From a virus (Duplodnaviria > Caudoviricetes): a DNA stretch of 64,000 bases. Under the pieces are notes generated by a model. The model saw only the letters and a list, made by a program, of their open reading frames with translations. It was not told the origin of the DNA and searched no databases. The DNA is taken from positions 1-64,000 of the IMG/VR virus record IMGVR_UViG_3300028586_000001; one strand, 5' to 3'. Positions 1 to 64,000 of this stretch are shown one piece after another. How positions within the stretch are numbered: the stretch's first letter is position 1; every line of letters begins with the position of its first letter. The position numbers and the translations under genes are program-made.

Positions 1-1191
1 GTTCATCGCGGCAGTCACCACACGATGGTTCTGCGCCGCTTCCCGGCTCGACGCATTTCCGCGCTGCTGCGTAGCCTGGAGCTGCGCCAACATGCGCTCG
101 TAGTTGCCGACAGCGTTGACTGCGTCTTTACCATACAGCTCGGTGGCCAGCGCCGTCTGGCCGTTATTGACCAGACCCTGTGCACGGCGCACGGTTGTGA
201 CCTGACCGCTGAGGCTATCGGTGTTGAAGTTGTTGTTCTGGATCATGCCGCGCTGCGTCGCCCGTTGGGCGTCGGTCATGGCCTTCACCTTCATCAGATG
301 TTCGCGGTACTGCTGCTCCTGCTCCAGCAGACTCTGCTTCTGTGCCGCCTTGTCCGCGTCACGGAACGTCTTTTCCAGCTCCCGGTGGCGCGACAGGTAG
401 CCGCGCTGGCGCGCAAGGTGTTCCTGGTACTGTTGGGTCTCTGTGATGCCCTTGACGCGCTTGGCTTCCTTCGCATCTTCGGCCAGCATCTTCTCGATAG
501 CGTTCCACTCCTTGGCATGCTTCGCCTGATCCAGGAGGTGCTGACGGTACTGCTGGGTCTGCTCAGTGAGCTTCTGCTGTTCAGCACGCTTGAATGAGTC
601 CATAGCCGAACGCTGCCCGGCAAGGTGCGTCTGATACTGGCGGGCCTGCTCCAGCAACGACACACGGTTCGCGTCAGACGCTCGCTTGGCCGCAGCAAGG
701 TCGTTCTCGGTCGCAGGCAACTTCATGGACACGGTCATGCCCGTGTTCGGATTGCGGAACGACTGGGACTGACTGACGCGCTTGGCCGCTTCCTGGGCTA
801 CCACCTTGGTGGTCTCCTGGTGCAGACGCTGGGTGGCGGCGGCAGCAGAAGCCTCGCTCTCGATGACACCACGATTCTGGTTCTGAACTGCGTTGACGAC
901 AGCCTTCGCGGTGGTCTCAACAGTCGATACGGTCGAGCGCGACATGGCCGACATCGCATCCTGGTGCTTGGTGATCTCGTTGCGGGCATTGCGCAGCTCT
1001 ACACCCAGTGTAGCCAGCTCGCTCTGCGCCTTCGAGGTGCCGCCCGTGACCGCCTGCGGATTGGCCTTGAGAGCGTTGAACTCAACCATCTCGCCACGCA
1101 GACCAGCAAACGCCTGCCGCAATTCCTTCAGGTGCTGGAGGCCGGGTGCGGTGTCTACACCAAGGGCGATTGTTGAGATAGCGTCGTTCAT
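1..1191 (-). CDS. Tape measure protein, N-terminal part (runs off window start)
   Basis: Hand-translated ORF MNDAISTIALGVDTAPG... from ATG 1191 with AGGAAAC RBS. Ala/Gln/Glu-rich and helical, directly downstream of the tail chaperones. Absent from the ORF track because it has no stop in the window. Openness spot-checked, not checked codon by codon. Confidence 0.75.
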   Translation of the reverse strand, partial: MNDAISTIALGVDTAPGLQHLKELRQAFAGLRGEMVEFNALKANPQAVTGGTSKAQSELATLGVELRNARNEITKHQDAMSAMSRSTVSTVETTAKAVVNAVQNQNRGVIESEASAAAATQRLHQETTKVVAQEAAKRVSQSQSFRNPNTGMTVSMKLPATENDLAAAKRASDANRVSLLEQARQYQTHLAGQRSAMDSFKRAEQQKLTEQTQQYRQHLLDQAKHAKEWNAIEKMLAEDAKEAKRVKGITETQQYQEHLARQRGYLSRHRELEKTFRDADKAAQKQSLLEQEQQYREHLMKVKAMTDAQRATQRGMIQNNNFNTDSLSGQVTTVRRAQGLVNNGQTALATELYGKDAVNAVGNYERMLAQLQATQQRGNASSREAAQNHRVVTAAMN

Positions 1192-1252
1192 GGGTTTCCT
1201 AGCAGAATTTCGGGTTTCTGGAATCTTACCAGACAGCAAGCTGTCTTCATAG

Positions 1253-1281
1253 AAAGAAAAAGCCCCTCACTGGGAGGGGCT
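1253..1281 (-). terminator. Intrinsic terminator after the tail chaperone genes
   Basis: AGCCCCTC-N5-GAGGGGCT stem followed by TTTTCTTT on the minus strand. Confidence 0.8.
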
Positions 1282-1615
1282 AGTTCTTCTTTTCCATCTT
1301 CTTCCTGACGTGTTCCATAAATATGGTGTCCATGTCAAGGATCAACCGCATGAACACCTTGCGTCGCTCAGTCCGGCTCTCGCCAAGTATGTCCAGGTAC
1401 GACTTGATCTCCGTAATGGTGATCGACTGGACTCCTGCTTGGTTGAACTCTCGTTGAGCCGACAAGTCGCTGAAGGCATTCTTGAACCTGCGAAGCCCCT
1501 TCTTAAGGGTGACCCTCTTTTTCAGGGCCAGAGGGGTGATCCCCTCAGCTTGCATCTCCAGCAGCGACTTTAAGTGGGGACCCCATTCGAGTTCCCACGC
1601 AAGGTGTCCAGTTAG
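1280..1615 (-). CDS. Tail assembly chaperone T segment (-1 frame of G/GT fusion)
   Basis: Frame is open from 1615 (LTGHLAWELEWGPHLKSLLE) into the 1555 ATG ORF and is entered by -1 slippage at the end of G. Confidence 0.75.
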   Translation of the reverse strand, partial: LTGHLAWELEWGPHLKSLLEMQAEGITPLALKKRVTLKKGLRRFKNAFSDLSAQREFNQAGVQSITITEIKSYLDILGESRTERRKVFMRLILDMDTIFMEHVRKKMEKKN

Positions 1616-2115
1616 TTTTTTGCGGCTTCTTCCACCAGGGTGGCCTTGAAGCGGTCACGCATTTCGGACTGGCGCTTGACCCACAGACGGAAGTCGTTGT
1701 GTTCCAGCAGTGCAACGGCGGTCTCTTTCGAGTACGGCACGTCGATCTGGCCCTTGTACTTGACGTTTTCCCAGCCCAGCAGCAGGGTCTCGGCCATGAT
1801 CTCGCGCATCAGCTTTTTCGACAGCGCGTCGGAGGCTTCATCGCCGCGACCGAGCGCTTCCGAGTTCGCTTCCAGGACGGAGGTCAGCGCCTTGCCGTAG
1901 GCTTCGTTGTTGGCACGAGCGATCAGGAAGCGGGTAGCACCGCGATAGACCACCCAGGCGCCGTTTTCTTCCAGCGAAACGTCGGTAGCGAATTCATCGA
2001 ACAGGTCGAACAGTTCCAGGACAGCCGAGGCGTTCTTCTGGATTGCGACTGCTGCGCTTACGGTGTTTTGATCTTGCACGGTTATCTCCGGGTAGGTTAA
2101 ATCGAAAGGTGACAT
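1612..2115 (-). CDS. Tail assembly chaperone G
   Basis: Lies between tail tube and tape measure, with FDLFDEFATD and LLLGWENV motifs. Start moved to ATG 2115 because the 2163 TTG is the -35 of a promoter. Confidence 0.75.
   Translation of the reverse strand: MSPFDLTYPEITVQDQNTVSAAVAIQKNASAVLELFDLFDEFATDVSLEENGAWVVYRGATRFLIARANNEAYGKALTSVLEANSEALGRGDEASDALSKKLMREIMAETLLLGWENVKYKGQIDVPYSKETAVALLEHNDFRLWVKRQSEMRDRFKATLVEEAAKN
1615..1621 (-). other. -1 programmed ribosomal frameshift slippery site A-AAA-AAC
   Basis: GCA AAA AAC TAA at the end of G. The -1 frame joins the downstream ORF in frame. Confidence 0.8.
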
Positions 2116-2134
2116 CTTCGGGATGCAGGAACGC

Positions 2135-2163
2135 ATATTACCGTGCGGAATGAGTTTCGTCAA
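2135..2163 (-). promoter_or_regulatory. Sigma70-type promoter for the tail chaperone genes
   Basis: TTGACG-N17-TAATAT. Confidence 0.75.
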
Positions 2164-2195
2164 AGAAAAATAAAAGGCCCTCCGTAGAGGGCCTT
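2164..2195 (-). terminator. Intrinsic terminator after the tail tube gene
   Basis: AAGGCCCTC-TACG-GAGGGCCTT then TTATTTTT. Confidence 0.85.
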
Positions 2196-2213
2196 CGCCA
2201 TGGGCTGTGTCGC

Positions 2214-3419
2214 TTACGCAACGCCCATCTTGTCCATGATGATGGTCTTGCCGGTCACGGTGTCACGAATGCCCGTGAACGGAATCGACAACATGCAGTC
2301 GCTGTCCTTCGACCCGGCCTGGACCTTGGCGTCACCGAACTTCATCGCGGCGATGATGAACGCATAACCGTTCTTGCTGCCGTCGCACAGCACGAACTGA
2401 AGGCTGGTGCGGGTGTTGTTCAGGAACTTGTCATACATGGTGCCATCGGCAAGGTAGACTTCCATGGTGCCGGTGACTTTGACCGTACCCAGGCCGATGT
2501 TCGCGTTACCACGCTCACCGATAGCGTCCTGGCCGCGCAGGGTATTGTCGATGGACAGATCGAGCTTCTTGATCTTGGTGCCGGTCAGGGCAACGCCGCC
2601 TTCCAGGAGCTGGCCCAGGCCCGAAATTGCGTTCATCACATCGAAATTCTGCGATGCAACTGGCGTACCTGGCAGGCTGGTCGTGTCTTTGCGACCACCG
2701 CTCTTGCCCATGAATTCCATCGAGCCGGTCAGGATCGAGCCGGATGCCAACGAGAGGCTGAGCTTCGATGGGACCATACCCGTGAATGGGAAGAACTGGT
2801 TCACATCGTTGTGCGCACGCTCGAAGGTAAACGACTTCTTGGTCACACCGTTGGAGATGCGCGACGACGACAGGGTTGCAGCCTTGGCGACAGTATCCAC
2901 GACCAGGGGGGTTGCCGGATCAACGGTCAGGGTCGTGCCGGTCGGCGCAGTGGTAGCGTGGACCTTCAGGAACTTCTTGTCGTTGACATTGCCGGGGCAT
3001 TGGAGCTGGAACCACTGGCCGGGTTTCAGCGTTGTGAACGCCGAGGTGCCGGTTGGCGCTGCACTGGCCACGACAGCCGTCGCAGTGGTGGTCGCCTGGA
3101 AACCAGTGCCTACGCCGCCAGTACCATACGGTTCCCAGGCTTGTGCCATCAGCATGGCACGGAACAGGGTGTCGAATTCCTTGTACGACAGCTCGATGTT
3201 GACGCCGCCAGCCGCCGAGGCGCCAGTCTCGATCAGATCGGCCGTTTGACGGTCAGGGGTAATCTCACCCGACTCGGTCTTCGAGATCGAGAACGCGAGC
3301 GATTCGCCCGTCATGCGCAGATTGTTCGGGTTGCCGGTGGTAGGCGTCACGCCGTAGTCGGTTTCCTCGATATAGCGCACTTGCGCCAGATTCGATGATG
3401 CAAATTCTTGGATTGGCAT
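2214..3419 (-). CDS. Major tail tube protein
   Basis: 401 aa with N-terminal ASSNLAQVRYIEETDYGVTP...LRMTGESL typical of tail tube proteins. Position upstream of chaperones and TMP, own terminator. Confidence 0.8.
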   Translation of the reverse strand: MPIQEFASSNLAQVRYIEETDYGVTPTTGNPNNLRMTGESLAFSISKTESGEITPDRQTADLIETGASAAGGVNIELSYKEFDTLFRAMLMAQAWEPYGTGGVGTGFQATTTATAVVASAAPTGTSAFTTLKPGQWFQLQCPGNVNDKKFLKVHATTAPTGTTLTVDPATPLVVDTVAKAATLSSSRISNGVTKKSFTFERAHNDVNQFFPFTGMVPSKLSLSLASGSILTGSMEFMGKSGGRKDTTSLPGTPVASQNFDVMNAISGLGQLLEGGVALTGTKIKKLDLSIDNTLRGQDAIGERGNANIGLGTVKVTGTMEVYLADGTMYDKFLNNTRTSLQFVLCDGSKNGYAFIIAAMKFGDAKVQAGSKDSDCMLSIPFTGIRDTVTGKTIIMDKMGVA

Positions 3420-3428
3420 GCCAGTTCC

Positions 3429-3860
3429 TTAGTAGGGTGTTGTGTTTGAGTCTGCAAAGAAAGGAAAGGACACGGTGATGGCGTGCCATCCATCGTGAGC
3501 TTCTGGGCTACCGGGCGCTCCGGGTTCATTGACATGAACCCCACCGAGCGCCTTAAATTTGAAGTGATCCGTGATCTCATCTTCCAGCATCAATCGGTTC
3601 CGTGTGCCGGTCCCTTTCTTGCCCATGAGAATGATGAAAACGGTGCCATAGTACCTGTGATCTGGATTCCAAGCAACATTCTTTTGAGCACTGCCGTCCC
3701 ACTCAATGCTAAAAATCACAAAGGTCTCGGCCATATTCGACAGGTCAATGTCGTCCTGATTGTCCAGCTCAATATGTAAGGGACGGCCTTCAGCCTTCCA
3801 CATATCGGCCAGCACTTCCATGTGTGCTACTAGCGCATCACGAATTTGCACCTTATTCAC
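3429..3860 (-). CDS. Putative tail terminator/completion protein
   Basis: 143 aa, directly upstream of the tail tube, coupled stop/start. Confidence 0.55.
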   Translation of the reverse strand: MNKVQIRDALVAHMEVLADMWKAEGRPLHIELDNQDDIDLSNMAETFVIFSIEWDGSAQKNVAWNPDHRYYGTVFIILMGKKGTGTRNRLMLEDEITDHFKFKALGGVHVNEPGAPGSPEAHDGWHAITVSFPFFADSNTTPY

Positions 3861-4360
3861 TTCATCATCTCCATGTGGGATTTTCCGATGCGGCTGAAAT
3901 GCACCTTCACATACTCTTTAGTCTGACGCAGCGGACCAAGACCCCCATAGTTGACCGGACGCAGTTTGAGCATTCCACCCTCAATCTTCCAGGCATAAAA
4001 GTCATGGTGGTGTGAGGTGTTGGCAAGCCATAGAGTCTGGCCAAGTTTGGCTCCGTTGAGCTTCCCGGCATTGCTGGCCATCGCGTACTGGATGGCCCCA
4101 ACGTCACCCTTACCAAGTGGTTCCTCCGTGGGAAACTTCTTCTCAGGGAAGACACCCTCTACGAAGGTGGTGTCAGGGTTGCCCGCACTCAGTCGAAAAT
4201 TTGCGACGAAGTCACCGGAATACTGCGGGGATATCTTCGCGGCCTGACGCAGCGAGACCCACATCAGGGCAATCGCAGCTTTCAGGACTTCAGCCTCGAC
4301 AGCAGCAAGCCACTTGTCGATGTCCTCGAACACCTTGCCGGTGTTGGTTACCTTAAACAT
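3857..4360 (-). CDS. Putative neck/tail-completion protein (HK97 gp10-like)
   Basis: 167 aa, synteny in the head-tail joining block, SPQYSGDFVANF motif. Confidence 0.5.
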   Translation of the reverse strand: MFKVTNTGKVFEDIDKWLAAVEAEVLKAAIALMWVSLRQAAKISPQYSGDFVANFRLSAGNPDTTFVEGVFPEKKFPTEEPLGKGDVGAIQYAMASNAGKLNGAKLGQTLWLANTSHHHDFYAWKIEGGMLKLRPVNYGGLGPLRQTKEYVKVHFSRIGKSHMEMMK

Positions 4361-5228
4361 ATCGCATGTGCAGGCTCCAGACGCTGCCCTGGTCGATGAC
4401 GCTAACCACTTTCAGCTCCCGCCCATTTACCCTTACGCTGTCGGATACACTCGGTGTAGTTTCTGATTTCAGCACCATTAAGATGCTGTCCCCCGCCTGG
4501 AACTTGGTCGAGTAGACCGCCATGTAGCTGAAGGTCGATTGCCACCGTATGTTCAGGCCGCGCACCACCTTGGTGGTTGGAACCTTCTTGTCGAGCTTGC
4601 GGTCATAGACGACGCTGGTGAACAACACGTCGAGCAGCACTGGGTCTGGCAGCTCATCGACCACGGCCATGGTGAAGCCACCTGCGGTGTCGATGGTGTT
4701 GCGGACAAGGTGCCACTTTCCGTGCATCCTGATCAGGACGTTGGCCTCGTTGCCGTCATAGTTGGGGCTGGCCACCCACTCCGGGTCGCTCAAGACCTCG
4801 GTGTGCGCCATGTAGACGTTGTACGAAGGGTACAGGGTAGCCGACTCGACCTCCTGCCGGTCCTTCGTCCAAAGCCGCCCCGCGTACATCTCGTGCGGCG
4901 CAGCTCCCGTGAGCGCCTGGGAGAACGTAAAGACCTCAGCCATGTCGTCCACGCGGTGCAGCACGTACTTCTCCCGCAGCATCTCATCGCCGTGGAAGTC
5001 TTTCGTACCTTGCCCTACCACCCAGCGTTCGCCAGCAGCAAATACCACGCAGCGGGGAGGGGTGGTGACCCCTTCCGGGACCGACAACAGACGACGTTCC
5101 GACGCGAGGCTGTCACGCGAGTTGTCATCGAATGGCATCACCCGGCCACGGAACGTTGTGGTCGGGTTGTAGGCGTCACGGATAGTCATGGTGTCAAAGA
5201 CTTTCGACACCTGGGACAGCTTCATCAT
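4353..5228 (-). CDS. Putative head-closure/virion structural protein
   Basis: Start at ATG 5228 overlapping the upstream TGA (ATGA), synteny. Confidence 0.5.
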   Translation of the reverse strand: MMKLSQVSKVFDTMTIRDAYNPTTTFRGRVMPFDDNSRDSLASERRLLSVPEGVTTPPRCVVFAAGERWVVGQGTKDFHGDEMLREKYVLHRVDDMAEVFTFSQALTGAAPHEMYAGRLWTKDRQEVESATLYPSYNVYMAHTEVLSDPEWVASPNYDGNEANVLIRMHGKWHLVRNTIDTAGGFTMAVVDELPDPVLLDVLFTSVVYDRKLDKKVPTTKVVRGLNIRWQSTFSYMAVYSTKFQAGDSILMVLKSETTPSVSDSVRVNGRELKVVSVIDQGSVWSLHMRYV

Positions 5229-5713
5229 GAGGTGGTCACCGGATCGGTTGTAGCGGTGGAGATCAGCATGATCGTGCGAGGGCGCACGACAACGTCGGTT
5301 GACTGGGTCGCTGCCAGGGCGGCAAGGGTCCGCTGCCGGTAGACCTCCCACTGTGCCTTGACGTGCTTGATCGTTTCCTTGTAGGGATCAGAGAAGCGCG
5401 AGACCTCGGCCTTGCTGTCGGACATGCTCTTGACGCTGAACATCGACAGGGAGCCAGAGAGCTGCCGGGCGACGATGTAGGTGGCAAGTAGCCGGGTGCT
5501 GGCCACCAGCCGCTTCTGTGCCTTGCTGGCGCCCTCACCGAGCGCCACCGAAGCCTCGTACTTCTCGACCAGGATGGCGTCAACCTCGTCCAGTTCAGTG
5601 GCAAGGTTGTCCTCGTAGATTCGCAGACCGAGCTTTTCATCGGTCAGCTCCTCGTCGTTGACGCCCAGAGCTGCCCGGATTTCATCGTAGCTGGTGTAAC
5701 CGAGCAGCGCCAT
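5225..5713 (-). CDS. Putative head-tail adaptor
   Basis: 162 aa, N-terminal YTSYDEIRAALG typical of adaptors, synteny. Confidence 0.55.
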   Translation of the reverse strand: MALLGYTSYDEIRAALGVNDEELTDEKLGLRIYEDNLATELDEVDAILVEKYEASVALGEGASKAQKRLVASTRLLATYIVARQLSGSLSMFSVKSMSDSKAEVSRFSDPYKETIKHVKAQWEVYRQRTLAALAATQSTDVVVRPRTIMLISTATTDPVTTS

Positions 5714-5715
5714 GA

Positions 5716-6153
5716 TCAGTCGTCCGATTCGATGGCCAGCTTTTCGTTAGCCAGTTGGTATTCGACCCAGCCGGTCAGAACCGTCTTGGTGGCCTTGTCC
5801 GGGCTGAAGCTCTTGCAGGTGTCGGGGTCTGTAATGCTGCGACCGCCCGTGGCCACCACGTACTGGGTGCCGAACTTCTGCTTGCGTTCCTGGAATTCAC
5901 GAGCGGCGCGCTCGGCGATGGTTTCCTGGTCAGCGAACGCCTGGATGGTAGCGGCAACGGCTTCAGTCACGGTAGCCCCGCTCGCCATACGCTCGACAGC
6001 CGCTTTCTCACGGTCCAGTTGCGCTTGTTCTTCAACCGACACGGTTTCAGCGACAGGCGTGGTCACTTCGGTAGCGACCGGAGGGGTGGCGACGGTGTCT
6101 TTGGCCAGTTCAGCCGTCAGGTCTGGCTTCGGTGCTGCGGTTGCTTTGCTCAT
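5716..6153 (-). CDS. Hypothetical Ala/Thr-rich protein after the capsid gene
   Basis: 145 aa, AAGGAAAC RBS. Confidence 0.65.
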   Translation of the reverse strand: MSKATAAPKPDLTAELAKDTVATPPVATEVTTPVAETVSVEEQAQLDREKAAVERMASGATVTEAVAATIQAFADQETIAERAAREFQERKQKFGTQYVVATGGRSITDPDTCKSFSPDKATKTVLTGWVEYQLANEKLAIESDD

Positions 6154-6191
6154 GATGTTTCCTTGATATGTGGTATGGGGTGGAAAGCTAT

Positions 6192-6220
6192 AGGATGATT
6201 GACTTGTTTCCGCTAGTCAA
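6192..6220 (-). promoter_or_regulatory. Putative sigma70 promoter with overlapping inverted repeat
   Basis: TTGACT-N17-CATCCT, with TTGACT-N10-AGTCAA palindrome at 6199-6220. Confidence 0.5.
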
Positions 6221-6231
6221 GTGTCGAGCGA

Positions 6232-6260
6232 GAAAAAGGCCCCCCGCAGGGAGCCTTTTC
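6232..6260 (-). terminator. Intrinsic terminator after the major capsid gene
   Basis: GGCTCCC-TGCG-GGGGGCC then TTTTT. Confidence 0.85.
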
Positions 6261-6274
6261 CGGCCGGCGCCGAC

Positions 6275-7459
6275 TTAGACGGTCAGCGTCAGAACTTCAA
6301 ACGCTTCATCGAACAGGCGGTAGACGATTTCGCCGTGGTCGAAGCGCATCTGGGTTGCGCGGCGCATCACGAGCTGTTCGATGGCTTCGTACTGCGCGGT
6401 CAGCGACTTGACGCGGTGGATTGCGTAGCGCTGGTCCAGGCCCAGGATCGTGCCAGCAGGCCAGTCCGGGTTCTGGGTGATAAAGATTTTGGTGTTGAAG
6501 TCCCACGACGGGTTCATGATCGTCGGGATCGCGTCGATGCGCGGCGAACCTGGGTTGTCGGTCTGGTTCGTCGGCTTGCCGCGACGGTTCTCGATGGCCA
6601 TCGCCGTCTTCAGATCGGTGATGACGTGGGTGATGCGGCGCTTGGTCGAGTTCGCGGCCAGCCAGTAAATCCAGGCTTCGTGCGACAGGGTGCCGTTGGT
6701 GGTGATGGTCGCGTCGAACGAGCTGGCCTTGCGGACTTTACCGGCAATCGATGCCAGCGAGACCATGTCCATGTCCTTGTCGCCTTCCAGCAGGGACATG
6801 ATGTAGTAGTTCGCACGTTCATTGCGCTCGGTGGCAGCTTGGCGAGCCAGCGCGAGGCCGACGAGGTCCAGCGAGGTGGCGCGGATAGCTTGTTCCGAGA
6901 TTTCCAGGCCCAGGCCGATGACCGGGATGCGGCGGCTTTGCTCAGCCACGGTGATCGACAGCATGGCGTTTGGCATCGCCAGTTGGCTGATCGTCTGCGC
7001 ACGGTGCGCTTCAGGACGGCTGAAGTCCAGCACGGCACGCTCGAAGCGGTCGTGGTTGATCGAGTCATCGACTGCGATCAGTTTCTCGAACGCGTTCGGC
7101 GTGGTTTCCTGGTCAACCGACAGGCGGTTTTCGATGGCCGACATCAGGGCCGCAGGGAACAGGATGCGCGAGTTCGGGACGGCTTCCTTGACGATGGTGC
7201 CCGATGCGTCCTGCGAAGGGCGACCGTTGAGCACGTCGTTCAGGTTGGCCGACTTGATGCCGTATTCCTTGTTGGCCTTCAGGAAGATGCCTTCCGAGGC
7301 AAGGATTTGCGTGTACGCCGAAGGGCCATCAGGCGCAGTCGGGTAGATGCTGTTGATGTACTGGTCGAACGATTGACCAGCCTCAGCAGCTTCGCGGTAC
7401 ATCGTGACCGCCAGCTTGACTTGCTGGCGTGCGCCGTTGTTGTCGATGAATGATGCCAT
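6275..7459 (-). CDS. Major capsid protein
   Basis: 394 aa, follows protease-scaffold-decoration, strongly biased codons, own terminator. Confidence 0.85.
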   Translation of the reverse strand: MASFIDNNGARQQVKLAVTMYREAAEAGQSFDQYINSIYPTAPDGPSAYTQILASEGIFLKANKEYGIKSANLNDVLNGRPSQDASGTIVKEAVPNSRILFPAALMSAIENRLSVDQETTPNAFEKLIAVDDSINHDRFERAVLDFSRPEAHRAQTISQLAMPNAMLSITVAEQSRRIPVIGLGLEISEQAIRATSLDLVGLALARQAATERNERANYYIMSLLEGDKDMDMVSLASIAGKVRKASSFDATITTNGTLSHEAWIYWLAANSTKRRITHVITDLKTAMAIENRRGKPTNQTDNPGSPRIDAIPTIMNPSWDFNTKIFITQNPDWPAGTILGLDQRYAIHRVKSLTAQYEAIEQLVMRRATQMRFDHGEIVYRLFDEAFEVLTLTV

Positions 7460-7498
7460 TTTGTATCTAGCTCCAGTGGGGTATTTTGATGACCGGGA

Positions 7499-7984
7499 TT
7501 AGCGGCCGACTTTTTCGATCAGGCCGGTGGTGCCAACGGCGCCCGTACCCTTGAAGATTGCGACCAGACGCCATGCGAATGGGCTGGCCTTGGCCACAGC
7601 TTGGTCGGTGGCCTTGCAGACCTTTGGACCAGCATCGGTCAGGGCAACGCCCTTGGCGACTGGGGTGCCGACGACGACGTAATCACCGATGGCGATGCTG
7701 CCGGTGCCAGGGGTGGCTTGCAGGCCGTCCAGGACCACGTCCAGGCGGTCGCCGGTCTGAACCGAACCCGTCGAGTAGCCATCGCTGGTAGCGGTGTCCA
7801 CGGCGATGATCGCAGCTTCGATGTCGCTGCCAGCAGCAGCCAGATCATAGCGGCTGTCACCAGCCAGTTTGACGAATTTGCCAGCGTCCTTGTCGTTCAG
7901 ACGGCCAGCGGCTTCGTCCGACGAGCCGAGGCGGGTGGTGAGACCGATAGTGCCGATCAGTCGTGCGAATTGGAACTTTGCCAT
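7499..7984 (-). CDS. Head decoration/cement protein
   Basis: 161 aa, Gly/Ala-rich, immediately upstream of the MCP. Confidence 0.65.
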   Translation of the reverse strand: MAKFQFARLIGTIGLTTRLGSSDEAAGRLNDKDAGKFVKLAGDSRYDLAAAGSDIEAAIIAVDTATSDGYSTGSVQTGDRLDVVLDGLQATPGTGSIAIGDYVVVGTPVAKGVALTDAGPKVCKATDQAVAKASPFAWRLVAIFKGTGAVGTTGLIEKVGR

Positions 7985-8011
7985 TTCAGTTTCCTTGATG
8001 TAGTAGGTGGA

Positions 8012-8617
8012 TTAAGCGCGCTTGTGTGCAGCGTAGACTGCGTTCAGACGGGCATTCTCCAGAGCGTCCGGCTTTTCACGGGTCGCCTTGGTGTCTGCAA
8101 CCGCGTCCACAGCCGCTACGCCACCAGCAGGGAACTTGGTTTGGAAGGTGGTCTTGGCGGTTTCGTGCTGCGCCAGGATTTCGGTTGCGGTCATCGCGGT
8201 CAGGTCGGTACGCGAACCGCCCAGCGCGACACGCATGTTGTTCAGCGAATCGGCTGCGATCAGCTTCAGGCCACCAGCCGACGCCTGGAGGTCAGCAAGC
8301 TGGGCCTTCAGGTTTGCATTCTCGACGTTGGCAGCCAGCAGTGCAGTGTCCTTGGCGGCAACTTGGCCTTGCAAGTAAGCCAGCACTTCGGTGTTGGCTA
8401 CACCTGGTGTAGCTGCTGGTGCAGGAGCGGCGGCGGCGGCAGCTTCAACGACAGGAGCAGCGACGGCAGCGGCAGGCGCAGGAGCTGCGCCGCCGATACC
8501 TTCAGCCGCAGGGGCAGGAACAGCAGTCACGGCAGGCACCGGGGCGACCGAAGCCTGGAGGGTGATTCCGGAAGCCATCGCTGCGATAGCTGCTTCGGTC
8601 AAAACGGTACGAGTCAT
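8012..8617 (-). CDS. Putative capsid scaffolding protein
   Basis: 201 aa, Ala/Pro-rich linker plus coiled coil, between protease and decoration genes. Confidence 0.6.
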   Translation of the reverse strand: MTRTVLTEAAIAAMASGITLQASVAPVPAVTAVPAPAAEGIGGAAPAPAAAVAAPVVEAAAAAAPAPAATPGVANTEVLAYLQGQVAAKDTALLAANVENANLKAQLADLQASAGGLKLIAADSLNNMRVALGGSRTDLTAMTATEILAQHETAKTTFQTKFPAGGVAAVDAVADTKATREKPDALENARLNAVYAAHKRA

Positions 8618-8649
8618 GATGGATATTTCCTTGGGTTAAATTTTGTTGA

Positions 8650-8679
8650 ATTGTGGCCGATGCTACTGTTGCTTGTCAA
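8650..8679 (-). promoter_or_regulatory. Putative sigma70 promoter for scaffold-decoration-capsid
   Basis: TTGACA-N18-CACAAT. Confidence 0.5.
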
Positions 8680-9517
8680 CACTTTCTTGCAAAGCGGAAA
8701 GCACAGCCTCGAAAGTTGTCACACCATCGACAAGTCCTGCCGTTTTTGCTTCTTCGCCATAAAACTCCTTGCCTTCCGAGTCGGCCCGTGCCTTGGTCAG
8801 GTTGCGCATCTCTGCGACGTGCTCGATGAAGACCTCGTTGGAGGCGTCCATGCCGTGCTGGAACTGTGCGCGGGCGGCGTCCGTCAGCGGCTCGAAGCGA
8901 TTGACCAGGGCCTTGTACTTACCCGAACGCATGACGGTGATGTTCACACCCATGTCGGCGTACATCTTCGAGTAGTCCATGTGGGTGGCGATGATGCCGA
9001 TGGAACCAGCGCCGCCGCCCTTTGGCATGAAAACCTGGCCTGCTGCCGAAGCGAGGCAGTACGCCGCCGAGAACATGGACTCGCCAAAGGCCAGCACAGG
9101 GACAAGGTTCTCGTTGATGGCGCGGATCATGCGGGCCGTATCGAACATGCCTGCGACAGAGCCGCCGCCCGATTCCACGTCGAGGATGATGCCCTTGACC
9201 ATTGGATCATTGACAGCATGGACCAGGGCTTCGCGGATCGCCGGGTACGACGCAACCTTGTCATAACGGTCCCAGTAATTCGCGGCGTTGGTCATCGGGC
9301 CTTTGATGTCGATGATGGCCACGTTGCCGTGCATCGACAGCAGGTATGGTGGAGGCGGCTTTTCCTGCGAACCGCCGCTGTAGCTGGCCATCGCGGCTTG
9401 CGGGATCGGGCGCTCGGCGGTGGCGTGCAGGCGAGCCATCAGTGAGTGTAGGGACGACTCCGTACCGGCCCAGAGGCCGTCAGGAATCGCCATTGCGAGC
9501 AGTGCGTTTTTGTCCAT
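8663..9517 (-). CDS. S49-family prohead maturation protease (lambda gpC-like)
   Basis: ILDVESGGG, FSAAYCLAS (SAAY catalytic Ser motif), GSIGI, SGKYKA. Confidence 0.9.
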   Translation of the reverse strand: MDKNALLAMAIPDGLWAGTESSLHSLMARLHATAERPIPQAAMASYSGGSQEKPPPPYLLSMHGNVAIIDIKGPMTNAANYWDRYDKVASYPAIREALVHAVNDPMVKGIILDVESGGGSVAGMFDTARMIRAINENLVPVLAFGESMFSAAYCLASAAGQVFMPKGGGAGSIGIIATHMDYSKMYADMGVNITVMRSGKYKALVNRFEPLTDAARAQFQHGMDASNEVFIEHVAEMRNLTKARADSEGKEFYGEEAKTAGLVDGVTTFEAVLSALQESVDKQQ

Positions 9518-11067
9518 TACTTCTCCTTCTGGGGGTCTGATTGTTTGTTTTTGCCCTTGACGCCAGCGCTGCCGGGGTCCTGGTTCTTGTTAAGCGCCGA
9601 GCCGCCATTGCTCGACCCGTCGTTGCCTGGGTCCGTGCTGGCCACCTTGGACTTGAACAAGGTGCCTGACAAGGGTTTGAACGACGCCGGTGGCAGGTGG
9701 CCAGTCAGCTCGATGGCGCACTCCTCATCGCTGACGAAGCCCAGCGACAGCATCTCCAGCCAGCGCGATTGCTTGGCCGACTTGAACGCTTCAACTTCGT
9801 TCTCCGGGCGCAGATCGATGGAGTCATACTTGAACTTGACGAACACGTCATGTCCCAGCAGGCGCACGCCCAGCGTGAACATCCGGCTGTAGAACTCGTT
9901 GAGCTTGAACTGCACGGCGCCAGCCGCCGCTTTGACGAACAGCATCGACTGGGTGGACGCCACGCTCGATGTCGAGTCCATGCCCAGCACGGCAGGCATG
10001 GTCTTGGTGCCAGCGGCCAGCTTGGAATCAACGATGGCCTTGATCTCCTTGTACTCGGCTGAGATCGAGGAGTTTCCGTTGTTGAGGTAGTCGATGACGA
10101 TGAAGTCATAGTGCACCAGGGCGTCGTCAGGCCCCAGGTCATTGATCATCTGTTGTACATCGGACAGGATTTGATTCTGGTAGGTCGTGACGCCGTCTTC
10201 TTCGTTCTGGACTTCAGCCGGGATCGACTTGAAGAACTTCTCGTAGTCGATGGTCACGTTGATTCGCGGGTGGATCGCTCGCTTGATAACCCGTTGTAAG
10301 TCTGCAACAAAAGCTTCAGCGAACAGTACCGCCTTGATCGCCGGTTCCAACGGCGACGACGGGTATGCCTTGGTCAGGTCTTGGTCCAGCGCGATGTAGA
10401 AGATGGTCGGAGCGTCGAGGACGGTGTCCTTGCCGCCGACCGATTGGACCGGGACAAGGTAGCCATCTTTGTCCGGCTGCATCTTCATACCGGCCACCGA
10501 GATCGGCTGGACGCGCTCCGGGATGCGGGCCTTGTCCAGGACCAGCTCGGCGCACATGCCGCCCTCCTGGAGGATTTCCTTGGCCAGCGATTCCGAGCAC
10601 GACAGGAGCGACGCCACGCCGTTAAAGCCCTTCGTGTAGTCAGGCAGAACGTCGATGCGCGTGATCAACTGCTGGAGGGCTGACGTGGCCTCCGGGTTGG
10701 TTGTACGGTCTGGGTTGTACGCCACCGCCGTGTAGCCCGATGTCAGGGCCACGCGCAGGTAGGTGAAGATGGCAGCGGAAAACTCGGGGGATGCGGCAAC
10801 GAAGTCGCGCATGACAGCCGACGTGGACGCCCCGTTGCGTAGAGTCATCGTGTCCGTGGTGGCCAGCCGCCGATCCGGGATCGGGAGCGGCGACTGGGAC
10901 ATCTTGGCCGAGGTCGAGTACGACGGCAGGGCCTGCGGCTTGGACTTCACCTTCGGATCAGCAGGCGTCGGGATGGCTGTCGCAGCAGACAGGTGCATCT
11001 CGATCTCACCGTACGGATTGGCGCTACTGGAGCGCCCGAAAGAGAACATGGACTTGAGGTTGAACAT
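9517..11067 (-). CDS. Portal protein
   Basis: About 516 aa between terminase and protease. Start at ATG 11067 with RBS. Alternative GTG 11124. Confidence 0.75.
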   Translation of the reverse strand: MFNLKSMFSFGRSSSANPYGEIEMHLSAATAIPTPADPKVKSKPQALPSYSTSAKMSQSPLPIPDRRLATTDTMTLRNGASTSAVMRDFVAASPEFSAAIFTYLRVALTSGYTAVAYNPDRTTNPEATSALQQLITRIDVLPDYTKGFNGVASLLSCSESLAKEILQEGGMCAELVLDKARIPERVQPISVAGMKMQPDKDGYLVPVQSVGGKDTVLDAPTIFYIALDQDLTKAYPSSPLEPAIKAVLFAEAFVADLQRVIKRAIHPRINVTIDYEKFFKSIPAEVQNEEDGVTTYQNQILSDVQQMINDLGPDDALVHYDFIVIDYLNNGNSSISAEYKEIKAIVDSKLAAGTKTMPAVLGMDSTSSVASTQSMLFVKAAAGAVQFKLNEFYSRMFTLGVRLLGHDVFVKFKYDSIDLRPENEVEAFKSAKQSRWLEMLSLGFVSDEECAIELTGHLPPASFKPLSGTLFKSKVASTDPGNDGSSNGGSALNKNQDPGSAGVKGKNKQSDPQKEK

Positions 11068-11120
11068 TAGGAGTTTCCTGCTGGAATTTCGCCGCAGTCT
11101 ACCACGAATGTTGCCCTCAA

Positions 11121-12947
11121 TCACACATTCTTATTCTTCAGCTTTAGCTTCATCACGAGGTTTCGGATTGGAGTAGTCGTATTGACTACGCCCATCAGCT
11201 TCGATGCAACCACCATGTAAAGGAGGCTATGGTGCATGTGGTCTTCACCTTGTGTCTTCCTCCACACAAAGATCAGTTCGTCACCATCGAACTCACGAAC
11301 GCGCTTCTGATCCTGCATGTGACGAACCCACATAGCATCGTTCGGAGAAAGCTGTTCTTTCACCACGCCTTGCTCAGCGCGCACCAGGATTTTGCCAGCA
11401 CGGACTTGACCCATGATGTGGTCGAACCCCTTGTCGCGGTTGATGTTCACCACGCGCAGGCCCTGCTTGCCTTCGTCCTTGTCTTCGTCCTGTTCCCGGA
11501 CCTTATAAATTTCGGCCGAACGCTTGTTCCGAACGTAGACCCCGGCGAAGACCTTCGAGTCGGTCTGCTGCATGCGCCACACGGTCTCGGTGTACGGACC
11601 ATGGTCAACCACACAGGAGCGAACGCGCCATGCCTTGGCAAGTTCGAGGCGACGGTCGTAGACCTTGAACAGCGGGATCATCTCACGGTACACCACCGCG
11701 ATCTGGCCATCAGGCATGACGGCGCCGATGGTGCAGGCACAAAGGTTGCCCATGTCCAGCCCCATGACCATTGGGAACGACAGGCTGACCTCGCTCGTGA
11801 TCAGCAGCTTCAGCAACTCCTCCTCGGTGAAGGAGGCTTCCTTGTCCTCCAGGGCCATGCCAAGGCGCTGGTTGTAAAAGTCTTGCAGCCGTTCGTACTT
11901 CACGCTGTCGCGCACGAGGTGCGACGGCAGGATGATGTTCGGGCAGGAAAACGGGGAGACCTTGAAGCCAGCGGCGACGAAGGTGTCCAGCGTGTTCTCG
12001 CACACCCAGTTGCGGTACTTCTCGGACAGGTCAACCCGACCAGCACATTTCGGACAGGCCACGAAGGCTTCCTGCCAGCGGAATTTCGGGCTGGCAAAAG
12101 TGGACTTGAGGATGTCCTTCCGGATGTCACCCTTGAAGTCTGGAATCTTGATGTGCTCGAAGTAGTCCGGCTCGAACCAGTGGTTGCAACGATGGCACTT
12201 GCACAGGTGGACGTGACGGCGCGACTCCTTGTACGCCTTGTCGATCCCGTAACCGGGAATGGACGGCGTGGAGAGCTTGACGTTGAACTGGTGCTTGGAG
12301 TGAATCAGGCGCGACTCAAACAGCGTCAGCACCTCCTGGTTGCTGTTATCCACCTCGTCGCCAATGAGCATATCGGCAGGCACGGAAATAGCCTGGGAGT
12401 CCACCTGTGCACCCTTGAGGTACAGGTATGAATCACCAAACTGCTTCATGTCGGTATTGTCAACCGTCTTCGAGATGCCTTCCTTCAGGTACGGCGACCC
12501 GGCAATGATCGGGTCGATTCGCGTCTTCATGAAGTTCATCGCCGCCTTGGCCGATGGCAAGGTGTAGATGGTCGAGAACCCAGAGATGAGGTTGCCCATG
12601 GCAAGTGCCAGACGGGCGCTCATCTCGGAGATTCCCATCTGTGCCGACTTGATGATCACCTTCTCCTTCGACAGGTCCTTCAGGATGAACTCCTGATACT
12701 CGTGGTCCTGGAAGGAGAACTTTTCACCGCGCAGGTACGTGTTCTCGGTGATGAAGTCCGCGATGGTCTCGCGGCTGTGAGCCGACATCGACGCAACGAG
12801 CCGGGCGATATGGCGCTGAAAGCCTTCGTCGTTGAGCATGGGGCTGCTCCAGCCTGTACCCAGTGTAGGGTCCAGACTTTCCAGCTCTTTGAAGATGTCT
12901 AGGTCGCTCAATTTATTTTCCGATACAGCAAAACTTGCAGTTGCCAC
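11121..12947 (-). CDS. terL: Terminase large subunit, lambda GpA type
   Basis: IIKSAQMGISE Walker-A variant, IGDEVD Walker B, LSTP, CHRC/CPKC zinc motif, GLDMG nuclease motif. Exact start uncertain (12947, 12911 or further downstream). Confidence 0.9.
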   Translation of the reverse strand: MATASFAVSENKLSDLDIFKELESLDPTLGTGWSSPMLNDEGFQRHIARLVASMSAHSRETIADFITENTYLRGEKFSFQDHEYQEFILKDLSKEKVIIKSAQMGISEMSARLALAMGNLISGFSTIYTLPSAKAAMNFMKTRIDPIIAGSPYLKEGISKTVDNTDMKQFGDSYLYLKGAQVDSQAISVPADMLIGDEVDNSNQEVLTLFESRLIHSKHQFNVKLSTPSIPGYGIDKAYKESRRHVHLCKCHRCNHWFEPDYFEHIKIPDFKGDIRKDILKSTFASPKFRWQEAFVACPKCAGRVDLSEKYRNWVCENTLDTFVAAGFKVSPFSCPNIILPSHLVRDSVKYERLQDFYNQRLGMALEDKEASFTEEELLKLLITSEVSLSFPMVMGLDMGNLCACTIGAVMPDGQIAVVYREMIPLFKVYDRRLELAKAWRVRSCVVDHGPYTETVWRMQQTDSKVFAGVYVRNKRSAEIYKVREQDEDKDEGKQGLRVVNINRDKGFDHIMGQVRAGKILVRAEQGVVKEQLSPNDAMWVRHMQDQKRVREFDGDELIFVWRKTQGEDHMHHSLLYMVVASKLMGVVNTTTPIRNLVMKLKLKNKNV

Positions 12948-13117
12948 GCGAACCAGCGCGTGTAAAACCAGATGTTGACCCCGAAGTCCGGGGGTTCAAT
13001 GAATGTGGGCTTGACGACGCTCATGGACAGCAGGCGCCACCAGGGCCAGGTTTGCGGACCGAAGTGCGGCAGCTTCCTGAAATAGGTCTTCCCGTTGTGG
13101 CGTACCTGGAGTTTCAC
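12908..13117 (-). CDS. Hypothetical protein
   Basis: 69 aa, tiles with neighbours. Confidence 0.5.
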   Translation of the reverse strand: MKLQVRHNGKTYFRKLPHFGPQTWPWWRLLSMSVVKPTFIEPPDFGVNIWFYTRWFAWQLQVLLYRKIN

Positions 13118-13119
13118 GT

Positions 13120-13275
13120 TTAGCTCCGCGTCTTTTTCTGATCGCGGCGGTCGTAGCCCACCAGGTAGCGTTGAGGCGCATCGGGCAGAGCGCCGCGACG
13201 ATCTTCATCGATCAGCATCAGGCACTGGAGCTTGAGGCTGGCCCAGCGACGGCTCAGGCGATTGAAGAAGTTCAT
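13120..13275 (-). CDS. Hypothetical 51-aa protein
   Basis: Hand-translated MNFFNRLSRRW...KKTRS, ATGA overlap with the upstream stop. Confidence 0.5.
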   Translation of the reverse strand: MNFFNRLSRRWASLKLQCLMLIDEDRRGALPDAPQRYLVGYDRRDQKKTRS

Positions 13276-13466
13276 ACGACACCTCGCGCAGCGACTTTCG
13301 CGCCCAGCAGTGCCAGTGCCATGTACGCTTCCGGCCCGTTGTCGCGCAGGAAAGTGGTGAGAGTCTGAGCGATTTCGCCAACACGGTGCCGTTGCAGTTC
13401 CGGCATGGTGGCAATCTCACGCTCGACTTCGAGGACCATCAGATCAGCGGCTTGTTGTTCTGTCAT
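13272..13466 (-). CDS. Hypothetical protein
   Basis: 64 aa, ATGA coupling on both sides. Confidence 0.6.
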   Translation of the reverse strand: MTEQQAADLMVLEVEREIATMPELQRHRVGEIAQTLTTFLRDNGPEAYMALALLGAKVAARGVV

Positions 13467-13909
13467 TTTGGGGTATCCAATACGAGGGTCTTGTACTGCT
13501 CCAGGAATGCGTCAGCGGATTCCTTCGGCAGGAGTTTGAGATGTCGGATCATCAGGTTCTCGATCTTCTTGAACCGCTCGGCGGTGTGCAAGTCAACCTG
13601 GAGTTTGGCAAGTGATGTGAGGGCAACCGAACAGGCGTTGACCACCGAGGCTTTCTTGTTGGCCTCCTCGTTGCCATTGAGCGTCTGGGCCTGGAGGCCC
13701 TTGACGGTCATGAACTGGCGAACGACTTCTTCTTCCAGGTCCAGCTCATTGATGTCCATCGGCGGCAGACGCGAGTCGATCAGATTGCGCAGCGTCAGCA
13801 GCTCGACCATGCTGTAGAGGGAGATGTCCAGGCCCTGGAGTGAGGCCGGGGATTGGTCAGCGTTGAGCTTGCTGTTGCGAGGGAATTCCCCGCCGTGATC
13901 GTTAAACAT
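13463..13909 (-). CDS. Candidate terminase small subunit
   Basis: 148 aa, helical, about 0.5 kb upstream of terL. Call rests on size and position only. Confidence 0.4.
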   Translation of the reverse strand: MFNDHGGEFPRNSKLNADQSPASLQGLDISLYSMVELLTLRNLIDSRLPPMDINELDLEEEVVRQFMTVKGLQAQTLNGNEEANKKASVVNACSVALTSLAKLQVDLHTAERFKKIENLMIRHLKLLPKESADAFLEQYKTLVLDTPK

Positions 13910-14168
13910 GGGCTAGTCCATGAGGTACTTTGCCGGCCAATCGCATGAACCTGACCATCTGACGATGGGAGATTCCACACGATTGTGCAGCTTTTTGAAT
14001 AGAAATGCCTGAGTTCTTCGCTTTTTCAGCGAAATTCATGCACTTTTCGTGGAATTCGGCTGCTTTTCGTGCAGCTTTAGCGCGATTTGCACAATATTCG
14101 ACCGTTTTGGTGCGCTCTGCCCGGCTCTTTCGAGCCGGGGGCTTCACTGGAGGGCGAAGGGTGTTCAT
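13902..14168 (-). CDS. Small basic HTH-like DNA-binding protein
   Basis: GISIQKAAQSCGISHRQMVRFMR HTH pattern. ATG 14168. Confidence 0.5.
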   Translation of the reverse strand: MNTLRPPVKPPARKSRAERTKTVEYCANRAKAARKAAEFHEKCMNFAEKAKNSGISIQKAAQSCGISHRQMVRFMRLAGKVPHGLAHV

Positions 14169-14235
14169 GGTCGGGCGTCCGGTGGGTCTTTCGGCCCGGA
14201 CGATGACAGCAGGATCAGCAGGATGGCCATGAAGC

Positions 14236-14478
14236 TCATGACTTACTCCCTGGCCACTTGCTGCTGGCATCCACGGTATGGTGATAGGTCACCTCGCTCC
14301 TCACCCCGGCCATGACGAAGCGCGAGATCAGGAAGTACAGCGCCGACAGGAACATGGCCAGCAGGAGCGCCAGCAGCATGTTCACGTCGTAGGGCTGCTT
14401 CTTGAGCGCGGTAAAGGCCAGCGATGCCATGATGGTCAGCGCCGATCCCCAGAACACCACGAAGGAAAACTTGGTCAT
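14236..14478 (-). CDS. Small two-TM membrane protein
   Basis: 80 aa with two hydrophobic helices. Confidence 0.6.
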   Translation of the reverse strand: MTKFSFVVFWGSALTIMASLAFTALKKQPYDVNMLLALLLAMFLSALYFLISRFVMAGVRSEVTYHHTVDASSKWPGSKS

Positions 14479-14609
14479 GACATTCCCGTAACAAAGGCCG
14501 TCGCACTGACAAGGACGATGGCAAGGAGTGCCACCTGGGCGAATCGCCGGAACAGGTGGGTGCGAAGTGCGTAGGCACGTTTCATATCGAGGTTGAGCCA
14601 GGTGAACAT
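14475..14609 (-). CDS. 44-aa protein with C-terminal TM helix
   Basis: MFTWLNLDMK...VALLAIVLVSATAFVTGMS, TGATG coupling. Confidence 0.45.
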   Translation of the reverse strand: MFTWLNLDMKRAYALRTHLFRRFAQVALLAIVLVSATAFVTGMS

Positions 14610-14956
14610 CACTCGTGGCTCACTGGTTGGGAGAATGGGTGCGGGTGCATTTCGCGGAAGGTAGTGCCCGATGGTGCCGGATACAGGGGGCGTGTTGCTG
14701 GCGCTGCTGGGCGCGGCGCGTCGGTAGGCTCCACTGGCTGAATCAGCGGATTGCCAAACTTGGCCTTGGTCCCGAACATCTTGACAACGACGCCCTTGAT
14801 GATGACCAGACGCTTGCCGCACCAATACTGGCCGCAGTCCTGGAGTTCTTCGATGACGGTGTCGATGCCCTTGCGGTGGCCATCGCTGCGGCCCCGTACG
14901 TATCCGATGATGGCGCCGATGGTCAGGTTGATGCCGATGGTGATCAGTTCGCTCAT
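14609..14956 (-). CDS. Membrane-anchored hypothetical protein
   Basis: 115 aa, N-terminal TM, ATGA coupling. Confidence 0.6.
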   Translation of the reverse strand: MSELITIGINLTIGAIIGYVRGRSDGHRKGIDTVIEELQDCGQYWCGKRLVIIKGVVVKMFGTKAKFGNPLIQPVEPTDAPRPAAPATRPLYPAPSGTTFREMHPHPFSQPVSHE

Positions 14957-15195
14957 GGCTTGCTTTCTTCAGGTGTTGGGGTTGGTGCCGGTGGCACTGG
15001 CCGTGGTGGTGGCGGCGTCGGTGTGATCGTCGTGACCTCGCTCGATACGACCTTGGTGCGGTCGTAGGTCCAGAAACCGAAGTCCCGGAACGATTGGATG
15101 ATCGAGACTTTGGCATCAGCGATGCCGGTGCCGTAGCCGATTCCGTAGACCAGAATACCGGCCAGGATGATCGCTACGATTTGCCAACCGCTCAT
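14953..15195 (-). CDS. Membrane-anchored protein with Pro-rich tail
   Basis: N-terminal TM (WQIVAIILAGILVYGIGY), C-terminal PTPPPPRPVPPAPTP. Confidence 0.6.
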   Translation of the reverse strand: MSGWQIVAIILAGILVYGIGYGTGIADAKVSIIQSFRDFGFWTYDRTKVVSSEVTTITPTPPPPRPVPPAPTPTPEESKP

Positions 15196-15431
15196 TTCTT
15201 GTTTTCGTGCTGGTTGCATTGCTTCTCCATAAGGCCATAGTGGCTGAGAATGCCGAAGGCCATCTGGATGGCGTCTTCACGGCGAAGTTCGATGGTGGCG
15301 AGGCGCATACCGCCATGACCAGGGCTTCGGACGGTCACCATGGCAACTTGCTGCGGCCCTTCGTTGATCGACACATATCCAGGGTACGCGCCGTTCGGTT
15401 CGGTGAAGGCATGGATGTTCTTGACGGCCAT
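15192..15431 (-). CDS. Hypothetical protein
   Basis: 79 aa from ATG 15431 with GGAG RBS. Confidence 0.6.
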   Translation of the reverse strand: MAVKNIHAFTEPNGAYPGYVSINEGPQQVAMVTVRSPGHGGMRLATIELRREDAIQMAFGILSHYGLMEKQCNQHENKK

Positions 15432-15435
15432 GATG

Positions 15436-15747
15436 TTACGACTCCAGTGAGTGTAGGAAGGCGACAGCGGCGATGCCAATGACACCGCCACACCCCATGG
15501 CCAGACCCAGGCTCGGGTCGCTGCCCCGGAAAAAGGAGTAGGCCGTGACGGCGGCGGTGCCGAGGACTATGTACAGGGTAGCGTCCTTGTACGGCGGCAG
15601 TGCCGCGCACTTCGTCGCTGCCACTGCCGTCGAAACCGCCACCGCCTGCTCAGATGGCCAGATGCGGGCCAGTATCTTTGCCGTCCTGATGGTCTTCTTT
15701 GGTCGGGCTGTCATGTGGGGCGGTGTCGGCGCTGGCATTGTGTTCAT
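15436..15747 (-). CDS. Hypothetical protein with two C-terminal TM helices
   Basis: First ORF after the leftward promoter. Start uncertain, no clear SD. Confidence 0.45.
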   Translation of the reverse strand: MNTMPAPTPPHMTARPKKTIRTAKILARIWPSEQAVAVSTAVAATKCAALPPYKDATLYIVLGTAAVTAYSFFRGSDPSLGLAMGCGGVIGIAAVAFLHSLES

Positions 15748-15769
15748 CCGGAAAGTTTGATTGGTGGCA

Positions 15770-15798
15770 ATCATAGTCGAATTTGTCCTACATGTCAC
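15770..15798 (-). promoter_or_regulatory. Leftward sigma70 promoter
   Basis: GTGACA-N17-TATGAT. Confidence 0.65.
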
Positions 15799-16018
15799 CG
15801 GGCAACTGTGGTTTCTTCGAGTTGTTAGATGTACATCGAAATTTTGGAAAATGTGGCCGGTATTTCTGAGGACCCTGGAGGGCCGGGCGCACCGCCACCG
15901 GCACAAATGACTCCCCCGTCACTCGATCAGGCGCGCCCGGTGCCGGTACTCTACCTAGTGTAGTCTCCTCTGTCCGTCACTTTGACGGTGCCGATGGCGC
16001 GCCCCGTTGCCTATTTAT

Positions 16019-16123
16019 TAGGCACTGACACGGCCCGCGACACTGCCTAAGCCGATGTCAATTGTTAAATAAAGTGTTAAATATCCTGCCCCTAGTGCCT
16101 CTTTTATAGGCACTGACACGGCC
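16019..16123 (+). repeat. 17-bp direct repeat TAGGCACTGACACGGCC x2
   Basis: Exact copies at 16019-16035 and 16107-16123. AGTGCCT-N7-AGGCACT inverted repeat at 16094-16114. Confidence 0.9.
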
Positions 16124-16146
16124 AGCGCCATGCCCTACAGGCCCGC

Positions 16147-16164
16147 CATGGGGCGCGACCCTTG
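16147..16164. other. Candidate cosN site (12-nt core GGGGCGCGACCC at 16150-16161)
   Basis: Imperfect 18-bp dyad CATGGGGCGCGACCCTTG. Core matches lambda cos GGGCGGCGACCT at 9/12. Sits between divergent arms of a GpA-terminase phage. Confidence 0.45.
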
Positions 16165-16244
16165 CCCCTGCCCTTGCTATTGCCGATTCTGTCGCCCGGT
16201 GGCGGTGCCTTAGAACGTGTCTATTCGTGCTTGTCATTGTGTCA

Positions 16245-16335
16245 CTCTTATATAAGACTACTCATATAGTACGTGTTAGTCTTATAGAAGACATGCACAT
16301 ACTCTTATATAAGACCTATGCACAGTCTTATACAT
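16245..16335. repeat. AT-rich iterated palindromes (TCTTATATAAGA and variants)
   Basis: Perfect TCTTATATAAGA at 16246-16257 and 16303-16314. GTCTT-ATAG-AAGAC at 16279-16292. Partial copy near 16325. Confidence 0.8.
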
Positions 16336-16386
16336 GAGTGATGCACAGTAACTTATGACACTACACTAGCTATAGTAATAGGCACT

Positions 16387-16482
16387 GCCACTGCCACTGC
16401 CACTGCCACTGCCACTGCCACTGCCACTGCCACTGCCACTGCCACTGCCACTGCCACTGCCACTGCCACTGCCACTGCCACT
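16387..16482 (+). repeat. Perfect hexanucleotide microsatellite (GCCACT)16
   Basis: 16 exact copies counted, flanked by GGCACT and GCCCCT/GCCCTT variants. Degenerate and inverted copies continue to about 16652. Confidence 0.95.
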
Positions 16483-16549
16483 GCCCCTGCCCTTATATAA
16501 GGCGCTGCCCCTGCCCCTGCCGGTGCCTCTGCTATAGGTAGTGGCGCTG

Positions 16550-16572
16550 CCCCTGCCCCTGCCCCCTGCCCC
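16550..16572 (-). other. Potential G-quadruplex motif
   Basis: Minus strand GGGG-CA-GGGGG-CA-GGGG-CA-GGGG. Confidence 0.6.
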
Positions 16573-16777
16573 TGCCGGTGCCGATGGCATAGGCACTGCC
16601 GGTGCCGCTACCCCTGCCGGTGGCGGTGCCGGTGCCGGTGGCAGTGGCAGTGGTTGTCACTTTGACAACTACATCGTCCTTGGGTATTAGTTGCTCGGTG
16701 GCAACGGCAATGGGCGGGGCGACAAAAAAGAACCTTTTATTTAGTTGTTTTAATTGCGCACACTTGTGCAAAAAGAC

Positions 16778-16806
16778 TTGCACACTTCAAAAAGAACCTT
16801 TAATAT
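16778..16806 (+). promoter_or_regulatory. Strong rightward sigma70 promoter
   Basis: TTGCAC-N17-TAATAT with A/T-tract UP-like region upstream. Confidence 0.8.
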
Positions 16807-16902
16807 TGAGTCTCAGTAGGGGGAAACAGACAAAACGGTCTGCCCTACAGAGGGTAAGCAATTCGGCCTGCCCCGCTAACACTCTCATATCGGAGAAACA
16901 CC

Positions 16903-17634
16903 ATGTCCAAAGTCACTACCGCCGCCACCTTCGCTGTGCAAATTCGCGCCCTGATGGGTGACAAGATTGCGGCAGTCATCGTCCGCAATGAGTTCGTCCG
17001 CGCCGCTATCTTGACTGCTGTCAAGGGTAACGCTACCCCATGGCTCGACGGCATGGCTGAAGCGGCCAAAGGTAAGGGCGCTGTCGCTGGCGCACTCATG
17101 GCAGGCTTTCATGCCGTGGGCATGATTGCAGTGTTTATCAAGCCGCAAGAGGCAGTGTCGGCTGAAGATCGCGCCGAACGCAATAGCGCCGAAGCCGACC
17201 GTCTGGCCGCTATCTTCGCCGATGCCTACAGCGCCGCCATGCCTGCCGAACCTACCGAAGCAGAAAAGCAGGCGAAGAAAGCAGAAAAAGAAGTTGCGCA
17301 GGCTGTCGCCCTGCAAAAAGCCGTGGACGAAGAAGTCAAGAAATTGGGCCTGATTGACCCTGTTACCCATGTGGCGACGACCGGCGACGTTATCCGCGCC
17401 ATGCTGGCAATCGTCAAGGATGGCAAGGTGGGCGATACCGAGCTGGACGACCTGCGCGCCGCTCTCGGTATGGAAGCGATCAAGACGCAAGCCTATAACG
17501 ATGGCATGGTTACCGGTCTGGCGAAAGCGGCCGACGATGCAACGGCGCTCGCACTGTCGAAAGCTGCTACCCCTACGGTGTCGCTCGAAAAAGCGCCAGC
17601 GAAGAAGGCAAGCCGCAAGCCTGCTACGGTCTAA
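16903..17634 (+). CDS. Isolated immediate-early hypothetical protein, Ala/Lys-rich
   Basis: 243 aa, GGAGA RBS, own promoter and hairpin, basic histone-like tail KAPAKKASRK. Confidence 0.85.
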   Translation: MSKVTTAATFAVQIRALMGDKIAAVIVRNEFVRAAILTAVKGNATPWLDGMAEAAKGKGAVAGALMAGFHAVGMIAVFIKPQEAVSAEDRAERNSAEADRLAAIFADAYSAAMPAEPTEAEKQAKKAEKEVAQAVALQKAVDEEVKKLGLIDPVTHVATTGDVIRAMLAIVKDGKVGDTELDDLRAALGMEAIKTQAYNDGMVTGLAKAADDATALALSKAATPTVSLEKAPAKKASRKPATV

Positions 17635-17645
17635 GGCCCGCCCCG

Positions 17646-17666
17646 CCTGCCCCTTCATGGGGCAGG
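17646..17666 (+). terminator. GC-rich hairpin after the immediate-early gene
   Basis: CCTGCCCC-TTCAT-GGGGCAGG. Lacks a U-tract, so it may be a weak terminator or a stabiliser. Confidence 0.55.
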
Positions 17667-18760
17667 ATCAAAGAATCTTACCTGATAGGCTCGCGCCGTT
17701 GCGCCGCCTGTAGGGTTCTTTGATCCTGTATTTGTAGGGTCGCACAAAACGATGCGACCCGATGCGCCGAAAAAGCCTGATATTTATATCTCGCTGGCGC
17801 ATGTTCTCTAGCCTATCAGTGATAGTCCTACTATCTCCGATTGTGCCGGTGAACGGTTCTTTAACAATGCGCATATGTGTTGCCGATAATCGGAATCTCC
17901 GATAAGCAATTGATCCTACGTGATCTAGTGCCTATCAGTGATGCGCCGATATATGCGGGGCATGTATGCAATGCAATCAATTAAGAATGACCGAACTACT
18001 GTGCAATACAGTAGACGGAATGAAAAGTTCCTACCCTGTGCATTGATGGCATGATTAGGCAGTGGCGTTACCCACTGCTAGAGGCATGCGTAATCGAATG
18101 TCAATAAGCATGTGTACAGGGCAAAGCGTGATAGGAGGAAACCGGAAAAGACTCGCCCCATGAGTAGCATCATGAAGGCTATCACCGGAAAATGGGGTTG
18201 TGCCCATGCCCCTATCACGATGACGACAACACTTAGTGTAGTGCCGCAAGAGCACTCCGCTTTGTGTGGAACGAACTAATTCTGTAGGAGGATGCGCCAG
18301 TCTAGTTAAAAGCTCACTGGCAAGATTCCGCACAGCCTGAATTGCTCCTCGGCATCCAACCAACGATGCGCGGCGGGCGATTCAGGGCTTGTGTCAATTA
18401 ATATTGAACAGTATTAATCGACACACGTAGCAAGCCTTAGTATGAGGGAATTATTGACACTTACGATCTCGATTGTGCTTGCTCAAACGAAACAAAACTC
18501 AAAGTTGTACTGGGATCAAGGATCAATGCAAGTCTGTCCACATAAGTGCGATGGAATTTTGCACAGTATTTAGGCAAGGTTTTGATGCCCCTTCATAGGG
18601 AGTGTCTTATCAAAACAACGTTTTAATACAGGATTGATGCTTTGTAAGTTAGTTTTTTAGGACGAAAATCATTTATTTTTGTTTTCCCTGAATTCATTTC
18701 TTGCCGTTTCCCAGTGTGGCGTGTTCCACTCGCAATTCATCAACCCTGAGCCAAACTACT

Positions 18761-19537
18761 ATGAACCTCGATTTTTTAAACGATTATCCACCTCGTTCCG
18801 TACCATACGGATGCAAGTCCCATCCGATGTATCAGCAGTGGAAGAAGATGCTGGACTCTTGCCAAGTCCAGACCGACAAGTTATTTCCGTTGATCGGTGG
18901 CAAAGGCATCACGGTCATCCATCGCTGGTTCGATTTCATGGAATTCGTCAACGACACCGAAGACGGCTTCCTCAACGGCACCGACCCCAGCGTTCCCGAA
19001 GCACTCGACCGTAAATTCCAGCGCCGTTATTTGCGCCGGATCAATACGAAGTCGGGCTTCAATCCAAAGAACGTGGAATGGGTGACTCGCGCCGAAGGTA
19101 CGGCCATCCAAGCCCGAACCGTTCTCGTTGACACCGTCCACGGCAAGGGCATGACCCTCAAGCAGTTGGCCGCGTACCTGGAAGCGCATCAAGGCGAAGA
19201 CCTCCCGCCTGACGCCACGATTTATACGGCCAAGGTCAAGGTGTACGACGATATGTCGGATCGCTTTGTGTATGACATTCGCAAGATCACGGAAATCCAA
19301 GCGATCAAGTTGCCCGAACTGCGTCGGCGCCACCGCCTGGGCCTGCCACTACTGGCCCCGGTTCGTGATTATGGCAAGGCGAACGACTATGACAACGAGC
19401 GTGAAGCGGCCCTGTGCGCTCGGCTCGACCGTGAGCGACCACCTGTGCAGCACGGCCAACCTCAGTGGGCCAAAGAGCGTGGTATCCCGGCAGCGACATC
19501 GACACTGCCACCGGCACGGCCCGACGCCGTGTTCTAA
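18761..19537 (+). CDS. Degenerate HNH homing-endonuclease-like protein
   Basis: HPMYQQWKKM..C....GGKGITV..RW..F.EF...LRRINTKSGFNPKNVEWVT parallels the phage HNH pattern YGGRGI.V..RW...LDRIDN..Y...NCRW. Confidence 0.6.
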   Translation: MNLDFLNDYPPRSVPYGCKSHPMYQQWKKMLDSCQVQTDKLFPLIGGKGITVIHRWFDFMEFVNDTEDGFLNGTDPSVPEALDRKFQRRYLRRINTKSGFNPKNVEWVTRAEGTAIQARTVLVDTVHGKGMTLKQLAAYLEAHQGEDLPPDATIYTAKVKVYDDMSDRFVYDIRKITEIQAIKLPELRRRHRLGLPLLAPVRDYGKANDYDNEREAALCARLDRERPPVQHGQPQWAKERGIPAATSTLPPARPDAVF

Positions 19538-19581
19538 ACGAAATCCAATTCCAATCTCAAACCGAAAGCGAATTCAACATC

Positions 19582-19788
19582 ATGAAAAAGCCCATCGCCA
19601 CCGTCCTCATTTCCCTGATCGTCCTGTTGCTGGCCTTCGTCGCCGGCTCGTTCTCGTGGGAAGCCCACGTCATGTCCCAGCCGGTGAGCATGGGCTATTT
19701 CGGTGTCGTGTTGCCTGTTCTGGCCGTGATCGCTGCCTTCTGCACTGGCCGCGCCGCGTCGCTCCTGTCCCAAACGCTGGAGGGCTGA
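19582..19788 (+). CDS. Small two-TM membrane protein
   Basis: MKKPIATVLISLIVLLLAF..., 68 aa. Confidence 0.65.
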   Translation: MKKPIATVLISLIVLLLAFVAGSFSWEAHVMSQPVSMGYFGVVLPVLAVIAAFCTGRAASLLSQTLEG

Positions 19789-19790
19789 TC

Positions 19791-20093
19791 ATGTGCATCG
19801 CCACCCTGCTCGCCGCCATCACCGACACCGCCATGGCCGGTGACCCTGCCGAGCTGAATCGGATTGCCAAGGATTACGCCTACTACAAGGCCGATCCGAA
19901 TACCCAGCAATTGCAGGCCCACCTCGACGCTGACGTGGAACTGTTCGATGAGACGCCGGTCGATCTCGCCTGGGCCAAGACCATCGAGCGAGCCAGGCGC
20001 CGCAAGATGCCGAAAACCGCCGACATGCTGGCCAGCTTCCGGGCCGGTGTCGAGGTCAACCGCTATGCCAGCACCCTGGCAATGGGTCACTGA
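19791..20093 (+). CDS. Hypothetical early protein
   Basis: GGAGG RBS, ATG 19791. Confidence 0.65.
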   Translation: MCIATLLAAITDTAMAGDPAELNRIAKDYAYYKADPNTQQLQAHLDADVELFDETPVDLAWAKTIERARRRKMPKTADMLASFRAGVEVNRYASTLAMGH

Positions 20094-20095
20094 CC

Positions 20096-20536
20096 ATGCC
20101 CAAACTGAAACGAATCCACCGATTCGGGGCCTTCCTGCGGCTGTATGGCCCCGCCAAGGCCCGAACGGGTGCTGTGATGGTGCTCGGTCGGCCTGACGAG
20201 CCTGACACGCCTCGGGGCTTTCTGGACGAGCTGGACGAGGAAGACAAGATCGAGAAGATCGGCCGATCCAACACACTGGCCACTGGATACCGGCTGCACC
20301 TTGCCGGTGGGCAGCGTGTCACCTTGCCCAGCCTCGGTTCGACCCGGCGTCTGACGAACCTTCCGTGGGTTCCAACCGTGGTTTGGCGAAACGGTGTGAC
20401 CCATACGCCTTTGGTGTGTGCTGGGAGCTACATCGTCCACAGTTATGCTCATGCACATGCACTCCGAAGGCAACTAGATATACGGAAGAACGTAACCCCG
20501 TGTGCTGCCTGCGGCAAGTTCCATTTCAACACCTAA
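20096..20536 (+). CDS. Hypothetical early protein, C-terminal CxxC
   Basis: 146 aa, tiles with neighbours. Confidence 0.55.
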   Translation: MPKLKRIHRFGAFLRLYGPAKARTGAVMVLGRPDEPDTPRGFLDELDEEDKIEKIGRSNTLATGYRLHLAGGQRVTLPSLGSTRRLTNLPWVPTVVWRNGVTHTPLVCAGSYIVHSYAHAHALRRQLDIRKNVTPCAACGKFHFNT

Positions 20537-20550
20537 ACCGAGTCAAAACC

Positions 20551-20667
20551 ATGACCATCATCATCGTCGCAACCAGCGGCACCGCCATCGTCACTCCAAA
20601 CCCGACCGCCGTTGCCAATCTGGCGCTGGCTGTCGCCGCCTTCAACGCTTCCATTGTCCGGGGCTAA
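20551..20667 (+). CDS. 38-aa hydrophobic peptide
   Basis: MTIIIVATSGTAIVTPNPTAVANLALAVAAFNASIVRG. Confidence 0.4.
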   Translation: MTIIIVATSGTAIVTPNPTAVANLALAVAAFNASIVRG

Positions 20668-20670
20668 GTC

Positions 20671-20934
20671 ATGGCCATCCCAACCGATCTGACCCACGCC
20701 GAAGTCGGGGCGTATCTCATTGCCATCGGCACCCACATGGTTGATCAAGACGTGTGCGCTGAGGCCGTTGTCGATGCCGAGTTCCTGAAGGATGAAGGCT
20801 ACGCTCTCCCACTCGCTGCCGAGATGATGGCGGGTGAGACCTACCGTGGCATCGAGACCGAACGTGCCCTCGAAATCCTCACCAACCTGACGCTCGAAGA
20901 AGCGATCACTTTCGTCAATATTAAGGAGCAATGA
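20671..20934 (+). CDS. Small acidic hypothetical protein
   Basis: 87 aa, tiles with neighbours. Confidence 0.65.
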   Translation: MAIPTDLTHAEVGAYLIAIGTHMVDQDVCAEAVVDAEFLKDEGYALPLAAEMMAGETYRGIETERALEILTNLTLEEAITFVNIKEQ

Positions 20935-21251
20935 TGCGTGCAATTCTGATCGACCCTGTAGAAAAGACTGTGACTGAAATCAGTTTCGCCGGTGGCCTCG
21001 ATGCCATGTATGCCGTGCTCAATTGCAGCAGCGTGGAGCTGGCGCCGCACCGCCTGCCCGGTGGCAAGAACTTCCTCTATGTCGATGAGGAGGGCTTGTT
21101 CAAGGAAGGCACTGGCTCCTACGTGATCTACGGCGCTCCCGCACCCTATGTCGGACGCGGCCTGATCGTAGGTGCCAGTGCCAAGGGCAGCGACATCGCC
21201 ACCAAGCTCAGCATCGAGGTGGCCCGTGAACTCATCGTTTTCGTAGACTAA
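20931..21251 (+). CDS. DUF3846-like protein
   Basis: RAILIDP...LYVDEEGL...G.G.I.G pattern, AAGGAG RBS. Confidence 0.7.
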   Translation: MMRAILIDPVEKTVTEISFAGGLDAMYAVLNCSSVELAPHRLPGGKNFLYVDEEGLFKEGTGSYVIYGAPAPYVGRGLIVGASAKGSDIATKLSIEVARELIVFVD

Positions 21252-21282
21252 ACGTCAACACTTAATTTCAAAAGGAAACAAA

Positions 21283-21477
21283 ATGTCTGAAGATAACCCA
21301 GAATTGGATCTCGAATCGAGCATGACCACTGCCGAACGCACGGTCGTGGATCGTATGCGTGACCGTGGCTTCGTCGTTGTGATCTGGACGCCTGCCGAAC
21401 TTGCCGCCGTCGAAGACCTGGGCGACCTCGAAAGCATCGTGATCGAGCGTGGCAACCAGCACATCGAAGGGAGCTGA
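21283..21477 (+). CDS. Hypothetical protein
   Basis: AAGGAAAC RBS, 64 aa. Confidence 0.65.
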   Translation: MSEDNPELDLESSMTTAERTVVDRMRDRGFVVVIWTPAELAAVEDLGDLESIVIERGNQHIEGS

Positions 21478-21478
21478 G

Positions 21479-21667
21479 ATGGAAACTCTCAACGGGTACG
21501 TTGCTTTCTTCAACGGAAAGCGCCACGAGCTGGACGCCGAATCGCTGTATGCAGCCAAGACCGCAGCAGTCGCCCACTTCAAACCGACTAAGTCCAAGGC
21601 CCACCTTGTCAGCGTCGTGCTGGCTGAAGTTGGCGGTCAACCTGTCACCCACGTCGCAACGGACTGA
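21479..21667 (+). CDS. Conserved-looking small phage protein
   Basis: NGYVAFFNGKR.E..A.SLYAAK pattern, GGGAG RBS. Confidence 0.65.
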   Translation: METLNGYVAFFNGKRHELDAESLYAAKTAAVAHFKPTKSKAHLVSVVLAEVGGQPVTHVATD

Positions 21668-21670
21668 GCT

Positions 21671-21865
21671 ATGGCACACACGACCATCACCGTGACCGTC
21701 GAGATCAAAATCGACGGTGAGATTTCGGAAGACGACCTGCACGCCATTCAATCCAATATGCACGAAGCAGTTGATCGCGCTTATTTCAACGGAGCATTTA
21801 CCCAAGATACTGAAGTCGAAATTGAACTGGTTTCGATTAAGGGTCACTCAGAGGAGTCACCATGA
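21671..21865 (+). CDS. Small acidic hypothetical protein
   Basis: 64 aa, tiles. Confidence 0.55.
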   Translation: MAHTTITVTVEIKIDGEISEDDLHAIQSNMHEAVDRAYFNGAFTQDTEVEIELVSIKGHSEESP

Positions 21866-22608
21866 ACAAAATCCACACCCCTGAAACTGCTTACACCATG
21901 CTCGGTGTCGAAGGTCGTATGTTCGACAAGGTGCTCAACACCGAAACCGGCCTGTTCCTCAACCAGAAGTTCAAGGCGACCCGCCCGTACAACCCGGATG
22001 ATCCTGACGGTCCGAAAATCACCGTCAAGGTTCGATTCGATGATAGCTGCGGGAACGGTCACCAGTCGTTTTCGATCATCACTGAAAGCGGTTGTGCACA
22101 CGACGATGTGGCCAAGTTATTCCCTGAGCTGGCCCACCTGATCAAGTGGCACCTGACCAGCACGAATGGTCCGATGCACTACATCGCCAACACCTGCTTC
22201 CACGCATCGAACCTCGATCACTATGGGCTGGCCAAGGGTGAGAAGCGCCAGATCATCAACGGCAAGTCCGGACTACTAGCATGGATACTTGCCACGGTCG
22301 ATGACACCGGCAACGAAGTCGAAACCGAGCCAAAAAAGTCGCTCGACTCCGCTGAAAAGCCAGCCGTTTCATACCGTATGGAGTATGTCCCCTGGACACG
22401 AACCGGCGAGGGAAAGGAGCGCCAGCTTGACTATGCCCGCAGATCTGCTGTCTGGCCGGAAGCGACCGACGAACAGCTCTGCTTGCCACGGGCTGAACTC
22501 GAAGCCCTGCTGATGGCGCGACAACCAGCGCTGATGGCTGCTTTCCGGGCCGATATGGAATCGATCGGCATGCTGTGGGAACAACCAGTCGAAAGCGAAT
22601 CGAAATGA
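21862..22608 (+). CDS. Hypothetical early protein
   Basis: 248 aa, GAGGAG RBS, ATGA coupling. Confidence 0.7.
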   Translation: MNKIHTPETAYTMLGVEGRMFDKVLNTETGLFLNQKFKATRPYNPDDPDGPKITVKVRFDDSCGNGHQSFSIITESGCAHDDVAKLFPELAHLIKWHLTSTNGPMHYIANTCFHASNLDHYGLAKGEKRQIINGKSGLLAWILATVDDTGNEVETEPKKSLDSAEKPAVSYRMEYVPWTRTGEGKERQLDYARRSAVWPEATDEQLCLPRAELEALLMARQPALMAAFRADMESIGMLWEQPVESESK

Positions 22609-22964
22609 CTTACCTCCGTGTAATCCCTCGTGATCTGTTCAACGAAGCGAACCTGCTCAAGTGCCACGGCCAGCTCTATCTCAATATCGAGACACTGAAC
22701 CTGCCGGGTGTGGAGCTGGTGCATGAATATGATGACGAACCGTTCGACATTGCCATGGACCCGAACGATGGGTCGCTGATGTTGCTCAATGTCCGGTTGT
22801 GGGTTCACGGGGAGCCACACATCCTGTTCAGGCCGCTGAACAGCAGGGAACCCTGGCCGCTGTACCTTGACGGTACTGAGGCTCCTGAACCAATCGCAGT
22901 GTTCACCGACACCGGCAAGTTCACCGCCGAGTTTGAATCCTTTCTGAAAAGCCAACCATCATGA
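22605..22964 (+). CDS. Hypothetical early protein
   Basis: MTYLRVIPRDLFNEANLLKC, ATGA coupling. Confidence 0.7.
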   Translation: MTYLRVIPRDLFNEANLLKCHGQLYLNIETLNLPGVELVHEYDDEPFDIAMDPNDGSLMLLNVRLWVHGEPHILFRPLNSREPWPLYLDGTEAPEPIAVFTDTGKFTAEFESFLKSQPS

Positions 22965-23239
22965 ACCGCCCTACTTCCGGAACCACCGAGTTCCGCTACG
23001 TCATTGCTGCCAACCGCGCCACCACGGTCATGTCGAACACTGCGCTGTGCCTGCTGGCGCTGGCTGTGCTCGTCATGTGCATCATCAGCTTCATGGACGC
23101 TACCGACACCCGGCCGAAACTGGGGTCGAAGGCGTGCATCGTTGCACAGAACAAGTTTTCCGATCTGAACAAGAGCCTCGCCCGCGACTATGCCCGAGCC
23201 GAGGAGTTCACGGTTCGCCTGACCGACCTGTGCAAGTAA
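22961..23239 (+). CDS. Membrane-anchored Cys-containing protein
   Basis: 92 aa, TM at about residues 25-45. Confidence 0.6.
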   Translation: MNRPTSGTTEFRYVIAANRATTVMSNTALCLLALAVLVMCIISFMDATDTRPKLGSKACIVAQNKFSDLNKSLARDYARAEEFTVRLTDLCK

Positions 23240-23256
23240 CGTAGGATTCAAATCGT

Positions 23257-23625
23257 ATGCCGAAACTGAGTGAGAAGATGATCGACGTGTGCATCGCCAC
23301 CGTCTGCGCCGTGGCCCTAGTCAGTGTAGGGATCTGGTATTTCGATACACCGGAGCACCCATCGGGCTACATCGACATCGTCCCGATCCGTGGCACTGCC
23401 ACCTGCCATGCAGCACAAAGCGCATTCCTTGCTGGGCCTATCGAGCGCACCGCATCGAGCCGCCCGATATCGGAACAAGTCCGGGACATCTGCCGTGACC
23501 CATCACCCGTTGATTGCGAAACCAATCAGTCTGGCCCCGACGTGATGTATTCCAAGGGTGACCTCGATGACTCGAACTGGGACAGTCGGGAGTTCTATGA
23601 ATACTGCCAGCGGGTGCGCTCATGA
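23257..23625 (+). CDS. Membrane-anchored Cys-rich protein
   Basis: 122 aa, N-terminal TM, four Cys after the TM. Confidence 0.6.
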   Translation: MPKLSEKMIDVCIATVCAVALVSVGIWYFDTPEHPSGYIDIVPIRGTATCHAAQSAFLAGPIERTASSRPISEQVRDICRDPSPVDCETNQSGPDVMYSKGDLDDSNWDSREFYEYCQRVRS

Positions 23626-23876
23626 AGGCCCAGACGCAAGAGATGATAGCGGTGACGGTCTGCGTGGCCGTTGTTTCGGGGTTTCTAACATGGGCCTCGA
23701 ACGTGCAGCAGAAGCGGCACGAGACTGAAGCGAAGTACCGGACGGTTTGCACCAACCTTGCCAAGGTCATCAGCCGGGAGACACCTATCTCCACGGACCT
23801 TGTCCGAAACACGGAAGGCGAACTGCGCTGTGTAGTGATTGTGCCATATGAGTTTTCCGATGAAACCGAAGACTAA
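23622..23876 (+). CDS. Membrane-anchored protein
   Basis: 84 aa, N-terminal TM, two Cys after the TM. Confidence 0.55.
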   Translation: MKAQTQEMIAVTVCVAVVSGFLTWASNVQQKRHETEAKYRTVCTNLAKVISRETPISTDLVRNTEGELRCVVIVPYEFSDETED

Positions 23877-24294
23877 AGCCAGGATCACCGCCATCCGACC
23901 TGCCGACGAAACCAGTCAAGTGCTGGAGGTCACAGGCGGTGGCGCTGGTCATCGGAAGCAACCCTGCGGTGGTTGCCCGTGGCGTACCGATCAAGACGGG
24001 ATGTTCCCGGCTGAGGCTTTCCGCATCTCGGCGCCGACCGCTTATGATATGTCAGACAGGACGTTTGCCTGCCATGAAAGCGGATCGAAGAAGCCTGCCA
24101 CCTGTGCGGGCTTTCTGCTGAAAAATGCAGACAACAATATGGCTGTGCGCCTGTCCATGATCAACGGTGAGGACTTCCGGGACGTGCATGACGGTGGGCA
24201 CGAGCTTCATGATTCGTACCGCTCCATGGCTGAGGCCAATGGCGTGGGCCCTGATGACCCAACACTTGCCCGATGCAGGGCTAATCGAAAATAG
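23860..24294 (+). CDS. DUF6283-like Cys/His metal-binding protein
   Basis: PCGGCPWR, FACHESG, TCAGFL motifs. Confidence 0.7.
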   Translation: MKPKTKARITAIRPADETSQVLEVTGGGAGHRKQPCGGCPWRTDQDGMFPAEAFRISAPTAYDMSDRTFACHESGSKKPATCAGFLLKNADNNMAVRLSMINGEDFRDVHDGGHELHDSYRSMAEANGVGPDDPTLARCRANRK

Positions 24295-24305
24295 GAAGCA
24301 ACATC

Positions 24306-24755
24306 ATGCTCATTCATAAATCGGCCTGCGTCTCGGCCATCGCCATCTACCGTGCCTGCCGCCATGACACTGACGGCAGCGCCATGCACCTCTGGGCAGA
24401 AACCCAAGGTTGGGGTGCTATCGAGTTCTGGATCGAGATCGCTAACCTCGCGGCGCTCAGTGCTGATCTGGCCGCTCAGGTTGCCGACTGTTCTGACTTC
24501 AATACCGAATCTTTCCCCGGCGTCTATGCCTACGAGGTGGACGAGGAGCTGGGTGAGCGCCTGTGGCTGCTGGTCTGCGAAGGCAAGCTCAAGTCGCTCG
24601 ATGGCCCGCTGGCCAAGTATTGGCTCGGTCGTCTGGCCCACCTGTTCTTCAGCCAGAACGAGCAAGGCGGTGTATCGGACCGGCCGGTGGCTAACGCCAT
24701 TATCGAGACCTTGACGGGCTACGGTAACTGCCTCGGTGAACCGGAGGATGCGTAA
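24306..24755 (+). CDS. Hypothetical early protein
   Basis: 149 aa, AGGAAG RBS. Confidence 0.65.
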   Translation: MLIHKSACVSAIAIYRACRHDTDGSAMHLWAETQGWGAIEFWIEIANLAALSADLAAQVADCSDFNTESFPGVYAYEVDEELGERLWLLVCEGKLKSLDGPLAKYWLGRLAHLFFSQNEQGGVSDRPVANAIIETLTGYGNCLGEPEDA

Positions 24756-25126
24756 TGGCCCTCGCCACCGACATCGAACTTATCCTGGCCCTGCAAGCTG
24801 CCCGGAATCGAATCCTGAGCGGGCGCAACGATTACATCTGCGTGGCGCTGCATTGTGCACGGGATGACGGGCTGTGTACCCGGCACGCTTCCAGGGAGCT
24901 GCGTGAGTACATCGAAGCGCAGCTTGATGGGTGCGGGATGCTGGAGATGTACCTGGAACAGCAAGGCGTCATCAAGCTCGACCGCAGCACTGCGGCGCTT
25001 CGCATCGTGGTCCCCGGCATCGACATCATCTACTGCCCCGTCGCCACCGAGTACCTTCGACCAGCACGGCTCGCCTGGATCGACCGCATGATCCACGAGC
25101 TGCAAACCAACGGGCGGTTGCCCTAA
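24755..25126 (+). CDS. Hypothetical early protein
   Basis: 123 aa, GGAGG RBS, RLAWIDRMI motif. Confidence 0.65.
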   Translation: MALATDIELILALQAARNRILSGRNDYICVALHCARDDGLCTRHASRELREYIEAQLDGCGMLEMYLEQQGVIKLDRSTAALRIVVPGIDIIYCPVATEYLRPARLAWIDRMIHELQTNGRLP

Positions 25127-25152
25127 CTACACCGACTATAGGAGCCAACAAC

Positions 25153-25485
25153 ATGGCCATGACCGAAAAGCAAATCAAGGTTCTTCGTGAACTCTATGAC
25201 GCACTGTTCAGAGCTGACAACGTATTGAATCCTGAAGGGACTAGTTTGATTGACCTTATCATCATCCGGTCCGGTCTCAAGCGCAAAGATGTGACGGACT
25301 TCATGAACGCTGTGACTGAGATGGTCGATGACCTTCCGACCTACGAGGTCGTCAAGTTCTACCGTGATGCCAACATCGCTGCCGAGGTCATTTTCACCGG
25401 CCTCGAAAAGGAAGAAGCCAAGGGTCATTGCCGGGGTGATGACTCCTTCGGTGAGGACTGGTTCTACGGCTTCCGGGAGGAATGA
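25153..25485 (+). CDS. Hypothetical early protein
   Basis: AGGAG RBS, ATG 25153. Confidence 0.65.
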   Translation: MAMTEKQIKVLRELYDALFRADNVLNPEGTSLIDLIIIRSGLKRKDVTDFMNAVTEMVDDLPTYEVVKFYRDANIAAEVIFTGLEKEEAKGHCRGDDSFGEDWFYGFREE

Positions 25486-25760
25486 TGATCCCCGCAATGG
25501 CCTACATGCTGGGCGACGAAACGAAGACGGCACTGAAGCAAGCCCACGAAGCTTGGATGGCCAGAATCAAGGCCCGTGGCGAGCCTACGTTCACCTACAC
25601 CGTGGCGTGCTGCGGCACCCATATCGAAGGTCGTCTGACCGGCAGCCCAAACGAGAAGTGGGACACGACGGCAACCTGCTACGGCTGCGGCGCTGTCTAC
25701 GTCAAGAAGACGTTCCACGACCGAATCGAAACCTACGTCCCAGAAAGGACTCCAGAATGA
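25482..25760 (+). CDS. Small zinc-ribbon-like protein
   Basis: CCG and CYGC motifs, GGAGG RBS. Confidence 0.6.
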   Translation: MMIPAMAYMLGDETKTALKQAHEAWMARIKARGEPTFTYTVACCGTHIEGRLTGSPNEKWDTTATCYGCGAVYVKKTFHDRIETYVPERTPE

Positions 25761-26788
25761 ACCTCGAAGACTGCCTCCGCAAACCTGTGGCCAGCGCCGT
25801 GAAGGACGCTATGGAGTGGCTTAACAACTTGCCCGGCCAGAGCATTCTAGCCACTCAGTCGATCAACAGTGTGACGGAAAAGGTCCTGCGCGCCGTCCGC
25901 TCCCACATCAAGGTCAACGCCCAGTTCCGCACCGTGTCGGACCACCTGACCGGCACCATGGCTGTCGATGTGGACCGCGTCGAATGGGAAGACGATGGCG
26001 AGCTGATGGTGTCCCTGAACTACTGGCCGAAACCGGATATTTCGTATGATCTCAACGTAGCGACCTACAGCCGGGACATGCACAAGACTGCGTATGACGC
26101 CTTGCTCGATGAACTCAAGTGGGTGCTGAAAGAGAAAGACGCCGGGACTCTGGAAATCAATCCGCTCGGTATGACACTTGCCGGTGCGGCCCGCAAGGTG
26201 GTCGAGCTGCTGCGCCAGCGTGTGAAAGAGCATGAAGTCCAGATCATGACGCAGTGCGCTGACCTGGACATCATCCGTGCCAAGTCGGACGTGGTTGTTT
26301 CCGATCTTGAAGCCGTCCGCTTCTGCATGAAGAAGCTGGAAGAAGGCGTCAAGCGGGCCGGGTTCGAGACCATCATCTACAGCGACGGCACGGTCAGCCT
26401 GAAGCGTGTTGGGCCGGTTCCGGTGGGGCCTGACCATGCCAAGGCACTCTCCGAAGTGGTGGACCTTACTGGCCGGTTGCAGCAAGCCGAGACCGAGAAC
26501 AACGAACTGACCCTGAAGCTGGCTGAAGCTGAAGGCAGGAACACGGAACTGAACACCCGGCTGGCAACTTGCGAGCGTCCGCTGTCGGTTGTTCCAGACA
26601 AGGTCATCGGCACCGAAATCGGCTGGACCCTTCGTGCTGAAGACGGGTCCTACCTCCGGGTCCGTAGCTCCGAGATGCCGTTGATCGTCGCTGAAGACGA
26701 AGAAACCGCCCAGGCCAACAACCCCAGCTTTGTCCCACGCCAGATCAAGGTCGTGGCCTTCGACATCACTCCGGACGACCTAAAATGA
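25757..26788 (+). CDS. Coiled-coil hypothetical protein
   Basis: 343 aa from ATG 25757 (ATGA overlap). Confidence 0.65.
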   Translation: MNLEDCLRKPVASAVKDAMEWLNNLPGQSILATQSINSVTEKVLRAVRSHIKVNAQFRTVSDHLTGTMAVDVDRVEWEDDGELMVSLNYWPKPDISYDLNVATYSRDMHKTAYDALLDELKWVLKEKDAGTLEINPLGMTLAGAARKVVELLRQRVKEHEVQIMTQCADLDIIRAKSDVVVSDLEAVRFCMKKLEEGVKRAGFETIIYSDGTVSLKRVGPVPVGPDHAKALSEVVDLTGRLQQAETENNELTLKLAEAEGRNTELNTRLATCERPLSVVPDKVIGTEIGWTLRAEDGSYLRVRSSEMPLIVAEDEETAQANNPSFVPRQIKVVAFDITPDDLK

Positions 26789-27339
26789 AACCTGAATATC
26801 AATGCCCTGACTGCAAGGGCCACACGTTCAACATCGACGTGATTGACAGCGCCATCGTGCGGTTCGAGTTCGACCAAGATCACACGGTGCTGCATGACGG
26901 CGATGGCAACCTCGAATGGGACGACAGCAGCAAGTGCTCCTGTGAAGGCTGCGGCAAGATGGGAACACTTGCCGACTTCAAGCAACACGTCCTGTACGTG
27001 ACCAGCGACACCGACGTTCCATCGGCCATCCGGGATTGCCACGGCGAAGTGGTCCTGGGCCTGTGCCGGAACTGTGGCCGGGGCGAGATCGAGCTGGAAG
27101 AACCCTGCACGCCGCGCCAACCGGCCACGACCCTGGACGACGTGTCGAAGGAGATCGCCAACAAGATTGCGGCTGATCGTGAAAACTTCCTCGCGGCCTG
27201 GATTGCCGAGACCGGCATGCAGCCGAGCGAAGCGGTTCTCGTTCATAGCGTGGATTACAAGACCGGCGAGAACAAGTGCTGGGTTGAATTGAAAACCAAC
27301 TACGAACGGAAAGCAGATGCCACTCCCGATCCTACCTGA
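26785..27339 (+). CDS. Multi-CxxC zinc-finger protein
   Basis: CPDC, CEGC, CRNC. Confidence 0.65.
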   Translation: MKPEYQCPDCKGHTFNIDVIDSAIVRFEFDQDHTVLHDGDGNLEWDDSSKCSCEGCGKMGTLADFKQHVLYVTSDTDVPSAIRDCHGEVVLGLCRNCGRGEIELEEPCTPRQPATTLDDVSKEIANKIAADRENFLAAWIAETGMQPSEAVLVHSVDYKTGENKCWVELKTNYERKADATPDPT

Positions 27340-27796
27340 CTGGAAACGCTGCGAAGACCTGTCGAACGTCCCTGAAATTCATGAGGCGTTCGGTGGCTTC
27401 TCCGAAGACCCTACCGCTGACAACGCCACCGGCGTGGTCCGGGCCATTGTCCACGAGATCGACAAGCAGCGCGGCACCGGCTACGGCCTGCGTGCTTTGC
27501 TGGCTACGGTGTACACCGGCCAGTCGTTTATCACGACTGACGGTGAGCTGATGGACACCCGTGATATTCCGCACATCGACTTCAAACGGAGTTCGTTGGA
27601 GGAGATCGCAAGGAAGATTCAGCAACGGGCGGTGAAACGCCGGATGCTGCTGGCCGACATGCCGTTCCCGGACGTCCCGGACGACCACCTTGCCTTCTCG
27701 TACCGGCAGTTGGTCAAGTCCCACAAGGCTGGACTGAAGGTTAATTTTGTCACTGGCCTCATCTCACTCCCACCACAACCGAAAGGAAAATCGTGA
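27317..27796 (+). CDS. Hypothetical early protein
   Basis: 159 aa, tiles. Confidence 0.6.
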   Translation: MPLPILPDWKRCEDLSNVPEIHEAFGGFSEDPTADNATGVVRAIVHEIDKQRGTGYGLRALLATVYTGQSFITTDGELMDTRDIPHIDFKRSSLEEIARKIQQRAVKRRMLLADMPFPDVPDDHLAFSYRQLVKSHKAGLKVNFVTGLISLPPQPKGKS

Positions 27797-28452
27797 AGAC
27801 CAACCCTGATGTACCCGACCTGTTCATGGGCGAATTCGCTACGTTCGCCAAGAACCACGGCGGCTTCTCGTTCGAGGAAGCCGGTCAAGACCTGATGACT
27901 GACGACGGCATCGCCCTGCCCACCTTCCGCTCCGGTCGCACCGAGGTGGCATGGCGGGCGTGGCATGCTGCTCTGGCGTATGCCCAGAAATCCCTGAAGG
28001 CACCGGCATCGGAAGAACGCCGCGAGATGTCCGAGCGCCCATCCGGGCCACTGTGGCGTGTTGCCCGGCGCCGCTCCCGCATGACCCCTGGGCTGGACGT
28101 GCTGACGCTTCATGTCGGGATCACCGACATCAACATCGCCAAGTCTGATCCAGACTTCATCGACTGGTCCGGGTCCTCCACCGGCCAGGTCGGCAACGTC
28201 CAGATCGAATGGAATCCGAGCGTGGCTGAAATCTTGGGCCGACCAAACTTCATGTGCGGCGGGTTTGCTTCCCGGATGCGCAGCGTTCTCGGCACCGAAA
28301 TCCCCACTAAAGCGGAAGCCGAGCAGGCCCGTGTGGTCCATCTGATGTTGAACCTGTACCTCAAACACGGCGTTAATGAGTGGGCCGAGGAGTTCAACAA
28401 GGTGCTGAAACTGGGCGAGTACGCCGACAAGCCCACCTTCGGCGGTATGTGA
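27793..28452 (+). CDS. Hypothetical early protein
   Basis: 219 aa, ILGRPNF.C...KAEAEQA pattern familiar from phage proteins. Confidence 0.65.
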   Translation: MKTNPDVPDLFMGEFATFAKNHGGFSFEEAGQDLMTDDGIALPTFRSGRTEVAWRAWHAALAYAQKSLKAPASEERREMSERPSGPLWRVARRRSRMTPGLDVLTLHVGITDINIAKSDPDFIDWSGSSTGQVGNVQIEWNPSVAEILGRPNFMCGGFASRMRSVLGTEIPTKAEAEQARVVHLMLNLYLKHGVNEWAEEFNKVLKLGEYADKPTFGGM

Positions 28453-28652
28453 TGATCACCTTCGTTTACTACCTGTCACGGGAAAGCGAAAACCTGATCG
28501 CGTTGCGCCAGACACGATTCAAGGCGCAACACCTTGCTGGTAAGTCTGATGAGCGCGACATCTGCGCGTTTGCTCGTGACACTGACGAGATGCGCACGAT
28601 GCTGGAGCATGTCAGGATCGATACCGACAACGTCGACTGGACTGAGCCATGA
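28452..28652 (+). CDS. Hypothetical protein
   Basis: 66 aa, TGATG coupling. Confidence 0.55.
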   Translation: MITFVYYLSRESENLIALRQTRFKAQHLAGKSDERDICAFARDTDEMRTMLEHVRIDTDNVDWTEP

Positions 28653-28873
28653 ACGGCCGGGCCGCACGCCGGATTCGTCGGGCATCGTGGCAGATCATCT
28701 TCGCTGAGGGCCGCACCGGAAACATTTCGGAGCAGCGCCGGGAGATCGAGAAGCGCCTGAAGCGTGAGTACCGGGCGCTGCCGTACCATCGCCGGGACCT
28801 CAGCCACTTCGGTCTGGTTTCGTTACCTCACGCTCTCCAGGAGCTGCGCTACGTCCTGCGAAGCAGCATCTGA
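28649..28873 (+). CDS. Small Arg-rich basic protein
   Basis: 74 aa, MNGRAARRIRR. Confidence 0.55.
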   Translation: MNGRAARRIRRASWQIIFAEGRTGNISEQRREIEKRLKREYRALPYHRRDLSHFGLVSLPHALQELRYVLRSSI

Positions 28874-28884
28874 CACCGCAAGCC

Positions 28885-28954
28885 AAAGCCCTGTTGATCA
28901 GGGCTTTACCGTGTAGTGTCTACACTGACTGTAGCCGACCTCGTGTCGGCTTTT
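28885..28954. other. Three consecutive intergenic hairpins
   Basis: AAAGCCCTG/CAGGGCTTT, GTGTAG/CTACAC, AGCCGAC/GTCGGCT plus TTT. Confidence 0.6.
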
Positions 28955-28975
28955 CCATATCCTCAAGGAGAATTC

Positions 28976-29359
28976 ATGACCGCCACCGCCCGTGTTGATT
29001 TACGGAAGATGACCCCAGGACAGCGCGCTGTCCACAACCGACAGCAGATGGAACGCAAAATCGTTTTCAAGGTGATCGAAGACCTCACGAAAGAGGGCTA
29101 CTACATGCGGGTGTTTGACGGCGAGGAGTTCGCCGGTCCCCGCAGCACTGACCACCGCGAGATCAAGAAGCACCTGTTCTCGACCGATGAGGACACGCTG
29201 TGCGTCTACCGGGGGCCGACTGAGCCTCAGTTCGGGTTCGTTTCTTTTGTCTACGGGAACAACGGTCACGACGTGATCCACGATTACGCCGTTCTGCTGG
29301 AAGAAGACCTCGGCGCGGCACAGGCTCTGGCTGACAGACTTGCTAAGGAGAGCATGTGA
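28976..29359 (+). CDS. Hypothetical early protein
   Basis: AAGGAG RBS before ATG 28976. Confidence 0.7.
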   Translation: MTATARVDLRKMTPGQRAVHNRQQMERKIVFKVIEDLTKEGYYMRVFDGEEFAGPRSTDHREIKKHLFSTDEDTLCVYRGPTEPQFGFVSFVYGNNGHDVIHDYAVLLEEDLGAAQALADRLAKESM

Positions 29360-29628
29360 TGCAGTGGGAAAAACTGAAAGAGGCGGTTGCCGAGTACGTC
29401 GACGCGCTGCCGGCTACCGAGTTCAACCAGATTCGTTGCAACGCTCAGGGTGCGAACCAGACCGTGACCGAGTACCTTGCCACCGTGGACATCCGGACCG
29501 TGTCGAACCTGCGTGAGCATGCCCGCCCTGCTTTTCCGAAGACGCTTCGGCGTGGCACGCTGTGGGCAGACTGCCGGGATTACGGGTGGGTGGTGGATAC
29601 CAAAGACCCTCGCAAGTGGAGCCGGTGA
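29356..29628 (+). CDS. Hypothetical protein
   Basis: 90 aa, AAGGAG RBS. Confidence 0.6.
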   Translation: MMQWEKLKEAVAEYVDALPATEFNQIRCNAQGANQTVTEYLATVDIRTVSNLREHARPAFPKTLRRGTLWADCRDYGWVVDTKDPRKWSR

Positions 29629-29873
29629 TGACCCTGACCGAAATCGTGAAAGCCACTGCGGCCCGGATGAAAGATGTTGCCGTGTATTTGGACCGTAACA
29701 TGGATAACGTCCTGATTTCCACTCCCGGCCAGGAAGACATCTACATGCAGGGTGACGACGCTGTTCAGTTCCTCACCGAGCTGGACGACCTGTACGAGAA
29801 GACAGGTGACTGCACCGAAGACGAATGCGCGCTGACGCTGGCCGCACCCTACGCCGAAAACCTTTGGAGCTGA
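29628..29873 (+). CDS. Small acidic hypothetical protein
   Basis: 81 aa, TGATG coupling. Confidence 0.6.
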   Translation: MTLTEIVKATAARMKDVAVYLDRNMDNVLISTPGQEDIYMQGDDAVQFLTELDDLYEKTGDCTEDECALTLAAPYAENLWS

Positions 29874-29875
29874 AA

Positions 29876-30478
29876 ATGATCCGACTTTCTGAAATGAATT
29901 CAAGCTGTGGCGCTCCGATGGGACGCCATGCCAAACACATGACCGGCCTGACCGATCCGCAGTTCTTCCTGGAGCGCGTCCCGATGGTGGACGGTGGGTA
30001 CGACTGCGGCGGGGCTTACTGGGGAAGCCCGGACAACCTGTGGTGTGCGGACTTCACCACGCCGCTCACCTCCACCACCATCGTTCACTACTTCATCCGG
30101 GCCAACAGCCGGGAGGAGGCAATGGTGGTTGTCCGCAAGGACTATCCGAGCGCCAAGTTCTTCCCCGCCACCGGCAGCGTCATCGCCCAGACCATCGAGC
30201 ATCTGGAGACCTACCTGGATGGCGAGCGTGATGCGGTTGATGAAGACGAACAGGAGAGGCTGGCCGATCTCGAAGATGAGATTGATGACTTCAAGTCGGA
30301 AGTGAACCAGATCACCAACGACTGGATGGACCACGTCAGCAATCTGGGCTTCGAGATCGTCAAGGACACCGACACCGACTCGTACCGCTTCCAGGGCAAG
30401 TTCGAGACCGTCGAGAGCGGTCTGTTCGACACCCCTGAAGAAGCGGCGATCTACATCATTCGTGAAAAGGAAATGTGA
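29876..30478 (+). CDS. Hypothetical protein with acidic C-terminus
   Basis: GAPMGR...GGYDCGGAYWG motif. Confidence 0.65.
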   Translation: MIRLSEMNSSCGAPMGRHAKHMTGLTDPQFFLERVPMVDGGYDCGGAYWGSPDNLWCADFTTPLTSTTIVHYFIRANSREEAMVVVRKDYPSAKFFPATGSVIAQTIEHLETYLDGERDAVDEDEQERLADLEDEIDDFKSEVNQITNDWMDHVSNLGFEIVKDTDTDSYRFQGKFETVESGLFDTPEEAAIYIIREKEM

Positions 30479-30822
30479 TGACAACCGAAATCGATTATGG
30501 CTCCAGAACGCTCACCATTCAAGACCTGAAGGACCGCATTGCATACCTGGAGGGCATCGACACTGATGAAGACCAGTGGAGAGAACTTGAAGCCCTCAAT
30601 GAGATCGACAATGATCTGCACTGGGCAGACGCCAGCGCCACTCTGGTCAACTACAACCACTGGGAAGGCTGGTGCCGGGAGTACGTTGTTGACCTTGGTG
30701 AAGTTCGTGAAGACAGTGCTGTCTTCGGGTTTATCAAGTGGGATGAACTGGCCTCTGCCATGGAGCAGGACTACAAGTCGTTCGACATGCCTGATGGCAC
30801 GACCTTCATGGTGAGGGCGTAA
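30475..30822 (+). CDS. Putative acidic DNA-mimic/antirestriction (ArdA-like) protein
   Basis: Very D/E-rich, C-terminal FIKWDELA..MEQDY...G.TF.VR resembles the ArdA-like IDWE..A.D..DY..G..Y..R pattern. Confidence 0.45.
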   Translation: MMTTEIDYGSRTLTIQDLKDRIAYLEGIDTDEDQWRELEALNEIDNDLHWADASATLVNYNHWEGWCREYVVDLGEVREDSAVFGFIKWDELASAMEQDYKSFDMPDGTTFMVRA

Positions 30823-30824
30823 TC

Positions 30825-31022
30825 ATGACCATCACCGAACGCAAAATCTTCGTCACCGAAGACGGCAAAGAACACCGAACAGTCCAGGCAGCACAAGAGT
30901 GGGAGATGGTGGTGAAGCTGACCCGAGAACTGGCTTCTGGAACGGTGCTGAACCACTCCGAGGCCGAGGAAACGGCCGTCTGGCTCCTCCGGAACTACAA
31001 CGTAACCCCGAAAGAAGGTTGA
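30825..31022 (+). CDS. Hypothetical protein
   Basis: 65 aa, tiles. Confidence 0.6.
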   Translation: MTITERKIFVTEDGKEHRTVQAAQEWEMVVKLTRELASGTVLNHSEAEETAVWLLRNYNVTPKEG

Positions 31023-31023
31023 C

Positions 31024-31476
31024 ATGGCCAAGAAAAACGAAACCACTGTCGAAAACATCCAGGCCAGGTTCCCACGGGACACCCGCTTCAGTGGCACCGA
31101 ACTTGCCTTCGTCCCCGAAGAAGGTCAGTACGGCGTAATCATGAGCGGCTACTACACGGCCTCAGAGCTGCGCGTGATCCTGGGCGATACCGTGGAGGCC
31201 AATCGCTGGTTTAACGCCATGGAGCGCGTTCTGGTGCGTCTGGAAGGCACTGGGCATGACCCGGCTGACCCTGCTACCCGCAACCGCAGCTTCTTGATCG
31301 AGGCTCCGACCTTTTCCCTGGTCGAAGACATCGTCTACGGCGTCCCCTACGAGGCGGTGTACATCGAGCGGGGCGTGGTGCTGGACAAGGTGGACTACAG
31401 GCTTCCCGCCGACACCCAGGCACTTTCGCAAAAGCTGTGGGAACTCAAGCAGGAGGAGCGTTATGCAAGTGTCTGA
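31024..31476 (+). CDS. Hypothetical protein
   Basis: 150 aa, GAAGGT RBS. Confidence 0.65.
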   Translation: MAKKNETTVENIQARFPRDTRFSGTELAFVPEEGQYGVIMSGYYTASELRVILGDTVEANRWFNAMERVLVRLEGTGHDPADPATRNRSFLIEAPTFSLVEDIVYGVPYEAVYIERGVVLDKVDYRLPADTQALSQKLWELKQEERYASV

Positions 31477-31678
31477 AGCCAAGCAACTGAAATATGGGCA
31501 GCAGGTGCACTGCCCTGCTGACCGGGGCGAACCAGCGTTCGTCGGCACCGTCACATCTGAGGGGTTGGACACTGCCCCCGTCCATAAGTACCCCGACCTC
31601 GAATTCATCTGGATCGAAGTGATGCGCCCTGGCCGTCACAAATCGGTCTGGCCGTCTAACCGGCTTGGAAAGGTCTGA
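31463..31678 (+). CDS. Small SH3-barrel-like hypothetical protein
   Basis: 71 aa, GGAGGAG RBS. Confidence 0.6.
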   Translation: MQVSEAKQLKYGQQVHCPADRGEPAFVGTVTSEGLDTAPVHKYPDLEFIWIEVMRPGRHKSVWPSNRLGKV

Positions 31679-31679
31679 C

Positions 31680-32033
31680 ATGCCGACACTTGCTGAGTAC
31701 GAGGCTCGTGGGATCGACATCACCCTCATGAGCCAGGAGCAGCTTGAGGCAGAAGGGTACATCACCCCGATGAACGAGCTGCCGGTGGTTGTTGACGGCC
31801 CAGGCGGCTACTACACCCGAAATGGCAGGTTTGTTCAGGTCACGGGGTTTCGTCCCCTGACTACCCTGTCTTCCACGGCCTTTACGGTTTACGGTTATGT
31901 CCATGTGATCAAGCCGACTAAGAAGGTCAAAACGAAGGGCCACTACTGGCACGTTTCAGGACGTTGCGATGTATCTCGTGAGAAGTCCTGGGATCTTGTA
32001 AGGAAAGGTGAAAAGCATGAGCCAACGTACTGA
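31680..32033 (+). CDS. Hypothetical protein
   Basis: 117 aa from ATG 31680. Confidence 0.6.
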   Translation: MPTLAEYEARGIDITLMSQEQLEAEGYITPMNELPVVVDGPGGYYTRNGRFVQVTGFRPLTTLSSTAFTVYGYVHVIKPTKKVKTKGHYWHVSGRCDVSREKSWDLVRKGEKHEPTY

Positions 32034-32466
32034 TGTGAAATACTCGAACCGCAAGATCGCGGTCAATAATGCAAGCTGGATCGGGCACGACGTGGACCAC
32101 GTCAAGCCCGGCTACTGGGTCTCGTTCCGGAACGTAGGCAACGACCACATCCACACAGGCCGCGCCGTCTGTGTGGTGGACACCTTGCCAGATTCCCCAG
32201 ACAAGCTCGTGGGCTGGATCGTGGTTGCAGTCATGAACCCTACCTGCGACATCGCCATGGAGCGTTGGGTTGACCCTGATTGGATCATCCGGTCGACCCC
32301 GCATGTTCCGGCCCGGATGCTGGAGTTCATGATGTCGGACTTCAGCGACCGGGCAACGGTCATCAAGCGCATGGACAACGGTTTCCCGACCGGCTTCGAC
32401 CACTACTACACCGAGCCACCGAAGCCTGACCCGCTGTGGGAGCCTGCCAAACAGATCAAGGTCTGA
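32017..32466 (+). CDS. Hypothetical protein
   Basis: 149 aa, AAAGGTG RBS. Confidence 0.6.
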   Translation: MSQRTDVKYSNRKIAVNNASWIGHDVDHVKPGYWVSFRNVGNDHIHTGRAVCVVDTLPDSPDKLVGWIVVAVMNPTCDIAMERWVDPDWIIRSTPHVPARMLEFMMSDFSDRATVIKRMDNGFPTGFDHYYTEPPKPDPLWEPAKQIKV

Positions 32467-32468
32467 CC

Positions 32469-32600
32469 ATGAAGCGCCGCAAAAACTACGACCCCACCAA
32501 GTCGAACGTCTGCTACATTCGGCGCCGCAAGCGGGGCCAGCGCAAGGCCCCGGCACCGGCAGAGTTCACGCCACCACCTACCAATCAAACGCCCCACTGA
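32469..32600 (+). CDS. 43-aa Arg/Lys-rich peptide
   Basis: Hand-translated MKRRKNYDPTKSNVCYIRRRKRGQRKAPAP..., fills the intergenic gap exactly. Confidence 0.4.
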   Translation: MKRRKNYDPTKSNVCYIRRRKRGQRKAPAPAEFTPPPTNQTPH

Positions 32601-32621
32601 GTGTAGGGCATAAGGAGCATC

Positions 32622-33329
32622 ATGACTGTCGTACAAATCAAAGAAGTCACCGTCAACCTCGAACAGAAGCTGTACGTCATCCCCTCTGGTGGTGGCTACT
32701 CCTGCTGGGGTTTCCAGAACTGTTTCGATGAAGTTACCCAACTGAGCCAGATGCTCGGCATCGGTCTGCCGACCGAAGGTCAGATCGGTTCGATGTATTT
32801 GTACCACCGGCACCGTGAGCTGCTGAACGAGGCCAACCAGAAGGGCCTCATGAATGCTACATGGTACAACCTGAATACGCCGCAGCGCGTCAAGGAAATC
32901 CTGGAAGCGGCCCGCATGTACGCCGATGGCCAGCGCCTGCGCCTGTTCTATGGTGAGACAAGTGAGTTGGAGCACGATATCGGCCGTGACTGGATGAGCG
33001 AGCACGACATGTGCGGCACGATTGGACGTAGCACGGGGATGATGAAGGTCCCGCTCCTGATTGCCAACAACGCCAGTCGTGGTGGCAGCGCGATCCTCAC
33101 CGACTGCATCGTCCGCATCATCGACACTGCCAGCAAGCGCGAGCTGTACCGGCACCCGCAGTACCACATGAAGCACCTGTTCAAGCGCCCGGTGACGGAT
33201 AAGGGAGCACTTGCTGAAGGGTACACCGACGAGGTGACTGCTGACGGCGAAGTCCATGCCCGGTTCAAGACGGCCAAGAAGGCTGAGGACTGGATCGCAT
33301 TCATGGAAGGCCGGAGGATGCGGACATGA
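32622..33329 (+). CDS. Conserved-looking phage protein
   Basis: 235 aa, AAGGAG RBS, IGRSTG..KVPLLI....RGG.AILTDCIVRI motif. Confidence 0.75.
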   Translation: MTVVQIKEVTVNLEQKLYVIPSGGGYSCWGFQNCFDEVTQLSQMLGIGLPTEGQIGSMYLYHRHRELLNEANQKGLMNATWYNLNTPQRVKEILEAARMYADGQRLRLFYGETSELEHDIGRDWMSEHDMCGTIGRSTGMMKVPLLIANNASRGGSAILTDCIVRIIDTASKRELYRHPQYHMKHLFKRPVTDKGALAEGYTDEVTADGEVHARFKTAKKAEDWIAFMEGRRMRT

Positions 33330-33574
33330 CCGTCACCGCCAACGATCTGTACCTGTTTGCGCTGACGACCGGCGAGCTGTACGACCGCTGCTGCGAGGTC
33401 GCCAAGCGACCCAGCGAGCGGCGCAGACTCTCCGGTTTCATAGCGATCATCAACACAGCCTGGACCATGTACAAGCGTGAAGTTGGTCCTTCCGTTATCA
33501 AATCCTCCGACAAGGTCGAAGCGGCTCGTCTGCTCATGATCGACCGTGTCGAACACATCAAGGAACTGCCATGA
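33326..33574 (+). CDS. Hypothetical protein
   Basis: 82 aa, ATGA coupling. Confidence 0.6.
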   Translation: MTVTANDLYLFALTTGELYDRCCEVAKRPSERRRLSGFIAIINTAWTMYKREVGPSVIKSSDKVEAARLLMIDRVEHIKELP

Positions 33575-33792
33575 AACTCCTCATCTCCATCGACACCGGC
33601 AACGCCGCCTTCAGCGACATGCTCACCGACCAGGACCGCAGCCGAAAAGAGGATCAAGCCGACGCCAAGCGCCGTGAGTGTGCCTTTGTGCTCAAGCAGG
33701 CTATCCAGAAGCTCGAAGCGGGCTACGAAAGCGGTTCGCTCCGGGACTCCAACGGCAACCACGTTGGCAACTATCGCTTCACGAAACGGTGA
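33571..33792 (+). CDS. Hypothetical protein
   Basis: 73 aa, I.TGNAAF...LRDSNGN.VG pattern. Confidence 0.65.
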   Translation: MKLLISIDTGNAAFSDMLTDQDRSRKEDQADAKRRECAFVLKQAIQKLEAGYESGSLRDSNGNHVGNYRFTKR

Positions 33793-33796
33793 CACC

Positions 33797-34573
33797 ATGG
33801 AAACCACTGACGAATTCATGGCGCGGTTCCGCGCCACCGGCCTGGACATGCTCACCGAGATGCGGCGCCGGGAGGTGCAGGAGCAAGGTGATCGGCGATG
33901 GGCGTGGGGTCCGGGTGTGACCAAGACCATGTTCGGCGGGCCATACGGACTGCACAACATCCCGAAGGGTAGTCTCGAAGAAGCCTTCGTGCTCGGCAGA
34001 CGCTGGGGCCACCGCCATGGCCCGGTGGTCTACAGCACGGACTGGTCCAACGGCGACCTGCGGGTTGTGCGTCACCTTGGTGACGGTGTTGAGATCGATG
34101 TGCATAAGTCGGCGGCTGTGGGATGGGCATCCCTCGACAACCTGTGTTTGAAATTATTCGATGCAGCAGGTCTCGACTTCAACACTTTTCCGGCCATCGA
34201 CATCGACTTCAGTCAAATCGAAAATCGGGTCATCTCCGCAGATTTTCCTGGTGGTTCTGTGGAGCATGTCAAAGACCTGCGTAGCGGCCTCTGTGACCCG
34301 GTGGTCATTGGCGGGAACCGGATCGGCAGAAGCAGCATGCTGAGCCAAGCCTACCAGCGGCAGGCCGCAGCGGTGCTGCTGGCAGCTTCAGCTTTCAACG
34401 ACATGGGTTCCCTGGCCCTGGAATGGAAGCCAGCGCCAACACCGCAGCCGATCCAGTACAAGACCTGGAGCAAGAACGATCCGGTCCGCTTCGGCAACAA
34501 CAAGGCGTGGAAGGTGGACCGCAGCACCAAGAAGAAACTTGCCAAGGCGTCCCGAAAGCGGAACCGCAAATGA
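33797..34573 (+). CDS. Hypothetical protein with basic C-terminus
   Basis: 258 aa from ATG 33797. Confidence 0.6.
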   Translation: METTDEFMARFRATGLDMLTEMRRREVQEQGDRRWAWGPGVTKTMFGGPYGLHNIPKGSLEEAFVLGRRWGHRHGPVVYSTDWSNGDLRVVRHLGDGVEIDVHKSAAVGWASLDNLCLKLFDAAGLDFNTFPAIDIDFSQIENRVISADFPGGSVEHVKDLRSGLCDPVVIGGNRIGRSSMLSQAYQRQAAAVLLAASAFNDMGSLALEWKPAPTPQPIQYKTWSKNDPVRFGNNKAWKVDRSTKKKLAKASRKRNRK

Positions 34574-34761
34574 TCAAGGCTGGCAAGGGTAGTCTGGATG
34601 TAACGGCCATGCGCCGCGAGCTGGCCGTGCATCACGTCGTCGTGGCGTGCACACGACCGGGCTGGAAGGCTCACCGAGAATCCGATGGCTTTACCGTGAC
34701 CGGCCGCAAGATGCGGCACGTCATCATGGAAGCCCACAACAAAATCACGAAGGGAAGTTGA
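34570..34761 (+). CDS. Hypothetical protein
   Basis: 63 aa, ATGA coupling. Confidence 0.5.
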
Positions 34762-34763
34762 GC

Positions 34764-35447
34764 ATGGACCTGTACAAAATTCTGGGCGTCGAACGCGATG
34801 CCACCTACGCAGCGATCAAGAAAGCCTACCGCAAACTGGCCCAGGTCAACCACCCAGATCGTGGTGGCGACAAGGAGAAGTTCCAGGCGATCCAGAAAGC
34901 CTACCATGTGCTGTCGGATATCGAGAGCCGGACCCGTTACGACGCCACCGGCCAGTATGACCAGATGGCCGAGAAGACCGAAGCGGACGCGATCAACGCC
35001 AGCGCCATGAACGCTCTGCGAAACCTTCTGTCCCACGTCATCCAGGAATCGGAATTCGTTGAGCACATCGACATCTTCAAGAGCTTGCGCAAGAAGGTGG
35101 TCGAGGTGATCGCTGAAGGTGACAAGGAGCTGGCTGACCTCCTGGAGCGCCGCCTGAAGCACGAGAAGGCCCAGAAGCGGATCAAGGCCAAGGCCGGCGG
35201 CGAGAACGTGGCCGCGCTGCTCCTCCAGGCGGTGATCGATCACATCAGCGGCCAGATCGCACAGTCCGAGCACAACAAGAAGATCGGCACCCGCCTGCTG
35301 GAGCTGGTCGATGGTCATGAGTACGAGGTGGATGAGCCGGACGAGGCCACCCGCTCGGAAATGGCACGCAAGAAAACTAAAGCTGCTGAAGACATGCTCG
35401 CAGCCATGCTGGGCGAGCACTTCGGCCGCAACTTCGGGAAACGATAA
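34764..35447 (+). CDS. J-domain (DnaJ-like) co-chaperone protein
   Basis: MDLYKILGV...[16 protein letters not shown]...[13 protein letters not shown]...R..YD with intact HPD motif. Confidence 0.9.
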
Positions 35448-36064
35448 TGACGAACAAAAACCCTACCACTGGCATCCCCTACGGAATCATCCGGGCAGAC
35501 GCTATCGACCCTGACCTGTGGGACAGCCTGTGCTACACCCACGGCAAGGACACTCATTACGACGAGGCGCTGGCTGCGCACCTGAAGCAAAAGGAAGCCG
35601 AGCACGAAGAATCGGGTTCTGAAGAACCTTTCGATGAGTGCTACGAGTCGCAAGAATTCAGCGACGGTTATGAGCAAAGCGAGCCGGTCTACGCTGGCCA
35701 GCATGAAGGTGTCCACTACCAGACGACGTGGCTGGGCGGTGGTCAGCTCCTGTGGGTGTTCCAGTCGCCGGTCGTGACCCAGTGCGCAGTGTGCAGCCCA
35801 TGCGTCCCTGGCGCCGGAAATCTGGACAGCCACGGCGAGTACCTTGCCTACGGCGTTCCGGCGACCTGGCTCACAACTGAGTTCATCGAAGAACGTGTAG
35901 CTGAATCTGGTTTCGGCGCGATCAGGTGGAACGCTGACACCTACGTTCATGGGACCAATCAGCAGGTTTCCAAGAAGACTTTCGAGAGCCGTCAGGAGGC
36001 TCTGGAAGATTGCTACACGCAGCGCCTTCAGCAACTGCCGGGAGACAGCGATGCCACCAAGTAA
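35447..36064 (+). CDS. Hypothetical protein with CSPC motif
   Basis: 205 aa, CAVCSPCVPGAGNLD. Confidence 0.65.
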   Translation: MTNKNPTTGIPYGIIRADAIDPDLWDSLCYTHGKDTHYDEALAAHLKQKEAEHEESGSEEPFDECYESQEFSDGYEQSEPVYAGQHEGVHYQTTWLGGGQLLWVFQSPVVTQCAVCSPCVPGAGNLDSHGEYLAYGVPATWLTTEFIEERVAESGFGAIRWNADTYVHGTNQQVSKKTFESRQEALEDCYTQRLQQLPGDSDATK

Positions 36065-36311
36065 GCGCAAGGTTCCAAAGACGAACACTGAGTTCGTTTT
36101 TCATATGATGGAGTTTTCCAAGTCGGGTCCGATGATGCAGTTGTTCATCATGGACGCCATCATGAAGGCATCGAATAACGTCGCTGAAATGCCTATCGAA
36201 GAACTTCGCCGGCAGTTTGAATTCAGCGGCGCGGCCAATTTTATCAACCCGGATGCCTGGCATGCTGCGGCTACCGAGTTGGACAACGAAATTAAGAAAC
36301 GGATACTGTGA
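36051..36311 (+). CDS. Hypothetical protein
   Basis: 86 aa from ATG 36051, GGAG RBS. Confidence 0.6.
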   Translation: MPPSKRKVPKTNTEFVFHMMEFSKSGPMMQLFIMDAIMKASNNVAEMPIEELRRQFEFSGAANFINPDAWHAAATELDNEIKKRIL

Positions 36312-36814
36312 TGACCGTCGAAATCCAACCACCGATCAAGGGCAAGCATGTCATGGCCGGTGACTACGAACTGCAACTGGTTGATCACAAGGGTCGCGTG
36401 TTCAACCAAGGGTTCATGGTCTACCAGGAACTTTCTCAGGGCAGCGGCTGGTACGTGTTCGGACGCTGCAAAGAGAACGTGATCAAGCTCGTTGCTCGAC
36501 CCGATTTGCCAGCGCGTTACAGCGCCAATTACAACATCCAGTCTCGGCGCGGCTGGCGCATCAAGAAGCATGCTGAGATGCTGGCTGTGATGCTTGAGAG
36601 CCAGTACCGGGGCGTTGACCCTGACCAACTGGCAACCCGCATGACCAAGGTCCAGGCGGTTAGCGACATGCGCATCGCCCTGGAAGAAGCCCACTCCTTG
36701 CTCAAGGACCTGTCGGACTTCATCCCCAGCGACTACCAGGACCTGACCAACCGCTACTACGCCACCGAACAGGTGGTCCACCTCACTCTCGAAAAATACA
36801 AGGACATCAAATGA
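36308..36814 (+). CDS. Hypothetical protein
   Basis: 168 aa, tiles. Confidence 0.6.
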   Translation: MMTVEIQPPIKGKHVMAGDYELQLVDHKGRVFNQGFMVYQELSQGSGWYVFGRCKENVIKLVARPDLPARYSANYNIQSRRGWRIKKHAEMLAVMLESQYRGVDPDQLATRMTKVQAVSDMRIALEEAHSLLKDLSDFIPSDYQDLTNRYYATEQVVHLTLEKYKDIK

Positions 36815-37041
36815 GCTTCGTCAATTGGTTTTTATCGCAGTTCTGCCGCAAGGCGGTGTCTGCCGTCCTCGAAGACGAGCACCATCAAGCCTGCCTCGAC
36901 AGGATCGAAGCAGAGCGTGCACTGGACCACTGGACCTCGAAGGTCGGTGAGCTGCGCCAGCGCATTCCCCGCCTGGAGCAGCAGATCATTTCGGCCAAGG
37001 CCAAGGAAAGCGGTGGTGGCAACCACCTTTCCTCGGTATAG
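36811..37041 (+). CDS. Small coiled-coil protein
   Basis: 76 aa, ATGA coupling. Confidence 0.6.
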   Translation: MSFVNWFLSQFCRKAVSAVLEDEHHQACLDRIEAERALDHWTSKVGELRQRIPRLEQQIISAKAKESGGGNHLSSV

Positions 37042-37087
37042 ACAGGCAGCTTCGGATCACCTACACTGGATGTAGTACCGAAGCGTT

Positions 37088-37116
37088 GAGCCACCCTTGC
37101 AAGGGTGGCTCTTTTT
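37088..37116 (+). terminator. Intrinsic terminator ending the early region
   Basis: Perfect 24-bp palindrome GAGCCACCCTTGCAAGGGTGGCTC then TTTTT. Confidence 0.9.
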
Positions 37117-37136
37117 AATCCCACACCGGAGATAGT

Positions 37137-37364
37137 ATGCGAGTCCGCAAGCCATTCGTGGTCACTTTTGGGAGGATGGACGGGACTGCTACCAAGCACA
37201 TCTTTCCTGATACCCGAGAGCAGGCCCTGGCGCTGTTGAACGCACTGTCCTATGTCTTCTTCCTGAAGCACGAGTTTAAGTCATCACAGTGTCAGAGTTT
37301 CAAACGGGTCGAGAATGATGAATGGTTCATCGAGTTCGACCCAGTCCGCAGCATCCCTTCGTAG
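37137..37364 (+). CDS. Hypothetical protein
   Basis: 75 aa, GGAGA RBS. Confidence 0.55.
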   Translation: MRVRKPFVVTFGRMDGTATKHIFPDTREQALALLNALSYVFFLKHEFKSSQCQSFKRVENDEWFIEFDPVRSIPS

Positions 37365-37392
37365 TCCAACCTCAACTTAATGAGACCATATC

Positions 37393-38394
37393 ATGACCAC
37401 TTCCAACGCCACCGCTCAAGACACCAAACCAGCCAAGAACTTCCGCGAATTCGAGCGTGAGAACGAGGATGTCAAAAAGGGCGAGCACATCAAAGTCCCC
37501 CTGAACCGCATCACGATCAAGAAGGGCTTCAACCCCCGTGATCTGAGCAAGCCCGAGACCCAGGCCAAGATCACCCTGCTGCAAGCAGCCTACGAGGCCG
37601 GTGATTTCGTCCCACTGCCAATCGTTCGTATGGCGCTGGACGGTGAAAGCGCCGAGATCGTCGACGGCGAGTGCCGCTACACGGCAGCGTGCCTCGCCAA
37701 TGCTGCGATGACGGCGCGTGGCGAGACCGGCATCGAGTGGTTCGAGGCGATCCGCTTCAGTGGCACCGAAGCCGAAGCGCGCTCCCTGTCGTTCAAGGCC
37801 AACCAGGGCGAGCACCTGACTCCGCTGGAACAGGCTGACCACACGATCTGGTATCGGGAACAGGGTTACACCCGCGAAGACATCGCCACCTTCCTGGGCA
37901 AGTCGATCGGTTGGATCGACCGCCTGATCGTTATCTCGAAACTGCCTGCGAAGATCAAGAAGCTGGTGGCTGATGATCGTATCGCGGCAGAAGAAGCGGT
38001 CAAGTACGTGAAGAAGCACGGCGATAAAGCCTACGAAGAAATCATGGCCAGCCTGGACAAGTCGAAGGGCAAGGTCACGCCGAAACACGCTGCGGAACCG
38101 ACCGGCGACGATGACGGCGATGCTGGTGATGACGGCGCTGCGGCCGAGCTGGCCGCTGCTGAAAAGAAGGCCGAGAAAACTGCCGAGAAGGCTGAGCAGA
38201 AGCGCCTCCTCAAGCAGCTCGAAACGGCCAAGGAGCTGGCCTTCGCCCTCCCGGACAAGATCAAGAAGCCACGCAACCTCGCCGACGACCAGGTCTACCC
38301 GCTGGAACTGACCGGCGCGGCCATCAAGCACCTGATCGCACTCCAGGACAAGTTCACACCTGAGATCGAGGCAGCGCTGCGTGGTGAAGCATGA
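37393..38394 (+). CDS. parB: ParB/Spo0J-like protein
   Basis: GFNPR, EIVDGECRY (GxxR CTP-box variant), LTPLEQA...GYTREDIATFLGKS HTH. Confidence 0.75.
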   Translation: MTTSNATAQDTKPAKNFREFERENEDVKKGEHIKVPLNRITIKKGFNPRDLSKPETQAKITLLQAAYEAGDFVPLPIVRMALDGESAEIVDGECRYTAACLANAAMTARGETGIEWFEAIRFSGTEAEARSLSFKANQGEHLTPLEQADHTIWYREQGYTREDIATFLGKSIGWIDRLIVISKLPAKIKKLVADDRIAAEEAVKYVKKHGDKAYEEIMASLDKSKGKVTPKHAAEPTGDDDGDAGDDGAAAELAAAEKKAEKTAEKAEQKRLLKQLETAKELAFALPDKIKKPRNLADDQVYPLELTGAAIKHLIALQDKFTPEIEAALRGEA

Positions 38395-39275
38395 AACAGT
38401 GCTACACCCCGAAGAACTTCCGCACCGACTCCTTGCGGCTGATCGTCACCGTCAACTCCATCGTTGACGACTACCAGAATCAGGGCTTCCGGTTGACGGT
38501 TCGCCAGTTGTACTACCAGCTCGTGGCCCGCGACATCATCCCCAACACGATCCAGGAATACAAGCGTGTCGCTGGCATCATCAACGACGGCAAGCTGGCC
38601 GGTCTCATCGACTGGGAAGCCATCGAAGACCGGACCCGCGAGTTCGTCCAGCAGACTCGTTGGCGTGATGGTGCGCAAATCCTGCGCGCTGCGGTCGACA
38701 ACTTCCACATGGACATGTGGTCGGGCCAGGAGCACCGGGTGTTCGTGGTCGTGGAGAAGGAAGCGTTGGTCGGTGTGCTGGAGCCAACCTGCCGGAAGTG
38801 GGATATCCCGCTGCTGGCAGCGCGGGGTTACCCGAGTGGCACCGTGCTGCGCGAGTTCGTCCAGCGCGATATCATCCCGGCCCAGTGCGAAGGCAAGGAG
38901 CCGATCATCCTGCACCTGGGGGATCATGACCCGAGCGGCATCGACATGTCCCGTGACCTCACCGAACGGCTGGCATTGTTCAGCGGCCAGGACGTGGAGC
39001 TGAAGCGGATCGCCTTGACGATGGATCAGGTCAACGAGCAGCGTCCTCCGAAGAACCCGGCCAAGTCCACTGACTCCCGCTTCAACGAGTACAAGAAAAT
39101 CTACGGCTCCAGTAGCTGGGAACTGGACGCGCTGTCCCCGGCGTACCTTGCCGGACTGCTTGAAGGTCACATCGGAGACTACATCGACCACGGTGCGTGG
39201 AATGAAGTCGCTGACCAGATCGAAGACATCAAGAGCCGCATCACCGAAACCGCGAAAGGGTTTGCAAATGACTGA
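38391..39275 (+). CDS. Spo11/Topo VI-A-like (Mini-A-like) Toprim protein
   Basis: TVRQLYY (catalytic Tyr motif TxRxxYY), VVEKEAL, RGYPS, HLGDHDPSG Toprim motifs. Confidence 0.7.
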   Translation: MKQCYTPKNFRTDSLRLIVTVNSIVDDYQNQGFRLTVRQLYYQLVARDIIPNTIQEYKRVAGIINDGKLAGLIDWEAIEDRTREFVQQTRWRDGAQILRAAVDNFHMDMWSGQEHRVFVVVEKEALVGVLEPTCRKWDIPLLAARGYPSGTVLREFVQRDIIPAQCEGKEPIILHLGDHDPSGIDMSRDLTERLALFSGQDVELKRIALTMDQVNEQRPPKNPAKSTDSRFNEYKKIYGSSSWELDALSPAYLAGLLEGHIGDYIDHGAWNEVADQIEDIKSRITETAKGFAND

Positions 39276-39681
39276 TAAAAAGAAGCAGGGCACCCCGATG
39301 AAGTCCTTGTCGGTAGCAATAAAGCTGGTCTGCGCAGACGGCTATAAGGCCAACTGGGACGGAAAGAGCAACGCACCGGGAGCCAAGACACCGGCGACAC
39401 CGGCCCAGACCGCGATCTCGGCTGCTGGCCAGCTTCTCAAGTGGGCAGAGTTCTATGACCAGCAGGGTGTGCAGGGGCTGCTGGACGTGATCTCCGAAGT
39501 GAACCACGCCTGGACATGGCGTGGCGAGAATGGCTACGAAGTCGGCGCCGATCCGCTGGAAGCAGTGCTCAAGACGCTTGCCGAAGACATGGGCTACGAC
39601 TTGATCAAGAAGGAACCGACCGATGGACCCAAAGCTGACGAAAGAAGCGGAACGCCGCCTGGACAACCTGCTGGCGGCTAA
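39268..39681 (+). CDS. Hypothetical protein
   Basis: 137 aa from ATG 39268, overlaps the next ORF by 59 nt. Confidence 0.55.
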   Translation: MTDKKKQGTPMKSLSVAIKLVCADGYKANWDGKSNAPGAKTPATPAQTAISAAGQLLKWAEFYDQQGVQGLLDVISEVNHAWTWRGENGYEVGADPLEAVLKTLAEDMGYDLIKKEPTDGPKADERSGTPPGQPAGG

Positions 39682-39886
39682 CCCCGGCGCTGACCTTGCC
39701 GGGGTCATCGTGCGAATCGACCACTACATTGTGACTGTGACCCGCGAGGGTCGAGTCCAGTGGTTCGAGCAGGATGGCCTCGGGGGCATCAAGTACACCG
39801 ACACCACCGATACACGAACCCCCAACGAGACCATGGACGAAATCAATACCCGCCATGGTCGAAACTCTGAAGGAAAATTTCCATGA
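39623..39886 (+). CDS. Hypothetical protein
   Basis: 87 aa, AAGGAA RBS. Confidence 0.6.
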   Translation: MDPKLTKEAERRLDNLLAANPGADLAGVIVRIDHYIVTVTREGRVQWFEQDGLGGIKYTDTTDTRTPNETMDEINTRHGRNSEGKFP

Positions 39887-40725
39887 CTACACTGAATGTA
39901 ATCCTCTTTCCCGGATCATCCAACATCCGGGTCGTCGCTCACAATGGCACCGACATGCACGCCACGATGAAGGGCGGCAACTACAAGTACCTCGGCGTGC
40001 CGCTCGACGTGTTCGAGGGCTTTCGCAATGCCGAGAGCGCTGGCAAGTACCTGAACAGCGCCATCAAGGGCGTCTATGAGTACGAGCGGCTTAGCGAGGC
40101 AGAAAGTCTCGAACTGATCGAAGCTGCGGAAGCTGAGCTGCGCAAGCAGCAGGCTGAACTCCAGGCTGAAGAAGCTGTGGCCGGCAGCGCCGCTCCTGAT
40201 TCCAGCGCCTTCCAGTCCCCACCGGGGTTCGTCGCAGCGGGAACCACGCCGGTCAAGCTGCTCGACCCGAACGTGACCATCAAGTACGCCAACCCCGGCG
40301 ACGCGGCGTTCGATCTGATGGCCTGCTCGGTCAAGGACCCAGTAACTAACGCCGTCGCGTTTGAGTGGGCCTGGGGCGGTAGTTTCTTTGTACACCCAGG
40401 CCAGCACTTCCTCATCGGCACCGGCATCGCCATGGCCCTCGACCCGAACCATGCCGGGCTGGTCCTGTCCCGTAGCGGCCTCGCCAAGAAGCACCAGATC
40501 GCGGTCGTCAACGCCCCCGGCCTGATCGACAGCGGGTACACCGGCGAGATCGGCGTGCTGCTGGAAAACCGTGGCACCGAGCCGTTCGAGATCAAGCAGT
40601 ACGACCGGATCGCCCAGTTCATGGTGGTGCCGATTGTTCGTCCGACGTTCGTTGTCGTGCATGATTTACAACAGACCGAGCGTGGTTCGGGGGGCTTCGG
40701 TAGCACCGGAACGGAAAAGTTGTAG
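39883..40725 (+). CDS. dut: KTSC-domain / trimeric dUTPase fusion
   Basis: N-terminal SSNI...YKYLGVP...AESAGKYLNSAIKGVYEY (KTSC). C-terminal dUTPase motifs AAFDL, SRSGL, GLIDSGYTGEI, DRIAQ, RGSGGFGSTG. Confidence 0.9.
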   Translation: MTTLNVILFPGSSNIRVVAHNGTDMHATMKGGNYKYLGVPLDVFEGFRNAESAGKYLNSAIKGVYEYERLSEAESLELIEAAEAELRKQQAELQAEEAVAGSAAPDSSAFQSPPGFVAAGTTPVKLLDPNVTIKYANPGDAAFDLMACSVKDPVTNAVAFEWAWGGSFFVHPGQHFLIGTGIAMALDPNHAGLVLSRSGLAKKHQIAVVNAPGLIDSGYTGEIGVLLENRGTEPFEIKQYDRIAQFMVVPIVRPTFVVVHDLQQTERGSGGFGSTGTEKL

Positions 40726-40726
40726 T

Positions 40727-41191
40727 ATGATTAAGATCAACGGCCAGCTTTGCTACTCACCAGCAGCTCCCAGCCGTTATTCCCTGCCCCACCTGGGGCT
40801 GGGTTTGAGCTGCCGCGATGATGTTCAGTTGTGGAACTTGCTGTACCTGTCGTGTGAGCGCATAGAGGAACACCTTGACCCACTTCCCGGTGCAGATGTC
40901 GGGAGTCTGGTCACTCGGGACCTCTGTGCGCTCACCACGGCTTGCGCTTCTCTCTATGGTCCAACCTGTCTCAAGGTATTCCCCAACCTCCGCAAGGTCC
41001 TCACGCTGCACCCCAGCGCGTTCCTGCGGGAGCTGTGGACTATGCCCTGGCAGCATCTCCCCCCGGCCATGGTGATCCCTGACTGGGCTGATATTATTAC
41101 CGACAAGGTGGCTACCATCCACGCTCAAGGTGCACTCGACCTGGGCACCAGTCTCCCATTCCTGAAAGCCCCCTATGAGCAACGTAATTGA
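40727..41191 (+). CDS. Hypothetical protein
   Basis: 154 aa from ATG 40727, no clear SD. Confidence 0.45.
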   Translation: MIKINGQLCYSPAAPSRYSLPHLGLGLSCRDDVQLWNLLYLSCERIEEHLDPLPGADVGSLVTRDLCALTTACASLYGPTCLKVFPNLRKVLTLHPSAFLRELWTMPWQHLPPAMVIPDWADIITDKVATIHAQGALDLGTSLPFLKAPYEQRN

Positions 41192-41381
41192 CCGCACCGA
41201 GGCGGCTGCGGCCGTGCGTCAAAGAGTCGTGGACTTGAACAGAGAGATCGAGCGACTTGCCGTGAGCTACGGCTTTGGCGAGGTCGTCATAGAGATCAAG
41301 GTCCATGACCTGGAAATTCTCGGCAACTCTCGACCGATCCCACTAGTTGAGGTACAGTTGCTGGAGGTAAAGAATCTATAA
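41175..41381 (+). CDS. Hypothetical protein
   Basis: 68 aa. Confidence 0.5.
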   Translation: MSNVIDRTEAAAAVRQRVVDLNREIERLAVSYGFGEVVIEIKVHDLEILGNSRPIPLVEVQLLEVKNL

Positions 41382-41392
41382 GGAAATAAACC

Positions 41393-42826
41393 ATGGAACC
41401 GTACGATCTCGTGGCAAGCCGTTATGGCTTGCCATTTGAATGTTACCCCTACCAAGTCGGCGCGATCAACGCGCTGGCTCCACGTCAAAAATCTGGCCAC
41501 TACCTTGCAGTCGGTGTAGGCAAGACAGCGACCTCCACCATATCCGCGCTGTACAAGCGCGAAGTCGGTGAGATCGATCAGACCATCGTGCTGATGCCGC
41601 CGATTCTGCTGATGGCGTGGCACCGCTGGCTCCAAAGCATCAAGGGCGTGACTTCGATGATTTACGCTGGCCCGCCGAAGAAGCGGGCCAACATGAGGTT
41701 CAACACCCAGTTCATCCTCATGAGCTACGACATCTTCAAGCGCGACTTTGATCGCATCGTCAGCGAGGTCGACGGTTCCCGGACGTGTGTGATTGCCGAC
41801 GAAGCCACGGCCATCAAGAACATCGAGTCGAAGAACTACCAGCGGGTGCGCGACTTCACCGAGATCGGTCACCTGATGCTGCTCACCGGCACACCTCTGG
41901 CCAAGATTTTGGACGGCTACGCTTACGTCAAGTCCCTGGCGCCGAGCGTCTACCGCAGCTACAACCAGTTCAAGAACATCCACGTCGAGGAGGAGGATTT
42001 CTACGGCACGCCGGTCACCTTCCGCAACCTGGACATCCTCAATCGGAACATGCGGGTCAACTCAGTCCGCATCCTGAAGGAAGACGTTCTCAAGGAACTT
42101 CCGGCCGTCACGTACACCCCGCTGCACTACGAGCTGGAGGACAAGCACCTTGCCCTGTACCGCAAACTGGCAGAGGAAAAGCTGCTGGAGTACAAGGATG
42201 GTACCAAGCTCGACGCCACCGAGACCACCCGGCTTTGGCATGCGCTGCAACAGGTCGTTTGTAATTACGACTACTTCAGCCAGGACCCGAAGAACCTGTC
42301 GGCCTGCTTCGACATCGTTGATCAGGTCATGTCCGAACTGGAAGGCGAGCAGCAGATCGGCACCAACGGTGAGCCAATCGAAGGCATCGGCAAGAAGCTG
42401 ATCATCTTCACGAACTACAAGCTCACCAGCCGCCACGTCGCTGAGTACACGAAGAAATACGGCTCGGTCGCGGTGTACGGCGAGATCACTGCTGCCAACC
42501 AGCAGAAGAACATCGACAGGTTCATGAACGACCCAACCTGCCGGGTTCTGGTCGCCCAGGTGCAGTCGGCGGGTTACGGTCTGAACTTGCAGGACTGCTG
42601 CTCCGATGTTCTGTTCTTGGAGTCTCCGCTGATCCCTACGCAGTTCGAGCAGGCTGTTGGACGTGTGTATCGAAACGGTCAGCGCAATAAAGTGCACATC
42701 CGTGTCGGTATTGCAGAGGGTACTATTCAAATGAAGCTTTTGAACATGCTGATGAAGAAGGATCATCTGGTGAATCAAGTGGTACGAAATTACCAAGACA
42801 TTCGGGACGCTCTGTTTGGGTTGTGA
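41393..42826 (+). CDS. SNF2-like SF2 helicase
   Basis: VGVGKT, VIADEA, LLTGTP, LIIFT, QSAGYGLNL, QAVGRVYRNGQ. Confidence 0.9.
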   Translation: MEPYDLVASRYGLPFECYPYQVGAINALAPRQKSGHYLAVGVGKTATSTISALYKREVGEIDQTIVLMPPILLMAWHRWLQSIKGVTSMIYAGPPKKRANMRFNTQFILMSYDIFKRDFDRIVSEVDGSRTCVIADEATAIKNIESKNYQRVRDFTEIGHLMLLTGTPLAKILDGYAYVKSLAPSVYRSYNQFKNIHVEEEDFYGTPVTFRNLDILNRNMRVNSVRILKEDVLKELPAVTYTPLHYELEDKHLALYRKLAEEKLLEYKDGTKLDATETTRLWHALQQVVCNYDYFSQDPKNLSACFDIVDQVMSELEGEQQIGTNGEPIEGIGKKLIIFTNYKLTSRHVAEYTKKYGSVAVYGEITAANQQKNIDRFMNDPTCRVLVAQVQSAGYGLNLQDCCSDVLFLESPLIPTQFEQAVGRVYRNGQRNKVHIRVGIAEGTIQMKLLNMLMKKDHLVNQVVRNYQDIRDALFGL

Positions 42827-42833
42827 AATTGTT

Positions 42834-42862
42834 TTGCCTCTGGTCAAGTTTCCTCGTAGAAT
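42834..42862 (+). promoter_or_regulatory. Sigma70 promoter upstream of the primase operon
   Basis: TTGCCT-N17-TAGAAT. Confidence 0.7.
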
Positions 42863-42896
42863 TGCATCCTTGAAGAAACCTGCCCGGAGATGAACC

Positions 42897-43424
42897 ATGA
42901 GTTCCACCCACTACCTGTCTGAAGCGGCGTCGCTTGACGACTTGTTCAAGCGTATGATGTCGCCGGATCGGGAAATCTGCGCTGAGTACCAGCACATGAA
43001 GGTGGAGCAATGCTTCATCAACCGAATCTTCGTGGTCTACAAGCCTGACGGACTCACCTCCGATAACGCTCACCGACCACCGAAAATCCTCACCCAGGTC
43101 AAGGTCACCGGCTTCCGCGTCAATGCAGATACCGGCGCCGAGATCGACCTGGAGGACCTGATCACGCGTCAGGTCATGACCCTGTCTTACATCCCTCAGC
43201 GCCTGTTCCACTATGATGCGTTTGCATGTGTGGCCCCAAAGCAACGGCTGCACTGGGACGCCCAGGTGGTGCGAGGTAAGGTACAGCGCACGCTGGCCTT
43301 CCACCTTCTCCTGAAGGTGCGCAGCAAGGCCGACTTCTACAGCGCTGGCGTGACCGCCGTTGAGACACCGGCAAACTTCCGGGCCTTGTACCCGGAAGAA
43401 ACTCTGAAACTGATCAACAATTAA
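42897..43424 (+). CDS. Hypothetical replication-module protein
   Basis: 175 aa, GGAGA RBS, own promoter. Confidence 0.7.
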   Translation: MSSTHYLSEAASLDDLFKRMMSPDREICAEYQHMKVEQCFINRIFVVYKPDGLTSDNAHRPPKILTQVKVTGFRVNADTGAEIDLEDLITRQVMTLSYIPQRLFHYDAFACVAPKQRLHWDAQVVRGKVQRTLAFHLLLKVRSKADFYSAGVTAVETPANFRALYPEETLKLINN

Positions 43425-43496
43425 AGGTCGCATGATGAGCACCACGCACACCGCTACCTGCGGTGAGTTCATGACGCCCACGCTTTGGGGGGCTAA

Positions 43497-46337
43497 GTGA
43501 CCACCTGGTATTTCCATTACAAACTTACTCACGAGGGCAACGGTGAGTGGAAGTTGGGCATGTCTGATCAACGCGAGCGTACGATCAAGGACCGGCGCCC
43601 AGCGTTCGTCACCATCCTCGACACCGACAACAACTTCGACACCGAGTTGACTGCCGATGAGCTGGCCAAGGTCCACTACCGTGGGCCTTTTTATATCGAC
43701 CTCGATGATGAGGACGCGGCCAACGTCATCGGCCAATTCAAGAAGCTGTTGCGTAAATTACGTGATGAGTACCACGTCGAGCTGGATCAGTTGGCGTTGT
43801 ACATCACGGGCGGCAGGGGTTTCCACATCGAGTTCAACCCGACGATGTTCATGGCCAAGGTCCCACCTCGTGGCATGGCGGCTCTGCCGCTTGTGTACCG
43901 CGAGATGGCCATGGAACTGTTCGTGGACACCCTTGACTTGAACATCTATTCGGCAAAGAAGGGCCGGATGTGGCGTGTCAAGAATATCGAACGAGAGAAG
44001 GACGGCGAGAAGACCGGCCGGTACAAGGTGCAGATCACGGTGCAGGAAGCGCTGGAGATGACGCTGGAGACCTACCAGTCCCTGTGCGTTACCCCACGGC
44101 ACCTGTCACCACCAGCGCCAGCCGAGTACAACCCGGAGCTGGGCCTGATCTTCTCGAAGTCCCAGAGCCGGATCGACCAGGGTCTGAAGCGACGGAAGAA
44201 CGCCAAGGCCGATGCCAACATCCTGGCCAGTTTCGGCGGCAAGGTGCCGCCAACGCTGCTGGCCGTGATGAACGGCGAGGGCCTGGAAGATGGCCAGGGG
44301 TTCCAGGCCATCGCTACGCAACTTGCCATTGCAGCTCACGCGATGAACATGAGCGAGGAGACTTTCCTGGAAGCGTGCGCTGGTATCATCGCCAGCCACA
44401 AGGGCGACAGTGATCGCTACGGTTCTCCAGCCAAGCGGCGGCGTGAGCTGGCCAGGATGTACGGCTACATGTCGGGTAACCCGTCCTACACGTTTTCGGT
44501 CGGCGGTATCAAAAAGATGCTGGCCAAGGATGTCAAAGCTCCTGACCTGGACATGGGCGTCATTGCTACTGAAGAAGGCAGTGATGAGATCGAAGACGAT
44601 GAGATGGTCTTCTCGGTATCGCAAGGTATCAGGATCACCGAGAGCGGGATTTACAAAAAGGGTGAGGAGGGTGTGGTCAAGGTCTCTGCTTTGGGCATGT
44701 CCAATCCCCGTCAGCTCCTGGAACTCGGCACTGGCGAGGTTCATGGTTATGAGGTGGACATCAGCATTGATGGTGGTCCGAAACGTCGCAAGATCGTGAC
44801 CATGGATGCCTTCGCATCTCGTAGCGCTTTCCTTAAATTTACACTCAGTGCAGGCAGTTGCAACATCAGCCTCACGGACGCGCAGATTGGCGCAATCGCT
44901 GACATCTTTCGAGTAAGAACCATGCAAAACAACCAGCAAGTCTATACCGTCAAGCGTGAGGGCCTTGACCTCGTAACAACCCCTGATGGAAAGATCGATG
45001 TGATCTGGGCCGACCAGTTCGGTGTCACCAGTAATTTCGGTATGAACTATCGGCTCACAGGCAGCATGACCGATGACATCCAGTTCCGGACCGACCTGCG
45101 TAACGCCCCTGACCTGGAAGACACGCCGGAAGCTCGTGAGTTTTTCCATCAGCTCTTTAATGTCAACAGGCGCGAGGTGGTGGCAAGGGTCTTCGGATTC
45201 ATGGCTTCGACTTTCTTGTCCCAGATGATCCGGCATGTGTACAACAAGTTCCCGTTCCTCCAGGTCTACGGGCCGGCTGGCGCCGGTAAGTCCGACACGG
45301 TCAAGCTTATGGCCAGGATGCACTACTACCGTCAGGACCCCCTGACATCGTCGGCATTGGACTCGACCAAGTTTGTCTTCGAGGAGATGGCTACTTGCTC
45401 AGGCTCGATTCCTTTCATCCTGGAGGAGTACAAGCCCCGCGAGATGGATCGCCGTTTGCTGGAGAAGTCCAAGGGCATCCTGCGCTCGAACTACAACGGT
45501 GACATCATCGGCAAGGGTTCGGTGCAGGCATCAACAGGCCAGAGTCGACTGACTCTGACTCGTGTGTCGAACCGCTCCCCCATCGTTGTTCTGGGGGAGG
45601 CGATTCTGAGCCAGACGGCGATCCTGGATCGTTGCGTGGCCGTGCCAATCACCAAGGAAGGCAAGCAGGGCCGTCGTGAGGTCTTCGAGCACTGTCAGGC
45701 CAATCGCCAGTACCTGTCGATGTTCGGACGCCGCTGCATTGACGGTGCGCTGGCTGTCAGCCCAGAAGGTATTCGCAAGCAGATCGAAGCGAACATCCGG
45801 CTGGTCCGCGAGAAGGTCGGGGCCAAGGCCGATGACAACGACCGTCCACTGTACAACGTGGCCGTGCTGTTGACTGGTCTGGAGTTTGCCCGTCGTGTCC
45901 TGAAGGATGTTTTTGGCGACGAATTCAACGAGACCATTCAGGTCATGAAGGACTCAGTCACCGAGACTGCTGAGGAGCTGATCCCGAAGGTTGTGTCGGA
46001 AGCCGCCAAGGTGCTCGATGCCATGGCCTACCTGTCACGCTATGGCGACAACGACGCGGTGCGCCTGATCTCTGGCGAGGACTATGTCCTGGACGGTTCG
46101 GCCATCCAGATGCGCCTCAAGAACTGCTTCACGAAGTACGCCAAGCACAAGCGTTCAATGGGGGAGGAGGTGCTGTACGACAGCTACGAGGCGTTCTACA
46201 GCTCCATGACCACTTACCCCGGCACCGTGGATCGGAACTGCCTGTCGTCACCCCTGAAGGACTCGGCTTCGACCGCTGTATTCGAGTTCAGTACGGCCCA
46301 CTTGTCGAAAGACAACGTGGAGGAGTTCAGGCCATAA
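43497..46337 (+). CDS. AEP primase-helicase fusion
   Basis: YIDLDD and TGGRGFHI (AEP motifs I/II), C-terminal YGPAGAGKS P-loop and ILEEY Walker B. Confidence 0.85.
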   Translation: MTTWYFHYKLTHEGNGEWKLGMSDQRERTIKDRRPAFVTILDTDNNFDTELTADELAKVHYRGPFYIDLDDEDAANVIGQFKKLLRKLRDEYHVELDQLALYITGGRGFHIEFNPTMFMAKVPPRGMAALPLVYREMAMELFVDTLDLNIYSAKKGRMWRVKNIEREKDGEKTGRYKVQITVQEALEMTLETYQSLCVTPRHLSPPAPAEYNPELGLIFSKSQSRIDQGLKRRKNAKADANILASFGGKVPPTLLAVMNGEGLEDGQGFQAIATQLAIAAHAMNMSEETFLEACAGIIASHKGDSDRYGSPAKRRRELARMYGYMSGNPSYTFSVGGIKKMLAKDVKAPDLDMGVIATEEGSDEIEDDEMVFSVSQGIRITESGIYKKGEEGVVKVSALGMSNPRQLLELGTGEVHGYEVDISIDGGPKRRKIVTMDAFASRSAFLKFTLSAGSCNISLTDAQIGAIADIFRVRTMQNNQQVYTVKREGLDLVTTPDGKIDVIWADQFGVTSNFGMNYRLTGSMTDDIQFRTDLRNAPDLEDTPEAREFFHQLFNVNRREVVARVFGFMASTFLSQMIRHVYNKFPFLQVYGPAGAGKSDTVKLMARMHYYRQDPLTSSALDSTKFVFEEMATCSGSIPFILEEYKPREMDRRLLEKSKGILRSNYNGDIIGKGSVQASTGQSRLTLTRVSNRSPIVVLGEAILSQTAILDRCVAVPITKEGKQGRREVFEHCQANRQYLSMFGRRCIDGALAVSPEGIRKQIEANIRLVREKVGAKADDNDRPLYNVAVLLTGLEFARRVLKDVFGDEFNETIQVMKDSVTETAEELIPKVVSEAAKVLDAMAYLSRYGDNDAVRLISGEDYVLDGSAIQMRLKNCFTKYAKHKRSMGEEVLYDSYEAFYSSMTTYPGTVDRNCLSSPLKDSASTAVFEFSTAHLSKDNVEEFRP

Positions 46338-46344
46338 AAAGTAG

Positions 46345-46373
46345 TTGACGCCAGTCAATTGCACAGTTAGAGT
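46345..46373 (+). promoter_or_regulatory. Sigma70 promoter with TTGAC-N4-GTCAA palindrome over the -35
   Basis: TTGACG-N17-TAGAGT, palindrome at 46345-46358. Confidence 0.7.
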
Positions 46374-46501
46374 ACCACCCTGACCCCGACAATTCATCGA
46401 AGGGGTTCTTTAGTACCACCACCACCGGGTGTGTAGTAACAAGCATTCGGAAATACCAATCGCAATGTATATTGCAAACCACACTTTAAATGGAGTTTCA
46501 A

Positions 46502-47434
46502 ATGGCACTGTCCAAGCGTAACAAAGATGCAGTAACCCAAGACCAATCGTCGGCAGCAGAATCGACCAAGCCTGAATTCGAGGGCATGGGCGACGACGCA
46601 GCACAGGTCGCTGACACCGCAGTCAAGACCGGCGCCGTCGTTGGCGATGTCCTGGACAACGTCCAGAGCGGCGACCCAGTCGATGCCGGTGCCGATGTCG
46701 GCCACACCGAACCTGATTCGGAAGAAGAAGCGGCAGCAGCGACCCGCGAGGCTGCGAAGCCAAGCAAGGAAGCTGTGAAGGAAAATACCGAGAAGGCCCT
46801 TGCCATCGTCAAGGAAGCCAGTGTCAGCACGGTGGTCACCAAGAAGTTCATCGGTGCGTTGTCGGAAAAAGAAAACGTCTTCGATCCGCGCTCCCTCGAC
46901 TTCAACACTTTCCCCCGCGTCACTGTCGGCCTGGACGGTTTCTCGTCCGACGCTGGTGAAGACTACGGCGACCTGATAGCCATCGAAGTCATGTCGTACA
47001 ACACCCGCTGGGTTGCATCCCCTGGCGTGGACGACGAAGAAGCGAAGGTCCATGTCCGCTACTCGCTGGACGGCAAGACCATCGATTCGACTGGCGACGA
47101 CAACGGTGAAAGCCTGCAAGCCTGGGTCAAGACCCTGAAGGAAGTGCACGGCTTCGAGAAGGCTTCGATCAAGGAATACCTTGCCATCTACGGCTTCATG
47201 ACCTACGCCGATGGCGCCGAGATCGATCCGGCCGATCTGGAAATCATCGCTCTGCAAGTACCACCGCAGTCGCGTGCTCTGTTCGAGCGTCACCAGATCA
47301 CCATGGGCGTGAAAATCTCCCGTGGCACCGTCGAAGCTTCGGACATCGTCTGGGCCTCGCAAGAGAAGAAGGTCGCTGGCGGCAAGAAATACGCCCTGAT
47401 CAACTTCTCGGCCAAGCAGCCTGTCGTCAAATAA
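46502..47434 (+). CDS. Highly expressed acidic protein, possible ssDNA-binding/annealing protein
   Basis: Own promoter, GGAG RBS and terminator, acidic N-terminal tail, located in the replication module. Function is inference. Confidence 0.45.
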   Translation: MALSKRNKDAVTQDQSSAAESTKPEFEGMGDDAAQVADTAVKTGAVVGDVLDNVQSGDPVDAGADVGHTEPDSEEEAAAATREAAKPSKEAVKENTEKALAIVKEASVSTVVTKKFIGALSEKENVFDPRSLDFNTFPRVTVGLDGFSSDAGEDYGDLIAIEVMSYNTRWVASPGVDDEEAKVHVRYSLDGKTIDSTGDDNGESLQAWVKTLKEVHGFEKASIKEYLAIYGFMTYADGAEIDPADLEIIALQVPPQSRALFERHQITMGVKISRGTVEASDIVWASQEKKVAGGKKYALINFSAKQPVVK

Positions 47435-47453
47435 GCGACCGCTGAAACCAGGA

Positions 47454-47480
47454 AAGGCCCCATTCGTGGGGCCTTTTCTT
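47454..47480 (+). terminator. Intrinsic terminator
   Basis: AAGGCCCCA-TTCG-TGGGGCCTT then TTCTT. Confidence 0.9.
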
Positions 47481-47503
47481 CGATCACTTCAAACATTACA
47501 AAA

Positions 47504-48229
47504 ATGAAAATTGATGACCTCATCGTCCTCGACACCGAGACCTCTGGTCTCAAGGACCCCATCGGCGTGTGCGAAGTCGGCTTCATCCAGCTCGACCCGG
47601 CTACACTCAGTGAGGTCGGTCGCCACCGCTCGCTGACGGACCCTGAAGTTTCGATCAGTGCTGGTGCGAGCGGCATCCATCGCATCACGAACGACATGGT
47701 CGAGTGCGAGCCTACCCTCGAAGAATATTTCGTTCAGGTGCTGGGCGACCCATTCGCTGGCCGCGACGTGCTGATGGTGGCGCACAACGCCGCCTTCGAC
47801 TTCCCGAAGGTCAAGCAGCACCTTGGCCCCAACCCGGTGTCGCTCTGCACCTTGCTGCTGGCCCGCAAGGTCTGGCCCGAAGCCGAGAACCACAAGCTGG
47901 CCACCCTGAAGTTCATGTTCGGCCTGGGCCGTCGTGATGGCACCTCGCACTCGGCGCTGGACGACGTGGAAGACACCACCGACCTGCTGCGCCTGATCAT
48001 CGCCGAGACTGGCCTGACTATCCCCGAGCTGTGTGTTCTTCAGCACAAGCCGAGCTTCATCGAGATCATGCCGTTCTCGAAGCACAAGGGCCTGCCATTG
48101 AAAGACGTGCCGGTCTCGTTCTGGGTCTGGCTGAGCAAACAGGAAGGCGAAGGCAACGACCGCGATCTGGTCTACAGTGTCAACCAGTTGTACCCCCACA
48201 TCAAACTGAAGGAGAAATACAGTGTCTGA
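47504..48229 (+). CDS. DEDDh 3'-5' exonuclease (DnaQ/ExoX-like)
   Basis: VLDTET, AHNAAFD, HSALDD, C-terminal MPFSKHKG...W.W tail. Confidence 0.9.
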   Translation: MKIDDLIVLDTETSGLKDPIGVCEVGFIQLDPATLSEVGRHRSLTDPEVSISAGASGIHRITNDMVECEPTLEEYFVQVLGDPFAGRDVLMVAHNAAFDFPKVKQHLGPNPVSLCTLLLARKVWPEAENHKLATLKFMFGLGRRDGTSHSALDDVEDTTDLLRLIIAETGLTIPELCVLQHKPSFIEIMPFSKHKGLPLKDVPVSFWVWLSKQEGEGNDRDLVYSVNQLYPHIKLKEKYSV

Positions 48230-48494
48230 AATCCGCCTCGAATCCGGTGTTCCAATCCCGGCAGTACCACGTACCGGCCGTGCGCCGCGCTATCCGTTCC
48301 TGGCCATGGAAGTGGGCCAGTCGTTCTTCATCCCCGGCGCCAGTACCAACACGATCCACTCGGCTCTGGGCCGGTTCATGAAGTCGCCTGAAGGTAAGGA
48401 CCGCAAGTACGTCAGCCGTTCGATGACCGAAGTCGTCCCAGCCGAAGCCGACAAGGGCGAGCAGGACGGCGTGCGTGTCTGGCGTACCGAATAA
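48222..48494 (+). CDS. Small basic putative DNA-binding protein
   Basis: GVPIP...RYPF..MEVGQSFF pattern, AAGGAG RBS. Confidence 0.65.
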   Translation: MSEIRLESGVPIPAVPRTGRAPRYPFLAMEVGQSFFIPGASTNTIHSALGRFMKSPEGKDRKYVSRSMTEVVPAEADKGEQDGVRVWRTE

Positions 48495-48499
48495 ACCAC

Positions 48500-48527
48500 T
48501 TGCGCTAGGGCAAGGATCGGGTAATAT
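48500..48527 (+). promoter_or_regulatory. Putative sigma70 promoter
   Basis: TTGCGC-N16-TAATAT. Confidence 0.5.
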
Positions 48528-48533
48528 GCTTCC

Positions 48534-48565
48534 TCGCGGCAATTAACTTGCCGCGATTTTTATTA
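48534..48565 (+). terminator. Intrinsic terminator/attenuator
   Basis: TCGCGGCAA-TTAAC-TTGCCGCGA then TTTTTTATT. Confidence 0.75.
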
Positions 48566-48582
48566 CCCGGAGAAAGAGACAA

Positions 48583-49263
48583 ATGAGCAATCCGAAAGAT
48601 GCAGTAGGTCGTACCAAGCCACCACTGGGCCTGTTCCCTGTTTCGGCTATCCTCCAGGGCGCAATGGCCCTGTTCGCCGGGAAGACCAAGTACGGTCGTT
48701 CTAACTGGCGTGCAACTCCGGTCCATGCCTCGGTGTACTTCGAGGCTGGCCTACGCCACTTCTACAAGTGGTGGGAAGGTGAGGAGTTTGACCCAGAAGA
48801 CGGCACGCCGCACCTGGGCAACCTGCTGGCCTGCGCCGCTATCATCATCGACGCCAAGGTGTGCGGCACCCTGATCGATGACCGCCAGTTCAACGGCACC
48901 GGCACCCTCGCCAACTTCAACAGCCTGAACTATCTCGTGCCGAAGCTCGAAGCGCAGTACGCTGACAAGGGTCCGAAGCACTACACCATCGCTGACACCG
49001 TTGCCGTCAAGGTCCCGGCCAGTGTCATGATGAGCAAGGTCGTGCAGCCTTCACCTGCTGGCACTGTCACCGACACCGAAGACGGCTACCGGATCGAGAT
49101 TCGACCTAACACTGGTGTGACAGTCCGCGCTGCTGGCAGCATCGACCCAGCCAGCATCGTAGGTAGCAGGCTTGACGCAACCCAGATTCGCGCCCATGCC
49201 CTGCACCTTGACGAAAGCCGTATGTTTGTCGGTGGCCTGCCGTTCGCTGGGGGCAAAGCGTGA
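48583..49263 (+). CDS. dATP/dGTP diphosphohydrolase-like (DUF5664) protein
   Basis: NPKD..G..K, GKTKYG..NW, RH...W..GE..DPE.G.PHL. Confidence 0.8.
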   Translation: MSNPKDAVGRTKPPLGLFPVSAILQGAMALFAGKTKYGRSNWRATPVHASVYFEAGLRHFYKWWEGEEFDPEDGTPHLGNLLACAAIIIDAKVCGTLIDDRQFNGTGTLANFNSLNYLVPKLEAQYADKGPKHYTIADTVAVKVPASVMMSKVVQPSPAGTVTDTEDGYRIEIRPNTGVTVRAAGSIDPASIVGSRLDATQIRAHALHLDESRMFVGGLPFAGGKA

Positions 49264-49550
49264 GCGACATCCAAGAGAACGACGAGCTGAGCCGCACTGA
49301 CCCTATCGCACAGGGTTCCGAGATCGCCATGCGAGTGGCCGACGCTGGTGTGCGCCGCGTCCAGGCCGCTGTCGCACCTGAGCGTATCCCTGATGGCAAC
49401 GGTGGCAGTGTCCCCCAGGTTGCTGATGCCGATGGCAAATATCCGCAACCGGACTGCATCGAATGCGAAGACCCTATACCCAGTGTGAGGCTCGAAATGG
49501 GGCGCATACGCTGCGTCATTTGCCAGACGCTGAAAGAGAAGCGTCGATAA
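49260..49550 (+). CDS. TraR/DksA C4 zinc-finger protein
   Basis: CIECEDPIP.VR......CVICQ...E, plus DPI in the N-terminal helix. Confidence 0.8.
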   Translation: MSDIQENDELSRTDPIAQGSEIAMRVADAGVRRVQAAVAPERIPDGNGGSVPQVADADGKYPQPDCIECEDPIPSVRLEMGRIRCVICQTLKEKRR

Positions 49551-49556
49551 CACCAG

Positions 49557-49580
49557 AGACCGCAAACCAGCGGTCTTTTC
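49557..49580 (+). terminator. Probable intrinsic terminator
   Basis: AGACCGC-N6-GCGGTCT then TTTC. Confidence 0.6.
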
Positions 49581-49594
49581 AATAGGAGAACACC

Positions 49595-50959
49595 ATGCAA
49601 CCACAAACCCGCCTCATCGTTGATCTGTCATCGATCCTGTGGTCCTGCCTCCTGGTAGGCAAGGACATCGAGTTCGGCCGTCAGGTCATGTTCGCCCCTG
49701 AAGCTGAACCCGGTCAGGAACCGAAGGAGCCGAAGTCGTTCCAGGTCAACAGCGCCATCTTCGGCTACGAGAACGTCGTCAACCACTTCGTGTCGGTGCT
49801 CAACCGCTTTGAGTTGGCCCCGATGGACATGGTCCTTGTGGTCGAGGGCATTAACACGAAGGCGCTGCGTCAGTCGATTCTGCCGCGCTACAAAGCAGGT
49901 CGTGACCGCCCTGATGACTGCTATGTCGAGTTCCAAAAGCTGCGCGAGATGATCGTCAGCACCTTCACGGGTCTCGGCGCCATCGCGGTCACCCAGGACG
50001 GTATCGAGAGCGACGACGTGATCACGTACCTCTGCCGTGTCCTGCCGGGTCGTAAGATCATCGACTCCAACGACGGCGACCTCTGCTACAACATCTCGGA
50101 CGGCAGCGTGCCTACCGAGGGTGTTTCGGTCTGGAAGATGAGCAAGGGCATGGAGCTGACCGAGAACCCATACGGCCCGTTCACTTGCCAGTACATCCCG
50201 CTGTACAAGGCCATCGTCGGTGACACCGGCGACAAGATTCCCGGTGCCAAGGGCTTCGGTGAGAAGACTTGGCTGGACTTCCTGTGCAACTTCGATGAGA
50301 CCAACATGGGCGAGATTCAGGACCTCATCAAGGGCAAGCGGTTGCACGAGCTGGCTGACGATGTCCCTACCTTCAAGCCGTTCCAGAAGCTGATCGACAA
50401 CGCCGACATGGTGTGGCGCTCGTTCCAGTGCTCGAAGCTGTACCCCGAGATCATCAACACTACCCGCAAGCCGTTGGTCTGGACCCCAGGTATGGTGCGC
50501 CCGCGTCACACGTTCGATGACGACCGAATCAAGCACTGGGCAGGCCAGACGCGGCTGGTGCACGCCGGGAATTACACCGACGCCGTCAAGTGGATGAAGG
50601 GGTTCCTTGCCGAGTCCCCGTTCATCTCGTTCGATATCGAGACCTCGTCCAACGACACCGCTGACCAGTGGCTGGCCACCGCCAAGACCAAGTCCAACGA
50701 GTCCAAGGATGCCGAGGGCGTTGACGTGTTCGGTGCCGAGCTGTGTTCGTTTGCGCTGACGTTCGGTCGCAACATGCAGTACACGCTGTTCTTCACCGTC
50801 AGCCACGTCGAGACCGACAAGGTCAAGAACATCACGAAAACTCAGGCGAAGGCGGTGCTGGAGCTGCTGCCGAAGTCCAAGGTAAAGGCGATCCAGAACG
50901 TGTCGTTCGAGTTGCCTATCGTGATGGAAGAACTGGGTGAGCTGGAGGAAGCAGAATGA
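49595..50959 (+). CDS. polA: DNA polymerase I N-terminal half: 5'-3' flap exonuclease plus ExoI/ExoII of the proofreading domain
   Basis: IVDLSS, IESDDVI, SNDGDL, GDTGDKIPGAKGFGEKT (H3TH), then SFDIETS (ExoI) and QNVSFE (ExoII), stopping 14 codons after the ExoII Glu. Confidence 0.85.
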   Translation: MQPQTRLIVDLSSILWSCLLVGKDIEFGRQVMFAPEAEPGQEPKEPKSFQVNSAIFGYENVVNHFVSVLNRFELAPMDMVLVVEGINTKALRQSILPRYKAGRDRPDDCYVEFQKLREMIVSTFTGLGAIAVTQDGIESDDVITYLCRVLPGRKIIDSNDGDLCYNISDGSVPTEGVSVWKMSKGMELTENPYGPFTCQYIPLYKAIVGDTGDKIPGAKGFGEKTWLDFLCNFDETNMGEIQDLIKGKRLHELADDVPTFKPFQKLIDNADMVWRSFQCSKLYPEIINTTRKPLVWTPGMVRPRHTFDDDRIKHWAGQTRLVHAGNYTDAVKWMKGFLAESPFISFDIETSSNDTADQWLATAKTKSNESKDAEGVDVFGAELCSFALTFGRNMQYTLFFTVSHVETDKVKNITKTQAKAVLELLPKSKVKAIQNVSFELPIVMEELGELEEAE

Positions 50960-51351
50960 CCTTCGAGCTGAACATCCCGGCTACTGTTGCGATTGTGTTC
51001 TTCGTCATCGCCTGTGGGATGATCATGTGGGAGAAGCCTTTCCTGGCCTGCATCTCAATGATCTTCACGGTTGTTTCTGGCATCACCTACTGCGAGGGTC
51101 GCCCGGAAGCCGTTGCTGAGCGGAAGGCTGATGCAGAAGCAGCCCGCCGTGCTGCGATCCCGCATGTGATCCGCGAAGCTGATGGCTGCAAGGTGTATCA
51201 GTTCCGGGCCAACGGCCTGGAGCATTACTTTACCCGCTGCCCTGACTCGGTCACGACCGACCGCCACTACCAGACGAATGAAAAGTGCGGGAAGAACTGC
51301 ACCAAGACCATCGACCACGTCGAGACCATCGTCACAAAGGAGCAACCATGA
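50956..51351 (+). CDS. Membrane-anchored Cys-containing protein (polA insert 1)
   Basis: Two N-terminal TMs, GGAGG RBS inside the polA-N 3' end, ATGA overlap. Confidence 0.7.
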   Translation: MTFELNIPATVAIVFFVIACGMIMWEKPFLACISMIFTVVSGITYCEGRPEAVAERKADAEAARRAAIPHVIREADGCKVYQFRANGLEHYFTRCPDSVTTDRHYQTNEKCGKNCTKTIDHVETIVTKEQP

Positions 51352-51929
51352 CCCCAGCATGCAAGGAAGTCCTCGACTACATCGACAAAGAAGGTTGTGG
51401 TGTCACCCTCATGACGCTCTACAAGTTTCTGCCGGACCTTGACCAGGCTGACATCAGGGTCGCCACTCGCACGCTCTACGAGACCATGCGTGTCGCACGT
51501 ATCTCGGTCAAGGGCGACAACGACCGCCTGTACTACGTGTTCTTCTCGCTGTATATCAGGTCAACGAACTCGTACCAGCAACTTGACCCGAATGTGATGC
51601 CCTCGCCAGTGGCGCTGCCTGTGCCATCGCCAGTGGCGCTGCCTGTGCCGTCGCCAGTGGCGTCCGAGCCTGAACTGACAGAACCTATGCGCCAAGCCCT
51701 GATCGAGCGCCTGGAGGCCGATCTGGCGGTCCCTGAACGCCGTGGCGTAGAGCGCCGTGGCGTAGAGCGCCGCACTCTGACCGCCTTGGAAGTCATCGAC
51801 CGTTGGAAGCTCAGCTACCGGCTCTCCCGCATCATCGAGATCATCAGCACTGCCAGGAAGGTGCAGTTGACCAAGTCGGATGCGGTGTCGGTGGCCAAGT
51901 TGATCCGTGAACATGTCCGGGGGCAGTGA
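51348..51929 (+). CDS. wHTH-like protein with tandem repeats (polA insert 2)
   Basis: AAGGAG RBS, PSPVALPV and ERRGV repeats, C-terminus loosely DUF3310-like. Confidence 0.65.
   Translation: MTPACKEVLDYIDKEGCGVTLMTLYKFLPDLDQADIRVATRTLYETMRVARISVKGDNDRLYYVFFSLYIRSTNSYQQLDPNVMPSPVALPVPSPVALPVPSPVASEPELTEPMRQALIERLEADLAVPERRGVERRGVERRTLTALEVIDRWKLSYRLSRIIEIISTARKVQLTKSDAVSVAKLIREHVRGQ
51600..51662 (+). repeat. 24-bp in-frame tandem repeat x2.6
   Basis: CCnTCGCCAGTGGCGCTGCCTGTG at 51600, 51624 and partial at 51648. Confidence 0.9.
51738..51772 (+). repeat. 15-bp in-frame tandem repeat x2.3
   Basis: CGCCGTGGCGTAGAG at 51738, 51753 and partial at 51768. Confidence 0.9.
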
Positions 51930-52288
51930 TGGCTATTGACTTTGTACGACAGGCTGTTGCAAGGACCCTCAAGGTGCCACTGTCCAACGTGGGTCGATGG
52001 GATGTAACCGCGAGCCAGAACAGCCATGCGGTAGTTGGGTCCACTCTGCCGGGCATGCTAGATGCCGCCATGACCGTAAAGCTCAATGGCCCTGTAAAGG
52101 ACCTGTCCCGCTTTTTGTCACGAGACATCTGTGGAAGTGCGGTCATCGTGAGTATCGACCCCTGCTTTGACCCCCTTCAGGTGGAGGTTAGCCTTCAGCT
52201 CCTGTACGGAAAGGAGACACAGCATATTTTCAAAGCCCTGGCCCAGATGTTCCGAATCCGGGGCAAACAACCGAAGCGGAGGAAGTGA
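51926..52288 (+). CDS. Hypothetical protein (polA insert 3)
   Basis: 120 aa, GTGA/TGATG coupling at both ends. Confidence 0.55.
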   Translation: MMAIDFVRQAVARTLKVPLSNVGRWDVTASQNSHAVVGSTLPGMLDAAMTVKLNGPVKDLSRFLSRDICGSAVIVSIDPCFDPLQVEVSLQLLYGKETQHIFKALAQMFRIRGKQPKRRK

Positions 52289-52749
52289 TGGCTAAGATGA
52301 CTGAACTGACCCCCAACGAGCTGGCCACGCTGCTGATCCTGAAGGAGAAGGGGCCGTTCCCCAACCCTTCGGCGGTGGGTTTCCTGCTGCACGAGAAGAT
52401 CGAGGGGGACAAGAAGCCCAACCCCTCGCCGCAGGGCATGGCTCTGTTCGCGGGTAAGTTCCTAAGCTCCCTTCGCAGTAAGGACCTTGCCGATAACTAC
52501 CGGAGCTGGAGGATCACCAGCGAAGGCTCTGCCTACCTGGAGTACCTGGAGAACAAGGACTTCACCCTTGACGTTCACCGGGTTGCCCGTGATGGTAGTG
52601 ATTGGTGCGTTCGCTGCCCACACTGCAAGGAGGTCGTCTACCTCCCGTCCGGTTCGGTCCTGGGCGAACAATTCCACCACAACACCTCGAACGGCTGCGG
52701 TAGCTGGTTCCAGGTTTCTTCCGACGCGAAGGTGCTCCATGGTCTCTGA
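52285..52749 (+). CDS. wHTH-like plus zinc-ribbon protein (polA insert 4)
   Basis: GGAGG RBS, CPHC and H...C motifs. Confidence 0.65.
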   Translation: MMAKMTELTPNELATLLILKEKGPFPNPSAVGFLLHEKIEGDKKPNPSPQGMALFAGKFLSSLRSKDLADNYRSWRITSEGSAYLEYLENKDFTLDVHRVARDGSDWCVRCPHCKEVVYLPSGSVLGEQFHHNTSNGCGSWFQVSSDAKVLHGL

Positions 52750-55027
52750 CATTACCAACTACCGGGGCTTCATGGCCAACGTCCACGACACGAAGATCAT
52801 GTCGTCGTATGTGGATGAGAACTTCAGCAACGGCCTGAAGCAGAACTCCAAGCTGTACCTGGGCTACGAACAGGTGTCGTATGACGATGTGACCACCAAG
52901 ACCGGCACGCTGGCCGACCTGCCCCCAGGTGGCCGGATCACCAAGGACGAGCACTGCATCGACATCGAAGCCCTGCGCGACATGGCCCCGAAGAAGCAGG
53001 CTGCATGGCTTGCCAAGCGTGGCTACTCGGACGTTTACGAAGCGGTCGAAGCCCATCGCAACCGCACCGTGTCCAAGCAGTACCGCATGAACGAGTTGCG
53101 CGCTGAAGACGTGCTCGACTACGGGGCCGATGACACCATCTGCACCAGCGCTCTGTACAACTTCTACCGGCTGATGATGGAAGTCGAAGGCACGTTCGGT
53201 GTCTACGAGAAGGTCGAGGTCAAACCCTCCTACATGACCGCCCTGTCGTATGTGCAGGGTGCGAACGTGTCGGTGGAGCGCCTGCGTGAGCTGGAGCGGG
53301 CCGACGACAAGGTCTTCGAGAAGGCCCGGACTACACTGACTGAAGTCCTGCTGAAGAAGGGCATCCTTGACCAGATGTGGAAGCCATTCCTTGAATGGAC
53401 TGCTGCCGGTGTCAAGGATGCCTGCGAGGACTTGTTCGGCTTCCGGCCTGAGTCGATGCGGCGCAAGCCCGATGCACTGGCCATGGACATCATGACCGAG
53501 TCCGGTACTGGCGAGGGCGATATGTCCTTGGTCAACTTCTGTGACGCTGTCAAGCGCCAGGATGTGAAGTTCATCAACGCACTGTTGCTGACGAAGTACA
53601 AGCAGGACCCCGGCCTGGACGTGAACTCGGCCAAGAAGATGAAGGTCTTCATGTACGACATCCTGAAGCTGCCGATCCGCGTGACATCGAAGCTGACCGA
53701 GATCAACTACAAGTTCGACCGTGAGCTGGTCAAGGCTGTCCAGAAGTTCAAGAACGCCCTGATGAAGGGAGAGGAGCCGAAGCTGACGCCAGAGGAGTGG
53801 AAGCTGGTGCGCACCAAGGCATCGACCGATGACACCGCTGTTGACTTCGCCCTGATGTACGACAAGGACACCGACCCTGACCTTGAAGTGATCCTGAACG
53901 CCATCTCGGACATGAAGCGCGTTTCCACCCGGCGCGGCCTGTACTACAAGCCGTACCCATACCTGAAGCACTGGAAGGACGGGAAGATTCACTCGTCCAT
54001 GAACCAGTGCGCGACGGTGACGCGCCGCTACTCATCGTCAGGCCCGAACCTTCAACAGCTCCCGAAGAAGGGTGAGGGTGTGAAGATTCGAGAGATGATC
54101 ATCCCGCACCACAAGGATGCGGTCATCGTGTCCCTTGACTTCTCTGGCCAGGAGCTGCGACTGGCAGCGCACATGTCGCAGGACAAGAACATGCTGGCTT
54201 GCTACATCGGTGACAACCTGAAGGACCCGCACTCGATCACTGCGGCCGGCGCCATGCTCAAGAAATGGGGCAAGGACAAGGTCGATGAGTTCAAGTTGCT
54301 CGTTGGCGCTGACAAGTTCAGTGGCACCAATGAGGAAGTCGAGTACACCGTCTTCATCAAGCTGCGCAAGTGGGATGACGATGCCATCGCCAAGCTGGCT
54401 GACGATCTGCGAAAGGTCGCCAAGAACGTGAACTTCGGCGCGCAGTACGACGCCCAAGCACTGACACTGGCATACACGATTGTCATCCCGGTCAAGGACG
54501 CACAGGACTTCCTGGATGCCCGTGAGAAGATGTTCCCCGGTGTCAGTGAATGGAAAGACGACGTGCGCAAGCGTGTCGAGCGCACCGGCCACGCGATGAC
54601 GCTGATGGGTGCACGTCGCCACCTTGCCAAGCTGCTCCGTGACCGCTCGACGGCCAGCAAAGCCGGTCGCCAGGGTCCGAACTTCGAGATTCAGGGTTCG
54701 TCGGCAGAGCAGACCAAGCTGGCCATGGGCGAGGTGTGGGACAGTGGTGTGATGTTCGACTACGACTGCCAGTTCGTTGCACCAGTGCACGATGAGCTGG
54801 TGTTCTCGATCCACAAGGATCATGCGGTCGATGCGATCCGCATCATCCATGCCTGCATGACCAAGCAGTACCACGACATGACCGTACCCTGCATGTCATC
54901 GATCTCGCTGGGTCCGAATTTCGGTGAGCAGATCGAGTGCGGTGACTGGTTCATCGAAGACAACATCCGTAAGGCCCTGGACACCGTGTTCTCCAAGGCC
55001 AAGGAAAAAGAACTGGAGGCAGCATGA
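52739..55027 (+). CDS. polA: DNA polymerase I C-terminal half: rest of the proofreading domain plus family-A polymerase
   Basis: NVHDTKIM, YGADD (ExoIII), DFSGQELR (motif A), RKVAKNVNFGAQY (motif B, Phe at the 762-equivalent), VHDEL (motif C). Start placed at ATG 52739 after GAAGGT. Confidence 0.92.
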   Translation: MVSDITNYRGFMANVHDTKIMSSYVDENFSNGLKQNSKLYLGYEQVSYDDVTTKTGTLADLPPGGRITKDEHCIDIEALRDMAPKKQAAWLAKRGYSDVYEAVEAHRNRTVSKQYRMNELRAEDVLDYGADDTICTSALYNFYRLMMEVEGTFGVYEKVEVKPSYMTALSYVQGANVSVERLRELERADDKVFEKARTTLTEVLLKKGILDQMWKPFLEWTAAGVKDACEDLFGFRPESMRRKPDALAMDIMTESGTGEGDMSLVNFCDAVKRQDVKFINALLLTKYKQDPGLDVNSAKKMKVFMYDILKLPIRVTSKLTEINYKFDRELVKAVQKFKNALMKGEEPKLTPEEWKLVRTKASTDDTAVDFALMYDKDTDPDLEVILNAISDMKRVSTRRGLYYKPYPYLKHWKDGKIHSSMNQCATVTRRYSSSGPNLQQLPKKGEGVKIREMIIPHHKDAVIVSLDFSGQELRLAAHMSQDKNMLACYIGDNLKDPHSITAAGAMLKKWGKDKVDEFKLLVGADKFSGTNEEVEYTVFIKLRKWDDDAIAKLADDLRKVAKNVNFGAQYDAQALTLAYTIVIPVKDAQDFLDAREKMFPGVSEWKDDVRKRVERTGHAMTLMGARRHLAKLLRDRSTASKAGRQGPNFEIQGSSAEQTKLAMGEVWDSGVMFDYDCQFVAPVHDELVFSIHKDHAVDAIRIIHACMTKQYHDMTVPCMSSISLGPNFGEQIECGDWFIEDNIRKALDTVFSKAKEKELEAA

Positions 55028-55116
55028 GTTGGTTAATATTTTTTCTGGTCGTCGGAATGTTCGGCATCGGCTTCGCAGTCGGCTGGATGGTAAGGGGTGA
55101 TTATGAAACAAAGTGA
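55024..55116 (+). CDS. 30-aa single-TM peptide
   Basis: Hand-translated MSWLIFFLVVGMFGIGFAVGWMVRGDYETK, GGAGG RBS, ATGA overlap. Confidence 0.5.
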   Translation: MSWLIFFLVVGMFGIGFAVGWMVRGDYETK

Positions 55117-55537
55117 TGCCGAGCAGGAGCTGCGGGACCTCGGCTCTCACTACAACATCCGGGTCTGGGAGGTGTCCAACGGTCACTTCAAAGTCCAGGA
55201 CGGGGAGGGCCAGATCATTAACTACTGGCCCAACTCGAAGAAGCGCACGATGCACATTCAGGACACGAAGTGGTCCCGTGAGCAGTGCGAACCGATCGAT
55301 GCCCTGCGCCTCGCCGCGCTCGGTGCCGATGGCATGAAGCGTCAGGCACCGATCCCGCTCAAGCGAGCGTTGCGGGCGGTGCCGAAGACGCCGAAGCAGA
55401 AAGAAAAGGAGCGGGAGCTGCGGCGCCCTGCTGGTGAACGCATCAGCAAGGATGAGTACGCTTTCCGTGAAACCACCTACGATGAGAAGGCAGCAGCCAT
55501 CTCGGCAATGCCAGCACAAGGAGCACCATGGCCCTAA
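55103..55537 (+). CDS. Hypothetical protein
   Basis: 144 aa, AAGGGG RBS. Confidence 0.6.
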   Translation: MKQSDAEQELRDLGSHYNIRVWEVSNGHFKVQDGEGQIINYWPNSKKRTMHIQDTKWSREQCEPIDALRLAALGADGMKRQAPIPLKRALRAVPKTPKQKEKERELRRPAGERISKDEYAFRETTYDEKAAAISAMPAQGAPWP

Positions 55538-56112
55538 GTAAAAAGTCAGCGTTCAAGTCGTCACTGCAATCGTTCATCGACTCAGCGTCAACGAATCACA
55601 TCCCGCCGCAGCCCGAGCGCAAGGTGAAGATCAAGCGTGCCGAGCGCATCGGCCAGCGCGGCAAGGACGCGGAGAAGGATGTTCGGCAGGTGCTGGAAGG
55701 CTGGAACAACCTTGCCTGCTTCGCCTTCGACCGCCTGCCAGACGCTCGTGCTGCCCGTGGCCGGATGAAGTCGTCACTTGCCGACTACATGGTCTGGTAC
55801 GCCCCTGGTGGCCATCGCTTCAACATCCCGCTGGAAGTCAAGTCCACGGAACACAGCACGAAGCGCGGCGGCTACCTGTTGTCGGCATCGGCACTCGATC
55901 AGCTCCCGCTCCTGAAGAAAGTTGCGCTGGCTGGGGCCAACCCCTTCGTTCTGGTCTACTTTAAAAAGTTCGACTACTGGCGGGTGGCCCATATTCACTT
56001 CTTCAGTTTCGGGGAGTCATCCTGGGACATGTCGGAATGTCCGACGTTTCCTACTGCGAAAGCGGCGTTGGAGTCAACAGGATTCTTTCCGACAGGCACC
56101 GCCCAGGCGTAG
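55528..56112 (+). CDS. PD-(D/E)XK nuclease, probable Holliday junction resolvase
   Basis: GKDAE...ADY...LEVKST, AAGGAG RBS. Confidence 0.65.
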   Translation: MALSKKSAFKSSLQSFIDSASTNHIPPQPERKVKIKRAERIGQRGKDAEKDVRQVLEGWNNLACFAFDRLPDARAARGRMKSSLADYMVWYAPGGHRFNIPLEVKSTEHSTKRGGYLLSASALDQLPLLKKVALAGANPFVLVYFKKFDYWRVAHIHFFSFGESSWDMSECPTFPTAKAALESTGFFPTGTAQA

Positions 56113-56135
56113 TGTTGCCGGTGTAAAATAAATTC

Positions 56136-56158
56136 CCCCGCACAACGCTGCGGGGTTT
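56136..56158 (+). terminator. Hairpin upstream of the RNR gene
   Basis: CCCCGCA-N6-TGCGGGG then TTT. Confidence 0.5.
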
Positions 56159-56185
56159 CCAATCTACTAAGGACTTTGATCACCC

Positions 56186-58138
56186 ATGCCAGTGTCTGCC
56201 CACCTTCCCACGCAGTTGCAAGAGTACGTCCACAAGAGCCGTTACGCCCGTTGGCGTGACGACCTCGGTCGCCGCGAGACCTGGCCCGAAACGGTCCAAC
56301 GCTACGTCGACTATTTCAAGAACAAGTTTCCTGAACACTACCCGGCCCAGGACATCTACGACGCCATCCTGAACCTCAAGTCGATGCCTTCGATGCGGGC
56401 GCTGATGACCGCTGGTCCGGCCTTGGAACGCGATCCGATGGCAGGCTTCAACTGTTCGTTCGTCGCCATCGACAACGTCCGTGCCTTCGATGAAATCCTG
56501 TACATCAGCATGTGCGGTACGGGTGTCGGCTTCTCGGTCGAGCGCCAGTTCGTTTCGCAACTGCCGGTGATCGGTGCCAAGGCGTACAACGACAATATCG
56601 AAGTCCCGTACAGCTACAAGATCGAAATCGCTGATCGCATGACCAAGATCGATCACGTCATCAAGGTCCGTGATAGCAAGGGTGGATGGGCCGACGCCTT
56701 CCGTCAGCTCCTGGGCCACCTGTACGCTGGCAACATCCCCACCTGGGACGTGTCCGGTGTCCGTCCGCACGGTGCAAAGCTGAAGGTCTTCGGTGGCCGC
56801 GCCTCCGGTCCGCAGCCGCTGATCGACCTGTTCAACTTCGCCATCGAAACGTTCACTGCCGCTGTGGGCCGCAAGCTCACGTCGATTGAATGCCATGATC
56901 TCACTTGCAAGATTGCTGACATCGTCGTTGTCGGTGGCGTGCGCCGCAGTGCGCTGATCTCGCTGTCGAACCTGTCGGACGACCGCATGCGTGGTGCGAA
57001 GAACGGTCAGTGGTGGAACGTCGCCCCGCACCGCGCCCTGGCCAACAACAGCGCGGCCTACACCGAGCGTCCGTCGATGGAAGTGTTCCTGAAGGAATGG
57101 CTGTCGCTGATCGAATCGAAGTCCGGCGAGCGTGGCATCTTCAACCGTCAGGCCGTCATCAACAAGGCTCTGGAATCTGGTCGTCGTGACGCGACCCAGG
57201 TCGTCGGCACCAACCCGTGTGCTGAGATCGCCCTGCGCAGCATGGGCCTGTGCAACCTGTCCGAAGTCGTCCTGCGTGCCGGTGACACCTTCGACACGGT
57301 CCGCGAGAAGGTACGCATCGCCGTCATCATGGGCACCTACCAGTCGATGCTGACTGACTTCCGCTATGTCCGTTCGGGCTGGAAGAAGAACCAGGAAGAA
57401 GAACACCTCCTGGGCGTGTCGTTGACCGGCATCATGGACCACGAAGTCCTTGCCTATGTCTCCGGCGAGTCGATCCTGTGGCTCAAGGGACTGAAGCAGT
57501 ACGCCATCGAAGTGAACAAGGAATGGGCCGAGAAACTGGGCATCAAGCAGTCGGTGGCCATCACCACCGTCAAGCCTTCCGGCACCGTGTCGCAACTGGT
57601 CGACAGCGCCAGCGGCAAGCACGAGCGCTATTCCGAGTATTACATCCGTACCGTTCGCGGTGACAAGAAGGACCCTCTGGCGCAGCTCATGCACAAGCAG
57701 GGCTTCCCTGTCGAATCGTGCGTGAACAAGCCTGACACGACCGACATCTTCAGCTTCCCGGTCAAGGCCCCTGGTGGCTCGGTCTTCCGCAACGACCGCA
57801 CCGCCATCGAACAGCTCGAACACTACCTGATGTTCCAGACGTTCTGGTCGGAGCACAACGTGTCGAACACGATCTATGTGCGTGACCATGAATGGCTGGC
57901 GGTGGGCGACTGGGTGTACCAGAACTTCGACAAGCTCGCTGGTGTGTCCTTCCTGCCGCACAGCGACCACACGTACCGTCAGGCGCCCTACACTGAGTGT
58001 ACGCAGGCCGAGTACGAGGCGCTGCTGGCGAAGATGCCTGCGTTCGACTGGGATGAACTGGCTGAATTCGAGCGTGATGATTCTTCGGTCAAGGTGCGGG
58101 AACTTGCCTGTACCGCTGGCGTCTGCGACATCTTGTGA
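56186..58138 (+). CDS. nrdJ: Class II (B12-dependent) ribonucleotide reductase, monomeric RTPR type
   Basis: PSMRAL, FNCSF, TNPCAEI, VKPSGTVSQL, C-terminal CTAGVC, no beta subunit in the window. Confidence 0.93.
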   Translation: MPVSAHLPTQLQEYVHKSRYARWRDDLGRRETWPETVQRYVDYFKNKFPEHYPAQDIYDAILNLKSMPSMRALMTAGPALERDPMAGFNCSFVAIDNVRAFDEILYISMCGTGVGFSVERQFVSQLPVIGAKAYNDNIEVPYSYKIEIADRMTKIDHVIKVRDSKGGWADAFRQLLGHLYAGNIPTWDVSGVRPHGAKLKVFGGRASGPQPLIDLFNFAIETFTAAVGRKLTSIECHDLTCKIADIVVVGGVRRSALISLSNLSDDRMRGAKNGQWWNVAPHRALANNSAAYTERPSMEVFLKEWLSLIESKSGERGIFNRQAVINKALESGRRDATQVVGTNPCAEIALRSMGLCNLSEVVLRAGDTFDTVREKVRIAVIMGTYQSMLTDFRYVRSGWKKNQEEEHLLGVSLTGIMDHEVLAYVSGESILWLKGLKQYAIEVNKEWAEKLGIKQSVAITTVKPSGTVSQLVDSASGKHERYSEYYIRTVRGDKKDPLAQLMHKQGFPVESCVNKPDTTDIFSFPVKAPGGSVFRNDRTAIEQLEHYLMFQTFWSEHNVSNTIYVRDHEWLAVGDWVYQNFDKLAGVSFLPHSDHTYRQAPYTECTQAEYEALLAKMPAFDWDELAEFERDDSSVKVRELACTAGVCDIL

Positions 58139-58204
58139 AAGCTCGATTGGCCGGCACCTAAACTGCCGCCAATAAACCTGTGGAATGCTCCACGCTGATT
58201 CACT

Positions 58205-58228
58205 GGGACCCTTCGGGGTCCCTTCTTT
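58205..58228 (+). terminator. Intrinsic terminator
   Basis: GGGACCC-TTCG-GGGTCCC then TTCTTT. Confidence 0.9.
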
Positions 58229-58247
58229 ACGACCTTGAAAGCGAACT

Positions 58248-59219
58248 ATGAAAACCAAACTTGTACACCCAACCGAGCCGAAGTTCAAACCCATGCTGGC
58301 CTGCGATGTCGATGAGAGCAAGCTGGACGAACTGCCTTACCCACTGGCCCTGTTCATCAAGTACGACGGCGTGCGCACCCTGCACGCCAATGGTAACTTT
58401 GGTCGCAGCATGGACCTGCACAGGAACCCGCACTTGCAGGACCTGTACAACAAGCCAGAATACTTCGGCTTTGACTCCGAAGGTATCATCGGTGATCCGA
58501 CTGCACCGAACTGCATCAGCGTGACCAGCGGGGGCTTCTCACGCCAAAAGGACAAGCCGAAGGAAGGCAAGTTCGTCGCCGTCGATCCCGTCTTCTACGT
58601 GTTCGATGACTTCACCAACCCTACCCAGGAATATCACGAGCGGTTCCGCGCTGCGACCCTGCGTGTGGAAGCTCTGCTGATCGTGAACCCCGAATCGCGG
58701 TTCCGCATGGCCGATATGCGGATCGTCAACAATAAGGACGAACTTCTGGCCATGTGGGATGAAGCTGATGAAGCTGGCCATGAAGGCTTGATCGGTCGGT
58801 CCCTGAACGGCAGGTACAAGTTTGGCCGCGCCACTCCACGGGAAATGACGTACCTGCGCTTCAAGCGGTTCGAGTACAGGGAATTCCGCATCACGGGCTG
58901 CGAAGAAGGTAGCGAGAACACGAACGAAGCCAAGACCAATTCCCTGGGCCAGACTGAGCGCAGCAGCGCCAAGGTGGGAATGGTTCCCAACGGCGAGATC
59001 GGCGCGTTCCTCGGCAACGACCTTGAAACTGGCGAACCAGTGAAGGTGGCAGCGGGTAAGCTGACCAAGGCCGAAGCCAAGGCCGGGTTCGAGAACTTCG
59101 ATGATACTTTCATGGATGAGATCGGGATCTACAAGGTGTTCAACAAAGGCACCGGCAACTTCACCAAGCCGCGCTTCCCGACCTTCCAGGCGCTGCGCTC
59201 GGATGAGGACATGTCGTGA
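58248..59219 (+). CDS. ATP-dependent DNA ligase
   Basis: KYDGVR adenylation motif, FYVFDD, GHEGLI, PRFP. Confidence 0.92.
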   Translation: MKTKLVHPTEPKFKPMLACDVDESKLDELPYPLALFIKYDGVRTLHANGNFGRSMDLHRNPHLQDLYNKPEYFGFDSEGIIGDPTAPNCISVTSGGFSRQKDKPKEGKFVAVDPVFYVFDDFTNPTQEYHERFRAATLRVEALLIVNPESRFRMADMRIVNNKDELLAMWDEADEAGHEGLIGRSLNGRYKFGRATPREMTYLRFKRFEYREFRITGCEEGSENTNEAKTNSLGQTERSSAKVGMVPNGEIGAFLGNDLETGEPVKVAAGKLTKAEAKAGFENFDDTFMDEIGIYKVFNKGTGNFTKPRFPTFQALRSDEDMS

Positions 59220-59539
59220 TCACGGTCATCAACCGCGCTACGATGCAGACCCGACTGCCTGCCCTCGGCGTGTACGTTGGCAGGCCCGGTGTCCTGGGCA
59301 ACCCCTACGTGGTCACGACCGAGTCGAAACGCGGCGAAATGATTGCCAAGTACGAGGTCTGGTTGCGCGACCGCATGCGCACTACGAACCCGGTCTCCAA
59401 CGAGATCGATCGTCTGGTCCAGCATGTGCTCAAGGGTGGGACGCTGTCCCTCGAATGCTCCTGCCACCCAAAGCAGTGCCACGCCAACGTCATCAAAGCA
59501 GTAATCGAAGAAGAACTGGAGAACACCAATGCAGTGTAA
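59216..59539 (+). CDS. DUF4326-like protein
   Basis: YVGRP..LGNPY...L.C.CHPKQCH. Confidence 0.8.
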   Translation: MITVINRATMQTRLPALGVYVGRPGVLGNPYVVTTESKRGEMIAKYEVWLRDRMRTTNPVSNEIDRLVQHVLKGGTLSLECSCHPKQCHANVIKAVIEEELENTNAV

Positions 59540-59807
59540 TTGCCTCGAAGATGTCATCAAAAACGTGACTAAACACATGTCGGTTCCTGACAAGGCCGGT
59601 GCCGGTGCCAAGGTTGAGTGTGCGGCTGTGGCTATTGGCCTCACCAACGACCTGGACATGCAGCAGCGGATCTATATCCCGTTCAGGGTGACCGGCACGA
59701 ACCTGGGGTTCAGGAGCCAGAAAGGTAAGGAAGTTCCGGTCTACTGCACCTACTGCCCGTTCTGCGGGAAACCTGCTGTAGCCGCGAAGGAGCCTACCAA
59801 TGCGTAA
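59529..59807 (+). CDS. Small zinc-binding protein
   Basis: CNC...YCPFCG. Confidence 0.65.
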   Translation: MQCNCLEDVIKNVTKHMSVPDKAGAGAKVECAAVAIGLTNDLDMQQRIYIPFRVTGTNLGFRSQKGKEVPVYCTYCPFCGKPAVAAKEPTNA

Positions 59808-60978
59808 CGTAACTGCACTTATCCTCAATGACACCCACATCGGCGCCGTGCGCACCACCGGCACGAACCTTGCCACCCGCGCCGCCATCCAGCAGTACCT
59901 GCTGGATTCCCTGGAAGACATTCTCAGGCGCTATTGCGAGGTCGATTGCATTGTCAACGGTGATCTGTTCGATGGCTACGAAGTCGATAGTGGCCAGCTC
60001 CTGGCCACCTACCTGATCTTCTATAACTGGCTGACGGATAACCCAGAGCGAATCCTTGATCTGGTGCGCGGCAATCACGACATCGCCAAGAACAGCCTGC
60101 GCACCAGCTCGTTCGCCATGCTGTGCTCACTGCTGACGACGGTGTTTCCGGACCGCGTCAAGGTGTACAACGACAAGTTCGCCCAGATCGGCCACAAAGT
60201 CTGGGTCATCCCCCACTGTGTCAACCAGGACTTATTCGATATCGAGATGGAGAAGGCCGAGATCGCCATCACCGATGAAGGCCACGAGCCGGGCTACCTG
60301 CTGCTGCACGCCAACTACGACAACAACTTCGCTGTCGAGTCGGACCATTCGCTGAACGTGAGCGAGGAATGGGCGAAGAAGCTGACCAAGCTGGGCTGGA
60401 CTCTGGTCTTCGCTCACGAGCACCAGCGCCGCAAGGCAATGCGTGGCAAGGTGATCGTCATGGGTAACCAGTGGCCGACCTCGGTGGCCGACTGCCTTGC
60501 TCACGGCGAAGCCCAGAAGGACGGCAAGAAGTATGCTCATGTGATCCAGACTGTGTCGGCAGACTTCATGGCTGAGGATGGCGCGGCCAGCACCGTCACA
60601 CTGGCCGAGACCGTTCACCCGACCTGGGAAGCTGCCACCGACTTCGTTCGCATGGACTGGACGGACCTTGACCCCACCACTGAGTGTAGGTTTATCCGTA
60701 TCGAAGGCACCGCCACTGCCGCTGAAGCTGCCGACGTGATGAACGCTGTCGCTCGCTACCGCCAGAAAAGCGAAGCATGGGTCATCTCCAATTCGGTCAA
60801 CGTTGCTGGCATTGCCGGTGTCAGCGATATGTCGAAGGTCAACACCGAAAGTCTGGCCCAGGTGGACGTGCTGGCCTCCTTGCTCAAGAAGTTGGAGCCG
60901 AAGGAAGCCGATGCCGTGTGCGATCTGCTGGACATTGCAAACCCACGCAACGACCCGAAGAAGGAACCTGTTGAATGA
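59800..60978 (+). CDS. sbcD: SbcD/Mre11-like metallophosphoesterase nuclease
   Basis: DTHIG, GDLFD, GNHD, AHEH motifs. Confidence 0.85.
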   Translation: MRNVTALILNDTHIGAVRTTGTNLATRAAIQQYLLDSLEDILRRYCEVDCIVNGDLFDGYEVDSGQLLATYLIFYNWLTDNPERILDLVRGNHDIAKNSLRTSSFAMLCSLLTTVFPDRVKVYNDKFAQIGHKVWVIPHCVNQDLFDIEMEKAEIAITDEGHEPGYLLLHANYDNNFAVESDHSLNVSEEWAKKLTKLGWTLVFAHEHQRRKAMRGKVIVMGNQWPTSVADCLAHGEAQKDGKKYAHVIQTVSADFMAEDGAASTVTLAETVHPTWEAATDFVRMDWTDLDPTTECRFIRIEGTATAAEAADVMNAVARYRQKSEAWVISNSVNVAGIAGVSDMSKVNTESLAQVDVLASLLKKLEPKEADAVCDLLDIANPRNDPKKEPVE

Positions 60979-61355
60979 TGAACTTGCAACTGCGACAAAC
61001 CGGCCGAACGACTCGGATGATCGAGCGGGCTGTTGAATATCACGCCAACACCAAGCACCTTGTGATCATCCTGATGCCAACGCAACAGCATGCGAAGCTG
61101 TCTCAGCAGGACGTTTATAAAACGTGGCACCGGCTCACTGGTCGCCCTGACTTCCCGAACATTCGGGTCGACTACTTCAGTGATGACTGGACGGGCAAGG
61201 TTGACTGGAAGACCTTGCGCCTCATAGGCAAGGAGTACGACAACGTACTGCTGCTTCTGGATCACATGGTGGTCGAGCGGCGCATCGAGCACATACAGGG
61301 GACGCTCAACTCCCTGATCCAACAGGTCAAAGACCTCTACAAGTACACCGTTTAA
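60975..61355 (+). CDS. Hypothetical protein with degenerate P-loop-like RQTGRTT
   Basis: 126 aa inserted between the sbcD- and sbcC-like genes. Confidence 0.6.
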   Translation: MMNLQLRQTGRTTRMIERAVEYHANTKHLVIILMPTQQHAKLSQQDVYKTWHRLTGRPDFPNIRVDYFSDDWTGKVDWKTLRLIGKEYDNVLLLLDHMVVERRIEHIQGTLNSLIQQVKDLYKYTV

Positions 61356-61366
61356 AGGAGCATCAC

Positions 61367-63475
61367 ATGCTAGTTTCCCTCCACATGCAGAAATGGCGAA
61401 AGCACCTGGACAAGGTCATCACGTTCGCTGACGGCCTGAACGCGGTTCGCGGTGCCAACGAGAACGGCAAGACCTCGATGCTGCTGGCCATCGCCTATGC
61501 CCTCTGGGGTGCCAAGGTCCTGCCCCTCCCACTTGCCGAGTTCGTTACCTGGGGCGGTTACACCGAAAAGGATGTCAAGGTCAACTGTGTCATCCGTCAG
61601 GGCGGTCAGTTGTACAGTTTCACCCGTGGCAAGTCTGGCGCCGAGTGCACCCATGACGGTGGCATCGTCACTGGCCAGGATGAAGTCTCGGCCTTCGCCT
61701 CCAAGCTCCTCGGTGCCGATGGCAAACGCGCCATGACCCTCATGTTCGCACCGCAGGGCGAGCTGCGCGGCGCACTCAAGGCAGGTCCCACCGCCATCTC
61801 CGAGTACATCGAAGACATGTCGGGCATGGACCTGTTCGACCGCCTGATGGACGCTATTGGTGAGAAGCTGACCACCGGCCCGACCACCAAGCTCGACAAT
61901 GACGTGTCCGACCTCGAAGGCCGTATCGAAAGCGGTGGGCCGGTCGAGCCTGACCTGTCGGAGCTGCGCGAGAAACAGTTCGACCTGGAGAAGACGTATC
62001 AGGCGTACCAGAGCACCCACAACACTGCCATCGACACCGCCCGGATGGCCAACGATGCCTATACGTCGGCCAAGGCCGCTGCCGATGTCCGTGGTCAGGC
62101 CATGGTCAGCCTGAACCGCGCCGAAGTGAACCGTGACCGGCGCATGGAGCAGCTTGAATCTGACCAAGTTGCTGCCGGTGTCGATGTCGATGAGGCCCGC
62201 ATCACCCAGATCGAGGACATCCTGCGCGACGAACAGGCCCAGGAAGCCACCAGATCGGCCTACAGGGCGTTTTTGAAGCTTCCCACGGTAGAAGACGAGT
62301 GGGCAGGCGACGAAGCGTCCCTGAAGGCTGCTATCGCGTCTGAGCGGTCATCCATCCAAGGCAAGCAGCAGCGCATCAGCTCGATGATGGCTGACATTCG
62401 GGAAGCCAAGGCCAAGTTGACAACGTCTTCGATCTGCGGCTTCTGCGATCAGGACTTGTCCCAGTTCCCAGAAGTGGCCAAGCGCAATGCCGAGATCGAG
62501 GCAGCGGTCGCGCTGAAACAGGCCGACATCACCGAGCTGGAGAAGGACCTGCCGCAGCAACAGTCGGACTACCAGACGATGTGCCTCATCCTTGACACGG
62601 CCGATCCGTTCCATGTGTTCCTGCGCAAGTACGATGCCTACGTCAACACCGACGCCGCTTTCGTACCATCCAAGGTCACTTGGAAGGGCGAAGTCCCGGC
62701 TGCAATGACCGATACTGGTGGTCTCCAGGCCGAGATGGTCAAGTTGAAGAACGCCCTGACCAAGAAGCAGGCCGCTGCCGCCCGGATCAGCCAGACCGAA
62801 GCCGATCTGAAGGCCGACCACGAGCTGGTGGCCGAGTTGAAATCAGCGGTTCCCGCGCCGGTCGATCTGACGGAGCTGGCCGATGCGAAGAAGCAGGCTG
62901 ACGACAGCGTCCGCACCTGGAACACGAACCTGGAGGTCTGCCGCACCGACATCCATCGCGTCGAGACCGCCAAGGCTTCCAAGTGGGCCGAGTACGAGTT
63001 GGCCAAGCGTGCCTTCGCCCAGAACAGTGTGGTCTTGGCCGAGAAGCGCGCTGAGCGGGACACCCTGGTCTTCAACAACACTCTGGTCAAGAAGATCAAG
63101 GCAGCGCGGCCAGTGATCGCCGCTGAGCTGTGGGCGGTGGTGCTGTCGTCGGTGTCGGTCATGTTCACCAACATGCGCGGCGAGCATTCGGTGGTCACCA
63201 AGGGTGCCAAGGGTTTCCTCGTGAACGACCGTCCGTCCGAAGGCTTGTCCGGCAGCGCACTGGACTTGCTGGGCTTTGCCATCCGTGTGGCCATGCTCAA
63301 AACCTTTATCCCAACGTGCTCGTTCCTGATCCTGGACGAAGCTACGTCGGCCTGCGATGATGACCGCACGGCCTCGCTGATGGGTTTCATTGCATCGGCA
63401 GGCTTTCCCCAGACCTTGCTGGTCACTCACGAAGCTGCGGCAGAAGCCGTTGCTGACAACGTCATTATGATTTAA
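61367..63475 (+). CDS. sbcC: SbcC/Rad50-like SMC ATPase
   Basis: GANENGKT Walker A, coiled coil, CGFC zinc hook, LSGS signature, LILDE Walker B, VTH H-loop. Confidence 0.88.
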   Translation: MLVSLHMQKWRKHLDKVITFADGLNAVRGANENGKTSMLLAIAYALWGAKVLPLPLAEFVTWGGYTEKDVKVNCVIRQGGQLYSFTRGKSGAECTHDGGIVTGQDEVSAFASKLLGADGKRAMTLMFAPQGELRGALKAGPTAISEYIEDMSGMDLFDRLMDAIGEKLTTGPTTKLDNDVSDLEGRIESGGPVEPDLSELREKQFDLEKTYQAYQSTHNTAIDTARMANDAYTSAKAAADVRGQAMVSLNRAEVNRDRRMEQLESDQVAAGVDVDEARITQIEDILRDEQAQEATRSAYRAFLKLPTVEDEWAGDEASLKAAIASERSSIQGKQQRISSMMADIREAKAKLTTSSICGFCDQDLSQFPEVAKRNAEIEAAVALKQADITELEKDLPQQQSDYQTMCLILDTADPFHVFLRKYDAYVNTDAAFVPSKVTWKGEVPAAMTDTGGLQAEMVKLKNALTKKQAAAARISQTEADLKADHELVAELKSAVPAPVDLTELADAKKQADDSVRTWNTNLEVCRTDIHRVETAKASKWAEYELAKRAFAQNSVVLAEKRAERDTLVFNNTLVKKIKAARPVIAAELWAVVLSSVSVMFTNMRGEHSVVTKGAKGFLVNDRPSEGLSGSALDLLGFAIRVAMLKTFIPTCSFLILDEATSACDDDRTASLMGFIASAGFPQTLLVTHEAAAEAVADNVIMI

Positions 63476-63483
63476 GGAGCTAC

Positions 63484-63729
63484 ATGGCACAGTCGATTTA
63501 CATTTACGGTCCTGCTGGTTGCGGGAAGACCACGAATTCCGAGAAGCTGCGCAAGTACTTCAAGCAGGGCCGGGTCGTGGACGACTACAACTCCGGTGCC
63601 ACATTGGTGACCGATTACGGGGACCTTGTCCTCGGCATCGGCGCTGCCAACGGGCCAAAGGGCATTCGCCGCATGAGCTACTGGGAGGCGGCGCGTGCTG
63701 CTGGCATTCCTTTGAAGGAGAAACTATGA
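63484..63729 (+). CDS. Minimal P-loop protein
   Basis: IYIYGPAGCGKTT, AAGGAG RBS, only 81 aa. Confidence 0.6.
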   Translation: MAQSIYIYGPAGCGKTTNSEKLRKYFKQGRVVDDYNSGATLVTDYGDLVLGIGAANGPKGIRRMSYWEAARAAGIPLKEKL

Positions 63730-64000
63730 CCACCTGTAACGTACCACCAGAGGGCTGGACCTGTTCCCGCGCTGCTGGCCACCCCGGTCCGTGCGCAGCG
63801 CGGCCCAGCGTGCAGTCCGTCATCGAAGAATGGTTCGAGGAACTTGGTATCGACATCGGTGTCAGGGATTCTGAGCACCTGACCGCCAAGTTGACTGAGT
63901 GCTTCGCCCCATTGGTGCCCGACGCCGACGAGCTGATGCGCATGCGCCGGTTGATGAAGGCACTGGGCCACGATGACGCTTTCGATCAACCAGCAGAGTA
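63726..64000 (+). CDS. Hypothetical protein, partial (runs off window end)
   Basis: MTTCNVPPEGWTCSRAAGHPGPC, AAGGAG RBS, ATGA overlap. Confidence 0.6.
   Translation, partial: MTTCNVPPEGWTCSRAAGHPGPCAARPSVQSVIEEWFEELGIDIGVRDSEHLTAKLTECFAPLVPDADELMRMRRLMKALGHDDAFDQPAE

Follow-up and report, generated by a model that had tools for sequence, protein, structure and literature searches.

Split forms of the phage enzymes PolA (in LUZ24-like and S-SBP1-like phages), gp43, and NrdA are already known, and the new detail of the locus described here is a cut inside the exonuclease domain. In LUZ24-like phages (Bruynoghevirus), the PolA pieces are gp25 ('DNA polymerase exonuclease subunit'), gp34 ('part II'), and gp36, and the small ORFs located between the pieces number 8 in LUZ24 and 10 in UFV-P2 (PMC3890496). 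In LUZ24, all three Exo motifs (DLE, HNILDYD, and YCLQD) fall within gp25, so that the cut follows the exonuclease domain instead of interrupting it. In the S-SBP1-like T7-type cyanophages, PolA is encoded by two adjacent genes within a clade, with uninterrupted genes in close relatives; the split, which arose through a +1 frameshift, lies between domains, the two ORFs overlapping and no genes having been inserted, and in the predicted complex, which can be superposed on the fused enzyme, the new termini are exposed to solvent (Czernecki et al. 2023, PMC10201439). According to PMC10580990, the OM43 phages MEP401 and MEP402 have a DNAP encoded by two genes with inserted small ORFs without homology to known proteins, and this split is conserved in most metagenomic relatives. 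Finally, nrdA of Aeromonas phage Aeh1 is split by mobE, and gene 43 (PolB) is divided into 43A/43B in phages 25 and 44RR (Edgell et al. 2010, PMC2988022). In these 'genes in pieces', an essential enzyme is cut in a functionally critical region and the halves co-purify and are active; some of the phages have a homing endonuclease in the gp43 or nrdA gap where related ones have other sequence, and the endonuclease possibly entered an already split gene (PMC2988022).

In the window (the whole stretch of 64,000 nucleotides analysed here), polA occupies two genes separated by a gap of 1779 nt, and all elements of the split that had been claimed in an earlier note on this DNA were located (Table 1). 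ORF1 contains a 5'-3' exonuclease/FEN domain of the Pol I type, for which Pfam gave PF02739 at residues 61–181 (36.3 bits; cut-off, 34.3) and, for the SAM-fold part, PF01367 at 27.5 bits, under the cut-off of 40; the protein also matches phrog_107 (exonuclease) in PHROGs and, among Pol I N-domains, those of 6vde and Taq. ORF2 contains a family A DNA polymerase domain (PF00476, 209.8 bits; curated cut-off, 34.3) and matches Klenow and Taq (E 6e-36). The C-terminus of ORF1 reads MEELGELEEAE, and ORF2 starts with MVSDITNYRGF at an ATG preceded by GAAGGTG. A longer TTG-started frame from 52487 was rejected as the gene; the relatives all begin just ahead of a (W/Y)(R/H)GF motif. As the earlier note had described, the gap is filled by four stop/start-coupled ORFs, successive ORFs overlapping by 4 nt each (ATGA or GTGA), with ATGA at the ORF1 stop, and ORF D overlapping ORF2 by 11 nt. 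All six ORFs are co-oriented, and the composition is even across both junctions. No promoter-like site was found between the six ORFs, and the five terminator-like sites among them are not above chance (mean of shuffled sequences, 5.3); they are thus probably made from one transcript, as judged from the sequence.

Table 1. Features of the split polA locus, with positions in the window
Feature	Position	Strand	Description
ORF1 (polA N-half)	49595..50959	+	454 aa; 5'-3' flap nuclease and first half of 3'-5' exonuclease domain
ExoI motif FDIETS	50630..50647	+	ORF1 residues 346-351; D347, E349
ExoII motif QNVSFE	50894..50911	+	ORF1 residues 434-439; N435, E439
Insert ORF A	50956..51351	+	131 aa; predicted membrane protein, C-terminal part Cys-rich
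Insert ORF B	51348..51929	+	193 aa; possible N-terminal winged-helix domain, short tandem-repeat linker
Insert ORF C	51926..52288	+	119-120 aa; conserved small protein, invariant C-terminal helix LLYGKETQHIFKALAQ, basic tail
Insert ORF D	52285..52749	+	153-154 aa; possible N-terminal wHTH, C-terminal Cys/His-rich domain
ORF2 (polA C-half)	52739..55027	+	762 aa; rest of 3'-5' exonuclease domain, thumb, palm, fingers
VHDT strand	52781..52792	+	ORF2; first conserved element past the break
ExoIII motif YGADD	53120..53134	+	ORF2 residues 128-132; Y128, D132

Alignment of both halves to uninterrupted homologues, proposed in the earlier note, located an exact join at the break. More than 45 relatives have one uninterrupted polA gene of ~1150 aa (open frames of 1075–1265 codons), with whose N- and C-terminal parts ORF1 and ORF2, respectively, are colinear, and the polA genes of Vibrio phages (1326–1364 aa) also join at this point. 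Compared with the loop of the >45 fused homologues, the two termini in the window together carry 5–6 surplus residues, which confirms that almost nothing is missing from the divided protein. The gene order around polA is conserved, and PF01612, which Pfam did not detect on ORF1 or ORF2 taken singly, is above its cut-off and extends across the junction in the fused relatives. In the AF2 model of a fused relative's exonuclease segment (pLDDT 90), which matches ExnV1, G20c Pol I, and Klenow (E 4e-13 to 1e-8), ExoII E439 corresponds to E121 at the start of the helix 118–129, the VHDT strand to the strand 145–147, and the break falls in the loop 130–144. The split gene is a true orthologue of the single-chain phage PolA genes, cut between ExoII and ExoIII; as in the Aeh1 nrdA/mobE type, it is contiguous in relatives, cut at one point, and intact in both halves.

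The position of the cut distinguishes this locus from the known split polymerases. A split at the boundary of the exonuclease and polymerase domains, as in S-SBP1-like and LUZ24-like phages, was considered and rejected for the window, where the cut lies in the loop of the exonuclease domain. The LUZ24-like genes resemble the window in having a family-A polymerase encoded by separate genes on the same strand with small ORFs, including membrane proteins, between them; however, they lack a fused 5'-3' nuclease, belong to another PolA lineage, and have an annotated endonuclease among the intervening genes. In contrast to the S-SBP1-like arrangement, the cut is inside the DEDD domain, and the gap holds 0–4 genes. 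MEP401 and MEP402 are similar in their inserted small ORFs but belong to another phage lineage, related to Zobellviridae.

The split gene is found throughout a clade. In the phylogenetic tree, 24 tips form a clade with a support of 1.0, and 23 of them are two-gene forms; the ~23 two-gene relatives have ORF2 identities down to 53%. The stand-alone homologues comprise 23 N-halves (441–474 aa), matched to C-halves on contigs of equal length, and ~20 C-halves (712–762 aa), all starting at the same motif, at which other short polA forms located beside fused sisters also start. The split is an old one, inherited within the clade. Mapping of the insert, also proposed in the earlier note, revealed that in the three clade members for which the gap content is known it ranges from four ORFs in the window to three in a relative with 80% identity (L004; homologues of ORFs A and B and a 75-aa ORF) and none in a relative with 57% identity (L005), in which the two halves are directly joined by an ATGA overlap and still occupy two frames. 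The gap acts as a permissive slot with a changing content (0, 3, or 4 small ORFs in these three members).

The four insert ORFs have GC3 values of 0.64–0.79, like those of the neighbouring genes. ORF A (dN/dS, 0.41) matched no Pfam or PHROG family and has a 55% identical homologue in the same position in L004, where a 41% identical homologue of ORF B (dN/dS, 0.43) lies immediately upstream of ORF2. Structure searches gave weak leads to wHTH proteins for ORF B (TM 0.33–0.39) and ORF D (TM 0.41–0.47); residues 93–150 of ORF D match phrog_21581 (unknown function; E 5e-10), and its N-domain has one homologue elsewhere (L174). The AF2 model of ORF C (pLDDT 78) gave no clear match in a fold search. 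Homologues of ORF C are located just downstream of fused polA in five relatives (L175–L179), so that this ORF adjoins polA in fused relatives too, and at least one insert ORF is a resident gene of the replication module. No nuclease family was found for any of the four ORFs in Pfam, PHROGs, Atlas, and fold searches.

Of the DEDD signatures (ExoI, DxE; ExoII, Nx2-3[FY]D; ExoIII, Yx3D), the first two lie on ORF1 and the third on ORF2. D347 and E349 of ExoI and F438 and E439 of ExoII show no variation across 22 stand-alone N-halves, where N435 is nearly invariant, and the two ExoI residues are also conserved in fused forms; in 20 stand-alone C-halves, Y128, G129, D131, and D132 of ExoIII are invariant, and D17 and T18 of the VHDT strand are nearly invariant. 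The ExoII sequence is NVSFE, its last position being E instead of the canonical D, and this FE is family-wide, fused polymerases included. The dN/dS values are 0.20–0.50, with 0.29–0.33 for the exonuclease parts; purifying selection on the exonuclease halves could mean a structural need of PolA for the domain, rather than catalysis. In the complex predicted for ORF1 296–454 and ORF2 1–200, a check suggested in the earlier note, the VHDT strand pairs with ORF1 residues 430–433, the runs share at least 75% of contacts, and the partner pLDDT is 81–82. The ipSAE is 0.81 (0.00 for the best of three controls), a mark that 58 of 80 solved complexes reached, as did 2 of 110 mismatched pairs; such a result is expected for fragments of one known fold and may reflect memorisation of the DEDD fold by the predictor.

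Because of the clade-wide retention, the invariant catalytic residues on both halves, the dN/dS below 1, and the complex model, a two-chain enzyme is the most likely product, as the earlier note had proposed in its heterodimeric Pol I with a DEDD site needing both chains. We consider it highly probable that the locus encodes a non-covalently assembled two-chain PolA with an inherited split, possibly a legacy of homing-endonuclease invasion. On this reading, two genes of an ~87-kb phage specify its replicative family-A polymerase (5'-3' nuclease, 3'-5' exonuclease, and polymerase), and the break lies in the proofreading-domain loop between the ExoII helix and the next β-strand (VHDT). Chain 1 would supply ExoI and ExoII, and chain 2 ExoIII and the polymerase, the half-domains complementing each other non-covalently to give one DEDD fold. 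The halves most likely assemble, and proofreading is probably retained.

It is unlikely that proofreading is dead or dispensable, with no active DEDD site, ORF1 acting as a flap nuclease only, ORF2 as an exonuclease-deficient polymerase, and a DnaQ-like DEDDh exonuclease (47504–48229) doing the editing. The E in ExoII, which had been offered as a sign of dead proofreading, departs from the canonical D but is a trait of the whole family, all fused forms included. Similarly, the PF00929 exonuclease gene 1.4 kb upstream of split polA, offered as a substitute, also adjoins fused polA in three relatives (L006, L010, and L013) and is therefore not a compensation for the split. PolA reportedly needs the exonuclease domain for structural stability even if it is inactive (PMC10201439), so that conservation of the fold alone is no proof of catalysis; nevertheless, D347, E349, E439, Y128, and D132 are invariant in 20–22 split forms of 53–81% identity.

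The earlier note had also raised a 'mutator switch', in which proofreading is tuned by subunit stoichiometry or by the inserted proteins. In such a system, the intradomain cut would make proofreading depend on assembly, unequal amounts of the chains would leave free ORF2 as an exonuclease-deficient polymerase, fidelity and mutation supply would be set by the subunit ratio, and ORF C might be a polymerase accessory factor; we regard this as quite improbable. Tuning by stoichiometry is without support, and as relatives differ in having anything from 0 to 4 ORFs in the gap, none of the inserted proteins can be an obligatory partner, which argues against tuning by these proteins. If the idea were true, the subunit ratio, or translation through up to four coupled ORFs, would set replication fidelity.

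Rejoining of the two chains at the RNA level, with the 1.78-kb insert being an ORF-bearing splicing element, either a group I/II intron or one of unknown type, is very improbable, even though the DNA polymerase genes of phages are well known for harbouring group I introns with HNH ORFs (literature cited in PMC10580990). Coupled ORFs with native GC3, two of them under purifying selection, take up the entire gap and leave no room for a ribozyme core, and an Rfam search of 49000–55500 on both strands returned no family at E up to 1. Moreover, each half has signals of its own (a stop for ORF1, a start and a Shine-Dalgarno sequence for ORF2), 5–6 extra residues would remain at the joint, and L005 has no intervening sequence, yet retains two frames.

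Rejoining during or after translation (ribosomal bypassing, frameshifting, or a split intein) is still more remote. Alignment of the termini to the fused loop revealed no intein blocks flanking the break, for which ~100 aa or more would be needed on its N side and ~35 aa or more on its C side, the surplus of 5–6 residues leaving no extra sequence for intein halves. To our knowledge, a ribosomal bypass of 1779 nt across four translated ORFs has no precedent, that of T4 gene 60 being 50 nt. The ATGA overlap of L005 would in principle permit a fusion by –1 or +2 frameshift, but the frames and a start codon with its ribosome-binding site are kept as a separate gene across the clade. The least credible reading, a misassembled or chimeric contig, draws on the metagenomic origin of the record and can practically be set aside, given the same arrangement with homologous insert genes on an independent 86.5-kb contig (80% identity), ~20 more two-gene relatives from different sources, and uniform composition across the junctions.

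As to the origin of the split in this two-chain PolA, the earlier observation that the insert contains no homing endonuclease, intron, or intein held in Pfam, PHROG, fold, and Rfam searches and in the alignment of the termini, and the four insert ORFs yielded no candidate for the homing endonuclease that separates the halves in the Aeh1 nrdA/mobE type. In L008 and L087, the loop that is cut in the window contains one free-standing HNH gene (phrog_374; E 5e-55 and 4e-60, respectively), and 0.03 substitutions per site separate L087 from a fused sister. Because an HNH gene repeatedly occupies the break loop in other lineages, the founding event may have been such an invasion; we place this origin and plain fission by mutation at about even chances. 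The case for a homing endonuclease is circumstantial for the window clade, whose insert has no detectable nuclease. The presence of HNH in L008 and L087, where members of the window clade have different ORFs or none, parallels the Aeh1 nrdA and gp43 gaps, although those enzymes are a class I RNR and a family-B polymerase, their endonucleases are MobE and Seg, and their halves were shown to be active, whereas the window polymerase is known here from sequence and model.

The DEDD proofreading domain would thus tolerate a chain break between ExoII and ExoIII that has been kept through the deep divergence of a phage clade, and protein engineering may find there a natural position at which to split PolA for fragment complementation. 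For annotation, ORF1 and ORF2 should be named subunits of one polymerase, not 'exonuclease' and 'truncated polymerase'. One loop of this PolA lineage is a recurrent insertion site, occupied by HNH homing endonucleases in some lineages and by small genes that turn over in the window clade. In phage evolution, PolA joins gp43 and nrdA as a gene with a gap occupied by a homing endonuclease in some relatives and by other sequence or nothing in others.

The parent virus record is complete at 86,761 bp and has direct terminal repeats; the window covers its first 64 kb, and the polA gene is located in a replication module of co-oriented genes (table below). When the open frames, motifs, and coupled overlaps were re-read, the earlier note's description of a DNA polymerase I encoded by two genes (ORF1 and ORF2) separated by four small ones (insert ORFs A–D) was found to be correct in all details. 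The GC3 of the four insert ORFs (0.64–0.79) is the same as that of the surrounding phage genes. The PF18909 gene just upstream of polA is kept in three relatives (loci L004, L005, and L010) and may act in dNTP pool editing. A Z-genome (2-aminoadenine) gene set, suggested by the MazZ-like gene beside polA, was rejected because PurZ (PF00709) is absent from the genome.

Genes of the replication module around the two polA halves of the window
Feature	Position	Length	Remarks
Primase	43497–46337		Co-oriented with the module
DnaQ-like DEDDh exonuclease	47504–48229		Co-oriented with the module
dATP/dGTP diphosphohydrolase N-domain protein	48583–49263	226 aa	Strong PF18909 match (E 4e-25)
TraR-like zinc finger	49260–49550		Weak match (PF01258, E 0.026, below the family cut-off)
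ORF1	49595–50959	454 aa	5'-3' exonuclease family matches; FDIETS, ExoI; QNVSFE, ExoII
Insert ORF A	50956–51351		ATGA/GTGA overlap with neighbours
Insert ORF B	51348–51929		ATGA/GTGA overlap with neighbours
Insert ORF C	51926–52288		ATGA/GTGA overlap with neighbours
Insert ORF D	52285–52749		ATGA/GTGA overlap with ORF C; 11-nt overlap with ORF2 start
ORF2	52739–55027	762 aa	Starts MVSDITNYRGFMANVHDT; YGADD, ExoIII; PF00476, 209.8 bits

Alignment of the two halves to more than 45 uninterrupted homologues bore out the earlier statement that almost nothing is missing at the break. These loci come from collections of viruses, metagenomes, and genomes, and in each a single open frame of 1075–1265 codons runs from the ORF1-like part directly into the ORF2-like part without a change of frame; in distant cultured Vibrio phages a single polA of 1326–1364 residues spans both ORF1 and ORF2. 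The end of ORF1 and the start of ORF2 exceed the loop of the fused forms (...FELPVL..WGxxWxDNGWHGFLPNV.DT...) by 5–6 residues in total, and the synteny on both sides of polA is common to split and fused relatives. The alignments indicate that the window polA has been cut and has not lost a part. The region had no blastn match among 50,697 phage records, the deposited phage relatives being distant ones found at the protein level only; close relatives were absent among the matches listed in the metagenome scan, and the genome scan returned solely fused forms with 42–48% identity. Two fused relatives (42–43% identity) lie on contigs assigned to Betaproteobacteria (L164, Variovorax paradoxus ISL-3; L165, a Methylotenera MAG), an assignment that hints at Betaproteobacteria as the host range of the phage group and that the 58% GC of the window fits.

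In the fused relatives, the Pfam 3'-5' exonuclease family PF01612 is matched above its cut-off and spans the junction. For one fused relative, the exonuclease segment was modeled by AlphaFold2 on a 27-sequence alignment (pLDDT, 90; pTM, 0.81); the model matches ExnV1, the Pol I of phage G20c, and the Klenow fragment (Foldseek E, 4e-13 to 1e-8). The cut maps to the loop 130–144 of this model, flanked by the helix 118–129, which begins with the ExoII glutamate, and the strand 145–147, which contains the DT motif. Since the cut lies in this loop, after the ExoII helix, ExoI and ExoII belong to chain 1 and ExoIII to chain 2, in agreement with the motif positions and with the earlier proposal. It had also been considered that proofreading is dead, with the ExoII glutamate as its sign, and that the DEDDh exonuclease serves as a replacement; the glutamate, however, is a family-wide residue found in all fused forms as well, and the DEDDh gene is not regarded as a replacement because it also adjoins fused polA genes. 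Rejoining of the halves by an intein is contradicted by the surplus residues at the termini, which are far too few compared with the fused loop to constitute intein halves. Rejoining by intron splicing is improbable, as the gap is wholly coding and the region gave no Rfam match at E up to 1; both absences had been read correctly in the sequence beforehand. The repeats flanking the insert are short, imperfect, and at chance level only, with neither target-site duplication nor terminal inverted repeats, and a promoter/terminator scan between the polA halves gave nothing above the shuffled expectation.

The search with the ORF2 protein returned ~20 cluster representatives of 712–762 residues (53–81% identity), all starting a few residues before a (W/Y/F)(R/H)GF motif. 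The ORF1 search returned 23 stand-alone N-halves of 441–474 residues, all ending 7–17 residues past FELP, many of them on contigs as long as those of the C-halves. In the tree of the ORF2 region, these split forms constitute one clade (24 tips; support, 1.0) with a single fused member, P0015. Misassembly of the window is excluded by the stand-alone halves found throughout this clade, and the tree indicates that the split is inherited and old. P0015 (1148 residues) is the sole single-chain polymerase in the clade; because the LGEL signature at the tail of split N-halves is retained in its junction (...MENLGELDSGKDWHGF), it may represent a natural re-fusion of the split gene, or else a basal retention, the support for its nested position being only 0.70–0.82.

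Among the three clade members in which the gap was read, its content turns over, from four ORFs in the window to three in L004 (80% identity) and none in L005 (57% identity). The gap of L004 has homologues of ORFs A and B together with an unrelated 75-residue Cys-rich ORF, without ORFs C and D; that of L005 is empty, the ORF1 stop overlapping the ORF2 start as ATGA. Homologues of ORF C (35–41% identity) were found only in one distant phage group (genomes of ~87 kb, fused polA), sitting 300–500 nt downstream of the fused gene (L175–L179, around 4000–4350), which argues that the 'insert' consists, at least partly, of a resident gene of the module moved into the gap. The ORF C family (115–126 residues) always adjoins polA, downstream when fused and in the gap in the window, and shares an invariant C-terminal helix of 16 residues (LLYGKETQHIFKALAQ) followed by a basic tail. 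No convincing structural match was found for its AlphaFold2 model (pLDDT, 78; order, alpha-beta-beta-alpha-beta-beta-alpha). ORF C was not called a nuclease, because the Foldseek rows, LAGLIDADG nucleases among them, were weak (E at least 0.015; TM, 0.27–0.33) and the Z-scores of an exhaustive aligner (up to 6.8, PilO-like and tail-tube folds) were within the chance range. The four insert ORFs matched no Pfam family and, among PHROGs, only one of unknown function (ORF D), and none gave a nuclease match in Pfam, PHROG, Atlas, or fold searches; weak, sub-threshold Atlas leads to winged-helix (wHTH) proteins were obtained for ORFs B and D. ORF B also contains in-frame tandem repeats, three 24-nt units at 51598–51662 ((PVALPVPS)-like) and two 15-nt units at 51735–51764 (ERRGV ERRGV), suggesting a flexible, expandable linker that joins two domains.

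Outside the clade, two relatives (L008 and L087; 46% identity) have one HNH endonuclease gene (phrog_374; E, 5e-55 and 4e-60, respectively) between the polA halves, overlap-coupled to both. Homing endonuclease genes are usually patchy, being present or absent between close relatives, as with L087 and its fused sister, which are separated by 0.03 substitutions per site. Four short forms (P0070, P0073, P0102, and P0103) have the same start motif, are sisters of fused forms, and have matching stand-alone N-halves. From the two HNH-split loci and these four forms, it follows that the same polA loop has been cut independently several times. Endonuclease invasion is a plausible, albeit unproven, origin of the split in the window clade. 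The L008 HNH protein used as a query against the window genome gave a single weak match, an unrelated 278-residue ORF at 18701–19537 (E 7e-4 over 47 residues); L008 and L178 also have homologues of this weakly HNH-like ORF, outside the polA region.

The catalytic motifs are preserved in the divided gene, with Asp347 and Glu349 (ExoI), Phe438 and Glu439 (ExoII), and Tyr128 and Asp132 (ExoIII) invariant in 20–22 split forms. The dN/dS among the window, L004, and L005 is 0.20–0.50, and 0.29–0.33 for the exonuclease half-domains alone. Complex prediction with residues 296–454 of ORF1 and 1–200 of ORF2 gave an ipSAE of 0.81, a value attained for 58 of the 80 solved complexes and for 2 of the 110 mismatched pairs, versus 0.00 for the best of three controls. 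The runs share at least 75% of contacts (partner pLDDT, 81–82), and the ORF1 strand 430–433 is paired with the ORF2 strand 14–18. This prediction speaks for compatibility of the halves, not for binding; both chains are portions of a single well-known fold, so the pass may reflect memory of that fold. Most probably, the split polA yields a two-chain enzyme. The 'mutator switch' raised in the earlier note is without support.

PolA in pieces is already on record in LUZ24-like phages (PMC3890496). The polA order of LUZ24 is the gp25 exonuclease subunit, eight small ORFs, and 'part II'; gp25 has all three Exo motifs, whereas those of the window are divided between ORF1 and ORF2. The LUZ24 polA (L180, 5000–7306) is apparently in three pieces (gp25, gp34, and gp36), with the endonuclease VII gene gp35 between gp34 and gp36, and an annotated endonuclease (gp30) among the ORFs between gp25 and gp34. 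The exo/pol fission by frameshift in S-SBP1-like cyanophages was called the first PolA split (PMC10201439), and split DNAPs occur in OM43 phages together with small unknown ORFs (PMC10580990). Functionally, the closest analogues are the nrdA/mobE split of Aeh1 and the gp43A/gp43B split, whose halves are active and co-purify, and whose gap filler varies among related phages (PMC2988022). No earlier description of PolA cut at this position was found in the open-access literature searched. The cut in the window stands apart by its position, passing through the DEDD domain between the catalytic motifs, not between domains; moreover, one loop is shared by a form fixed in the clade and by HNH-borne forms that occur sporadically. 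With PolA in pieces already known, what appears to be new is the position of the cut inside the DEDD domain; the window's phage PolA is genuinely split within a domain, and the split is conserved.
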